A stretch of DNA of 52,684 nt, taken from positions 1 to 52,684 of the forward strand of contig CAZAZR010000008.1 in assembly GCA_964489685.1 (NCBI GenBank), read 5' to 3'. This DNA comes from an uncultured Solibacteraceae bacterium (GTDB lineage: Bacteria; Acidobacteriota; Vicinamibacteria; Vicinamibacterales; SCN-69-37). The position numbers and the translations under genes are program-made. The notes under the pieces are model-generated. The model made no database searches. It saw only the letters and a list, made by a program, of their open reading frames with translations, and had not been told where the DNA came from. The stretch's first letter is position 1. Every line of letters begins with the position of its first letter. Positions 1 through 52,684 of this stretch are shown one piece after another.

Positions 1-2412
1 GCCCCCGCCAGTCTGGCCCCGGGTGCCGAAGCCCCAGGAGTACGACAGTCGGCCACCCAGGTCCCACTGCGCATCGGTTCTGGCCGAGTTGCGGGCCGTG
101 CCCTCGGGCCGATCATTAAAGAGACCGTCGCGGTTGTCGTCACGGCCTGTCGTGATGTTGTAGGGCGATCCGGACTGAGCCCGCACGTTCAGGCTGAGGC
201 TCATGTTCGTGATCGGTGCCATGCTCATGGACAGGCTCGCGCGGTGCCGCACGTCGCCGCCGGAGGGTCCCCACTCGGTGTCGAGGTTGTCGCCGTTGGC
301 CGGCAGCGAAAACGCGCCGGTCGTATTCGAGTCGCTCTTGGACCACGTGTAGTTGGCGAAGAAGAACGACCGCTTCCAGTCGAACTTCGTCAGGCTCCAG
401 CCCACATTGACGGAGTGGCTCTTCGCTTCCGCATCCGACACGAGTGACACGATGTTCGCAAAAGAGGCATCCGGCCTGACGCCATCGACGGGCGCGTTGA
501 GGTTGCTGCCACGCAGCAGCCTTCGTCCCCATCCGTAGGTGTAGGCAATGTTCGCCCTGGAGTTCTGTGAGAACTGCCGGTCGGCACCCACGTTGAACCG
601 GTGACTGGTGGGCAGCGTCAGCGCATCAGACCAGAGGTACTGGTTCGTCACCGAGGTGGCGCCCTCGCCCGGCAGGTCGGGATACGACGGATTGATCACG
701 TTGAGCTCACGCTGGCGGAAGCCGTCCACCTGCAAGGTCTGTTTGTAGAGGTCGCCGCTGATCCAGTCGTAGAAATATCCGTACCCGGCGCGCAGGGTCA
801 GGGTGCCGTTGCGCAACGGCGACCACCCCAGGTTCACGCGCGGCGACAGATTCACCTGATCGTCGGCCACGGTCTGGAAGCCGGCGCGCACGCCAGCCGA
901 CATCAGCAGACTGCGGCTCACGCGCCAGTCGTCCTGCACGTAGAGCCCTGCCTGCCACCGCGAGTAGGTGATGTTCGGATCACCGACTCGACGCGTATAG
1001 CTCGACGGCCGCCCGGCGAGATAGTCGTCGATGCTGGCGAAGGTGTACGTGCCCAGGTAGTTCGAGATGTCGTCCGACTTGTAGCGGCCCCCTTCAATCA
1101 GACCGCCTACGCGCCAGGAGTGCGCGCCGCGGACGTAATCGAGGTCACTGGCCAGCTCCAGATCGAATCGATCCTGGCCGCCCCGCACTTGCGCGCCGCC
1201 CGAGGTAAACCAGTCCACCACCCGCACGGTGGTCGATTCCACATCTGACCGGCTGCTCGACGAACCGAAGACCAGTTGCAGCCGCGACTCGGTGAACATC
1301 CGGCGGCCCAGCGGCCCGTTCTCGGAGATCCGCAACGTGTTGGTCTCTGATGTTGATCGGAACGCCCGATCGATCAGATTGAATCCACCGATGCCCTGGT
1401 TGCGGCTCTCGCGTGAACTGCGGTCGAAGCTCGCCCGTATCGAATGGTCCGCATTCAACGCGTGGTCCAGGCGCACGTTCATGTTCATCACATCAGAGGG
1501 GGACCTGAACGAGTCGGCCACCTGGGTACCATCCGCCAACACGGCGAGGATGTTCGGCGAGGTGTACTGCGACGTGCCACCCAGGTTGAGGGAGAACGAC
1601 GTCTTGTTGGGCTTGATGGTGCCGAACAGCGACATGCCGTACTGGCGGAACTGCTCGGCGCCCTTGGCCGGCGTAAACGGGTTGCGGGCGTTCATCGAAT
1701 CGTCCTGGAACGAGCCGTCGACGCTGCCCCGAAGAGGGCCCGAGCCTGGCTGGGTCATGATGTCGATGTGCATCATGCCGTTCATGCCGCCGTGGTTCTG
1801 CGCCGCGAACGCGTCCATGCGGGGCAACCGGATCGATCGGATCTGTGACTTCGTCGGCATGCGACCGCCAGTGAAGCCGTCCACGCGAATCTGGGATCCG
1901 GGAGGTGACATGGCCTTGAGCACGGCTTCCATCTCGTCCGGATCATCGGGCAACGCCTCGATCATCTCGCGCGTGAGCACCGTTGAAAACGCATTCCCCC
2001 TGGGATCGAGCCCCGACGTGCGGCCGTCGCGCCCCACGGTCACTTCCTGCTCGACCTTCAGCAGGCGCAGGGTCACGGTGCGGCGATTGTCGCCGGCGCG
2101 GACCCTGACGTCGGGTACGGTCGCCGTCTCGAATCCAGGAAACTCCACCTGCAGGGTATAGCGACCGGGCGCGAGTCCCTCGAACGTGGCGATCCCCGCC
2201 ACGGTGGCGGAGGCGGGCGCCAAGGTCACCGCGCGCGTGGCCGGTTCCTGGCCGACCATCGTCACGGTGGCACTCGGCAGGATGGCGCCGGTCTGGTCAG
2301 CCACCGTCACCAGCAGTTTGCCGGCAGAGGCCGGGGTCTGCGCGGCGGCGGACCCCGCCGCCATCAAGATCAGGCACACAACGACTGTCATGCGAACGCA
2401 TGTCTTCAGCAC
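1..2412 (-). CDS. TonB-dependent-receptor-like outer membrane protein with N-terminal carboxypeptidase-regulatory-like domain (3' end outside window)
   Basis: GTG at 2412 after a GGAGAG RBS gives a signal peptide (VLKTCVRMTVVVCLILMAAGSAAAQ) then LLVTVADQTGAILPSATVT. The same frame at the window edge reads LGGRLSYSWGFG (beta-barrel-like). Absent from the ORF track, presumably because there is no stop in the window. Confidence 0.8.
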   Translation of the reverse strand, partial: MLKTCVRMTVVVCLILMAAGSAAAQTPASAGKLLVTVADQTGAILPSATVTMVGQEPATRAVTLAPASATVAGIATFEGLAPGRYTLQVEFPGFETATVPDVRVRAGDNRRTVTLRLLKVEQEVTVGRDGRTSGLDPRGNAFSTVLTREMIEALPDDPDEMEAVLKAMSPPGSQIRVDGFTGGRMPTKSQIRSIRLPRMDAFAAQNHGGMNGMMHIDIMTQPGSGPLRGSVDGSFQDDSMNARNPFTPAKGAEQFRQYGMSLFGTIKPNKTSFSLNLGGTSQYTSPNILAVLADGTQVADSFRSPSDVMNMNVRLDHALNADHSIRASFDRSSRESRNQGIGGFNLIDRAFRSTSETNTLRISENGPLGRRMFTESRLQLVFGSSSSRSDVESTTVRVVDWFTSGGAQVRGGQDRFDLELASDLDYVRGAHSWRVGGLIEGGRYKSDDISNYLGTYTFASIDDYLAGRPSSYTRRVGDPNITYSRWQAGLYVQDDWRVSRSLLMSAGVRAGFQTVADDQVNLSPRVNLGWSPLRNGTLTLRAGYGYFYDWISGDLYKQTLQVDGFRQRELNVINPSYPDLPGEGATSVTNQYLWSDALTLPTSHRFNVGADRQFSQNSRANIAYTYGWGRRLLRGSNLNAPVDGVRPDASFANIVSLVSDAEAKSHSVNVGWSLTKFDWKRSFFFANYTWSKSDSNTTGAFSLPANGDNLDTEWGPSGGDVRHRASLSMSMAPITNMSLSLNVRAQSGSPYNITTGRDDNRDGLFNDRPEGTARNSARTDAQWDLGGRLSYSWGFGTRGQTGGG

Positions 2413-2444
2413 GGGACTCTCCTGTTGGAAACGACTTCTGCTGC

Positions 2445-3470
2445 CTACTTCGAGACGGCGAATTTCTGCTTGTCGATCTTCGGGTTGATCTTGATCTGGT
2501 CGAACGTGGTCTCTTCCGTGGGCGTGCCATCGATGGACCGCTGCAGCGTATGCGGCAGCTTCACGCCGTTGACCGCCTTGAAGTTTGAGTAGTAGATGCG
2601 GTACTCCACCACCTTGAGCGCGGCTTCGGCCTCTTTGCGGCGCGCGTCGACGTCGGCCATCAGCTTCTTCATCTCTTCTTCTGTGGGCGGTGTGCCCCCG
2701 CTGCCCTGGGTGAAAGACGTGCCACCACCCATCTGAACCGTGTGCCCGGCGCCGATGGGCGTGGCGCCGCCGGGGCCGCCGCCACGATTGCTGGTCTGGG
2801 ACATCACGAGCGGCTCTTGGTCAGACCACGTCAGCATCAGCGGCAGGTTGGTCTGGGCATCCACAAACAGCTTTGCGGCAAAGGAGTCGGCACCCGTGAC
2901 CGCAATCACGTGGGCCTTGCCATCGGGTGATTCGGCCTGGCCGGCGTAGCTGAATTCCACGGGAAAGGCCTCGAACGACGAGCCAAACATGCCCAGCGTC
3001 ATCCGCGCGAAGTCCTTCTTGGCCACCATCATCAGTCGCGCGTCCAACGCGGCTTTCTGCTCAGGCGATTGCGTCTGGCCCGGCGCCCCGCTGCCGGCCG
3101 CGCGCACCATGATCATGCCGCCACCACCTGTGAGATTTGGCGGCATCTCCGTCTCGTTGATGACGCCATTGCCGTTGAACCCGGCGTTGCGGTAGATGCT
3201 CATGCTGCCCATGTTGGCCAACACGGTGCGTGCCACATACTTGTCGGGCAGCTCCATGGCCAGTTCCATGTCGGCCTCGGATGCCGTGCCGTTGGCCGAC
3301 GTCCGCTGCGTCCGTCCGACTGCCGTCAAGGTCTTGACCGCGGCCAATTTGTCGCCACCGAGCGCGGCCCGCATGTCGGCCAGCACCTTGTTCACATCTC
3401 CGGCTTGCCCCAGCACGAGCGCCGGACCCGCCACAAGCGTCACCACCAGCACGTTCATCAACTTCCGCAT
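2445..3470 (-). CDS. Secreted hypothetical protein (outer-membrane lipoprotein-sorting-like C-terminus)
   Basis: ORF 2445..3494, likely start MRKLMNV after GGAGGG. Signal peptide; C-terminal YSNFKAVNGVKLPH...INPKID motif. Confidence 0.7.
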   Translation of the reverse strand: MRKLMNVLVVTLVAGPALVLGQAGDVNKVLADMRAALGGDKLAAVKTLTAVGRTQRTSANGTASEADMELAMELPDKYVARTVLANMGSMSIYRNAGFNGNGVINETEMPPNLTGGGGMIMVRAAGSGAPGQTQSPEQKAALDARLMMVAKKDFARMTLGMFGSSFEAFPVEFSYAGQAESPDGKAHVIAVTGADSFAAKLFVDAQTNLPLMLTWSDQEPLVMSQTSNRGGGPGGATPIGAGHTVQMGGGTSFTQGSGGTPPTEEEMKKLMADVDARRKEAEAALKVVEYRIYYSNFKAVNGVKLPHTLQRSIDGTPTEETTFDQIKINPKIDKQKFAVSK

Positions 3471-3631
3471 CACAGTGTTTGCCCTCCGCGACATATAGAC
3501 GTGCGTATCCTGCGCGGCGGTCGCACTACTTTGGTTAACTGCGAGCTAAGAGATTGTAAAGGACGTAAAACCCTATTTTTCAATGCTTTGCGGGCATCTT
3601 GGCTTCGCCGACGCATGCTAGACTCGCATCC

Positions 3632-5521
3632 ATGCCGGCCCTTCGGCTCCCACTCCGACTCGTGCTGCCCACGGGGCTCATCCTGCTGGTCATTGTCCTT
3701 GGCGCACTGCAGTACCGGTGGCTCGGGCAAGTCAGCGAGGCTGAACGCGCGCAGCTTCAGCGGTCGCTGAACCAACGCGCGCAGGAGTTCGCCACGGATT
3801 TCGACAAGGAGATCGGACTGGCATACGCCCTGCTGGGTGCCACCCACACAACGGCCGATGATGGCTTGTGGACCTCGATGGACACGAGATTCGACTCGTG
3901 GAAAAAACAGGCGCCGCATCCAGGCCTCGTCAAAGCGATCTACTTCTGCCGCGTGGGCGTGGCCGAAAAACCGCCGGTGCTCGAACAGCTCGTCGTCGGG
4001 TCGGGCGAGGGGCGGGTGCTGGACTGGCCCGACCATCTCGCGCCTGTGCTTCGAGTGTTTCACCTCGTGCCCGCAAGGCCGGCCAGCCCCCCGGTCACGG
4101 CACGCCTGCTCTCGATCAGCCGCGCGAGCGTCGTCGAAAGCGTGCCGGCGTTGATCATCCCCGTGGTCCAGCCGCCGCAGCGGATCAGCGCCGCCGGCAA
4201 TGTGATGATGGCGATTCAACAGCCGTCGACAGGGGCCATTATCGTGGAACTGGACAAGGACGTGCTTGTGACACGGATCCTGCCCGAACTGGTGGAGCGA
4301 CATTTTCCTGATGGCGACGCGGGCCAGTACCACATCGCAGTCCGGGGCAGCAGCCCGACACCACTCTACGTGCGCAGCACAACGCCCTCCGAAGCCGTGA
4401 CGATGATGAATGCGGATGCGATGGCGTCATTTTTTTCGTCGCCGCACCTCGATCTGACGGCCCAGTCGCGTGGGGCCGCGGCGCTCAGCACCTGGCAATT
4501 CACCACGGCCACCTTCGACCGGCGCGCCGGCGCGGTGACCGAGATGGCGACGCGGATCCTGGCGCCAACTCCCGGCAATCTCGCGATCGTGGTGGGACGC
4601 ACCATGTCGGGTACACGATTGGTGGAGCCGTCGGTCATCTCCACCTTTGGGGGCTGGCACATCGCCTTGCGCCACGGCGCCGGCTCTCTCGACGCCGCCG
4701 TCGCGAAGGCCCGCCAGCGCAACCTGATTGTCAGCTTCAGCATTCTCTCGGTGCTGGCTTTAGGCGTCGGGCTGATCGTGGTCAACGCACGGCGTTCAGA
4801 GAAACTGGCCTCACAGCAGATGGACTTCGTGGCGACGGTGTCGCATGAACTCCGCACGCCGCTCGCGGTCATCCGGTCTGCGGCGCAGAATCTCGCTGCG
4901 GGCGTTGTGGATGATCCTGTCAGGGCCAAGCGGTATGGCGAACTGATCGAGTCGGAAGGACGCCGCCTGACCGACATGGTGGAAGAGGTACTCGAGTTCG
5001 CGGGCCTGTCTGGCCAGCGCCGGGCCCTGGCGCTCAAAGCCGTCGACGTCGTGTCGATGGTGCAGGACGTGGTGGAGTCTTCGTCAGCGCTCATCGCTGC
5101 GGCGCAGGCTCAGGCCGATGTCACCATCGGCCCCGACGTGCCGTTGGTCATGGGCGATGAAGACGCACTGCGCAGGGCCGTCTCGAACCTGCTGACCAAT
5201 GCGCTGAAACACGGCGGCGAGGGCCACTGGGTCGGAATCAACGTCGGACGCCAGGCGGCGAACGGGCGTGAAGAAGTGCACATCGTCGTCTCTGACCGCG
5301 GACGCGGCATCGAGGACGCGGACCTGCCTCACGTCTTTGAACCCTTTTATCGAGGCCGCCACGCGACCAGTCAGCAGATTCAGGGAAACGGTCTGGGCCT
5401 GAGTCTGGTCTCGCGCATCGCCGAATCACACGGCGGCCGGGTGACCGTGGCATCCGTCCCGAAACAGGGCGCCACGTTCACCATTCAATTGCCCGTGGCC
5501 GCCGATCTGGCGGGCGTCTGA
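3632..5521 (+). CDS. Membrane sensor histidine kinase
   Basis: Two TM segments, H-box VSHELRTPL, N-box NLLTNALKH, G-boxes DRGRGI and GNGLGL. Confidence 0.95.
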   Translation: MPALRLPLRLVLPTGLILLVIVLGALQYRWLGQVSEAERAQLQRSLNQRAQEFATDFDKEIGLAYALLGATHTTADDGLWTSMDTRFDSWKKQAPHPGLVKAIYFCRVGVAEKPPVLEQLVVGSGEGRVLDWPDHLAPVLRVFHLVPARPASPPVTARLLSISRASVVESVPALIIPVVQPPQRISAAGNVMMAIQQPSTGAIIVELDKDVLVTRILPELVERHFPDGDAGQYHIAVRGSSPTPLYVRSTTPSEAVTMMNADAMASFFSSPHLDLTAQSRGAAALSTWQFTTATFDRRAGAVTEMATRILAPTPGNLAIVVGRTMSGTRLVEPSVISTFGGWHIALRHGAGSLDAAVAKARQRNLIVSFSILSVLALGVGLIVVNARRSEKLASQQMDFVATVSHELRTPLAVIRSAAQNLAAGVVDDPVRAKRYGELIESEGRRLTDMVEEVLEFAGLSGQRRALALKAVDVVSMVQDVVESSSALIAAAQAQADVTIGPDVPLVMGDEDALRRAVSNLLTNALKHGGEGHWVGINVGRQAANGREEVHIVVSDRGRGIEDADLPHVFEPFYRGRHATSQQIQGNGLGLSLVSRIAESHGGRVTVASVPKQGATFTIQLPVAADLAGV

Positions 5522-6219
5522 TGGGCACGTCGCTGCGCGCCCGACGGGTGCTGCTCATCGAAGATGAACCGGGCCTGGTGCTGACGTTGACCGATCGGCT
5601 GACCAGCGAAGGGTACGAAGTGGCGACGGCTTCCGACGGCCCGGCCGGCCTTGAGCGCGCATCGCACGAGTCTTGGGACGTCATCCTGCTCGACGTGATG
5701 CTGCCTGGCGCGAACGGCTTTGATGTCTGCCGCGACCTCCGGCAACGGAACATCACCACCCCCATCATCATGCTGACGGCGCGGGGCCAGATCATGGACA
5801 GGGTGCTGGGCCTCAAACTCGGCGCCGACGACTATCTGACCAAGCCGTTCGACATGCTCGAGCTGATGGCGCGCATCGAGGTGCAGTTGCGACGCGCCTC
5901 GTCAACGAAGAGCGGCACCACGCCGTATCACTTTGGCAACATCAGCGTGGACTTCCGCAAGGCACAGGTCCTCAAGGACGGCGTGGAACTGGATCTGTCC
6001 GCGCGGGAATTTCTGCTGCTGAAGTACTTCATCGAGCACCGGGAAGCGACCCTCACGCGGGATGAATTGCTCAACGAGGTGTGGGGCTACCACTCGATGC
6101 CGTCGACTCGGACGGTGGATGTGCATGTGGCGTGGCTGCGCCAGAAGATCGAGCCGAACCCGCGCAATCCGCAGTACGTGCTCACGCTGCACGGACTCGG
6201 TTACAAATTTGTCGGATAA
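5521..6219 (+). CDS. OmpR/PhoB-family response regulator
   Basis: Receiver (IEDE, LDVMLPG, KPF) plus winged helix (RTVDVHVAWLRQKIE, GLGYKF); coupled to the kinase stop codon. Confidence 0.95.
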   Translation: MGTSLRARRVLLIEDEPGLVLTLTDRLTSEGYEVATASDGPAGLERASHESWDVILLDVMLPGANGFDVCRDLRQRNITTPIIMLTARGQIMDRVLGLKLGADDYLTKPFDMLELMARIEVQLRRASSTKSGTTPYHFGNISVDFRKAQVLKDGVELDLSAREFLLLKYFIEHREATLTRDELLNEVWGYHSMPSTRTVDVHVAWLRQKIEPNPRNPQYVLTLHGLGYKFVG

Positions 6220-6268
6220 AAGACGTCGGGTGTCTTTTTTGTGGAAGAAGACACCCGACGTCTTTTAT
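6216..6268. terminator. 21-bp perfect inverted repeat, likely bidirectional terminator or REP-like element
   Basis: ATAAAAGACGTCGGGTGTCTT (6216-6236) and AAGACACCCGACGTCTTTTAT (6248-6268), between convergent genes. Confidence 0.8.
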
Positions 6269-6284
6269 GTCGCGTTTCGTGGCG

Positions 6285-7985
6285 TTACTTGGTCAGGAAA
6301 AGATTCTCGCGGCGGGCGGTGACCACCCGCGAAACCAGCGCCAGCAGCACCCAGGCCACCGCCGTCACCACTGCCAGCCACGCGGCCATGGCCACCAGTC
6401 TTCCGACCGGTGTCGCATTGGGCAAGAGCCCAGGCACCGCGATGACCAGCACCGGCAGGATCGCGGCACCCCCGGCGAACATGCCGACCAGCGCCGATGC
6501 CGTATGCGGATTGCCTCCAGAGCCGGCCTTGCTCATATCGGCCGACACGGGAAACACCGCAGACATCAGCGCGGCGACCGGAGTGATCGTCACGTAAACC
6601 GCGAGGCCGCCCAACGCGGTCATCACCCATGGCACCGGCGACGCGCTCCCGGTGGCCACCGCGGCCGCCACGCCCGAAATCAACGCCGCCATCAGGAACA
6701 GGATGGCGCCGGCGATTGCCTTGCCGCGCACCAGATCCAACGCGCTGACCGGCAGCAGAAACTGCAGGGTCAGGCCGGCCCTGTCGGATGAAAACTGGTT
6801 CATCGTGAACGGCTGGATGGAGAAGATTCCCACAAACAGGCTCACGCCAAACAACAGGTGGCTGTAGGTGCCCAGCATCGCAATCCACGGCACCTCATCG
6901 GGCTGGCGGAGCACCACGAGCGACACGAGCGCCATCATCGGGCCGGGCAACAGCACGGCCACACGGCCGCGCACCGATCGCAATCCGCCTTTGACCATCA
7001 CCCACGCCACGGCCATCGCCTGCGCGCTCACACCAGGCACGCGCCATGGCGGCCGCATCTGGACGATGCGCGCGCGGCGGCCCGATGATCCGCTCGCGGA
7101 TTCCAGCAGCCGCTGATGCACAAGTCCAGACAACCAGAAAAACACCACGCCTTCCGACACCAGCACGGCCACCCAGCTCAGGGCCGCCCGCCGGTCCCCA
7201 TCCACCACGGCGCTCGTCATCGCGCCACCGAACAACTCCGACGGCAGGACCTGCGACCACGCCGGCAACATCGCCTCGATGCGGGCGACCGACATGGGCC
7301 CGCGTGGCCGGCCAGTTCCGCGGCCGACGCTGTCGCCATCATTCAGGAACTGCGGCAGCAACGCGACCACGGAAATCGACATCACGGCAATGATCGTCAG
7401 CAGCTCCGCGCGGCGTCGGTCGCGAAACAGCCAGCTCACAGAAAAACTGACCAGCGCGGCCATCGACGCCAGTACGACGGCAAGGGCCACGCCCGCCACG
7501 GCGGCAATCAGCGCCAGATCCGCTCGCCCGCCCCACGCCAGGCCGGCGGCGAACAACGCGAGACCAGGCAACGTGAACAGAATCCAGGGGTCGGCGAGGC
7601 CCGCCACCACCTCGACCAGATGCAGACCGCGCTTGGGAATAGGCAGGAGCAGCAGCCGGGAGTACTTCGTCCCCGTTGTTTGCGCGGCGCCGCCGATCGG
7701 CATGAAGACCACAAGCGCCGTGGCGCCGAAGAGCACCGCACGGGCGACAAAGATGATCACGTCCGGGGCGACGAACCTGCCCGTCGCCAATGCGTTTCCG
7801 CCAATCAGTCCGCCCAGTGAGACCAGAATGATCGAGCCCAGCGACATCACGACGATGAGCGCGGGCACGATGAGCGCGAGCAGGCGTGACACCTGCTCCA
7901 GTGCGTCGCGCCGGCGGCCGCCGCGGACGCCGTTGAGCAACAGCCGCCAGCGCAGCCACGCAAACGCGCGAAGGAACCGGATCAT
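6285..7985 (-). CDS. ABC transporter permease (multi-TM)
   Basis: Start MIRFLRA at 7985 overlaps the ATPase stop (ATGA); many hydrophobic helices. Confidence 0.85.
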   Translation of the reverse strand: MIRFLRAFAWLRWRLLLNGVRGGRRRDALEQVSRLLALIVPALIVVMSLGSIILVSLGGLIGGNALATGRFVAPDVIIFVARAVLFGATALVVFMPIGGAAQTTGTKYSRLLLLPIPKRGLHLVEVVAGLADPWILFTLPGLALFAAGLAWGGRADLALIAAVAGVALAVVLASMAALVSFSVSWLFRDRRRAELLTIIAVMSISVVALLPQFLNDGDSVGRGTGRPRGPMSVARIEAMLPAWSQVLPSELFGGAMTSAVVDGDRRAALSWVAVLVSEGVVFFWLSGLVHQRLLESASGSSGRRARIVQMRPPWRVPGVSAQAMAVAWVMVKGGLRSVRGRVAVLLPGPMMALVSLVVLRQPDEVPWIAMLGTYSHLLFGVSLFVGIFSIQPFTMNQFSSDRAGLTLQFLLPVSALDLVRGKAIAGAILFLMAALISGVAAAVATGSASPVPWVMTALGGLAVYVTITPVAALMSAVFPVSADMSKAGSGGNPHTASALVGMFAGGAAILPVLVIAVPGLLPNATPVGRLVAMAAWLAVVTAVAWVLLALVSRVVTARRENLFLTK

Positions 7986-8752
7986 CCCGCGAGCCAGTCC
8001 ATCGTGGGCATCGCCGCGCGCTCGGTATCCACCAGTTCCAGGAACAGTTCCTCGAGCGTCTTCATTCCACCCGCGCCGGCGCGCAACTCGGCCACCGGCC
8101 CCTGGGCCACGAGGCGGCCCTTCTGGATGACGCCGATGTGGTCGCACAGGCGCTCGACGATCTCGAGGATGTGCGAGGTCAGAAAGATGGTGCCGCCGCC
8201 CTTCACATACTGCAGCAGCAGTTGGCGGATCTGGCGGGCAGCCACAGCGTCTATGCCTTCGAACGGCTCGTCGAGGAACAACATCCGCGGCGCCGGCAGC
8301 AGCGCCACTGACAGGGCCAGCTTCTTGCGCATGCCGTGCGAGTAGTCCGCCACCATCTCGCCCGCGGACTTGGTCAGGTCCATGAGCGTCAACAGTTCAC
8401 CCGCGCGCGATCGCACCTGCGACGGCTCGATCCCGTGCACCTGGCCGACAAACGACAGGGTTTCGGTACCCGTCAGTCGATCGAACAACGCCAGGTCTTC
8501 GGGCACGACGCCGATCTTGCGTTTCACACCGACGGGATCGGCGATGGGGTCCATGCCGAGGATGCGGAAAGTCCCGGCCGTCGGTGTCATCAGTCCGGTC
8601 AGACACTTGATCGTCGTGGACTTGCCCGCGCCGTTCGGGCCGAGGAAACCATAGAAGCTGCCGGTCGGCACCGCCAACGCGATGCGATCCACCGCCACCA
8701 GATCGCCGAAGGTCTTGCGCAGGCCGGTGGTCTCAAGCGCCAGTGGTGCCAT
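7982..8752 (-). CDS. ABC transporter ATP-binding protein
   Basis: Walker A GPNGAGKST, signature YSHGM, Walker B LFLDEP, SH motif. Confidence 0.95.
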   Translation of the reverse strand: MAPLALETTGLRKTFGDLVAVDRIALAVPTGSFYGFLGPNGAGKSTTIKCLTGLMTPTAGTFRILGMDPIADPVGVKRKIGVVPEDLALFDRLTGTETLSFVGQVHGIEPSQVRSRAGELLTLMDLTKSAGEMVADYSHGMRKKLALSVALLPAPRMLFLDEPFEGIDAVAARQIRQLLLQYVKGGGTIFLTSHILEIVERLCDHIGVIQKGRLVAQGPVAELRAGAGGMKTLEELFLELVDTERAAMPTMDWLAG

Positions 8753-9133
8753 GGGGCAGGATCTCCTGGGTATCGTGTCGCAGAACGAGGACCGCCACCG
8801 CAGCGATCACGGCCTGCACCAGTGAAGCAGGCCAGCGAAACGAGGGATCCAGATTACTCGGCAATACGCCGGTCCACGCGTGAAAAAGACCGAAGGCGGC
8901 AATGAGAGACAGAGCCACCACGCCGAGCGCGGCGCCCTGCGGCCGGCGCTGGGTCACGAGCCAGCCGGCCACCATCGACAACGCCGCCACCATCACGCGG
9001 GCCACCATCATCAGCACGGAGAACACGTCGCGGCCGCCAATCGAGTCGGCCAGCCCGCTGAACCACATCCCCGTCATGACGCCGTCCACCATCAGCCCGA
9101 CCCCGATCATGCGCCGCGCAAGTCCTCGCAGGG

Positions 9134-9137
<4 letters not shown>
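8733..9137 (-). CDS. Small membrane protein (about 4 TM)
   Basis: Hydrophobic 134-aa ORF overlapping both neighbours in the operon. Confidence 0.7.
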
Positions 9138-11056
<1,919 letters not shown>

Positions 11057-11060
11057 GTGG

Positions 11061-11471
11061 TCAGCGGGCGGGGTCTGGCGTCACGCAACTCTTGAGGCGC
11101 ACGTGTTGATCGAGTCCCTCACAAAAACACTTAAGAGTGATGCGCTGCCCGTCGGCAACGGTCTTGAGCACTTGCGCCGCGAGGTCTTCGTGGACTGACG
11201 CCTCAACCGAGGGCCCGGTTTCAGCGCCAGCCATCGTCAGCGCGGATGTGTCCGGCCGCAAGCCACGGACCACGCCGCTGATCTCGACCACCCGGCCCCG
11301 ATACCGCCCGTCCGCCGCACCGGCATCGGTCGCGTAGGCCGACGACAGGTCCACGGCCGAGAGTTTGACCGACGCCGGCAGCGAGAAGATTCGATTGTCG
11401 TGGTCGGACACCGCAGGCGTGCAGGCCGCAGCACCCGCCAATACTGCGGCGCATAGCCACCCGCCTGTCAT
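11061..11471 (-). CDS. OB-fold lipoprotein (tRNA_anti-like)
   Basis: Start MTGGWLC at 11471, lipobox-like AAAC, ADGRYRGRVVEISGVV motif. Confidence 0.7.
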   Translation of the reverse strand: MTGGWLCAAVLAGAAACTPAVSDHDNRIFSLPASVKLSAVDLSSAYATDAGAADGRYRGRVVEISGVVRGLRPDTSALTMAGAETGPSVEASVHEDLAAQVLKTVADGQRITLKCFCEGLDQHVRLKSCVTPDPAR

Positions 11472-12232
11472 CGTGCCGCCTGCTTGACGCGCGCCTTTTC
11501 GACGGCCTGATGAAACAGGTATAACGGGTCGGCTTTGCCGCCAGGATCCGTGAAGTCGTATGAGCGCCCGCCTTTGACCTTCACCTTGAGGTTCTTCGCC
11601 AGAAAGTCTGCGGTGAACGTGTCGATCCCGCTCAGGGGCACGGTAAATCCGTCGTCCTTGTTGTCGGTCTCGTAGCGCAGGCCGTCGGGGCTGGCGATCA
11701 GCCGGCCTTTGCATGAACCGAGGCGGTGCTTGTGTGTCACGGCGATGGACTCATCGAGCCGAATCGCTTTGAGCGAGATCATGACGTCGCGCGACCCGGG
11801 CGCGATATCGACGGATTCGACGACGCCGTCGTAGCCAGGTGCCGAGACGTTGATCTGGCGGGTGCCGGGGGCGACATCGTCTGCAGTGACAGGCGCCACG
11901 CCGATGAACTTGCGATCGATGAACACCTGGGCGCCGGGCACATCGCTGGTGATGTGGAGGGTGGCCATGGTGGGCGCTTCGACCACCTCCGGCGGCGTGA
12001 TCGGTGCGGGCGTGGGGGCCGGCGCTGTGCGCCGTGCGGCCCGTAGTGTCTCCGGTACGGCGACGGGCGCGGTCGGCGCCACTGGCGGTCCGTGGACGGA
12101 GGTATCGCGGACCGGTGCCGCGGGCGGCGCAGCCGGCGACTCGGAACGGCCGGGCTTCATGTTGAGACCCACCAGTACGGAGACGCCCACGAGGGCACCC
12201 GCCACCAGCACCACCAGCGTCTGACGACTCAC
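11468..12232 (-). CDS. PEGA-domain membrane-anchored protein
   Basis: N-terminal TM, Pro/Ala linker, PEGA motif LHITSDVPGAQVFIDRKFIG. Confidence 0.8.
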   Translation of the reverse strand: MSRQTLVVLVAGALVGVSVLVGLNMKPGRSESPAAPPAAPVRDTSVHGPPVAPTAPVAVPETLRAARRTAPAPTPAPITPPEVVEAPTMATLHITSDVPGAQVFIDRKFIGVAPVTADDVAPGTRQINVSAPGYDGVVESVDIAPGSRDVMISLKAIRLDESIAVTHKHRLGSCKGRLIASPDGLRYETDNKDDGFTVPLSGIDTFTADFLAKNLKVKVKGGRSYDFTDPGGKADPLYLFHQAVEKARVKQAAR

Positions 12233-12267
12233 GCGCGTGATCCTACCAGTTTGGTGGGGTCAGGGTC

Positions 12268-13515
12268 CTAGGACTCAAGCAACAGCGTTCCCGGATCCTC
12301 AACCAGTTCCTTGACCCGCACCAGGAATCGGACCGCTTCGGAGCCATCGACAATCCGGTGATCGTAGGTCAGGGCGGTGTACATCATCGGCCGCAGCACC
12401 ACCTGGCCATTGACGCCAACGGGACGGTCCTTGATCGCGTGCAGGCCCAGGATACCGACCTGCGGCGGATTGAGGATCGGCGTGCTCATCAACGAACCGA
12501 ACACGCCGCCGTTCGTGATGGTGAACGTGCCACCGCGCAAATCGCCGAGCGACAACGTGTTGTCGGCCGCCTTCTGCGCGAAGTCGCGAATCGCGAGTTC
12601 GATCGCGGGAAACGACATGCGGTCGGCGTCGCGCAGGACCGGCACCACCAGCCCTTCGGCCGCGCCCACCGCCACGCCGATGTCGTAGTAGTGCTTGAGC
12701 ACCATCTCGTCGCCGGCAATCTCGGCATTGAGGCGAGGGCACTGACGGAGCGCGGCGATCGTGGCCTTGATAAAGAACGAAGAGAGGCCGAGCGACACAC
12801 CATGGGTGTCCTTGAATGACTGCTTCTGGCGCGCGCGCAGCGCCATCACCGCGCTCATGTCCACTTCGTTGAAGGTGGTGAGCATGGCGGCGGTCGCCTG
12901 CACTTCGACGAGCCGCTTCGCGATGGTCGCGCGGCGCTTCGACATGCGGATGCGGGACTCTGATCGGGGTCCTGGAGTCCTGGGGTCCTGGGGGCCTGGA
13001 GTGCTGGAGTCCCGGGGTCCGGGGGTTTTGCGCACATCCTCGCGGGTCACCCGGGGGCCTTCGGCCTGCACGGCCGCGAGCGGCACGTCGCGCTCGCGCG
13101 CCTCGCGGCGGGCCGACGGCGTGGCCCCCCGAGCCGCCTGCGGCTCGCTTGTGGCAGGCCCCGTGACTTCGGGACTCCCGGCCCCCTGGACCCCGGCACC
13201 ATGAGAAGAAGCCCCGGCGGCAGAAACCGCCGGCTCCACGAACTCTGGGACCAACGGACCCACGGACTGCGGACTGTGCGTGTCGTCTATCGTCCCCAGC
13301 ACATCGCCAATTTTCACGTCTGCCCCATCGGCGTGCACAATCGACCCGAGCACGCCCGACTTCGAGGCGGCCACTTCAACATCCACCTTGTCGGTTTCCA
13401 GCTCGACCAGGGCTTCGCCCACAGTGACCACGTCGCCCGCGCGTTTGAGCCAGCGCGCCACTCGCGCGTCCACCACCGACTCGCCCATTTCCGGCACCAC
13501 GATATTGACCGCCAT
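12268..13515 (-). CDS. sucB: 2-oxoglutarate dehydrogenase E2 (dihydrolipoamide succinyltransferase)
   Basis: Lipoyl domain ELETDKV, PSBD, catalytic TYDHRIVDG; start MAVNIVVP overlaps the sucA stop. Confidence 0.95.
12966..13021. repeat. Tandem octamer repeat (consensus GGGGTCCT, 7 units) in sucB linker
   Basis: GGGGTCCT GGAGTCCT GGGGTCCT GGGGGCCT GGAGTGCT GGAGTCCC GGGGTCCG. Confidence 0.85.
13156..13277. repeat. Degenerate octamer repeats (GGACCCCN), opposite orientation, in sucB lipoyl-PSBD linker
   Basis: AGGCCCCG TGACTTCG GGACTCCC GGCCCCCT GGACCCCG ... GGCTCCAC GAACTCTG GGACCAAC GGACCCAC. Confidence 0.55.
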
Positions 13516-16307
13516 CAGCGTCCGCTCCTGTTCTTCGCCGGCGTTGATGCCGCCCACGCAAGGGCGATCAACCGTTCCTGATTCTGCGCGTGGCGCGCGG
13601 CCGATCCTTCAGCCGGACTCGAGCTGCGCGGACGCGCGATGACCGACACCGCCCTGTTCCCCGCGACGTCCCGCAGCGAGGCTTCCACAAAGTCCCACGC
13701 CCCCATATTCTCGGGCTCTTCCTGCATCCAGACCAGTTCGTTCAGGCGGCCGTAACGCCCGAAGACGGCAGACAACGCGGACGCAGGGAACGGATACAAC
13801 TGCTCGACCCGGCAAATGGCCACATGCGCATGGCTCCCACGGCTCGGGTGGGTCAACAGGTCCACCGCGACTTTGCCGGAGCAGACGATCAGGCGCCTGA
13901 CCGCGTCGGGGTCGGTCACGGCGGGGTCATCGATCACCGGCCGCCATCGCCCCGTGACGAGGTCGTTCGGCGACGACGAGACAAAAGGATGGCGCAGGAG
14001 GCTCTTGGGCGTCAGCACGATCAACGGCAGAGGATCGTCAACGAGCAATGCGGCCTGCCGTCGAAGCACGTGAAAGTACTGCGCAGCCGTGGTGCAGTTC
14101 ACCACGCGCATGTTGGTATCCGCCGCCAGTTGGAGGAAACGCTCCGGGCGTGCACTGGCATGATCGGGCCCCTGGCCCTCATGCGCGTGCGGCAACAGGA
14201 ACACCAGTGACGGCTCCTGTCCCCACTTGGCGCGTGCGGAAAGGACGAACTCGTCGAGCATCACCTGGGCGCCGTTGATGAAGTCCCCGTACTGCGCTTC
14301 CCAGATCACGAGCCGTTCGGGCGCCTGGATGTTGTAGCCGTACTCAAAACCCACGGCGGCGTTTTCGCTCAGGGGGCTGTTGTGAATCTCGAACGACGCG
14401 TGTGCCGCCTGCAGGTGTTGCAGCGGCACATACTCGTCACCCGTCCGGGAGTCGTGCAGCACGGCATGCCGATGGCTGAAGGTGCCGCGGGCGACGTCCT
14501 CTCCAGTCAACCGAATCGGTATGCCGGCCTCAAGCGTCGCAGCGAATGCCAGTTCTTCAGCTGCGGCCCAATCTACAGTCCGGTCATCAGGCGCGTCACA
14601 CATGTGGCGGCGCCGATCGCGGCTGCGCTCGAGCTTGCGGTGAACCGTGAACCCGTCGGGTACCCGCAACAGATCTTCGTTCAGGCTCTTCAGGCGCTCC
14701 AGCGGAAGCCCGGTGCGCACCTGACTGGCCGTCCCTGGCGCGGCAATCTCTGGCGTGGGCTCCACCAGATCCCGTTCGGGATCGAGACCGTCGAGCACCT
14801 GTTGCAGACGATCAAGGCGACCCTGCAACATCGCACCCGCCTGTCCAGACGCGACGACTCCGCGCGTTTCGAGGACATTGGCCCACTGCTCACGCACGGT
14901 CAGTTGGCGGGCAATCTTCTGATACAACACGGGTTGGGTGAACGCCGGCTCATCTCCCTCGTTGTGGCCATAGCGGCGGTAGCCCACAAGGTCGATCAAT
15001 ACATCGCGCTGGAACGCCTCGCGATAGGCAAACGCCAGACGCGCAACCGCCACGCAACCTTCGGGATCGTCCGCGTTGACGTGAAAGATCGGAATCTTGA
15101 ATCCGCGCGCCAGGCCACTGGCATAGAGGGTGCTGTACGAATCGTCCGGAGTCGTCGTGAACCCAATCTGGTTGTTCGCGATGATGTGTATCGTGCCTCC
15201 GGTGGTGTAGCCCTGGAGTTTGTGCAGATTCAGCGTCTCGGCCACCACGCCCTGGCCAGGAAACGCGCCATCGCCATGAATCAGAATCGGCAGGACCGCA
15301 TCGGGATTAAAGACCGGCGCTCCAGGATGACCCGCATCGGTGCCGGCCGCCCGCGCCATGCCCACGAGTACCGGATCGATCGCCTCGAGGTGACTGGGGT
15401 TGGGAGGCATCGAGACGATGAGGTCCACTTCCTCGCCGCCGGCAACCGCGCGTGACGCACCGAGGTGGTACTTCACGTCGCCTGCCCAGCGCAACCCCGC
15501 GCTTTCGTGCGCACTCCGCACCGGATCCTTGAACTCCGCCAGGATGTGCCCGTACGACTTGCCCAGCACGTGCGTCATCACATTCAGACGTCCGCGGTGC
15601 GCCATGGCGATGAAGACCTGACGCAACCCGGCCTCGGCCGCTTCACTGATGACCTCGTCGAGCACCGGCACCAGTGTGTCGAGCCCTTCGATCGAAAATC
15701 GGGTCTTGCCAGGGAAGGTTCGGTGCAGGAACCGCTCGAAGGCCTCAACATCGGTGAGGCGCTCAAGCAACGCCAGCGGATCAATCGGGTCGGCGGGCGA
15801 ATGATAGCGACCGGTCTCCACCGCTTCGCGCAGCCACTGACGCTCCTGCGGCACGAAGATGTGCGCGATGTCGTAGCCGGTGGTAGAGCAATAAATCTGC
15901 CGCAGGCGCTCCACCACCTCCCACATCGTCTCTGCGCCGTCAGCGATGTGCCCGCGCATAAGCGAGGCCGGCATCGCACGAAGGTCGGCTTCGGTCACCC
16001 CGTGGGTCTCGGGCAGCAGCGCCGGATCGCCCAGTGGCCGTGCGCCGAGCGGATCGATTTGCGCGGCCAGGTGACCGTAGCGGCGGATGGACTGGGCGAG
16101 GTTGATGGCGCCAACAATCTGAGCGCTTGTCGGAGTGCCGGGGTCCTGGGGTCCAGGAGTCCTGGGGTCCCGGGGTCCTGGCGACCACGTGGCAAACAGG
16201 TCGCGGGCGGACTGGTCCACCGACTGCGGATCTTCGCGCCAGCGGTCGTACAGTTCGAGGACGTAGCCCTCGTTGACGCCTGTGAAATCGTCCTGCCTAA
16301 AAGACAT
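13515..16307 (-). CDS. sucA: 2-oxoglutarate dehydrogenase E1
   Basis: [24 protein letters not shown], ThDP motif [24 protein letters not shown]. Confidence 0.95.
16132..16179. repeat. Tandem octamer repeat (6 units, 48 bp) in sucA N-terminal linker
   Basis: GGAGTGCC GGGGTCCT GGGGTCCA GGAGTCCT GGGGTCCC GGGGTCCT; encodes [16 protein letters not shown]. Confidence 0.85.
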
Positions 16308-16431
16308 GGTGGTACTGCCGCCCCGTCACAACCACGTGCGGAATCACACCTGGGTCGGGAAATTCCGATGTTATCACCGGCCGGACCGCCGTGTTAAAGT
16401 CGGCGCGTCCAATAACCCGAAGGAGACGTCC

Positions 16432-16728
16432 GTGGTGATTACGAGGGTCAACGTCGTATCTGTTGCGAAGGTCGCGGCCGTGTTGTACGCGGGGCTGGGT
16501 CTGCTGTCTGGTGCGCTGTTTTCACTGATTGGGATGGTCGGGCTGACCAGCGCGATGTCAGGCACCGAGGGCGGAGCATTTGTCGGGCTGCTCTTCGGTG
16601 CCGGCGCCATCATCGTCATGCCGATCGTCTACGGCATCTTTGGATTTATCGGGTCGTTCATCATGGCGTTGTTGTTCAACGTCGCGGTGGGGATGACCGG
16701 CGGCATCGAGATCGAAACGAGGCCGTGA
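16432..16728 (+). CDS. Small membrane protein (DUF3566-like)
   Basis: AGGAG RBS at 16421, GTG start; VNVVSVAKV...FNVAVGMTGGIEIE pattern. Confidence 0.75.
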   Translation: MVITRVNVVSVAKVAAVLYAGLGLLSGALFSLIGMVGLTSAMSGTEGGAFVGLLFGAGAIIVMPIVYGIFGFIGSFIMALLFNVAVGMTGGIEIETRP

Positions 16729-16936
16729 GTCTGCCCGGGCCGCTATTCGGCACTAGCCGCTGGCGTTCGCGTCGACAATCCGTTCGCACGGTGACGACGA
16801 CCGCCGCGGCCCAGGCCCCTGTCGCGTGGAGCGAGAGTGCGATAAGAATAGCCGGGGAGGAATCGATGAATGACACCGTTGGCACGACGCAGTCGATCGA
16901 GTTCCGCTGCACGCGGTCGGAGATGTAGCGCCAGGA

Positions 16937-18193
16937 ATGCCACGAATCCCGCTCCTCAGGGATCGCCACTCGCATCCCATGTTGTATGCCGCGTTGATGG
17001 ACGCGGTTGACCTGAACCGTCCCGGCGAGTCTCGCGAGACCGCCATCACACGCATCCAGGTACGTGCTCGCGAGGGCCGCCCTGGGTGGACGATTGCCAC
17101 GGGCTGGAACAGCGGGCGTTTCACTCTCGCGAAGGCCGACTTTGACGGTCTGCCTCCAGTAGTAGTTCTCAGTCTGTCGATCCACGGCCTCATCGTGAAC
17201 GACGCGGGCCGCGTGTGTCTTCACGAGCATGACGACACAGTGGCCGCGCACCTGGACGACCAGAACTGGATTGAACGCCACCTGCGGCGCGTGCTCAATG
17301 TGTTTGCACGAGCCGGCGCCTCGGCAGAACGGCTGCGGGCGTTCTTCGACCGGCTTCGCGAGCTCGGCGTTCACAGCGCCGAGGAGATGCTGCTCGTCGG
17401 CGAAGACGAGATTCGGATGTTCGATGACGCGGGCCTCGCGAACCGCACGCACTTCTGGGCCTCACCGGAAACGTACGATTCTGCGTCGCCGGCAAATCGC
17501 GGGCGCATTCACGGCGTCAAGCTCTTCACCGACGGCGCGATTGGCGTGACCACTGCGGCGCTGCACGAAAAGTACAAAACAGCCGACCACGCCGGGATGC
17601 TGCTGTACGGAGACGATGAACTGGAGGCCCTGATTGCGCGGTACACCGGCGAGAAGCCGATGGCCATTCATGCGATTGGCGACGCCGCCATCGATCAGGT
17701 GCTCGCGGCGGCTGAACGGGCGGCGCGGCAGGTCACGCCGCGGCACACCGTCCGCATCGAGCACGCGCAGTTCATCTCCGAATCCACGGCACGCCGCGCC
17801 AGAGCCCTCGGCCTGCACCTCTCGATGCAGCCGAACTTTTCCGAGGATTCCGTCACGTACGCCGATCGCCTGCCTGCCGGTTATCCCGCTCGCAACAACC
17901 CCTTCCGCATGCTCATCGATCGCGTTGGCTATGTGCCTGGAGTCGATCTCTATTTCGGTTCCGACGGCATGCCGCATGGCGCGCAGCCGGCGCTTCGGCA
18001 GTCGCTGTTTCCCGATGGCGGCTACGACGGCCAGGTGCTGACACTCGACGAGTTCATCGCCGGTTACTGCCATCTGGACCTGGCACACGGATCAATCGAC
18101 GTGGACGTCGACGACGGCCGGCGTTCTGTGAAATGCCAGGTGCAGAAGGAGGCGACGGCCCGCAGGTCCTTCAGTCAGCGCGAAGCGCCGTAA
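16937..18193 (+). CDS. Amidohydrolase family metal-dependent hydrolase (YtcJ-like)
   Basis: DRHSH, KLFTDG, IHAIGDAA, RIEHAQ, SMQP and FGSD motifs. Confidence 0.85.
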   Translation: MPRIPLLRDRHSHPMLYAALMDAVDLNRPGESRETAITRIQVRAREGRPGWTIATGWNSGRFTLAKADFDGLPPVVVLSLSIHGLIVNDAGRVCLHEHDDTVAAHLDDQNWIERHLRRVLNVFARAGASAERLRAFFDRLRELGVHSAEEMLLVGEDEIRMFDDAGLANRTHFWASPETYDSASPANRGRIHGVKLFTDGAIGVTTAALHEKYKTADHAGMLLYGDDELEALIARYTGEKPMAIHAIGDAAIDQVLAAAERAARQVTPRHTVRIEHAQFISESTARRARALGLHLSMQPNFSEDSVTYADRLPAGYPARNNPFRMLIDRVGYVPGVDLYFGSDGMPHGAQPALRQSLFPDGGYDGQVLTLDEFIAGYCHLDLAHGSIDVDVDDGRRSVKCQVQKEATARRSFSQREAP

Positions 18194-18824
18194 TCGGGTC
18201 CACGCGCATCGCGCGTGATGCCGGCACCCACACGGCAACCACGGCCACAAACAGGACCGACGCCGACGCAACGGCCAGGCCCCACGCCAGCATCAGACCA
18301 ATCCCGACGCCAAAAGTGAACGAGATCACGCCATAGAGGCCGGCCGCCGCCAGCAACAACGCCAGCACGGCGAACGAAACGAAGATGAAATTGATGATAC
18401 CGGTGCTCGACGTCTCTTCGTCCACGATCTGCGTCAACGGCTTCGGCGTGCGAGGCTGCCACAAGCGACCAACAGCACAAAGAACACGACCACGGCAGGC
18501 TGAGGATGACCCAGGTATCTCCCGTCGTCATGGCGGAGCGCCGCCATCGATGAAAACGAGCGGGCGGATTCGCGGAAGTCGAGGAAATCCGGCAACGATG
18601 TGCGGCCCGCGGAGATGCCACGCGGGCCGTTCGTCTGCCGAATCCATCCAAGGCTGTCGGGGTCGCCAATCGGCAGCGCCCGTACCACGAGCGGACTGGC
18701 CAGGCTGAAGAGCAGGGTGTTGGCCCCGATGGCGAGCGTCATGGTGACGATGGCGACCACGCTGTCCGGGGGAGCGAAGGGCCGTGCGAACGCCGATGCG
18801 AAGATCGCGCAGAAGACCGTTCAT
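18171..18824 (-). pseudogene. Internally deleted, frameshifted ADOP-type ABC permease remnant
   Basis: N-terminus MNGLLRDLRIGVRTALRSPG / TMTLAIGANTLLFS, mid fragment FVLLVAC, C-terminus VPASRAMRVDPITALRAD; only about 650 bp over several frames. Confidence 0.85.
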
Positions 18825-18865
18825 ATCAGGACACCCGGGGAGAACTGGCTGCAGTCACCCGTGAA

Positions 18866-18892
18866 TAGACGTCTGGTCCCCTCTCGAGTTCC
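18866..18892 (-). promoter_or_regulatory. ECF-sigma-type promoter GGAAC-N16-CGTCTA
   Basis: Minus strand GGAAC tcgagaggggaccaga CGTCTA, about 40 bp upstream of the permease remnant start. Confidence 0.55.
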
Positions 18893-18907
18893 GGTATTGT
18901 GAGGGGT

Positions 18908-19489
18908 ATGGAAGCTCTGCGGTCATTCCGGCGCAATGCGGTGCATGTCCGCAAGGCGCTGGAGTTCATGGCCCAGGAGCCTGGGCAGGTTGGCGTCGAA
19001 CGCGGATATCTGCAGGACGCGGGCCTGATGGAACGCTACAAGCGGCTGTCCATTCCGGTCCGACGCGCGCTGAACCTTTCCGATCGCGCGTCGTTTTCAC
19101 AGGCTCTGGAGGCGCTGGCCGGAAGCGACGGCCTGGGGCGAATCACGGCGGCCTGGCAGAAGCTGCAGGCCGAGCTCGACAGCACGGTCGGCCTGGGCGG
19201 CGGCAAGGTGCCGCGCCGGCAGATTCTTTCAGACTGGCTTGACGCCGCCGCGTTTTACGACACGCTCGAGCGCGACCGGGCCTACGACCGGCTGATTGAC
19301 CAATGGGGCAAGGCGGCAGAAGGCATCGGCGCCCAACTGACCGAACAGGCGGCTGACGTCATCATCCAGCTCGATGAGGCCGCGGCCGCCGCCCTGGGCG
19401 AGCCCGTCATCCTCCCGCCTCCGCCCAAGACCCCTCCCCCACCTCCGGACCCGGACGAGAAGTGGTGGAAGAGGATCCTTCGCATCTAA
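18908..19489 (+). CDS. Hypothetical protein with Pro-rich, KWWKR-ending C-terminus
   Basis: GAGGGG RBS then ATG at 18908; protein-like composition. Confidence 0.7.
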   Translation: MEALRSFRRNAVHVRKALEFMAQEPGQVGVERGYLQDAGLMERYKRLSIPVRRALNLSDRASFSQALEALAGSDGLGRITAAWQKLQAELDSTVGLGGGKVPRRQILSDWLDAAAFYDTLERDRAYDRLIDQWGKAAEGIGAQLTEQAADVIIQLDEAAAAALGEPVILPPPPKTPPPPPDPDEKWWKRILRI

Positions 19490-20418
19490 GCCTTGAACAT
19501 GTTCCTGATGACGAAGCCGACGTTGGCCGGGCGCTCGGCCAGGCGCCGCATGTACCAGGGGAACCAGTATTCGCCGTAGCTGATGAGGCAACGAGTGCGG
19601 ATGCCGGTGGCCGCCAACTGCTGCTGACGCGCCGTCTGGATGCCAAACAACATCGCAAATTCGTAGCGGTCTGACGACACTTTGCGCTCGGCAATCACCT
19701 TGAGCAATCGCTCCTGCAGGCCGATATCGTGCGTGGCGATGTGCAGCAACGCGCCCGGCTTGAACGCGTCCTCCTGCAATAGACGCGCGCAGATCTTGAA
19801 GTAGTTTTCGTCGACGTCAGACTTCTGGGGAAAGGCCACATCGGCCGGTTCGAGGTACGCGCCCTTGACCATGCGAATGGCCGAGCCGAGCGCCACGAGT
19901 TCCTCGATGTCCTTTTCAGTGCGGAACAAATACGCCTGAATGGCAATGCCGATGTTCGGCGTACGCTGCCGCAGGCGTTTGAAAAGTGCGATGGTGCCGT
20001 CCACGTACGGCGAGCTCTCCATGTCGAGCCAGAAGAACGTGTGGGTCTGCTCGCAGCGGTCGATCAGCCGCAGGCAGTGCTTCACGCACACTTCGGGATC
20101 CTGGTCGTACCCGAGCTGCGTCGGCTTGACCGAGATCTGTGAATCAATCCCGGCGCCGGTGATGAGATCGATCACCTTCAGGTAGTGCTCGCAGACCTCG
20201 TCGGCTTCCTTGATATGCGCAATGTTTTCGCCGAGCCGTGTCAGGATCGTGTGGATCCGTGCAGGCGTGAGGCCCTTGGCGGCCTCAACCGCGTCCTCAA
20301 CCCGTTCCCCCGGCATGAACTTCGAGACCGACCGGCGCACGAATCCCGTGCGCATCGCGTTCTCCCGAATCCAGGCGTTGGTCGAGGCCCACAACAGGGC
20401 TTTGCGCATTACGCTCAT
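19486..20418 (-). CDS. Monofunctional proline dehydrogenase
   Basis: SVKPTQLG, LDMES, QAYLFRT, RMVKGAY, IATHD, PWYMRRLAERPAN. Confidence 0.92.
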   Translation of the reverse strand: MSVMRKALLWASTNAWIRENAMRTGFVRRSVSKFMPGERVEDAVEAAKGLTPARIHTILTRLGENIAHIKEADEVCEHYLKVIDLITGAGIDSQISVKPTQLGYDQDPEVCVKHCLRLIDRCEQTHTFFWLDMESSPYVDGTIALFKRLRQRTPNIGIAIQAYLFRTEKDIEELVALGSAIRMVKGAYLEPADVAFPQKSDVDENYFKICARLLQEDAFKPGALLHIATHDIGLQERLLKVIAERKVSSDRYEFAMLFGIQTARQQQLAATGIRTRCLISYGEYWFPWYMRRLAERPANVGFVIRNMFKA

Positions 20419-20813
20419 AGTCCGCCGGCTGGCGGTGCGGTGAGGGGTTTCAGCGCGCCGCGGTGGCACGAATAACACGTCACCTTGTTGGGCTCACCCG
20501 GCTTGACGCCGAGCGGATCGGCATTGACGGCCATGACCATCGTCAGCATCTTGCGCGCGGAGGCCTTGGTCGGAAGGTCATCCTTGAACCGCTCCTGAGG
20601 AGTGCCCACGTGGCAGTGGGTGCACTGCACGCCGAGCGCAACGGTAAACGTCCGCATGAGCGCGATTACATCCGCACGCGGCATGTCCTTGGGCAGCACC
20701 TGAAGGTTCTGCAACGGCGCGGCCTGGCCGCCACCCTGGGCCGACGTCCTGGTCACCGCCACTGCCAACACACAGACGCACATCAGACCCGTTGCCAACA
20801 AAGACCGCATCAT
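20415..20813 (-). CDS. Secreted diheme c-type cytochrome (reaction-centre cytochrome c family-like)
   Basis: Signal peptide, NLQVLPKD, ALGVQCTHCH and VTCYSCH. Confidence 0.85.
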   Translation of the reverse strand: MMRSLLATGLMCVCVLAVAVTRTSAQGGGQAAPLQNLQVLPKDMPRADVIALMRTFTVALGVQCTHCHVGTPQERFKDDLPTKASARKMLTMVMAVNADPLGVKPGEPNKVTCYSCHRGALKPLTAPPAGGL

Positions 20814-20849
20814 GCTTCCTCCAAAGATGGATTGTAAGTCACAAACGTC

Positions 20850-23252
20850 TCAATTCCGGTCAAGGGGCGGTGGAACTTCGGGCGGTGTCGGCACCACACG
20901 CACGAACTGCCCACGCTGCAACAGCTCGCGGCCCCTGCCACCCCGCCCGGTCACTTCGTACTTGGTCGTGCTGATGGTCTGCTCGGCGCCTCGTGTCGTT
21001 TCCACCGTCATCAGGTCGCGGTCGCCCCGCGACGCCATGAATCCCAGCACCCGGTCATCGTCTTTATTCAGTTTGATGAGAATGACGCCCCTGCCCGGGC
21101 CCGACAGCAGGTTGATGTCATCGAGACTGCAGAGCATCGCGCGGGCTTCGCGGGTCGCGGCGATGACCGTCTCCCCTCCTGTCACTCGCTCGACGCCGAC
21201 GATTTCTGCCCCTTCGGCTGCGCGGGCATAGCGACGGCCCGACCGGGTACTTGGTTCGGCATACGGCTCGAACGAAAACCGAAGGCTGTATCCATCCGTC
21301 GACACCGCCAGCGCATGCGACGGAGGCGCGGTCTCGGCGTTTTTCGACGTAATGACACCCACCACGCGGCTGTCGAGGCTCATCGATCCGACGATTCGTT
21401 CGCCATCCTTGAACTTGAACAATCGCTGAATGGGCTCGCCGTGGCCGGTTGAGGCCGGAATGTCAATGATGCGCGAGGTGTAGGCCACGCCCAGATTGGT
21501 GAAAAACACCACCGACGCCCGCGTGCTCCCCGGGAGCACCGCCAGCACCTGGTCGCCCTCGCGCACACGGGTGGACGCCACGTCTTTCACTTCCTTCTGC
21601 CGCTTCACCCACCCGTCCCTGGTCACGATGACGACGTTGTCTTCGTCAATGATGAAGTCGTCCGCTGTGTACTCGGGCTCATTGACCTCGCCGGTAATCA
21701 GACTGCGGCGCGGATCGGTCTTCGGATCGCTGTAGGTCTTCTTCACCAGCTCAATATCGTCGCGCACGATCTGCCACAAGTCACTGTCGCGCCTGAGCAA
21801 TCCGCTGATCTGCTTCGCGCGCTTCCGCTTCTCGGCCAGTTCCTGCTGAATCACGAGAATCTCGAGCCGCGCAAGCCGGTAGATCTTCAGTTCAAGGATC
21901 GCGTCGGTCTGCTCGGCATCCAGGCCGTACGTGGCGATGATCTGCGACGCGGCGTCCGCCTTGCCGTCAGATTTGCGGACGATGCGGAGGATGTCGTCGA
22001 GGGCGTCAAAGACTTTCGCAAAGCCCTCGAGGATGTGGATGCGTTTGCCGAGAGCGGCCAGTTCGTGGCTGAGCCGCGCGCGCACCACCTCGAGCCGGAA
22101 GTGCAGAAAGTGCCAGAGGATGGCGTGCAGGCCCACGCGATCGGGCTTGCCCACCGCCGGGTTCTCGGTGGGAATCAGACACGTCAGGTTGACCGGAAAG
22201 TTGGACTGGAGCGGCGTGTTCTTGTAGAGATACGCCATCACCATCTGCTCGTCGGCATCGCGCTTCAACTCCAGCGCAATCCGCACGTCGTCTGTCGAGA
22301 GATCCCGGACATCCACCAGGTGCGGCAGCTTGCGCGAGAGCGCCACGTCGGCGATGCGCTCGATGAGCGTGGCCTTGCTCATGGCATACGGTACGCTCGT
22401 GATGAAGATCGATTTGCCCGTGCGGGTTTCGGGACCCTTCTGCCACGTGGCGCGCATCCGGATGCTGCCCGAACCGGTCTCGTAGATGTCTCTGATCTCG
22501 GCCGGGGTGTTGAGGATTTGCCCGCCGGTAGGAAAGTCGGGCCCTTTGATGTACTTGCACAGCTGGGCGCTGGTCAGTTCCAGGTCCGCGTCGATCATTT
22601 TGACGAGCGCGGTGCAGACCTCGCCAAGGTGATGCGGCGGAATGTTGGTGGCCATGCCGACGGCAATGCCTGTGGCGCCGTTGACGAGCAGATTCGGGAT
22701 GCGGGCCGGAAGCACCACCGGTTCCTCACGCGTCCCGTCGTAGTTGGGACGAAACGGAACGGTGTCCTGATCGATCTCCTGCAGCATCTCGTCGGAGATG
22801 CGGGTGAGCCGGCACTCGGTGTAGCGCATCGCCGCCGCGTTGTCGCCGTCGAGCGACCCGAAGTTCCCGGAACCGTCCACGAGCGGGTAGCGCAGTGAAA
22901 ATGGCTGCGCCATGCGCACCAGCGTTTCGTAGAGCGCGCTGTCACCGTGCGGGTGATAGTTGCCCATCACGTCGCCCACGACTTTCGCGCACTTGCGGTG
23001 CTTCGCGTCCGCTGTCAGGTTCTGCTGCCACATCGTGTAGAGGATGCGGCGCTGCACAGGCTTGAGCCCGTCGCGCACGTCAGGCAAGGCGCGCGATGTG
23101 ATGACCGAAAGCGCGTAATTGAGGTACCGCGTCTGCGCCGCGTCGTGCAGGGCGACGGGTTCGTCGCCGCCCGACGGCGGCCGCGTGGTTACCGTGGTGT
23201 CGTTCGGGGGAGCATCAAACAGGGACGGAGACTTCGACGAACGCTTGGCCAC
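20850..23252 (-). CDS. parC: Type IIA topoisomerase subunit A (topoisomerase IV ParC-like)
   Basis: [23 protein letters not shown], catalytic AAMRYTE; no GyrA-box in the first CTD blade. Confidence 0.85.
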
Positions 23253-23261
23253 CGAGACATC

Positions 23262-24770
23262 TTAACTGACGCAACGCTCCCATTGAGGATTGAGGAGTGA
23301 GGAGTGAGGCGCAGGGTGTGACTTGGCGCCGAACGCGTACAGCGCCTCGACCGTGCGGATGTAGATGCGGCCGTCGGCCAACGCCGGCGTCGTGTACGTG
23401 TCTTCGCCGAGGTCGTTCACGATCAGCGGGGTCAGGTCGCCGCCCGGCGGCAACACGGCCACCGCGCCGCGCTCACTCACGAAATACAAGTGGCCGCCGG
23501 CCTCAACCGGCGACGAGTAATACGCGCCCAACGCGCCGGTCAACCGCCCCTGCTTGATCAACTCGCCGGTCTCCGGATTCAGGGTGGTCACAATGCCACC
23601 GTCATTCACCATGTAGAGGACGTTCTGGAACACGATGGGAGACGGCAACTGGGGCACGGCGCGCTGATACTTCCAGCGGACGGCCTTCTCGGTCATGTCA
23701 CCAGACCCGCCCAGTCGAATGGCCAGCATGCCGTTCTCTGAGTCGAGCGCGGCGCGGTAGTACTCCCACTCGTCTTTGGTCAGGCTGCCATTCAGATTCA
23801 GGTCGGCCACGGTGAACCAGAACGCCGCCGAATACTTCGGAAACTCCGGCTGGGTGATCACGCCGTCCTTGTTCGCGTCGGCAATGGGCCACACCTCGTC
23901 GGACGGCGGCACGTTCACTTTGCGGCCCGGGTCATTCTCGGGCGCGCCGTAGCCATTGATGTAAATGGTGTCGCCATGCACCACCGGCGTGGACTTGATC
24001 TCGAACGACAATCCGCGCACCCACCATCGTCTCTCACCGGTCATCACGTCGTACGCCGTCAATAGAAACGAGCCGGGCAGCAGGAGTTGGTCGCGACCGT
24101 CAGGCGCGCGCCAGAGAATGGGCGTGGCGTGACCGCTCTTGGCTTCGGGCCGCGGCGTCCGCCACAGTTCCTTGCCGGTGCGTTTGTCGAGCGACAGCAG
24201 GAACGACCCAATGCTCTGATCCACGGCCAGAATCAATTGGTTGCCGACAATGACCGGTGAGGCGCCCATGCCGTAGATGTTGTCGAACGGTCCGAGCGGC
24301 TTTTTCCACAATTCCTTGCCGGCGGCGTCGTAGGCCAGCAGTCCGTAGTCGGGAAAAAACACATAGACCCGATCGCGTTCAAGCGCAGGGCTGGGCGAAG
24401 CCGGGTTGTTTCGCTTGTCGAGAATGCGCGTCTTGGTTTCAGGCGCCTGACGCTCCCACAGCAGCGTGCCCGCCTGGCGGTCGATCGCCATGGTGAACAG
24501 CGCGTCGCCGCGAAATGCCGTGAGGTAGATCCGATCGTTCCAGATGATGGGCGACGAATGGCCCTGTGGCAGCGGCAGGCGCCACAACATGTTCTTCGTC
24601 TTGTTGAACTCGGTGGGAAAGCCGGAACCCGACGCGTGGCCCGATCCGTTCGGGCCGCGGAACCTGGTCCACTCGGTCTGAGACTGCTGGGCGGTCAACA
24701 CCGTGGCCGCCATGATCACGCCGATTGCGGCGAGGGCGCGCACGCCCCGCTTCGCGAGAAAGATGTACAT
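23262..24770 (-). CDS. PQQ-like beta-propeller (BamB-like) protein with EF-hand-like insert
   Basis: WTRFRGPNGSG, SSPII, repeated GKELW motifs, DANKDGVITQPE and DLNLNGSLTKDE; start estimated. Confidence 0.85.
   Translation of the reverse strand: MYIFLAKRGVRALAAIGVIMAATVLTAQQSQTEWTRFRGPNGSGHASGSGFPTEFNKTKNMLWRLPLPQGHSSPIIWNDRIYLTAFRGDALFTMAIDRQAGTLLWERQAPETKTRILDKRNNPASPSPALERDRVYVFFPDYGLLAYDAAGKELWKKPLGPFDNIYGMGASPVIVGNQLILAVDQSIGSFLLSLDKRTGKELWRTPRPEAKSGHATPILWRAPDGRDQLLLPGSFLLTAYDVMTGERRWWVRGLSFEIKSTPVVHGDTIYINGYGAPENDPGRKVNVPPSDEVWPIADANKDGVITQPEFPKYSAAFWFTVADLNLNGSLTKDEWEYYRAALDSENGMLAIRLGGSGDMTEKAVRWKYQRAVPQLPSPIVFQNVLYMVNDGGIVTTLNPETGELIKQGRLTGALGAYYSSPVEAGGHLYFVSERGAVAVLPPGGDLTPLIVNDLGEDTYTTPALADGRIYIRTVEALYAFGAKSHPAPHSSLLNPQWERCVS
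23283..23310. repeat. Heptamer tandem repeat (4 units)
   Basis: TTGAGGA TTGAGGA GTGAGGA GTGAGGC at the 3' end of the propeller gene. Confidence 0.6.
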
Positions 24771-24790
24771 ACGGCGGAGTATACGTCGGG

Positions 24791-27270
24791 TCAGTCGGTC
24801 CGAAGCACCTCGATCGGGTTGACCGAAACCGCACGGCGCGCCGGAACCATGGCGGAACCAATACCGACGACGATAAGTACCCCTGTCACAAACGCCAGGG
24901 CCCACGGGTCGGTTGGAGCCGTATCAAACAGCAGGGACGCGGCGGCAAACCCCGCCCCAATGCCGCCGGCAATACCCAGGGCAGCGCCCCATCCCACCAA
25001 TCGCGCCACCTGTCCCACCACCAGTCCCATCACTTGGCGGCGGCTGCCGCCAAGGGCGAGTCGAATGCCCATTTCCCTGTTGCGACTCACGACCCAGTGC
25101 GAGATGAGGCCAGACACGCCGATGACCGCTGCAATGAGCGCGCCCATCGCAAACACACCGACAAGAATCATCGCCCACCGTTGCGGAAACACCTCAATCG
25201 CCAGCAACTCATCCATCGTCTGCACCATGTACACCGGCTGATTCGGATCAAGTTCGGCGAGCGTGCGACGCACACCGGGGAGAAGCGCCGCTGCATCTCC
25301 GGAGGCACGGACCATCAGGAAGTCCGGCGTGAGAATGTCTCATTCACCAGGACCACTTGCGGGGCGCCCGCCCCGTCGCGATCTGTAAGGGGCCCCCCGG
25401 ATCGAAGCGGTGTCTTGAGAACGTCGGATCGGTGCGGACTGCCGACCGTCAGAAGCGTTGATACCGGCTTGGCGCTGTGGGCGCCAGCGCCGTCGATCGT
25501 GACAGGCACCGTGAAACCCGTCATGGTGGGCAGTTGATTGGTGGCAGCAGCGCCGGTCACACCGGGGATGGCCTCAAGCCTGGTCACGAGGCGCGTGAAG
25601 AAGGTTTCGGAAGCCGCTCCGGGATACCGCTGCGGATCGATGGTCAGCCGCATGGTCAGCATGTGGCTGGCGTCGAAGCCGGGTTCGATGGCTCCGATAC
25701 GGCCGTAACTGCGGAAGAAGAGGCTGGCGGCGACGAGGAGCGTGACGGCCAACGCCACTTCACTGACGATCAAGAGGCGCCGGCCTCGTTGCCGCGCGGA
25801 ACTGGCCGTGGCGCGAGCGGAGTCGGCCACCGAATCGGCTTCCGTCGTGTGCATGTGCCAGGCGGGAATGGCCATTGTGAGTACGGCCGCGGCGAGTCCG
25901 GCGAGCACGCAGTACAGGACAGCCGTCGCATCCCACCGCAGGTCAAGCCCAGCTGGGTGGCCTGCGCCGGCAGCACGGCGGGAAGCCGTCGCAGCGTGAA
26001 GTACGCGAGTGCCACTCCCGCAGCGGCGCCCGCACCGGCTAACCCCAGACTCTCGAACATCAACAACCCCACGAGGCGTCCTGGGCTTGCGCCAAGGGCC
26101 CGCCTGACGGCGAACTCGCGCTGGCGCGTCGCAAGGCGAGCGAGCATCAGGCTGGCGACATTCGCGCACGCCACCAGCAGCACGATGACGCCGGCGCCGA
26201 GGAGATCGCGCCAGCAGGCAGCAGATCGCCGACCACGGCTTCGCTCCAGGGGGCTGCGGCCAGCCGCCGATTGGCGTACTCGGGACACTCGGTCGCGTAG
26301 TTGGTCTTCGCACGAGCCGAGACGGTAGCAAGCGCGGCGTCAACGTCCTTGAGCGTCGCGCCGTCGCGCAGTCGGGCCAGCACCGTGCACGGACGCATGT
26401 TCCGCCTGAACTGATCCGGATCGATCCCCCAGGGAATCCACAAGTCTGTGTCGATGAGGGGCGAGCCGGCGCCGAGGACTCCGACCACCGTCGTGGCGTC
26501 GGTGTTCACCTGCACGGTCGTGCCGATGATCTCGGGATCACCGCCGAAAAGCCGTTGCCAGACGCGGTGCGTGATGATCGCCACTTTCGGTCCACCCGGA
26601 GCCAGTTCCTCCTGGGTGAAGCCGCGACCGGGCGTCATCGGTACGCCCAGCGCGGGGATCGGGTCGTGGAGAATCAGCGCGGTGAAGAAGCGCTCGGCCA
26701 CCGTGCCGTTCGACAGCACGCGATTGCCGAGGCCCAGGCCCCGAGTTTCTCGATCACGGGAATCGCGGCGAAGTCATTCACTTCGCCGGGCGAATGCTGT
26801 TCAACGAAATTGGGGTCGGTCCCCAGTGTGGGGAACGAGCCGCTGATGGAGATCAGGCGTGACGCGTCCGGATAGCTGAACGGATTCAGCACCAATCCGT
26901 TGACCAATCCGAAGACGACGCCGTTGGCGGCGATGGCCAGGGCCAGGGACAACACGGCAATCACGATGTATGACGGCTGCCGGAGCAACTGCCAGAGGCC
27001 AAATCGCAGGTCGTGCAACATCGCGGACATGAAGGACTCCCGGGAGGTGGGTGAAGGCGAAGGGCGAACGGCGGAGCCGAGTGGCCAGTGCACGAGGACC
27101 GCCGCGGCCTGACGCCAAGAGCGACGACGCGCCGCACGGGGGCCGAATCTTGAGTTGTTGGCCTGAAATTGTTCGTCGAGGTCGCCGAGGATGTGTTCGC
27201 GCAGCGCACACGGCGTCCAGTGTTCGACCAGGTATTGGGCGGCGCGCGGGGGTCTTGCGCCCGAAGTCAT
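24791..27270 (-). pseudogene. ADOP-family ABC permease pseudogene (several frameshifts)
   Basis: Consecutive fragments in different frames: prefix domain ILGDLDEQF, LALAIAANGVVF, LLVACANVASLMLAR...REFAVRRALGA, SEVALAVTLL, REMGIRLALG...VPARRAVSVNPIEVLRTD. Confidence 0.9.
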
Positions 27271-27593
27271 CCTTCGAACTCCCGGCCCAGACCGGCGGTC
27301 ATTCGGCGAATGGCCGCGAGCGATGATTTCAGAGCGCGCTGGCCCGGGGCCAGCATGCGATAGTGTTTTTTCCGTCGGCCGCCCCGCTCGGCCGTGGGCT
27401 CGCCGATGCGGCTGGCCACGTACCCTTTGTCTTGAAGGCGTTCGAGGGTTTTGTAGACGGCGGCCAGCGACACATCGCGGCCCGTCCGATCGACCAGGTC
27501 CCGGCACACCGAGACACCATAGGCGTCTGCCCCTTGTCGAACCAAGGCCAGGAGCACCAATTGTTCGAACTCGCCTATCGCCGGCTCAGTCAT
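27267..27593 (-). CDS. PadR-family transcriptional regulator
   Basis: GEFEQLVLLAL, AYGV, AVYKTLERLQDKG, GRRKKHY; overlaps the permease start. Confidence 0.92.
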   Translation of the reverse strand: MTEPAIGEFEQLVLLALVRQGADAYGVSVCRDLVDRTGRDVSLAAVYKTLERLQDKGYVASRIGEPTAERGGRRKKHYRMLAPGQRALKSSLAAIRRMTAGLGREFEG

Positions 27594-27604
27594 GGCCGAT
27601 ATCT

Positions 27605-27617
27605 TAGACGATGTCTA
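27605..27617. promoter_or_regulatory. Palindrome TAGAC-N3-GTCTA, putative PadR operator
   Basis: Perfect 5-bp arms about 12 bp upstream of the padR start. Confidence 0.5.
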
Positions 27618-27636
27618 TTAAATAAGGTTACCCACC

Positions 27637-27661
27637 CGCGCGCTTGAGACTCAGCGCGCGC
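27637..27661. terminator. GC-rich hairpin downstream of TolB-like gene
   Basis: CGCGCGCTTGAG ac TCAGCGCGCG, imperfect stem. Confidence 0.4.
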
Positions 27662-27673
27662 TACGTCATCTGA

Positions 27674-28750
27674 TTACCACTTCCAGTCGGCGATAAAGAC
27701 GTTCGTATCGCCTTCCTTGGCGCCGAAGCGATTTGAGGCGAAGACGAGCTTGGTGCCGTCGGGCGAGAACATCGGAAAGCCGTCGAAAGAGTCGCTGAAG
27801 GTGACCTGTTCCAGGCCGGTGCCGTCCACGTTGACCAGGAAGACATCGAAATTGCGTGACCGGGGGTCGTGATGGTTCGACGCAAAGATGATCTTCGTGC
27901 CGTCGGGTGAGAAGAAGGGCGCAAAACTCGCCTTGCCGAGATTGGTGACCTGCCGCGGATTGCTCCCATCACGGTTCATGACAAAGAGTTCGACAGACGT
28001 CGGCTTCCATAGTGCCTTCTTGAGTAGCGAGAAATACTCGTCGAGCTCGGCACCGGGCCCCGGGTGCCGGCCACGCCAGACGATCTGCTTGCCGTCAGCC
28101 GACACAAACGGCCCGCCGTCCGGCCCGGGCATGTTGGTGAGACGCTTGACGTTTGTGCCGTCGCCATTCATGGAGTAGACCTCCATGTCGCCGTCGCGGA
28201 CGCTCGTAAACACGATGCCGCCGTCCTTGGCAATCGTGGCCTCGGCGTCATACCCGGGCGTCTTCGTGAGCTGAACGGCATTCGATCCGTCAATGTTCGC
28301 CTTGAAGATGTCGTAGCTGTCGTAGACGGCCCACACGTAACCGTTTTCCATGCCCGGCCGCGGCGGACAAGGCGGACCTCCGAGGTGCGTGGATCCGTAC
28401 AGGATGGACTTGTTGTCGGGGTAGATGTACGCGCACGTCGTGGCGCCCTGGCCGTTGCTGACTCGGCGTCGGTCCGAACCATCCAGTCGCATCGTGTAGA
28501 TCTGATCGCACTGCTCGGCGCCGTCCATGCTCTGGAAACTGATGCGGCTGCCATCGGCGGAGAAATACGCCTCGGCGTTCTGGCCGCTCTTGGTGAGCTG
28601 TCTGATGTTGCTCAGGTGCGGCTCGGCCTTCGTTGGGCCGGGCGTCGGCCCGGGAGTGCCGGCCCCGCGCTGGGCCGAAGAAGCCAGGAGGGCGGCAGGA
28701 ATGGCCAGGACAACCGCGACACGAATGAGGGCAGAGGGCGTTGCGTGCAT
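27674..28750 (-). CDS. TolB-like PD40 beta-propeller protein
   Basis: Signal peptide; NAEAYFSADG, APFFSPDG and FPMFSPDG repeats. Confidence 0.9.
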   Translation of the reverse strand: MHATPSALIRVAVVLAIPAALLASSAQRGAGTPGPTPGPTKAEPHLSNIRQLTKSGQNAEAYFSADGSRISFQSMDGAEQCDQIYTMRLDGSDRRRVSNGQGATTCAYIYPDNKSILYGSTHLGGPPCPPRPGMENGYVWAVYDSYDIFKANIDGSNAVQLTKTPGYDAEATIAKDGGIVFTSVRDGDMEVYSMNGDGTNVKRLTNMPGPDGGPFVSADGKQIVWRGRHPGPGAELDEYFSLLKKALWKPTSVELFVMNRDGSNPRQVTNLGKASFAPFFSPDGTKIIFASNHHDPRSRNFDVFLVNVDGTGLEQVTFSDSFDGFPMFSPDGTKLVFASNRFGAKEGDTNVFIADWKW

Positions 28751-29039
28751 GGCCGGATCATAGCAAGACGAGGCGGCCGTGTCTCCACTATGCGGGACCC
28801 ACCATGCGGGACGAGAGGAGTCCTATCGTCGGTGTCGGCTTGCGCGAGCGACCGCTGCCTCGAACGCCGGCAGCAGGTCGTCTTGCGCCAGTGCCGATTC
28901 GAGAACGCTCAGGGCGCACGTCGTGAACTGTAACCCGCCCGATGGACTGCCCGGTCTGCGGAGGCTCTGCTCGGGCCGGCCTCAGTCACGCGCGTGGCAT
29001 GGCTGGCTGCCCGACGCGGTGGCCGCTGTTGGCGTCCGA

Positions 29040-30878
29040 TCAGCGGGGGGTCGCCGCCTTCACCGTCGCAATCCACCGGTCCACCCGCTGCTCGAGGATC
29101 GTCAGCGGCATCGCCCCGCCGCCGAGCACGGTGTCGTGGAACGCGCGAATATCGAATTTCGTATCGAGAGCCGCTTCCGCCTTGCGACGCAACTCCTGAA
29201 TCTTCAGCATGCCGATCTTGTAGCTGGTGGCCTGACCGGGCAGGACCATGTAGCGGCGCACTTCAGATTGCGCCTGAAGTTCGGTGATGGCGCTGTTGGC
29301 CATGAAGTACTGCACCGCCTGCTCCTGGGTCCAGCCTTTGGCGTGCAGTCCCGTATCGACGACCAGACGGATGGCGCGCCACATCTCTGAACCAAGCCGG
29401 CCGAATCGTGAGTACGGATCCAGATAGGTACCCGGCATCTGCGTGGCGAGCCATTCCGAGTACAGGCCCCACCCTTCGCTGTAGGCCGTGAAGCCGGCCT
29501 GCGTACGGAAGGTCGGAATGCCCTTCAACTCCTGCGCGATGGAAATCTGCATGTGATGGCCGGGCAAGCCCTCGTGATAGGCAATCACTTCGAGTTCACG
29601 CTTCGGCATCGACGCCATATCGGACAAGTGCGCGTAGTACACGCCTGGTCGCGCGCCATCCGGCGTGCCGGGAAAGTAGTGCTGCGCCGCGCCGGGCTGT
29701 TCACGGAACGGCTCGACGCGTTTGACGACGAGGTCGGCCTTCGGGAGGATGCCGAAGTACGTCGGCAACACGCCCTTGATCTTGTCGATGGCCGCGGTCG
29801 CGTCCTTGATGTAGGCCTGCCGGCCCTCGTCGGTGTCGGGATAGTAGTAGAGCGGATTGTTTTTGTTGTCGCGGAGCTCGGCGAAGAACGCCTGGAGCTC
29901 GCCTTTGAACCCGACCTCGTCCTTGACCGCCATCATCTCTGCGCGCAGGCGAGCCACTTCGGTCAGGCCCACCTTGTGAATCTCATCCGGCGTCAAGGTC
30001 GTCGTCGTCTGATTGGCGAGCCGCTCCCTGTAGTACGCGGCGCCGTTGGGCAGGGAGCCCACGCCCGACGTTTTCTCGGGCGCCTTGGCCATGTCGTCTT
30101 TTTGCCAGGCGATCAGGTCGGCATAGGCCGCCTTGAAGGGGCCTGTCAGCGCCGTCCGCGCGGCCGCGAGCAGGCCCTTCGCTCGGGCCTCATCAATCTT
30201 GCTGTTCTTCTGAAGCGCCTCGATTTTGGTCTTGGTGTCCGCCCAGACCGCGCTGTCCGTGCCGGTCTCGTCGAACGGCGCGCCGGTGATAATTTTCGTG
30301 GCCTCATCGATGACGAACCCGTAGGCAAATTTTGGCGGTCGCACGCCTTCGGTGGCGTTGTGCTTCGAGATTTCGATCAACTGGCGAATGGCGCGACCCG
30401 ACTCGCTGATTCGCTTGATGTACGCGTCCATGTCCGCGCCGTCTTCCACGACGTGGAAGGCAATCAGCAATTGTGGGAAAACCCCATGGATCGCGGTCAT
30501 CTGATCGAAGACGTAGCCATTGTGGCGGAACGGGACGGCCGCTTCGGCCTGCGCCAGCTGGTAGGCCCAGATGTCATAGGACGACTGCGCTTCGGGCGTG
30601 AGCCTGGCGTAGTCGAACATCTTCTTCATCTCCGCCACCGTGGCGCGCTGCCAGGCCAGTTGTTTGTCCTGCGCCGCGATCGACGGGTCATCGATCGCGT
30701 CGGACTTGCGGCCCAGAAACGTCTGCTGAATCGGGCTGAAGGCCAGTTGCTCTTCGAAGCGGGCTTCGAACCAGGCGTTGAGGCGTGCCGTTTCGTCGGC
30801 CACCTGCGTCTGCGCCAGGGGCACGCTCGACGCAAGGAGCGCGCAGCCGGCCAGGGTGCTCAGGAGAAATCGTGTCAT
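29040..30878 (-). CDS. DUF885-family secreted protein
   Basis: YHEGLPGHH, YSEGWGLYSE, RAIRLVVDTGLH, PGQATSYKIG. Confidence 0.9.
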   Translation of the reverse strand: MTRFLLSTLAGCALLASSVPLAQTQVADETARLNAWFEARFEEQLAFSPIQQTFLGRKSDAIDDPSIAAQDKQLAWQRATVAEMKKMFDYARLTPEAQSSYDIWAYQLAQAEAAVPFRHNGYVFDQMTAIHGVFPQLLIAFHVVEDGADMDAYIKRISESGRAIRQLIEISKHNATEGVRPPKFAYGFVIDEATKIITGAPFDETGTDSAVWADTKTKIEALQKNSKIDEARAKGLLAAARTALTGPFKAAYADLIAWQKDDMAKAPEKTSGVGSLPNGAAYYRERLANQTTTTLTPDEIHKVGLTEVARLRAEMMAVKDEVGFKGELQAFFAELRDNKNNPLYYYPDTDEGRQAYIKDATAAIDKIKGVLPTYFGILPKADLVVKRVEPFREQPGAAQHYFPGTPDGARPGVYYAHLSDMASMPKRELEVIAYHEGLPGHHMQISIAQELKGIPTFRTQAGFTAYSEGWGLYSEWLATQMPGTYLDPYSRFGRLGSEMWRAIRLVVDTGLHAKGWTQEQAVQYFMANSAITELQAQSEVRRYMVLPGQATSYKIGMLKIQELRRKAEAALDTKFDIRAFHDTVLGGGAMPLTILEQRVDRWIATVKAATPR

Positions 30879-30937
30879 GCGCCGAGGATACCATCCGGTC
30901 GAACAGGCCTCTGACGCTTGGTAGAACCTGGTTGACT

Positions 30938-30979
30938 ATGAGCACTTATAGTGCTCAAATGAGCACTTATTATGCTCAA
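30938..30979. promoter_or_regulatory. Two tandem 21-bp palindromic operators
   Basis: ATGAGCACTTATAGTGCTCAA and ATGAGCACTTATTATGCTCAA directly after TTGACT; the second copy covers the ATG at 30972. Confidence 0.75.
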
Positions 30980-31307
30980 GATAACATCGAGCCCATTTGG
31001 TAGCGGCACCCGCACGCGCATCCTGCTCGCCCTGCGAATTTTGGCGACCAGCTATCCCAGGGAAATCGCCAGGCTGCTGAATGTCCAGATCTCAGCCGTG
31101 CGCAAGGCGCTGATCAGTCTGGAGGCCGATGGACTGGTGACGGCACGCTCAGTCGGTCGCACGCGGCAATACCAGTTGAACCCAGGATTCATCGCACGTG
31201 ATGAACTCCGCAGCATGCTCGCGAAGCTGGCAGACGCCGATGCCGAGTTACGGGCGCGGACCGCGGCATTGCGCCGACGCCCGCGCAAGACCGGCAAGCC
31301 GCTGTGA
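30972..31307 (+). CDS. Winged-helix (ArsR-like) regulator, putative antitoxin
   Basis: FGSGTRTRILL, YPREIARLL, LEADGLV, GRTRQYQLN. Confidence 0.8.
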   Translation: MLKITSSPFGSGTRTRILLALRILATSYPREIARLLNVQISAVRKALISLEADGLVTARSVGRTRQYQLNPGFIARDELRSMLAKLADADAELRARTAALRRRPRKTGKPL

Positions 31308-31846
31308 CCGTGTCTCACTCGCCCGGCGGACCACTCGTCGCCCTTGCGCTCACCGTAGGTGCCGCGCTCCACCGCGCCGGGATCCGCGCCGTCCTGACCG
31401 GAGGGGCATGCGCGGCGATGTACACAGACGGTGCGTACGTCTCCCAGGACATCGACTTCATCATCCAGAGCGCCCCGACACAGGCCGCGCTCGACACAGC
31501 GATGGCATCAATCGGATTCACGCGTGGTGGCGACCGATACGTCAACCCAGCCACGAACTTCTACGTCGAGTTTCCACCGGGCCCGCTGGCCGTTGGCGCA
31601 GAGGCTGCGACACCGATCGAGATCACCGGCCCTGCCGGTACGCTACTGACCTTGTCAGCCACGGACATGGCCAAAGACCGACTCGCGGCCTATCTCCACT
31701 GGCACGATCAGCAAAGCCTCGAACTCGCCGTCCACATCGCGAGGCTGAATGACGTCGATATGGCCGAGATCAAGCGATGGAGCCGCCGCGAAGGCGCGCA
31801 GGAAGAATTCGAAGCGTTCAGACGTCACGCCCTGCGGATTGTTTAG
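31304..31846 (+). CDS. Nucleotidyltransferase-fold protein, putative toxin
   Basis: VLTGGACA...SQDIDF Pol-beta-like motif; GTGA overlap with the HTH gene. Confidence 0.7.
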   Translation: MTVSHSPGGPLVALALTVGAALHRAGIRAVLTGGACAAMYTDGAYVSQDIDFIIQSAPTQAALDTAMASIGFTRGGDRYVNPATNFYVEFPPGPLAVGAEAATPIEITGPAGTLLTLSATDMAKDRLAAYLHWHDQQSLELAVHIARLNDVDMAEIKRWSRREGAQEEFEAFRRHALRIV

Positions 31847-33465
31847 CGACCGCCCAGATACTGTACTGCGCAGTGTGCGCCGTCGATGGCCGCACTCATG
31901 ATGCCGCCGGCACTGCCCGCCCCTTCCCCCATGGGATAGAGGTTCTCGAAGCCCTCAGCCACCGAGGTCTCGCGGTCACGCGGCAGTCGGATGGGTCCGG
32001 AGCTGCGCGACTCGAGTCCGACGAGTAACCCTTCTGCGGACTTGAAACCGGGAATCTGCTGGTCGTATTTGAGGAGCGCGCGGGCGATCGCCTTGCGAGC
32101 GAGCGGTGGCAACAAAGAGTCGATGCGGCCGGGTGTTGTACCGAACGTATAGCTGGAATGGCGTGTGGCCGACGAGGGCCGTCCTGCCACGAAGTCATCC
32201 GCACCCTGGGCAGGCGCCGTGTAGTCGGACCCTCCGGCCTCAAAAAATTTCCGTTCCAGCGTCTCCTGAAACTCAACCCCGGCAAACGGACCAGGACCGT
32301 ACTCGGCGGGGCCGAACGTGGTGACCAACGCGGCGTTCGCCCACGGCGATGAATGGGTGGAGTTGCTCATGCCGTTGGTACACAGCAGTCCCGGGATGTT
32401 GGTGCTGGACACGATCGTGCCACCCGGGCACATGCAGAACGAAAAACTCGCGGGCACGTCGCCCTCCGCCTTGCAAATCAGGTTGTAGGAGGCGGGCCCA
32501 AGAATCACGGCCTCGCGCCCCGTGCCGTAGCGTCCGCGCGTAATCAGTTCCTGCGGGTGTTCGATGCGCACACCGAGCTGAAAGGGCTTCGCCGCCACCC
32601 GAACACCCTGGGCGTGGAGTCCCTTGATGGTGTCTCGCGCGCTGTGGCCCACCGCCAGGAACACCGCGTCGCACGGGATCTCGCCCTGAGACGTTCGTAC
32701 CGCGCGCACGCGCTCCGGCGCCCCGCCATCGAGCACCAGACCATCCAGTCTGGTGTTCCAATGAAACCGGACGCCGAGCGCTTCCATGCGTCCTCGCAAC
32801 ACGGGCAGGATCTTGTGGAGCCGGTCGGTACCGATGTGGGCGCGTGAATCGTAGAGAATGTCCGGCGGCGCGCCGCAAGCCACGAGGATCTCGAGGCACG
32901 GGACCTCCAGCGGGTCATCCACGCGTGTATACAACTTGCCGTCGGAGTAGGTGCCGGCCCCGCCCTCACCAAACAACAGGTTGGACTCGGGGTTGGGCAC
33001 CCGCGTGCGGTGGAACCGCACCACGTCCTTGCCACGCGCCTTCAGCTCAGCGCCGCGGTCAATCAGGTCCACGGCCACGCCGTTCAGACCCAGCACCAGC
33101 GCCGCGTACAACCCGGCGGGACCGGAACCGACGACAACCGCGCGCGTTCCTGCGCGCGTCGTGCCCGCGACGGCAAAACTGCCAGCCTGCGGCGCATCGA
33201 TGACCTTGCCCGAACGAACCGCCGCCTCAAACCGCTCGCCCCGGTACGTGTCGTCGATCACCAGGTCGGCATGCACGATAAAACGCAGTCGCCGTTCCTT
33301 GCCGTGGCGACGCGCGTCCACCGATCGTCGCGCGATGCGACATCCCCGGACACGACCCGGATCAATACCGGCAGCGCGAGCCGCACGATCACGCAACTGG
33401 CTCTCCGGGTCATCGACGCGCATCTCAATATTGAGGACCCGCCATGTGCGTGCAGTCGTGGTCAT
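31843..33465 (-). CDS. FAD/NAD(P)-dependent oxidoreductase
   Basis: GSGPAG, FGEGGAGTYSDGKL, HIGTD, FCMCPGG, GEGAGSAGGIMSAA. Confidence 0.9.
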   Translation of the reverse strand: MTTTARTWRVLNIEMRVDDPESQLRDRAARAAGIDPGRVRGCRIARRSVDARRHGKERRLRFIVHADLVIDDTYRGERFEAAVRSGKVIDAPQAGSFAVAGTTRAGTRAVVVGSGPAGLYAALVLGLNGVAVDLIDRGAELKARGKDVVRFHRTRVPNPESNLLFGEGGAGTYSDGKLYTRVDDPLEVPCLEILVACGAPPDILYDSRAHIGTDRLHKILPVLRGRMEALGVRFHWNTRLDGLVLDGGAPERVRAVRTSQGEIPCDAVFLAVGHSARDTIKGLHAQGVRVAAKPFQLGVRIEHPQELITRGRYGTGREAVILGPASYNLICKAEGDVPASFSFCMCPGGTIVSSTNIPGLLCTNGMSNSTHSSPWANAALVTTFGPAEYGPGPFAGVEFQETLERKFFEAGGSDYTAPAQGADDFVAGRPSSATRHSSYTFGTTPGRIDSLLPPLARKAIARALLKYDQQIPGFKSAEGLLVGLESRSSGPIRLPRDRETSVAEGFENLYPMGEGAGSAGGIMSAAIDGAHCAVQYLGGR

Positions 33466-33545
33466 CGCCGTGCACGCAGACTATCACCGGCCACCATCAG
33501 GTAGATGGCTGTCCACGCCGGTAACGTGCAATTGGTGACAGCGTC

Positions 33546-33560
33546 TGGCACGACCATTGA
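33546..33560 (+). promoter_or_regulatory. Possible sigma54 promoter
   Basis: TGGCAC-GACCA-TTGA (-24/-12; A instead of C at -12) upstream of the barrel gene. Confidence 0.45.
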
Positions 33561-33575
33561 AAGAGACTGAGATCC

Positions 33576-34256
33576 ATGCAAATCAATATGTCATCTCTCC
33601 TTAAACGCACTCTCGGTGCGACCATTGTGGTCACCCTCATGTCCTCAGCGGCCGCTGCGCAGGTGGTCAATTCACAGGCCCCCGTCTCCCAGCCTTCGAC
33701 TCAGTCAGCGGTGAACACGGGGACGCCCGCTCTGACCGTGGCCATCAAAGGCGGGGTGAACGACTCGAACCTCAAGCTCGACGACGATTCCCTCCCGTTG
33801 ACGTGGCTCCTTGGCGGTGTGGGTGGACTCTCTATCGGTGGCAACCTGACGTCCAACGTCGGGATGAAGGTCGAAGCCCTCTACAGCCAGCGCGGCGCGA
33901 AGGATGACATCGAGAATGCGGACGCGAAAGAGCGGATCACCTACATTGATGTCCCGGTGACGTTCCACGTCGGCACGTCCATGAACAATGGTGCGCGTGT
34001 GTTTCTGTTCACAGGCCCCCAGGTCGCCTACAAGATCAAATCCGAAATCATCAATGATCTTGATGACACCACCACTGACACCGACGAGGCGATCAAGGAC
34101 TGGGAGTTCGGCTGGACCATCGGCGTCGGTGTCGCAGTGCAGCGCGTCTCTCTTGACGCGCGGTACACGCACGGCCTGACCAACATCAACAAGACGGACG
34201 GTACCCCGGTCAAGAGCCAGGCTGTTTCCGTCATGGTCGGCATTCGTCTCCGGTAG
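33576..34256 (+). CDS. Outer-membrane beta-barrel (porin/PorT-like) protein
   Basis: Signal peptide, EALYSQRG, YIDVP, DARYTHGLTNI, C-terminal alternating strand. Confidence 0.85.
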   Translation: MQINMSSLLKRTLGATIVVTLMSSAAAAQVVNSQAPVSQPSTQSAVNTGTPALTVAIKGGVNDSNLKLDDDSLPLTWLLGGVGGLSIGGNLTSNVGMKVEALYSQRGAKDDIENADAKERITYIDVPVTFHVGTSMNNGARVFLFTGPQVAYKIKSEIINDLDDTTTDTDEAIKDWEFGWTIGVGVAVQRVSLDARYTHGLTNINKTDGTPVKSQAVSVMVGIRLR

Positions 34257-34281
34257 CACGAGCCAGACCACTCTCGACACG

Positions 34282-34316
34282 GCGATCCTGCAGCACCTCG
34301 GTGTCTGCAGGATCGC
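34282..34316. terminator. Hairpin after barrel gene
   Basis: GCGATCCTGCAG...CTGCAGGATCGC 12-bp stem. Confidence 0.65.
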
Positions 34317-34417
34317 GCGCCTTCAGCTACGGCCGATCTTTCTGACGTCCAGGGGTTCCTGCTGACGCCTCCGCCGTGCGCCTGGCTGGTGTAGCATGGT
34401 GCAACCCTGACCACGCC

Positions 34418-34636
34418 ATGCGTTTCTTTCTTGCCGCCATCCTCTGTGTCGTTACTTCAATCCTCTTCGTGCAGGCCTCGGCGCCGCCGGCCCAGACAAC
34501 CGGGCTGACGCCTGAGATGAAGGCGCGGGTTCTCGATGCGATGCGACTGAACCGGCGCGCTTTTCAGGCGCCGGCGATTCTTGCGCGTTACGAGGAGGAG
34601 CGTTTGCCGAAAGATCATCCCCCGTTTGCGTCGTGA
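34418..34636 (+). CDS. Short secreted hypothetical protein, possibly truncated
   Basis: Clear signal peptide MRFFLAAILCVVTSILFVQASA. Confidence 0.45.
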   Translation: MRFFLAAILCVVTSILFVQASAPPAQTTGLTPEMKARVLDAMRLNRRAFQAPAILARYEEERLPKDHPPFAS

Positions 34637-35102
34637 AGCACTACGGCTCGTCCGCCCATAACCCGCTCGATAAAGCCCTGCAGTTTCATCACGTTTCTGT
34701 TCGCGATGAACTTGCCGGTGATGTGGAGTGCGGTGGCGCCACGCTCCTTTGCCTCCTTGGTGAGCAACCGGAACAGATCCAGGATCGGCCCCGTGCGAAT
34801 CGGCGAATTCTTCGGGGGCTTGACCTTGAGGCACAGGCCGCGAATCGTGCGCTCGAAGACGGTGCCATTGAAGTGTTTGTCGCCGTAGATGCGATACTCG
34901 CCGACTTTCTCGGCGGCCGCATGGTCTGTGGTCGCAATCGTTCGTCGTCCAGCGGTGGTGGTGCTCCGACGGCGACGCGCTGCTGGACGGTATGTGCCAA
35001 GTCGTGCGCCGGCAGTTCGCGTCCCGCCGATGTTCCGGGCGCGAATCGGCTGGCGGCAAAGACGATGTCCTGTCCTGCGGTGTAGGCCGTGGCCTGCACC
35101 AT
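34615..35102 (-). pseudogene. Remnant of DUF4157 (eCIS core) protein with frameshifted C-terminal domain
   Basis: ATAYTAGQDIVFAASRFAPGTSAGRELPAHDLAHTVQQ resembles the DUF4157 end; another frame continues VGEYRIYGDKHFNGTVFERTIRG... Confidence 0.7.
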
Positions 35103-36183
35103 GATCAGGCGTATCATTCATGTGGACATGGACGCGTTTTACGCGTCCGTTGAGCAGCGCGACCGGCCCGATCTCAAGGGCAAGCCCGTGGCCGTGGGGG
35201 GCAGTCCGGATTCGCGCGGCGTGGTAGCGGCGTCCAGCTACGAAGCCCGCACCTTCGGCGTGCGATCGGCCATCCCGATGTCGCGGGCCGTGCGCCTCTG
35301 CCCGCACCTGGTCATCATCCGGCCCAACTTCCAGAAGTACCGCGTCGTCTCGCAACAGGTGTTCGAGATCTTCCGATCGGTCACCCCACTGGTAGAGGGC
35401 CTGTCGCTCGACGAAGCGTACCTCGACGTCACCACCAACAGCTTCGGAGAGCCGCTGGGCATGAACGTCGCCAGGCGCATCAAGAATCTGATCAAGGACA
35501 CGACCGGCCTGACGGCCTCAGCCGGCGTGGCGCCGAACAAGTTCCTGGCGAAGATCGCGTCGGCCTGGCGCAAACCCGATGGCCTCACCGTCATCGCGCC
35601 CGAGCGCGTGGAGACCTTCCTGCAACAGCTTCCCGTGGACGCACTGTGGGGAGTGGGCCCGGTGACCGCAGCCCGCCTGCGCGAGCGCAGCATCCACAAA
35701 CTCACCGACGTCCGCACCGCCGACCCTGTGGTACTGCGCGAAGCCGTGGGCAACCTCGCAGACTGGCTGCTCAGGCTCGCGGCCGGACAGGACGATCGAC
35801 CGGTATCACCGAATCGCCCGGCCAAGTCCTCGTCGAGCGAATGTACCTATGCCGAAGACCTGACCGACCTGCCCCGCATTCGCGATGAGATTTCGGAAAT
35901 GGCTCGTGAAGTGGGCGAGTGGCTTGAGCGGCGCGAACTGACCGCGCGCACGGTCACCATCAAGGTGCGATACGAAGACTTCACCACCATCACGCGAAGC
36001 CACAGTGCTGCGGCCACGCGCGACGCGGAAGACATCGTGCGACGCGCGCTCACCCTCCTCGACAAAACCGAGGCGGGTCGTCGTCCTGTCCGCCTCCTTG
36101 GCGCCGGCGTCCACAACCTCGTCGGTCAGGTCGATTTGGACGATGAGACGGACCGGTGGCCGCTATTCCGAGAAGGCGGATAA
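35101..36183 (+). CDS. dinB: DNA polymerase IV
   Basis: IIHVDMDAFYASVE, SYEAR, LSLDEAYLDV, NKFLAKIAS. Confidence 0.95.
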   Translation: MIRRIIHVDMDAFYASVEQRDRPDLKGKPVAVGGSPDSRGVVAASSYEARTFGVRSAIPMSRAVRLCPHLVIIRPNFQKYRVVSQQVFEIFRSVTPLVEGLSLDEAYLDVTTNSFGEPLGMNVARRIKNLIKDTTGLTASAGVAPNKFLAKIASAWRKPDGLTVIAPERVETFLQQLPVDALWGVGPVTAARLRERSIHKLTDVRTADPVVLREAVGNLADWLLRLAAGQDDRPVSPNRPAKSSSSECTYAEDLTDLPRIRDEISEMAREVGEWLERRELTARTVTIKVRYEDFTTITRSHSAAATRDAEDIVRRALTLLDKTEAGRRPVRLLGAGVHNLVGQVDLDDETDRWPLFREGG

Positions 36184-36200
36184 GCTATCGGCCGTAACGT

Positions 36201-37091
36201 ATGGAGTGGCTCTCGCACGCAAGCATGTTCGTCTGGTACGCGTCGATCCTGATCGTGATCGGCGCCATCGGTGCTGTTCGAGTGTGTTCGTCCACATCGG
36301 CAGGCGATGTGGTGTCGGTGCGATGGGCGCAGGGATCGCTGAGGATCGCCCGAATCGTCATGCCGTTGATGGTATTGGCTGTTGCGGCTCGGCTCGCTGT
36401 GCAGACGTGGCAGTCATTCGGCACTGATCAACCCCTCCTGGCGTTTGCCGTTGTCATCATCAACGAAACCCCATGGGGAACCGGGTGGTTCTGGCAGATG
36501 TGCGCCAGCGTGGCGGCGTGGATCCTCATCGTTGCCCTGTCGACTGCGCGGTGGCCGGTGCTCCTGGGTGCCGCGGTCGCGACAGGGTTGACAGTCGGGC
36601 TCACCGGACACGCCGCGGGTGCGACCGAGTACCGCACGTTGCTCGTCGCGTCGCACGGCGTGCATGTGGCAGCGGCCGGATTGTGGCTCGGCACATTGGG
36701 TGTGGTCATGGCGGTCACCAGGCGCGTGACGGATGGTGCCGGCGACGAGCGCGCGGCATTCACGCGTGCGATCGATCGTTTCTCGCCCCAGGCGATTCCT
36801 TCCGTTGTTCTGCTCGTGGTTTCTGGCGTGGTCGCGGGCTGGCAACACGTCAACAGCCTCGATGGGCTTTTCACGCCGTACGGCTTCGTCCTGATGGCCA
36901 AGGTGGTGACCTTTGGATGCGCCGCGCTCTGTGGTTTCTACAACTGGCGCGTGGTGCGGCCTACGCTCGGTACGCATCAGGAGTCGATTCGTCACCTGCG
37001 TGGAATGGCGGCACTTGAGCTGGTGTTTGGGCTCCTGGCGCTTGTGCTGACCAGCGTCCTCACCAGCATGCCGATGCCCGACCACGAGTAA
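36201..37091 (+). CDS. CopD-family copper resistance membrane protein
   Basis: TPWG, LTGHAA, HVAAAGLWLGTL, TPYG...K, multiple TMs. Confidence 0.8.
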   Translation: MEWLSHASMFVWYASILIVIGAIGAVRVCSSTSAGDVVSVRWAQGSLRIARIVMPLMVLAVAARLAVQTWQSFGTDQPLLAFAVVIINETPWGTGWFWQMCASVAAWILIVALSTARWPVLLGAAVATGLTVGLTGHAAGATEYRTLLVASHGVHVAAAGLWLGTLGVVMAVTRRVTDGAGDERAAFTRAIDRFSPQAIPSVVLLVVSGVVAGWQHVNSLDGLFTPYGFVLMAKVVTFGCAALCGFYNWRVVRPTLGTHQESIRHLRGMAALELVFGLLALVLTSVLTSMPMPDHE

Positions 37092-37139
37092 AGCAGCCGC
37101 GGCCTTGACCTTCGACGGGCTCTGGTCACCCAGACCACG

Positions 37140-38444
37140 CTACGAGGGCGTGTCGGCCGCAAGCCCGTGGTGCAGGCGAATCCGTTTCGCTTCCGACGCG
37201 CTGACGCCGGCCTCGCGGGCGAAATCGGGCCAGGCCGCCACGGCGTCGCGCACCTGCTGAAGCACACGGGGCGCGGTGCCAACGCCGGCACGCTCGGCAG
37301 CCACCAGCAGGTCGTCCTGCGAAATGCCGGCGAACTGGCCATTGACCGACATCAGGTGTTGATACGTCCACTCGCCATTCGGGTTAAACGCGTGCGTCAC
37401 GTCGTAGACCGGTGCCAGTTCCCATGCGCCGCCCTCGCGCAGGAGGAATGACGTGTTTTTCGGATGGTCGTCACAGTTGGCGGCCATCACATTAAACACC
37501 GTGCGCCTGAACGCTTCCTCCATCGCGTCGTAACCCAGCCGCAGGCGCTCGATCACCTGGAAGAACTGGCTGACATCGTGGGTGGCTCGCTGCCTGAAGT
37601 CCATATGCGCAAGACCGCAGAGTGTCTGCAGGTGGTGTTTGTGGTTGCCGGTGCGGTCAAACCGCCTCGTCATGAAATGCGCGCGGCCGTTTTCCTCAAG
37701 CAACCGGCAATCGGCCATCGTGAGGCCGGCCGCGCGCGCCATCAGATGATAGGCGTATTCAATGCGCCCGTAGTCGCGGCTCGCGCCGAGGCGCTCGTCG
37801 GGGCCGACGCCGTCGAACTTGATGAGCCAATGCTCGAAACCGTCCGCCACGCTGAACTGCCCCGCGCGAATTTCCTGCGTGGATGGATTCCACGCGACAA
37901 CGGCTTTCGCCCGCGCACCTCCGGCGGACGAACCCACCTGGATGATCTGCGCTATTGCAGCCTCCGCATGCGCGTCCGAGTCGATCTCGCCAGACACGGC
38001 CCGCCGGGCGCTTTCCACCAGGTCGGACATTTCGATCGCAGTGGTCGAGTCCGACGCGTTCGGTCCGCGCACCGGCTTGAACTGCAGCGCGCCGAGGCCG
38101 CGCTTGCCCATGTACGCCAGCCTGTCGAGCGACGTGATCTGCTGCGGCTGGACGCCCTCGCGCGCCATCCAGGCATCAATCAAGGCATTGCCAAAATCGT
38201 CGGGCAGCGCGTCGGCCAATAATCCCGGCAGGCGGCGGTACGTGGCCTCTGGCAGACTGGGATACACGAAGGGCCCGCCGGCGGCCGACGCCAACGGCAT
38301 GGTGAGTGGCGCAAGCTCGATGCCCGACCGCTGAAACGACGGCTGGTACTCAAACGCATAAAACCCCAGCGACGGATCCAGCGCGACCGCCCCGGCCGAC
38401 TTGCCCCAGATGCGGACCTCAACAATGGACACCGGGACGTACAC
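37140..38444 (-). CDS. hipA: HipA-family kinase toxin
   Basis: LPDDFG N-domain, SAGGARAK, WLIKFD, RFDR, NCDDHPKN, LAPVYD; GTG start at 38444. Confidence 0.9.
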   Translation of the reverse strand: MYVPVSIVEVRIWGKSAGAVALDPSLGFYAFEYQPSFQRSGIELAPLTMPLASAAGGPFVYPSLPEATYRRLPGLLADALPDDFGNALIDAWMAREGVQPQQITSLDRLAYMGKRGLGALQFKPVRGPNASDSTTAIEMSDLVESARRAVSGEIDSDAHAEAAIAQIIQVGSSAGGARAKAVVAWNPSTQEIRAGQFSVADGFEHWLIKFDGVGPDERLGASRDYGRIEYAYHLMARAAGLTMADCRLLEENGRAHFMTRRFDRTGNHKHHLQTLCGLAHMDFRQRATHDVSQFFQVIERLRLGYDAMEEAFRRTVFNVMAANCDDHPKNTSFLLREGGAWELAPVYDVTHAFNPNGEWTYQHLMSVNGQFAGISQDDLLVAAERAGVGTAPRVLQQVRDAVAAWPDFAREAGVSASEAKRIRLHHGLAADTPS

Positions 38445-38445
38445 G

Positions 38446-38763
38446 TCACGCTCCCTGGTCGGATGAACCGGCCGCGGGACCTCGGCGCGACGCACGCTGC
38501 CTTGGCGCTCTGGTCCGAAGCATTTGGATGGGACTGATCGAGACGGCCGGCGCCAGAGTGCTGATCCACTCGATGCGGCCCAGCACCCGCAGGGTCTGCG
38601 TCAGCGAGCGCAGCGTCGCCCCTTTGCCGCTCTCAAGGTTCTTGACGGCGTTGAGCGCGATTCCGGCACGCTCGGCGACCTGCTGCTGATTCAGATCGCG
38701 CCGCAGCCGGAGGGCTCTTACCTGTCGACCAAGTTCGACCTCGGCAACTCTGGCGTGATCCAT
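38446..38763 (-). CDS. XRE-family HTH antitoxin (HipB-like)
   Basis: LNQQQVAERAGIALNAVKNLESG; immediately upstream of hipA. Confidence 0.85.
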   Translation of the reverse strand: MDHARVAEVELGRQVRALRLRRDLNQQQVAERAGIALNAVKNLESGKGATLRSLTQTLRVLGRIEWISTLAPAVSISPIQMLRTRAPRQRASRRGPAAGSSDQGA

Positions 38764-38770
38764 GCCATGT

Positions 38771-38820
38771 ATTATAGACTTAAATACGGCTATTACAAGC
38801 CTAAAATAAGTTAATAGCCG
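38771..38820 (-). promoter_or_regulatory. hipBA promoter and operator
   Basis: Minus strand TTGTAA-N16-TATAAT, 7 nt before the ATG; inverted repeat CGGCTATTA (38787-38795) / TAATAGCCG (38812-38820). Confidence 0.65.
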
Positions 38821-38847
38821 CCAATAAGACTATTAAGAAGGATCTAG

Positions 38848-40560
38848 CTACTGAACTCGACGCACCTTGAAAATTGGATAGACCACAGGCCGCTGGTCTG
38901 CCCCCAGGCCGCGAAGTACCTGGTCCATGACGCCCCAGCCGACAAAGCCATCGCGCGCTTGTGGTTCCAGGTAATAGAACGCCGCATTCGCCATCGGTTG
39001 CGCCATGTCCACCTGGAATGACCCGACCGGAAATTCCTTCGTGATGACCTGAGAGAACGATCCGTCGAGGGTCGTCATGTCGTAACCCGCTCGACGCACC
39101 GCGTACATCCGATCAATCGTGAACTGCTCTCCCTCAACGCGCATCGGCTTCTCGAGCGTGGTCACGCGAATGTTGTGCGCGCGCAGTTTCGCCGCAACCT
39201 CAGCAAGACTCGCCGGAAGAATGTACGCGCGCGGCACGGTGGCCGTACGTGTGCCCACCGGCTTCGTCAGGTCATCCACATTCGGCACCACCTCTGGCGG
39301 TCCCGACGCGGTACCCGGTTTGGTGCTCATCAGGCTCGTGCCCGGCTTGTATTGCGCTTCGTTTGTCCGGTACGACAACAAGTCGATCGTGCCGGCTGAT
39401 TGGTACTCGCCGTCCAGAAAGTTCTTGAGTGTCCCGCTTTCCGCCCCTGCCAGCACCGCCGCCACCGTCTCATCGTCGGCCTTTTTCACCACCGCCTGCA
39501 TCTCTTTCGCATGCGCGCTGGTGTACTCAAGCAAGGCGATGAGGTACGCGTACTGGGCGTAGATGCGGCGCTCGAATGTGGGCTGCCCCGGCGTTTCAGT
39601 GATGATGGCGAACCGATTGCGCAGTCCGTAGTCGTTGACGACGAACTTGGCCTCGACCGTCCAGGCCGCGCGGTCGTGACTCCATGCGGTGGGCGGCCAG
39701 GTGTTGGGTGTGGCCAGCGCGTGGGTAAACACCTCGAGGCCGAAGTCTCGCCGCACTTGACTGCGCACGGCGGGAAATAATGTCTGCGTCATGTAGTCGC
39801 GCGGGCCGGGCGCCGCCGCTGGCACCGTGGTTGTGCCATAGGTGTTGGCGTACCCGTGATTGACGCGACTCATCAGGTGTCCATCAAGAAACAACAGCGG
39901 GTCCCACTCGTTCAACGTCCGGTAGAGCCCATTCCCCTCGACCGTGGTCAGTTTCACTGCATCGCGATTGAGGTCGAGCCCTTCCGAGTTCTCTCGCACG
40001 CCCATGATGTGTGGCGTTTCGCTGCCCAGGCCACCATCCTGCGTCACCATCGTGTCGGTGCCATCGACGTTATAGATCGGCGCCACCATGACGATCACGT
40101 TGTCGAGAATCGCCCTGTGTTTGCCGGCGGCCAGGTCGCGCGCCACCATGAGCATAGCCTCGGCGGCTTCTGACTCGGGCGGATGAATGTTGCCCAGCAG
40201 GAAGACGACGGGCTTGCCTGACGCGCGTGCCTGCTGAGGAGATGTCACCCTGGGGTTCGCCAGAATCATCGCCGGTGCGACCTTGCGCAGCGGGCTCGTG
40301 AACATGCGCACGACGTGCACGTGTTCGCTCTTGAGTTTGAGCGCGGCAATCCACTCATGCATCTGCTCGGTGGACATCGTCCTCGTGTAGTTCGTGCGTT
40401 CGGGGACGGTCAGCAGGTCGGCCGGCCACTTGCCTGTCCAACCCGGAGGCACCTCGTCACCCCACAGGATCTTTGGCTGCTGGGCCACGAGCAAGCCCGT
40501 CATGGCGGTCAGCGTCAGCACGAAGACGAAGGCTGTGGATGCGCGTCTCATGGGGAGCAT
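38848..40560 (-). CDS. M14-family zinc carboxypeptidase
   Basis: Signal peptide, NIHPPE, PIYNVDG, DLNRD, LDGH. Confidence 0.85.
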   Translation of the reverse strand: MLPMRRASTAFVFVLTLTAMTGLLVAQQPKILWGDEVPPGWTGKWPADLLTVPERTNYTRTMSTEQMHEWIAALKLKSEHVHVVRMFTSPLRKVAPAMILANPRVTSPQQARASGKPVVFLLGNIHPPESEAAEAMLMVARDLAAGKHRAILDNVIVMVAPIYNVDGTDTMVTQDGGLGSETPHIMGVRENSEGLDLNRDAVKLTTVEGNGLYRTLNEWDPLLFLDGHLMSRVNHGYANTYGTTTVPAAAPGPRDYMTQTLFPAVRSQVRRDFGLEVFTHALATPNTWPPTAWSHDRAAWTVEAKFVVNDYGLRNRFAIITETPGQPTFERRIYAQYAYLIALLEYTSAHAKEMQAVVKKADDETVAAVLAGAESGTLKNFLDGEYQSAGTIDLLSYRTNEAQYKPGTSLMSTKPGTASGPPEVVPNVDDLTKPVGTRTATVPRAYILPASLAEVAAKLRAHNIRVTTLEKPMRVEGEQFTIDRMYAVRRAGYDMTTLDGSFSQVITKEFPVGSFQVDMAQPMANAAFYYLEPQARDGFVGWGVMDQVLRGLGADQRPVVYPIFKVRRVQ

Positions 40561-40601
40561 TGAGGCGCGCGCAGACGACGTCTGCGCGCGCTGGGCCCTG
40601 A

Positions 40602-41129
40602 CTATTTCGACAGCTTGAAATGCACACCCACGCTGACAACCGCGTTGTTCGCTGAGTCCTGCAGCACGGTGTAGACAAACTGGGCGAAGGTCTGCACGCG
40701 GCCTGACGCCTTGAGCGTGGCGCCGACGATGTAGTTGAATCCGAGGGCTGATTCATTGTCGAACCCGCTGCCGTCGTAGCTGATGCGTTCAAACGCGAGC
40801 CCGGTTCCCACATAGGGCTCAATGCGTGACGTGCCCGCCACTTCCAGTCGCTTGATCACGTTCATATCGATCTGAAACCGGGTCGTGAAATCCCGCACAA
40901 AATACGAAATGCGCGGATTGAGCTCCAGGTTGTTCTTGCTGAGCTCGCCACGCGCGTCCGCGCCGATCACCAGGAACTCGTCCCAGCTGCTCTCGTGCTC
41001 GCCGCCGAGGAACGGGCCCACGCGCCACTGCGCCCACGCGGGGGCAGCAGAGACGACCATCGCGGCCAAGGTGACACCACCAATGACCAGGGTACGCAAC
41101 ATCAATTTCCGTAGACCTTCGGAACGCAT
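40602..41129 (-). CDS. Small outer-membrane beta-barrel protein
   Basis: Signal peptide ending AWA-Q, PYVGTGL, C-terminal VGVHFKL. Confidence 0.75.
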   Translation of the reverse strand: MRSEGLRKLMLRTLVIGGVTLAAMVVSAAPAWAQWRVGPFLGGEHESSWDEFLVIGADARGELSKNNLELNPRISYFVRDFTTRFQIDMNVIKRLEVAGTSRIEPYVGTGLAFERISYDGSGFDNESALGFNYIVGATLKASGRVQTFAQFVYTVLQDSANNAVVSVGVHFKLSK

Positions 41130-41713
41130 TTTTCCCTCCTTCGGGAATCCAGATTCAAGACTCGAAACACATGGCAGACGTCATCCAGGGGCCGTTCAAG
41201 CGTCCAGGTGATGACCAGTTCTTCGATGCCTGAAAGCACCAATACAGCAACACTGACTTGCAGTGGCAAAAGTGTATCAAACCTGAGCCAGACTACCAGA
41301 GTCAGGGGGAGCAGCACGAGCGACACGCGCGCGAGCACGGTGTGATACGACGTCAGCCGACCGAACTTGCACCACCCCACGATCATCGGGGCGGCGTAGG
41401 CGCACGCGGCCGTGACCGCCAATGGCCACTCGGCGGCCAGCCGCGCCGGGAAGAGCACCATGACTCCCACCGCCGCGGCGGTGTTGAGCGCCAGGTCGGC
41501 GCGCGAGTCGAGGCGCGCACCGTGCGCCGACGCGGTCTTGAGCAGCCGCGACATCGGGCCGTCAACGGCGTCGGTGACAAACCCGAAGGCCACGATTCGG
41601 GCAAACCACCCGGTCTCACCGGCGAATGCGGCGAGCAGCGCAAGAAGGGCGGCCCCCATGCGGCTGTAGGTGAAGCCATCGACAAGCCGCTTTCGCAGGA
41701 GTAGACCCGTCAT
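41102..41713 (-). CDS. CDP-alcohol phosphatidyltransferase family protein
   Basis: TDAVDGPMSR...GARLDSRAD motif; TM helices. Confidence 0.88.
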   Translation of the reverse strand: MTGLLLRKRLVDGFTYSRMGAALLALLAAFAGETGWFARIVAFGFVTDAVDGPMSRLLKTASAHGARLDSRADLALNTAAAVGVMVLFPARLAAEWPLAVTAACAYAAPMIVGWCKFGRLTSYHTVLARVSLVLLPLTLVVWLRFDTLLPLQVSVAVLVLSGIEELVITWTLERPLDDVCHVFRVLNLDSRRREKCVPKVYGN

Positions 41714-43053
41714 GATGCGGTACGCAGCGCGCTCCGGAATCGTTCGCGATTGACCATCTGCTCACACGTCCAGAGATCGCCGAGCCCTTTGAGTTCGGTG
41801 AGCAGCTCCGGGTACCAGTCGAGCCATCGCCGTGCGTAGCAGTCGTGCAGGCTCACGGCGACGACATCGCGCCGCTGAATCTCGGCGCGCAGCCGCGCCA
41901 TCCATTGCGTACGTGTCAACGCGCCGCTGTGCAGCGGCCAGTCGTCAAGGTGCACCGGAATCTTCACGATGCCGTTTTCGACTCGGGGCACAGAGAATTG
42001 GAACGTCCACGCTGATGACAGCAGCCACTCGAAGTTCCAATAGGCCAGGATGTAGTCCGAGAGATCAGCGGTGATCTTCGACTGCGGCGGCCGGTAGCCT
42101 TTGACCTGAAGGTCCACCTCGCGGGTGCGCGCGAGCTGTGACGGGTCGCCGATCTGGTGATCGTACGAGTGGAAGGCCAGGGCATGGCTGTCACTGGCCG
42201 CGATGATCGGCGCCACGTCACGGAAGAGCCGGCCCAGCACCTGGTAGGTGGTCCGCACCCCGTGCGCGCGCTCGATGGCCAGCATGCGGTCGAGGGCATC
42301 GCGGCACTCGGTCTCAGACACGTTCGTATCGATGTTCGATTCGATGTCGTGACAGATGCAGATGATCTTCCGGTCGGAGCCTGCCGTCTCAGGCGCGGGG
42401 CTCGACCTGAGGCGTGCAATCCGGTCGTGGTTGTCTCGAAGCGCCACCGTCCAGTATTCGGCGCGACCGACGACGTCCCTGCGACAGACATACTGATCGC
42501 CGACGGAATCATAGATTCGGGAGAACAACCCCGGGTCGATGCGCTTCTTCGTGGCGCCGACGATATGGTCGGCGGTCGGAGAGTGGATCGTGTCGAGGCC
42601 GCGATCCCAGGCGAAATCCAGGATGGCGTTGAACAGCATCCGGTACCAGTAGCGAAAGCGCGTGTCGAGCTTCGCGCTGGCGGCTCGCTTCAAACCAGGG
42701 CTCCGGTAGATCTGCTGGCAGATATCCGACTGCAAATAGGTGACGACCGCGGAACGACCCTCGATAACGAGACCCGTCGCGGCAATGAGCCCCTTCCTGC
42801 CAAACTGCTGGCCATGCCAGTTGACCGCCGGATCGGTGAAAAGCGCGTCGGGGAACCCGCTCAGCCAGTCCGAGTACACGTTGAGCTGGACGAGTTCGCC
42901 GGCGGCGATCTGCCGACGCGACACGCCGCGGTGCTCGAGGCACAGGTGCGTGTCAGCATAGGGCTTGGGGAGGCCGAGGACCTCGTGCGGAAAAAACTCG
43001 CGTGCCCGGAACCCGCGCGCGGTGAAGTGGCCGCGGTCATCCGCAATCTTCAC
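41710..43053 (-). CDS. Unknown N-terminal domain fused to polysaccharide-deacetylase-like domain
   Basis: C-terminal CHDIE, TTYQVLG, FHSYDH, GYRPP, SLHD (NodB-like). Confidence 0.75.
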   Translation of the reverse strand: MKIADDRGHFTARGFRAREFFPHEVLGLPKPYADTHLCLEHRGVSRRQIAAGELVQLNVYSDWLSGFPDALFTDPAVNWHGQQFGRKGLIAATGLVIEGRSAVVTYLQSDICQQIYRSPGLKRAASAKLDTRFRYWYRMLFNAILDFAWDRGLDTIHSPTADHIVGATKKRIDPGLFSRIYDSVGDQYVCRRDVVGRAEYWTVALRDNHDRIARLRSSPAPETAGSDRKIICICHDIESNIDTNVSETECRDALDRMLAIERAHGVRTTYQVLGRLFRDVAPIIAASDSHALAFHSYDHQIGDPSQLARTREVDLQVKGYRPPQSKITADLSDYILAYWNFEWLLSSAWTFQFSVPRVENGIVKIPVHLDDWPLHSGALTRTQWMARLRAEIQRRDVVAVSLHDCYARRWLDWYPELLTELKGLGDLWTCEQMVNRERFRSALRTAS

Positions 43054-43877
43054 AGCACCCCTCGATGCCGCTCAAGGCGGGCAATCTCAGCCTGAGCCAC
43101 ATGTACCGGCCGCCCGTACCACGGCATGTGAATCGCCAGGACGCGCGCCTTCTCGGCTCCCCGAAGCCCGTGCTTCTCGAGGATGAGCTCCAACGTGCGT
43201 TGCGCCTGATCCCGATCGCGGAGGGTCAGACGTTCACCATCATGGTCGCGATAGTTGTACAGGCTCATCGGCAGCACCGCCACTGTTGCACCGCGCTCCA
43301 ACATCGTCCAGATCAGATCGAAGTCGTCAATGCCCGGATAGTCGCCGAGTGATTCGTCCAGCCCGCCGGCCTCAAGGAGCGCGGCCTTGCGGAACAGGAA
43401 AAAGTGCTTCAGGTAGCGGGCCTGTTCTTCGAGCGTCGTGCGTTTCTGAAACTCCTTGAGGCTCGGCGGCCAGCGGGGTTCCAGGGCCGGAGTGTGGCCG
43501 TCAGCCAGATACACCGTGAGCCCTGTTGACACGATGTCCGCGTGATACGGCACACAAAGCTCAACTGCGCGCGGGTCCAGCCAATCGTCGGAGAGCAGCA
43601 GGCCAACCCTGTCAGCCTTGGCCAAGCGAATGCCGTGGTTGATCGCCGCGGCGAAACCACCCGGCGTCGGCTCCGGTTCCACACGCAGGCCAGGATGCCG
43701 AGCAGCCAGTGAGGCCAGAAGCCTGGTGTTCGACTCGCGCACGCGGCTCGAGCACACCACGATCACCTCGCACGGAGCCGTTTGCGCGAGGCCCGATCGC
43801 ACACTCTGCTCGAGCCAGCTGTCGACCTGGTCGAGCAGCGGCACCACGATTGTTGCGGCAAGACCTTCGGATGACAC
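43050..43877 (-). CDS. Glycosyltransferase family 2
   Basis: IVVP, GFAAAINHG, LLSDD, GGLDE, DDFDL, YNYRDH. Confidence 0.85.
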   Translation of the reverse strand: MSSEGLAATIVVPLLDQVDSWLEQSVRSGLAQTAPCEVIVVCSSRVRESNTRLLASLAARHPGLRVEPEPTPGGFAAAINHGIRLAKADRVGLLLSDDWLDPRAVELCVPYHADIVSTGLTVYLADGHTPALEPRWPPSLKEFQKRTTLEEQARYLKHFFLFRKAALLEAGGLDESLGDYPGIDDFDLIWTMLERGATVAVLPMSLYNYRDHDGERLTLRDRDQAQRTLELILEKHGLRGAEKARVLAIHMPWYGRPVHVAQAEIARLERHRGVL

Positions 43878-43940
43878 TTGGTAGCCGAGCGTAGCGCACC
43901 GGCCGATGCGGCGGCAACCGCACCGGCCGATGCCAACCGG

Positions 43941-45878
43941 TCAGTGCGGGCGCTGGAGCCGTGCGAGACCGCGTGCGGTCTCCACGAGTTCTCCAAAACC
44001 CGCCTTGTCTGTGGCGAGCGCGGGTGACACATTGAGCGCATTCACGCGCCGCACCAACGCGTCCCACCGACCAGCATCAGTCGTTCCCCGGCGCAACATG
44101 AGACCGAACTCCGCCACGGCTGAAGCGAACGGCAGGTGTCGAACCGGGCCACCCGACCGCACCGCCTGCTCGAGAAGGGCGCTCACATCACCATCGGGCT
44201 GCTTGTAGCGCGCCTTCACGGTGAGCCAGTCGCCACTCGTGTCTCTCGGGCGACCCGGTCGCTCGATCGCCGTCGCATCGGGCTGATACTTGAGCGGATC
44301 CACAGTGGGCCTGCCTTCGGACTCGCCCCCGCCCGCCCACTCGACCCCGGCCGGTACCACTTCATACAGGACAGTCACGGTGTGGCCGGCGCCCATTTCT
44401 CCGCCATCCTTGCGGTCGTTGTTGAAGTCCTTGTCGGCGAGCAACCGATTCTCGTAGCCGATGAGCTTCCAGGCCGCGACCGCCGCCGGATTAAACTCCA
44501 CCTGGAACTTCACGTCCTTCGCCACGGTCTCGAGCGTGGCGTCGGTTTCATACAGCAACACGCGACGTGCCTCCTGAAGCGAATCCAGGTACACGTAGTG
44601 ACCGTTGCCCTTGTTCGCCATCTGCTCCAGGGCGGAGTCATTCAGGTTGCCCTGGCCGACGCCCAAGATAGACAGGAACACGCCCGACTCGCGCTCGCGC
44701 TCGATGAGCCGCACCAGGTCACGCTCGCTGGTCACACCCACGTTGAAGTCACCATCGGTGGCCAGCATCACGCGGTTGACGCCACCCGGAATGAACGCTT
44801 CGCGCGCCAAGCGGTAGGCCGTGACGATGCCCTGCGCGCCGTTGGTCGATCCGCCCGCGGTCAGGTTCGCAATCGCACGCTGGATGACGTCGCGCCGCCG
44901 AACCGGCGTGGGCGCGAGCGCCACACCGCTCGAGCCCGCGTAGGTGACGATGGCCATGCGGTCGTCAGGGTTGAGCGTGTCCACAAACAGGCCAAGGGCG
45001 GTCTTGATGAGAGGCAGACGGTCGGCCGGCGCCATCGATCCCGACACATCGAGCAGCAGCACAATGCTGCGGCCTTCGCGTGTCTGCGGCGCAGCGGCCC
45101 GGGCACGGGCGCCGATGAGCACGAGCCTGTGTGAAGGCGCCCACGGGCAGGCGGCCACCTCGGTGGTCAACGCCATCGGCCGGCCATCACGGGGCTGCGC
45201 GTAGTCGGGATGAAAGTAGTTGAGCAACTCCTCAACACGAACCGCATCGGACGGGGGCAGTTGGCCCGACGACAGGAACCGGCGCACGTTGGCGTATGAC
45301 GCGGTATCCACGTCAGCGCCAAACGTCGAGAGCGGCTGGTTCCGGGTGTCCTGGAATCGATTGGGATCGATCGGCGCGTAGCGCTCGCGGTCTTCGAAGT
45401 AGGGTTGCCCGCCGCCGGCGCGCCCACCGGCCATGGCGCCCGAGATCACCCTCGCCGACGCCGCGGCGGTCGTCGCGATTGGAGGCGGGGCGTTCGGCGA
45501 CGCCATGTCGGCGGGCTGCGAGGCCTTGCCGACTTCCACCGCCGGCGCCATCACGAGCGGTAACTTGATCGCTGCGGCGCCTGCCTGCACGCGAAAGTCG
45601 CGGATCAGCGTTGGCGCACTGCGATGGGTCGCCCGCACGCGATAGTCGCCGGGCGCAACGTTGCGGAAGGTGAATCGCCCTTCCGCATCGGACGTCGTGC
45701 GGCTCACCACGACGGCCTGGCGTTCGAGCGTGATGGACGCACCGGCCAGGGGCGACAGCGCCCCGTCAACAACAGTGCCGGTGATCAGTGTCCCGGACTG
45801 CTGGGCGCCTGGCGCGGCCACACCGAACAGGATTGCGAATACACACACAGGAAGAACGAACAGTCGTCGAATCATCAC
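43941..45878 (-). CDS. YfbK-like vWA protein with carboxypeptidase-regulatory-like N-terminus
   Basis: STFGADVDTASY, MIDAS DVSGSM, TDGDFNVG, IGYENR, FASAVAEFG. Confidence 0.92.
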   Translation of the reverse strand: MMIRRLFVLPVCVFAILFGVAAPGAQQSGTLITGTVVDGALSPLAGASITLERQAVVVSRTTSDAEGRFTFRNVAPGDYRVRATHRSAPTLIRDFRVQAGAAAIKLPLVMAPAVEVGKASQPADMASPNAPPPIATTAAASARVISGAMAGGRAGGGQPYFEDRERYAPIDPNRFQDTRNQPLSTFGADVDTASYANVRRFLSSGQLPPSDAVRVEELLNYFHPDYAQPRDGRPMALTTEVAACPWAPSHRLVLIGARARAAAPQTREGRSIVLLLDVSGSMAPADRLPLIKTALGLFVDTLNPDDRMAIVTYAGSSGVALAPTPVRRRDVIQRAIANLTAGGSTNGAQGIVTAYRLAREAFIPGGVNRVMLATDGDFNVGVTSERDLVRLIERERESGVFLSILGVGQGNLNDSALEQMANKGNGHYVYLDSLQEARRVLLYETDATLETVAKDVKFQVEFNPAAVAAWKLIGYENRLLADKDFNNDRKDGGEMGAGHTVTVLYEVVPAGVEWAGGGESEGRPTVDPLKYQPDATAIERPGRPRDTSGDWLTVKARYKQPDGDVSALLEQAVRSGGPVRHLPFASAVAEFGLMLRRGTTDAGRWDALVRRVNALNVSPALATDKAGFGELVETARGLARLQRPH

Positions 45879-45892
45879 TCACCTCGTTCTTA

Positions 45893-45919
45893 GAACGTGG
45901 CGGGCGAAAAACCTTGCAA
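45893..45919 (-). promoter_or_regulatory. Putative ECF promoter TTGCAAG-N15-CGTTC (vWA gene)
   Basis: Identical motif and spacing at 47009-47035. Confidence 0.7.
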
Positions 45920-45922
45920 GGG

Positions 45923-46990
45923 CTATCGGGCGACCCAGGTCACGCCGGCGTCGGAGGTCGAAAACGTCCGGCCATCCTGGGTGGTGACGAGGGCGTGAAG
46001 GGCATCGATGGCCTGGACGGACCTCAGGTGGCCCGAGTCTGGAAACGGCACCCGGGCGAAAGTGAGTCCGTCACGTGTGACGAACACGGCGCCGTCTCGC
46101 CCCACCAGCCAGCAGACGGTTTGCGTCGCCGCCGAACCCGCTGTCAGTGTGAACGACGACGTCGCCGGAAGAATGGCGCCCCACCAAGTGGCCCCGCCAT
46201 CGACTGAGCGCTGCACACTGGTGCCGCCAAGGATTCGCCATCGCGTGGGAACCATCACTCCCCCTCCGCGGCCCCCGGCCACACCTCCGCGAGGGGCCAA
46301 TGCGCCGGCGTTGGCACGCGGGTCCGGCGCCACGATCTCGATCGCGGCCAGTTCTGCCTTGGTACGTTCAGCCATCACGTCGGCGACGACAGCCGTCTGT
46401 CTTGCGGCGGAGATTGACGTTGTCCGGGCCATTCCGGCCCCAGGAGGAGAGGCCGCTGTGACGTGCACAGGCGGCGGAGGGGCGGCCTGGGCCACTGGGG
46501 GAGGGGCCGGAGGTAACACGACCGGCGGGGCCTGTGCCGCCGGGGCAGGCGCCGCAGTCACAGACGGAGGCAATGGCGACGGCCGCGATGCAGGCGCGGA
46601 TCGACGCGGCGGGACCGGCGCATCTGTCGGCGCTGCCGCAGGAGGGGTCGCTACAGGCGCCGGAGTCGGGGCTGCCAACTCTCGTGAGGCGACGATGGAG
46701 TCCGCCTCCGTGACGGTCGGCGGACGGGTCGTCCAGACCACGAGCGCCAGTGACGCGGCGACCGCGAGTCCGGCCGCTCCCAAACGTACGGCAGGGCGCG
46801 ACCAGAAGGGAATCACCACCGCCGGTGACGGCTGGCTCCGCACAAGCGCTGCCAGCACCTCCTGGCAACGCTCGCAGTTGGACAAATGCCGTTCCACCCG
46901 TTCGGCGTCTGCGGCCGGCAAGCCGCGGTCCGCCCACGCCGCCAGTGTTTCGGCGTCGAGGCAGTGCTCGCGTGTGGCGTCAGTGGTCAC
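45923..46990 (-). CDS. zf-HC2 anti-sigma factor with Pro-rich linker and BNR/Ycf48-like C-terminus
   Basis: HLSNCERC, single TM, SVDGGATW and TSDAGVTW; GTG at 46990 after GAGAGGG. Confidence 0.88.
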   Translation of the reverse strand: MTTDATREHCLDAETLAAWADRGLPAADAERVERHLSNCERCQEVLAALVRSQPSPAVVIPFWSRPAVRLGAAGLAVAASLALVVWTTRPPTVTEADSIVASRELAAPTPAPVATPPAAAPTDAPVPPRRSAPASRPSPLPPSVTAAPAPAAQAPPVVLPPAPPPVAQAAPPPPVHVTAASPPGAGMARTTSISAARQTAVVADVMAERTKAELAAIEIVAPDPRANAGALAPRGGVAGGRGGGVMVPTRWRILGGTSVQRSVDGGATWWGAILPATSSFTLTAGSAATQTVCWLVGRDGAVFVTRDGLTFARVPFPDSGHLRSVQAIDALHALVTTQDGRTFSTSDAGVTWVAR

Positions 46991-47738
46991 TGGGATCCCT
47001 CTCATTCTGAACGATCCTGCCGGAGGTTCTTGCAACCATCGCTCCCAGGTCCATGTCTCCTGCATCGTCCATCACTGTGCGAAGACAGTCGATCAAGGCG
47101 GGCGCGGCGAAGCCATACGTGTCACGCATCGCCGCTTCAACTGCGGTCCGCAGCTCACGCCGAATGCGCGTCAGGTGCCTGGACGCGGTCGCCTCGTGTT
47201 CACCGAACATCCTGCCAATGGCCGACAGGGTCAGCTCCTGGACGTAGTAACAGCCCAGGCGCAGTCGGTCGCGTGGCTCGAGGCGGCTGATGGCATCCGA
47301 CAGCGCTGACCTGACGGCAGATCGACAACCGGATTCATCCAGATCCGGCGCGCCAGGTGGCGTCAGCCGGATCGCCCTCCCTTGCGGCGGGGCATCGTCA
47401 TCAGGCAGCGGCACAAGGCGACGATTGGCGCGAATGCGATCGACATGGCGCTGCGCCAGTACGGCGCGAAGCCAGGTGGCCAGACTGCTACGGCCCTGGA
47501 AGTACTTGAAGAGCGATTGGCGCTGGCCGTCACGCTCGCGCATGCCGAACAGGTCGGCGAACATCGCGTCGGCCAAATCGCGTGCGCCGCCGGTCGGGTC
47601 GATGGCGTCGGCCGCTCGGTACAAGCCCGGCCGGAACTCGCGCACGAACCGCTCCCACGCGGTTTCGTCACCAGCCGCACACGCAGCGGCAAGTGCGACA
47701 TCGGCCTGATGGTCGGCTTCAAACGGACCGGAACTCAC
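46980..47738 (-). CDS. ECF-type RNA polymerase sigma factor
   Basis: GDETAWERFV, GRSSLATWL, region 4 LTLSAIGRMFGEHEATASR; start estimated. Confidence 0.88.
   Translation of the reverse strand: MSSGPFEADHQADVALAAACAAGDETAWERFVREFRPGLYRAADAIDPTGGARDLADAMFADLFGMRERDGQRQSLFKYFQGRSSLATWLRAVLAQRHVDRIRANRRLVPLPDDDAPPQGRAIRLTPPGAPDLDESGCRSAVRSALSDAISRLEPRDRLRLGCYYVQELTLSAIGRMFGEHEATASRHLTRIRRELRTAVEAAMRDTYGFAAPALIDCLRTVMDDAGDMDLGAMVARTSGRIVQNERDPSDH
47009..47035 (-). promoter_or_regulatory. Putative ECF promoter TTGCAAG-N15-CGTTC inside the sigma 3' end (anti-sigma gene)
   Basis: Matches 45893-45919; ends 18 bp before the anti-sigma start. Confidence 0.7.
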
Positions 47739-47964
47739 GTGCGCATTGTGACGCAGACCCGTCTCATCTCGATCAGCTGCGCAAGACAATGGCGCGCCCT
47801 GGTCTGCGGGCGGCACGCCCGATCAGTTCGAGAACGAGGCGCACGGCCTGGACGTCGATCTCGTCGTCGGCCAACGACGCCTGGGCAGTTCGAAGCGCTG
47901 GTCGCTTTCGGTGCAGGGCAGCGCGGTCGGCGTGCTTGCGACCCAGAGCGCCTACAATCAGTGC

Positions 47965-48852
47965 ATGTTGTGGCGTGCCGCGTTGGGACTGCTGGTGGCC
48001 CTGGGCCTGGCAACCGGGACGGCGACGTCGCCGACGCTCACGGTGACGCACACGGCCCGCTCGCTGCAACCCGGCGAACTCGTCCTGCTGACCATCGTCT
48101 CCGACGTGGCGCTGTCGACACTCGAAGTTCGGGCCTTTGATCGCACTGAACGCGTGCAGGCGCTGCCGCCAACGCCCACCAGACCGCACGCGTGGATCTC
48201 GGTGATCGGCATCGATCTGGACGTGCGGGCAGGCGCCCACATCGTGTCGGTGTCGGTCGGACGCGGCGCCGACACCACCATGACCCAGCACACACTTCCA
48301 GTGACCGCCAGGACGTTCGCCACGCGACGGCTTACGGTGGACCCGGACTTCGTGAATCCCCCGGCGAGCGAAGCGGCCCGCATCAAGAGGGAGACCGCTG
48401 CCATCGCGGCTGCGTGGCAAAATGCCGTCAGGCCAGACCCTGTGCCCTTCCTTTCTTTTGTCGCTCCCGTGCCGCACAAAGCCAACTCGGCGTTTGGCAA
48501 GCGCAGCGTCTTCAACGGCGAAGTGCGCAATGCCCACAGCGGCGCTGACTTTCTGAGTCCGGCAGGCACCGCCATCAAATCACCTGCGCCTGGCAAGGTC
48601 GTGCTCGCGGAGGAGCTCTACTTCTCAGGCGGCACGGTCGTGGTCGATCACGGCCTGGGGATCGTGTCACTGTTTGCGCACATGTCGAAGATCGTCGCCA
48701 CACCGGGTGCTGATGTGACGCAGGGCGAGGTGTTGGGTCTGGTGGGGTCAACCGGCCGCGTCACTGGACCGCATCTTCACTGGACGGTTCGGGTGAACGG
48801 CGCGCGGGTGGACCCGTTGTCGCTCCTGGCGCTCATGAGGCCAAAGCCATGA
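47965..48852 (+). CDS. M23-family metallopeptidase
   Basis: HSGADF, DHG, HMS, TGPHLHW; signal peptide. Confidence 0.92.
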   Translation: MLWRAALGLLVALGLATGTATSPTLTVTHTARSLQPGELVLLTIVSDVALSTLEVRAFDRTERVQALPPTPTRPHAWISVIGIDLDVRAGAHIVSVSVGRGADTTMTQHTLPVTARTFATRRLTVDPDFVNPPASEAARIKRETAAIAAAWQNAVRPDPVPFLSFVAPVPHKANSAFGKRSVFNGEVRNAHSGADFLSPAGTAIKSPAPGKVVLAEELYFSGGTVVVDHGLGIVSLFAHMSKIVATPGADVTQGEVLGLVGSTGRVTGPHLHWTVRVNGARVDPLSLLALMRPKP

Positions 48853-48870
48853 CTGGAGCAGTCGCGCGGC

Positions 48871-49245
48871 CTAATACGGAATCCGGACGCCGGAATCATC
48901 CAGGGGAAAGTCCTTCGTGTTGCGCGTGACCAGCAGAGCCGACTCCATCTGAGCCGTGGCCCAGATGATCGCGTCGGGCAGCCGCACGCGTGTACGCCGG
49001 CGAATCTCGACCGCACGCCTCGCCACCTGCCTCGTAATCTCAATCACGCGAAACTCCCGCAGGAAGAGATCGATGACGTCTGCCTCGTCTTCCGTTCGTG
49101 ATCCGATCTGGAGTTCCATCCAGGTGACGATGCTGATGCCGCGACGGGCGTAGCGGGCAAATTCCTGCTGGGCTTCCTCGCGCCCCACCAGATAGTCGAT
49201 CAGGATGTTTGTGTCGAAGACCGCTTCGACGTGTGGACGCGCCAT
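48871..49245 (-). CDS. vapC: VapC PIN-domain toxin
   Basis: FDTNILIDYL, MEL, PDAIIWATA, VTRNTKDF. Confidence 0.92.
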   Translation of the reverse strand: MARPHVEAVFDTNILIDYLVGREEAQQEFARYARRGISIVTWMELQIGSRTEDEADVIDLFLREFRVIEITRQVARRAVEIRRRTRVRLPDAIIWATAQMESALLVTRNTKDFPLDDSGVRIPY

Positions 49246-49247
49246 GC

Positions 49248-49466
49248 CTACGCCCACTCGTTCCGGAGACGTTCCTGCTGGGCCAACGCATCCGCAGCCC
49301 GATCGCGCCAGAGGCCGAACGCCCCGGGGACCTCACCCTGCCGCTGCTCTGCCAGCATCGCCGCTACCGCTCGACGAATGGCCTCGGCCCTGGAGATGCT
49401 CTGGCGTCGGCAATGAGCATCGAGGTCAGTCAATTGATCCTGCGGAAGCTCGATTATCGTGCGCAT
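49248..49466 (-). CDS. vapB: RHH (CopG-like) antitoxin
   Basis: MRTIIEL...ISRAEAIRRAV...AFGLW...LRNEW. Confidence 0.88.
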   Translation of the reverse strand: MRTIIELPQDQLTDLDAHCRRQSISRAEAIRRAVAAMLAEQRQGEVPGAFGLWRDRAADALAQQERLRNEWA

Positions 49467-49499
49467 GATGACGTCATCATAACACATCATCATCATCAT
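49465..49499 (-). promoter_or_regulatory. vapBC promoter/operator
   Basis: Perfect 16-bp palindrome ATGATGACGTCATCAT, extended -10 TGtTATGAT on the minus strand, and a (CAT)5 run. Confidence 0.7.
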
Positions 49500-49523
49500 T
49501 CTTCAAGGCATCCGGGGGCCTTA

Positions 49524-49680
49524 GGGCCTGTCAGGAAACAGGTGACGCATTTGGACCGCCGATCCATCCCGCCTGGCTTTGTTGCTCCTCCCTCAAATAC
49601 GCTGGGTATTCTCGGTCGTCGCGCCTCGGCATGCGGGCGCCTCGACGCTCCAAATGCGTCACTTCTTTCCTGACAGGCCC
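49524..49680. mobile_element. 157-bp MITE with about 32-bp TIRs and TTA target duplication
   Basis: GGGCCTGTCAGGAAACAGGTGACGCATTTGGA ... TCCAAATGCGTCACTTCTTTCCTGACAGGCCC, flanked by TTA at 49521-49523 and 49681-49683. Confidence 0.85.
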
Positions 49681-50115
49681 TTAGATCGGTGTTTCGACCA
49701 GGGCTTTCAATCGCGCAAGATCCGCCTGAAGGCCCGACTGGAGCGGCCCCGTCACCATCGACTCCGGGATGAACGGCATGTCCTTGAGCTCGCCCGTGTT
49801 CTGGACCTGGACCCGAGATCCCGTACCCGATCGCTGGATGCCGATGCGGGCGGTGCCCACAAACGGGCCGTCCACAATCCTGAACGCCAGCACGTGTGGA
49901 AAATGCACGGTCTCCACTTCGGTGGTCCACACCAGCGCCTGCCCCATGAAACGGCCGTGGTGCCGCACCCGCGCACCAGGCGCCAGCGCGGGATCGATCA
50001 CCTCCACCCGCTCCACCGCACTCATCCATTCCGCATACCGCTGGGGGTCGAACATCACGCCCGCGATCGTGGCAGGGGACGCGGCAATATCAATCTCGGC
50101 ACGAACATCAATCAT
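49681..50115 (-). CDS. SRPBCC/polyketide cyclase family protein
   Basis: IDIAASPA...DPQRYAEW...DLARLKALVE. Confidence 0.85.
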   Translation of the reverse strand: MIDVRAEIDIAASPATIAGVMFDPQRYAEWMSAVERVEVIDPALAPGARVRHHGRFMGQALVWTTEVETVHFPHVLAFRIVDGPFVGTARIGIQRSGTGSRVQVQNTGELKDMPFIPESMVTGPLQSGLQADLARLKALVETPI

Positions 50116-50164
50116 GGTGTCAGTACCTATATCACCGGTGGGCATCCGCGCGCGCTTCCGCCTC

Positions 50165-50236
50165 TTAAGGACCGTGTGCCGTCCCAGCAGGCACAACAGC
50201 AGTTCGCGAGTTTGCCGCGCTGACGTGTCTTGCCAT
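50165..50236 (-). CDS. Putative 23-aa small protein
   Basis: AAAGGAGG RBS (50242-50249) just before the ATG; MARHVSAANSRTAVVPAGTAHGP*. Confidence 0.35.
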   Translation of the reverse strand: MARHVSAANSRTAVVPAGTAHGP

Positions 50237-50393
50237 TCTGTCCTCCTTTGGTCTGCCACAGTGGTAGCAGACTTCGTGAGGCAACGCACTCCCTCGGTCA
50301 CAGAAAGGGCGAGTCAATGCGACCGGCGAAAGTAGTTGACGTTGCGCAGCAGGGAAGTCGCGAAGACTTCTCCCCTATAATCAGCCCTCCAGA

Positions 50394-50456
50394 ATGAGTC
50401 TTCCCTCCGGCACCCGCCTCGGCCCGTACGAAGTGGCCTCCGCCATCGGCGCCGGC
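50394..50456 (+). pseudogene. 5' stub of Ser/Thr protein kinase gene
   Basis: MSLPSGTRLGPYEVASAIGAG breaks off inside the Gly-rich loop; TATAAT at 50376. Confidence 0.8.
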
Positions 50457-50502
50457 GTACCCGATGCGCGAAGGCGGCACGTGATGCGTGCGATAATTGC
50501 GT

Positions 50503-50721
50503 GTGGACGCCGCACAGACTCGCCGAAGCCGTATGCAGGTGCGCGTGTATCCATCGTTGGCCGCACAGGATCGAGACGATGCCGCGTATTGGGCGGCACT
50601 GCCGGTGGACGTTCGGGTCTTGCAGGTGTGGATACTCAGCGAGGCGCAATGGCGCCTCAGTGGCGAGTGGCCCGGTGAATCAGGACTTCCTCGATCTGTT
50701 GCGAGCGTTCGCCGACCATAA
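50503..50721 (+). CDS. Small putative antitoxin partner of nucleotidyltransferase
   Basis: DAAYWAALPVDVRVLQVW motif; extended -10 TGcGATAAT 5 nt before the GTG; overlaps the next gene. Confidence 0.7.
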   Translation: MDAAQTRRSRMQVRVYPSLAAQDRDDAAYWAALPVDVRVLQVWILSEAQWRLSGEWPGESGLPRSVASVRRP

Positions 50722-51121
50722 CGTCCGATATCTGATCGTCGGCGCGTATGCGCTCGGCGTTCACGGGGCGCCGCGCGCCACTGGCGATCTGGATGTGTGG
50801 GTCGACCCGACGCCAGACAACGCGTCCCGTGTGATGAGCGCGCTGGCTCAGTTCGGCGCCCCTCTCACCGAGGTCACTGCGGACGATTTCAGCCGCCCGG
50901 GCATTGTCTTTCAAATGGGACTGCCGCCGTTCCGTGTTGATGTCCTCACCGAACTCTCGGGCCTGACATTTGCGGAGACGTGGCCGAGTCGCACGCAGGC
51001 GCCATTCGGTCCATTGGTCGTGGAGGTCATTGGTCGAGAATCGTTCATTCTGAACAAGCGGGCGACAGGGCGCGCGAAAGACCTCGGCGACATTGAGCGT
51101 CTCGGCGATTCGTCGAAATGA
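50675..51121 (+). CDS. Nucleotidyltransferase-fold protein (DUF6036-like), putative toxin
   Basis: YLIVGAYAL...PRATGDLDVWV, NKRATGRAKDLGD. Confidence 0.85.
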   Translation: MNQDFLDLLRAFADHNVRYLIVGAYALGVHGAPRATGDLDVWVDPTPDNASRVMSALAQFGAPLTEVTADDFSRPGIVFQMGLPPFRVDVLTELSGLTFAETWPSRTQAPFGPLVVEVIGRESFILNKRATGRAKDLGDIERLGDSSK

Positions 51122-51605
51122 GTCTCACCCCAGGCACCCGCCTCGGCCCGTATGAAGTGGTCTCACGCCGTAGCCCAAGGCGAGGATCTGGCGATGACTA
51201 AAAAACGATAGGGCCGTATCAGACAGAGATAAGGCCGAAGACCGGACGGGACGTGATGATCCTGCCCGTGGAGGGCGACGCCAGCCTGGGATGGAAGGCC
51301 GGCACGCCCATCGTCTTCACGGGGACGGCCGCCAACGAGAGGGACACCGCGGTGGTCAGTGACCCCGCTCGAACTCCTGCCGTACACCGCGGGCGACACG
51401 TTCGTGCCGCGCTCGCCGCAGTTCTGGGCGCCGCAAGACGGAGTGGCGCGGCTGGGCTTCGACATCCATCCCGACGGCAAGCGGGTGGTCTTTGGACGCG
51501 GACGATGCTGTGGCCCTTCAGGCGGCGCTCTCCGCGCGAGACAAGGTCGTGTTCTGGTCGGGGTTCTTCGACTACCTGCGGAAGAATGTCGTGACGAAGC
51601 GATGA
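51118..51605 (+). pseudogene. Skeletonised Ser/Thr kinase-TolB-like gene (start plus scattered C-terminal fragments)
   Basis: MSLTPGTRLGPYEVVS, then DVMILPVEGD..GTPIVF, FDIHPDGKR and DKVVFWSGFFDYLRKNVVTKR*. Confidence 0.8.
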
Positions 51606-51633
51606 GCCCTCAGGCGAGGCACCCGCCTCGGTC
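51602..51633 (+). pseudogene. 5' stub of Ser/Thr kinase gene (frameshifted)
   Basis: ATGAGC...GGCACCCGCCTCGG overlapping the previous stop by ATGA. Confidence 0.65.
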
Positions 51634-51662
51634 TTCACGAAAACACGTGCCACACTGATTTT

Positions 51663-51908
51663 GTGGCCGAGACACAGAACATTACACTGGCGCTGCCCAA
51701 GGCGCTGCTCCGCGAAGTGAAGCGCCTCGCGGCCGACAGCGACACGTCTGTCTCGGCCCTGATGGCGCAGGCGCTGGATCAACTCGCGTCGGCAGAACGC
51801 CGCTACACGTCGGCTCGTCGGGGCGCGCTCGTGGCATTGGCCGCGGGAAGGTCGCTCGGCACACAGGGCCGCCGGTCCTGGACGCGCGACAGCCTGCATG
51901 AGCGCTGA
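51663..51908 (+). CDS. RHH-type antitoxin
   Basis: QNITLALP...SVSALMAQAL...WTRDSLHER. Confidence 0.85.
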   Translation: MAETQNITLALPKALLREVKRLAADSDTSVSALMAQALDQLASAERRYTSARRGALVALAAGRSLGTQGRRSWTRDSLHER

Positions 51909-52123
51909 CCCGGAACTCGCGTTTGTCGACGCCAACATCCTCGTGTACGCATTCGATGCCTCGGCTGGCGATCGACATGCGCGCGCACAGCGCCTGATCG
52001 AAGGGCTGTGGAACGACGGGAGTGGCTGCCTGAGCGTCCAGGTCCTTCAGGAGTTCTTTGTCACCGTCACGAAGAAGGTCCCGAAACCGCTGACGATCGC
52101 GGAGGCCGAGACGTCTGTTCGAT
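51898..52123 (+). pseudogene. Truncated PIN-domain toxin
   Basis: FVDANILVYAFD, SVQVLQEFF; breaks after about 75 aa and lacks the C-terminal acidic motifs. Confidence 0.8.
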
Positions 52124-52292
52124 GCCCGCCGCGGTTCCCGCCGGCACGGCCTCCCCCAATGACATCCACCCGGATGGCAAGCGCATAGCACTCGCCGCGG
52201 CCGTCGATCAGGCCGGCGTGGTGCAGGACAAGGTCGTGTTCGTGTTCAACTTCTTCGAGTACGTGAAGAAGACGGTGGCGGGGAAAAAATGA
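52123..52292 (+). pseudogene. 3' end remnant of kinase-TolB-like gene
   Basis: DIHPDGKRIAL...DKVVFVFNFFEYVKKTVAGKK*, paralogous to 51455-51605. Confidence 0.75.
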
Positions 52293-52303
52293 GTCTCACG
52301 CCC
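52289..52303 (+). pseudogene. 5' stub of Ser/Thr kinase gene
   Basis: ATGAGTCTCACGCCC (MSLTP) with ATGA overlap; near-identical to 51118. Confidence 0.55.
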
Positions 52304-52346
52304 TCGTGGCGCGTCAGTCAGGCGAGATGATGCCTTCTGGTCACAA

Positions 52347-52377
52347 TTGACATCATTTTCACTCTACGTCATCATTT
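52347..52377 (+). promoter_or_regulatory. vapBC promoter/operator
   Basis: TTGACA-N17-CATCAT, 6 nt before the ATG; CATCATTT occurs twice. Confidence 0.65.
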
Positions 52378-52381
52378 CTGA

Positions 52382-52609
52382 ATGAGGACAACACTGACGC
52401 TAGACGATGACGTGGCGGAACTGGCGGCGCGCCAGGCCAAGGCACGGGGGCTGTCGTTGGGCAAGGCAATCTCGGACCTGGTGCGTCGGGGGCTCAATGC
52501 GCCCACGCCGTCCACCGACAAGAACGGGCTCGTGGTGTTCCGGTTGCCGTCCGACTCGCCAACGGTCACCACCGAGGACGTGCGCCGGCTTGAAATCGAG
52601 GGAGCGTGA
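52382..52609 (+). CDS. vapB: VapB-like RHH antitoxin
   Basis: MRTTLTLDDDV...SLGKAISDLVRRGL...VTTEDVRRL. Confidence 0.88.
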   Translation: MRTTLTLDDDVAELAARQAKARGLSLGKAISDLVRRGLNAPTPSTDKNGLVVFRLPSDSPTVTTEDVRRLEIEGA

Positions 52610-52684
52610 AGGCGTACCTGCTCGACACCAACGTGCTGATCGCGCTGTTGTGGTCGAGTCATGCCCAGCATGATGCGGCGATGC
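52606..52684 (+). CDS. vapC: VapC PIN toxin (partial)
   Basis: GTG start overlapping the antitoxin stop; MKAYLLDTNVLIALLWSSHAQH. Confidence 0.85.
   Translation, partial: MKAYLLDTNVLIALLWSSHAQHDAAM

Follow-up and report, generated by a model that had tools for sequence, protein, structure and literature searches.

Kinase gene stubs interspersed with retained toxin–antitoxin modules at a contig end of an uncultured Solibacteraceae bacterium

A 52,684-nt stretch of contig CAZAZR010000008.1 (assembly GCA_964489685.1; here called the window) from an uncultured Solibacteraceae bacterium ends in an array in which duplicated kinase genes have been reduced to short stubs, with toxin–antitoxin (TA) modules kept between them. 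Most likely, a tandem array of kinase paralogs took up autonomous TA modules and was then eroded by deletions, with the toxins decaying first. As the kinase genes have been whittled down while the self-contained modules survived, the array points to ordinary decay, not to a new cassette-shuffling machine. A search of titles and abstracts found no description of such a kinase-stub/TA arrangement. The genes, relics and promoter-like elements described in the window all lie on the plus strand.

Read directly, the sequence agrees with an initial annotation in placing four kinase 5′ stubs at 50394, 51118, 51602 and 52289, with ATGA stop/start overlaps at the last three, and in the location of both kinase-type 3′ ends. 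Homologue alignments support the assignment of these stubs and C-terminal ends to relics of Ser/Thr kinase-PD40 (TolB-like) genes. Stub 1 (50394..50456; 21 codons, MSLPSGTRLGPYEVASAIGAG) is 89% identical to the start of a kinase in the relative G018 and is followed by 25 nt of unrelated sequence. Stub 2 (51118..51165) has 16 codons, its ATG overlapping the stop of a nucleotidyltransferase (NTase) gene, and its junction with the next part falls within a shared GGTC(TC). Stub 3 (51602..51645) is frameshifted and recognisable to about 51645; the stub at this position in the relative G001 runs on into a kinase domain. Stub 4 (52289..52302) retains about 5 codons and is 94% identical to 51116–51131. 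The 14-mer GGCACCCGCCTCGG, pointed out at 50409, 51133 and 51618, was confirmed in these three copies against 0.07 expected (0 of 100 shuffles reach three), and the whole 4.3-Mb assembly holds only five copies, three in the stubs and two in other places. Direct repeats pair 50393–50440 with 51117–51164 (88%) and 51540–51606 with 52227–52293 (70%). More stubs exist than the four originally counted, namely a degenerate second-type kinase start at 51194 and three stubs on contig C236. Stub lengths vary (2, about 5, about 10, 16 and 21 codons), and the points at which kinases break off range widely, between codon 2 and about codon 400, with microhomology of 4–6 nt at two junctions, as in simple deletions. 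Three stubs (52289, C236:473 and C236:726) break within about 6 nt of one another although the sequence behind them differs, which counts against plain erosion.

The kinase 3′ remains include a C-terminal pseudogene (51253..51605) in three pieces and three frames, matching a kinase C-terminus of G001 (E 5e-17, 6e-23 and 1e-17) with a 57-residue gap (residues 65–121 missing); the orthologous C-terminus is intact in G001:C196. The last 49 codons of a kinase (52143..52292) are joined out of frame to a PIN relic, 52143–52289 being 61% identical to the last 49 residues of the 926-aa G018 kinase (E 4e-18). None of the window pieces unites a kinase domain and a beta-propeller in one frame, as the full-length paralogs do; they comprise only 5–21 N-terminal or 49–115 C-terminal codons and are thus pseudogene relics of the kinase-PD40 family, not working members. 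Kinase decay is genome-wide: kinase pseudogenes with internal deletions and without TA genes occur at C4:63023-63977, on C53 and on C107. The genome has at least 37 Pkinase matches, and many kinases carry PD40 beta-propeller repeats, a large paralog family that recalls the birth-and-death evolution of expanded Ser/Thr kinases in Acidobacteria, with the expansion described in Solibacter (Challacombe et al. 2011, PMC3174227). The kinase passages of that paper describe neither tandem arrays reduced to stubs nor a link with TA genes.

The first module has its left homology boundary at about 50482–50487, on which four genomes agree within about 5 nt, and starts with a promoter-like TGcGATAAT (50489..50497) that may act as a promoter, judging by its sequence. 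It consists of a small partner ORF (50497..50721, frame A; true start perhaps 50501 or 50533) and an NTase-fold gene for a putative toxin (50675..51121, 148 aa). The partner ORF has a dN/dS of 0.20–0.23 relative to G018 and G005, against 2.9 for the overlapping stub frame, and the NTase one of 0.14. A partner homologue (tblastn) adjoins the NTase in most of 80 loci; profile searches with the partner returned no known family. The structure model of the NTase (pLDDT 84.6, pTM 0.81) is matched by Foldseek to TM1012, LnuA and MenT1 (TMq 0.57–0.66, prob 1.00) and also to ANT(2'')-Ia, which predicts the nucleotidyltransferase fold of MenAT- and AbiE-like TA systems. The modelled likeness to MenAT includes MenT1 itself (TMq 0.65–0.66, 21–23% identity, prob 1.00) and the small upstream partner. 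Unlike MenAT, the partner falls into no known family and the NTase has no significant sequence match: a phmmer search of the PDB gave best E values of 0.49 and 0.61, DUF6036 is matched weakly (16.7 bits, cut-off 23.6), and NCBIfam and PADLOC place the protein in no curated toxin family. Homologues number 3012 at E<=1e-10, and the named ones among the 120 matches listed are all called 'hypothetical protein'. The proposal of a small protein plus NTase as a TA pair thus holds for the predicted fold, while the TA role is putative.

In the second module, which had been described as an RHH plus PIN pair, the ribbon-helix-helix antitoxin (51663..51908) is intact (RHH_1, 23.2 bits, cut-off 20.5), but the PIN toxin (51898..52125) is truncated to about 75 residues and covers only profile positions 2–56 of 120 (21.8 bits, cut-off 23.6). 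The third module, with its left homology boundary at 52345 and a predicted promoter (TTGACA-17-CATCAT, 52347..52375), encodes a VapB-type antitoxin (52382..52609) with weak RHH/DUF6364 matches, 95% identity to its G005 copy and a dN/dS of 0.10. Directly downstream and overlapping it by 4 nt, a VapC (PIN) gene starts at 52606, reaches the window end (52606..52684) and continues to C236:417. The window alone therefore holds an incomplete VapBC pair; with C236 added, the sequence predicts a complete VapC-family PIN toxin (138 aa, read from C236:1-414; TIGR00028, E 8e-30, 103.9 bits, cut-off 73.6). Homology of the VapBC module (87% in G005:C36 and G006:C407) ends at the promoter and the stop codon, with unrelated flanks in both relatives (2/2).

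The array continues past the window on C236, joined to the window end by a 55-nt overlap of 100% identity. In addition to the three further stubs, C236 contains a gutted second NTase module with an interior deletion between two GAATC (86% identical to the first over the compared end), an integron integrase remnant, and an internally deleted kinase of about 45 N-terminal and about 20 C-terminal residues.

In close relatives within the Vicinamibacterales, the kinase-PD40 genes at corresponding positions are longer or full-length and adjoin the same NTase module or HicAB, MNT-HEPN, HigBA or Phd-PIN. TA modules between kinases with ATGA coupling, an arrangement postulated beforehand, are present in G018, G005, G001 and G016. 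The order in G018 is a 926-aa kinase, the NTase module with GAAATGAGTC on both sides, a kinase that breaks off at 211 aa, HicAB and a further kinase; in G005 it is kinase, NTase module, kinase. In G001 the NTase module stands between an 891-aa kinase and a 16-codon stub, and a C-terminal piece of 105 aa comes next; the genome also retains an intact counterpart of 51253–51605, behind which come a kinase domain and then MNT/HEPN. HigBA and Phd-PIN lie between kinases in G016, where the corresponding ATGA-coupled kinase pair has nothing between its members, and at locus L094 of another species a degraded kinase end precedes an NTase module whose toxin is dead and a stub of 22 codons. The NTase module (83–91% identity) stands behind a different kinase in each of G018, G005 and G001 and behind a promoter-bearing stub in this genome, and is always succeeded by the same type of kinase start. 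Its succession by a kinase start in these four genomes fits the proposed tandem TA-then-kinase unit, which is absent in 76 of the 80 species with NTase loci. In three genomes the module begins 1–20 nt past the stop of three different intact kinases; such tight spacing with a shared boundary would not obviously come from random deletions, unless selection trims the intergenic DNA as far as the promoter. The neighbours of the SRPBCC gene left of the array differ in G016, G003 and G017, so that no ancestral locus can be defined from this gene.

We propose that the locus started from kinases arranged head to tail with an ATGA stop/start overlap, as found in relatives. Self-contained TA modules, with a promoter at one end and a stop codon at the other, would then have settled between or inside kinases, an arrangement also observed; as the same modules occur in unrelated contexts of other genomes, they arrive as autonomous units. 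Comparison of the junctions and of the relatives suggests that the kinase bodies were lost in spontaneous deletions, two or more of which occurred at 4–6 nt of microhomology, and that frameshifts broke the remainder, sparing between a few and about 21 initial codons and in some cases the terminal 50–115. Those modules in which the genes remain under purifying selection would have survived this loss and so now lie almost back to back. The modules themselves have eroded toxin first, as seen in the truncated PIN at 51898 beside its intact antitoxin and in the gutted second NTase copy. Whole units of 'module + kinase start' probably multiplied or changed place through general homologous recombination between kinase ends of similar sequence; dedicated recombination machinery is neither needed nor seen.

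The initial annotation had instead suggested a cassette-shuffling, integron-like system with kinase ends as insertion points, and had set out that a lack of TA enrichment beside kinases together with unclustered breakpoints in relatives would indicate ordinary decay. Largely this is what was found. The scattered breakpoints, the microhomology and the TA-free kinase pseudogenes all speak against such a system, as do the NTase loci without kinases (76/80), the unrelated VapBC contexts (2/2) and the lack of attC sites between the modules. PIN genes are not enriched beside kinases in G016 (2/22 at most 1 kb from a kinase frame on the list, with about 0.8 estimated by chance) or G010 (0/10), in a test of low power, as it considered PIN genes only and a partial kinase list (the best 150 of 198 entries, with 40/50 frames of G016 and 18/19 of G010, and with G034 and G007 left out). 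In the present genome, PIN genes stand beside kinase relics only at this locus, with 2 of 23 PIN entries on C236, a count to which neither the PIN relic at 51898 nor the 26 VapC codons at the window end contribute.

In an alternative that we consider rather unlikely, homology-assisted capture, the conserved kinase ends would serve as homology arms once a TA module stood between two kinases, and modules would spread or be duplicated among paralogous or orthologous kinase junctions by general recombination or after DNA uptake; the array would have grown by accretion besides shrinking by deletion. Capture would account for one NTase module standing after different kinases with the same kinase start type following, for the bracketing of the G018 module by GAAATGAGTC, for two NTase-module copies in one array, for the near-confinement of the 14-mer to three stubs, and for the empty kinase pair of G016. 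Each module in the window is, moreover, flanked by direct repeats of kinase 5′ ends of 10 to 63 nt, and because Campbell-type or homology-assisted insertion would give the same flanking repeats, these count against a reading of pure erosion. However, differential deletion in an older, longer array explains all patterns listed for capture too. The stub lengths are unequal, the NTase–kinase link is limited to 4/80 species, and the kinase 3′ relics here and half-length kinases in relatives mean that deletion certainly occurred.

It is improbable that autonomous modules repeatedly land or are exchanged at the kinase-PD40 5′ end, in the stretch of some 22 codons that reaches to the P-loop glycines. 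Were it so, this very position would house both TA cassettes and a conserved palindromic leader element between duplicated kinase starts, and the paralog family would constitute dispersed attachment sites at which cassettes are captured, duplicated and moved without attC. Gene cassettes would thus be assembled via paralog ends in place of dedicated recombination sites.

A dedicated site-specific system, integron-like or other, in which a recognition site in the kinase 5′ end receives TA cassettes is very improbable, also in the variant in which a neighbouring integron-type integrase, or the leader palindrome as a folded recombination site, perhaps takes part. The former is suggested by an integron-integrase remnant of 55 C-terminal residues at C236:3158-3322, 2.1 kb downstream (TIGR02249, E 1.4e-21, aligned to the profile end), and by a second integron-integrase fragment on C246 that adjoins a kinase start with the 14-mer. 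The latter is suggested by a conserved imperfect palindrome, the leader element, which in many genomes coincides exactly with the P-loop codons of kinase starts; stub 1 ends 1–2 nt from the P-loop position at which the element starts elsewhere. Yet the integrase is a broken remnant with a frameshift upstream and scores 77 bits against a TIGR02249 cut-off of 265, below that of a functional integrase. Its attI-like GTTAGGC (C236:3617) is on the downstream side, oriented away from the TA modules, and a genome-wide palindrome scan, which also gave many unrelated palindromic repeats, found one attC-like site, at C236:4337-4420 beyond the relic. An attC site is an imperfect palindrome at the cassette 3′ end with the consensus inverse core RYYYAAC ... 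core GTTRRRY, and, in keeping with the initial annotation, 0 such pairs occur from 48800 to the TA array end, using this simple consensus as a crude substitute for a proper attC model. Breakpoints do not fall at a single site, the modules occur without kinases in other species, and the intact palindrome is absent from this genome (20-nt string, up to 3 mismatches). An assembly artefact from collapsed or chimerically joined kinase repeats in a metagenome bin, suggested by the 300 contigs and the contig break inside vapC, is extremely improbable, since every junction is crossed, with 0 differences, by Logan contigs of runs X8, X9 and X10 from three other samples, the whole stretch and beyond, including the window end and the C236 part, is covered by a 4989-nt contig of X1, and assemblies of other species contain related but different junctions.

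Sedentary chromosomal integron arrays, such as the Vibrio superintegron, carry TA cassettes, and the present locus resembles them in its co-oriented, promoter-bearing TA modules and in an integrase relic with a true attI/attC array within 3 kb. In contrast to them, kinase relics and not attC sites separate the modules, and the integrase remnant lies between these modules and its attI. TA-rich chromosomal spots that undergo acquisition and erosion have been described in Photorhabdus (Belot et al., Mol Biol Evol 2026, PMC13617665); in that study, TA genes cluster in small high-turnover spots, linked loci are streamlined, toxins are pseudogenised first, and the spots are linked to Tn3-type transposases and res-like palindromes. 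The two cases share clustered, unrelated type II TA modules that are autonomous across contexts and lose toxins before antitoxins, and the streamlining of linked genes, whereas here the scaffold is a decayed tandem kinase array whose 5′ and 3′ ends serve as punctuation, and no transposase was seen in the stretch examined. The locus is likely to be a high-turnover, TA-rich spot on the wreck of a tandem Ser/Thr kinase-PD40 array. It would offer a clear, read-supported example outside the Proteobacteria of selfish TA modules outlasting the surrounding genes, with decayed kinase paralogs as datable 'punctuation' from which the order of insertion, deletion and toxin-first decay could be reconstructed across a genus.

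Some 'stubs' derive from a conserved upstream ORF that mimics a kinase start, is accompanied by a hairpin and recurs throughout the order. Annotation of short kinase-like ORFs in Vicinamibacterales accordingly calls for care, as they may be true relics or this upstream ORF. In the window, 51166..51225 comprises a relic of the right arm of the leader element and the degenerate second-type kinase start (ATG at 51194, internal stop), with 92% identity to G005:C338 and 84% to G017:C49. The string scan of this genome gave 2 matches, neither in a kinase context, so that the leader element is not a high-copy repeat here. By eye, a 9-nt match to the leader hairpin of G026, possibly due to chance, is visible within the 25 nt after stub 1. 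Rfam gave no family on the window end and C236 at E<=0.1, and searches with the leader hairpin of four relatives returned nothing at E<=0.5 except one unrelated weak match to a CRISPR repeat.

The array at the right end of the window is newly documented, and the locus that holds it is an eroding, TA-rich spot of a known kind. The four kinase stubs (short 5′ remnants of Ser/Thr kinase genes, at 50394, 51118, 51602 and 52289) and the ATGA overlaps of stop and start codons described in the initial annotation are confirmed in the sequence; the 14-mer attributed to three stubs was found in 3 copies in the window, against 0.07 expected, and in only five across the entire genome. The window is the complete contig C8 of an assembly of 300 contigs (4.3 Mb, 65% G+C), in which 37 Pkinase matches occur among the matches listed; full-length paralogs carry a Pkinase domain and PD40 (TolB-like) repeats. 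Two kinase-type C-termini also lie where they had been placed, and alignments to kinases of two relatives, G018 and G001, bear out their origin. The piece at 52143-52289 aligns to the final 49 residues of a 926-aa G018 kinase (E 4e-18). The piece at 51253-51605 has to be read in three different frames to match the last 196 residues of a G001 kinase, and covers residues 28-64, 122-166 and 164-196 of that stretch. The region has therefore been frameshifted at least twice and has lost 57 residues, and judging from these alignments both pieces are true kinase relics.

All three proposed TA-like pairs are present, except that one toxin is incomplete: in the RHH-PIN pair the antitoxin is intact and the PIN toxin is shortened to ~75 residues. 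The VapBC pair is completed only by adding the next contig, C236. The NTase pair (50497-51121) comprises a small ORF and a 148-aa protein of nucleotidyltransferase fold (predicted structure, pLDDT 84.6), whose model matches TM1012, LnuA and MenT1 in structure comparison; searches of curated families gave it no assignment. Purifying selection acts on those module genes that survive (dN/dS 0.10-0.23), and the frame continuing from stub 1 shows none (dN/dS 2.9). Immediately left of the array, on the minus strand, lies another complete RHH-PIN pair (48871-49499; PIN 59 bits, RHH_1 25 bits), so the TA-rich zone extends beyond the reported array.

The closest records carry the name Vicinamibacterales, and longer forms occur among them. 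In G018, the 926-aa kinase is followed by ATGAGTC plus 16 nt and then the NTase module (83% identity), whose stop overlaps the start of a kinase cut at 211 residues, with HicA-HicB and another kinase start behind it. In G005, a different kinase stops 1 nt ahead of the NTase module, and the following kinase reaches the contig end. G001 has, in order, an 891-aa kinase, the NTase module, a stub of 16 codons, junk and the C-terminal 105 residues of a kinase; on a second contig, its counterpart of window 51253-51605 is intact and ATGA-coupled to a kinase domain, which gives way to an MNT/HEPN pair. G016 has HigB-HigA and Phd-PIN between kinases, and a kinase ending '...VQDKVVF.FNF...' that is ATGA-coupled straight to the next. 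In a further species (L094), a degraded kinase end, the NTase module, its toxin lacking the catalytic region, and a 22-codon stub follow one another. Given these longer forms, the window therefore shows, in its most eroded form, an arrangement found elsewhere with working kinases.

The array continues on C236, whose first 55 nt repeat the window end with 100% identity; a 4989-nt public contig (X1) contains both parts joined. Beyond 52684, where it had been suggested to look for a recombinase or a full kinase, more stubs, an internally deleted kinase and an integron-integrase remnant were found. The VapC stop is followed by a stub of 5 codons joined directly to the ribosome-binding region of a second-type kinase, itself cut down to ~45 N-terminal and ~20 C-terminal residues, a stub with a GTG start, a second NTase-module copy with the NTase interior deleted and, 3′ of it, one more degenerate stub. 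Farther on lie an unrelated opposite-strand gene and a Phd-PIN pair whose PIN is shortened. From C236:3158, an integron integrase survives as its C-terminal 55 residues (TIGR02249, E 1.4e-21), followed by a conserved 300-nt stretch ending in GTTAGGC, a pair of small ORFs resembling cassettes and an attC-like palindrome of textbook form (4337-4420). C236:3158-4460 and C101:13236-14490 of the same genome form two integron platforms, with integrase and cassettes pointing the same way and 87.6% homology from the integrase 3′ end over ~300 nt, up to an attI-like GTTAGGC / GTTGGGC; beyond it the small ORFs differ. The C101 integrase is frameshifted, as against the 55-residue remnant on C236. On another contig of this genome, a short one (C246:1-2596), an integron-type integrase is present as its N-terminal two thirds, and a kinase start 1.2 kb away has the 14-mer of the window stubs.

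The initial annotation had read the array as a candidate cassette-shuffling system. This interpretation is not supported, as breakpoints are scattered, the modules are kinase-independent and no attC-type pairs separate them. The expected clustering of breakpoints did not appear: stubs span 2 (G018), ~5, ~10, 16, 21 and 22 codons, and truncated kinases ~45, 90, 211 and ~400 residues. Where both parents of a junction are visible, the join sits in a short shared string: GGTC(TC) between stub 2 and the right arm of a leader element, and GAATC in the gutted NTase copy on C236. Enrichment of TA genes beside kinases was not borne out either; counting PIN genes only, 2/22 lay within 1 kb in G016 (40 of 50 kinase frames), against ~0.8 by our own estimate of chance, and 0/10 in G010 (18 of 19 frames). 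In the genome of the window, PIN genes adjoin kinase relics at this locus only, with 2/23 PIN entries on C236. Among NTase-encoding loci from different species, a kinase start follows the stop in 4/80, all 4 close relatives. The VapBC module is 87% identical in G005:C36 and G006:C407, with homology confined to the promoter-through-stop stretch and unrelated flanks. On such comparisons, the TA modules are evidently independent of kinases. A core-pair scan found no attC-type pair between modules, in agreement with the earlier remark that attC sites were not visible. Elsewhere in the same genome, kinase-PD40 pseudogenes that have internal deletions or are frameshifted several times lie with no TA genes nearby (C4:63023-63977, C53:16100-17300, C107:950-2530).

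According to a 2026 Photorhabdus study, TA systems cluster in small high-turnover spots, linked loci are streamlined, toxins are pseudogenised first, and TA operons with their own promoters turn up in new contexts (PMC13617665). The present locus is likewise eroding and TA-rich; its scaffold is a decayed tandem kinase array, which is its instructive aspect. In Acidobacteria, the Ser/Thr kinases stand out as a group of paralogs (PMC3174227), and a literature search of titles and abstracts found no description of TA modules punctuated by kinase stubs.

General recombination between paralogs, spreading units of a module plus a kinase start, is a rather unlikely contributor, to which several facts nevertheless lend themselves: three different intact kinases have the NTase module right behind their stop codon, the left boundary of the module falls within ~5 nt in four genomes, kinase-start repeats bracket every module, and three stubs break within ~6 nt of one another with differing sequence behind. 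A dedicated recombination system seems highly improbable; these boundary, bracketing and breakpoint facts do not require one. An assembly artefact is ruled out, since every junction is bridged with zero differences by independently assembled contigs of three other samples, X8 (50212-50729, 50715-51810, 51826-52451), X9 (50320-50954, 50948-52032) and X10 (50320-51051, 51330-52061), which share one habitat type and may stem from one campaign. The segment 50212-50349, single-copy in this genome and without an Rfam match, has a depth of ~50 in public contigs versus 4-9 in its flanks, with other sequence joined at both ends; it may be a conserved segment common to other organisms of the samples.

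Two 'stubs' (51118-51225 and C236:473-530) derive by decay from a conserved leader structure that belongs to one kinase subfamily and is known from G016 (L024:8630-8790), G005 (L015) and G017 (L018). It consists of an upstream ORF of ~47 codons, with its first ~22 codons mimicking the N-terminus of a kinase, an imperfect palindrome starting exactly after the P-loop glycines, and an overlap (ATGA/GTGA) of the ORF stop with the real kinase start, whose N-terminus differs. A 166-nt G016 query matched 23/121 genomes of the order, spanning both stub and hairpin at about a dozen loci of several families. The hairpin matched no Rfam family; RNAalifold predicted 20 pairs, 2 with compensatory changes. 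Differences in the stub part (0.35, 0.14 and 0.54 per codon position) follow the pattern of translated sequence, and gene conversion from paralogs could alternatively keep stubs similar to kinase starts. A MITE-like element at 49520-49684, bounded by terminal inverted repeats of 43 nt that are 88% complementary, has 97-98% identical copies on C31 and C24 and a shortened copy just upstream of a kinase on C115, and its ends match sequences in many genera of the order.
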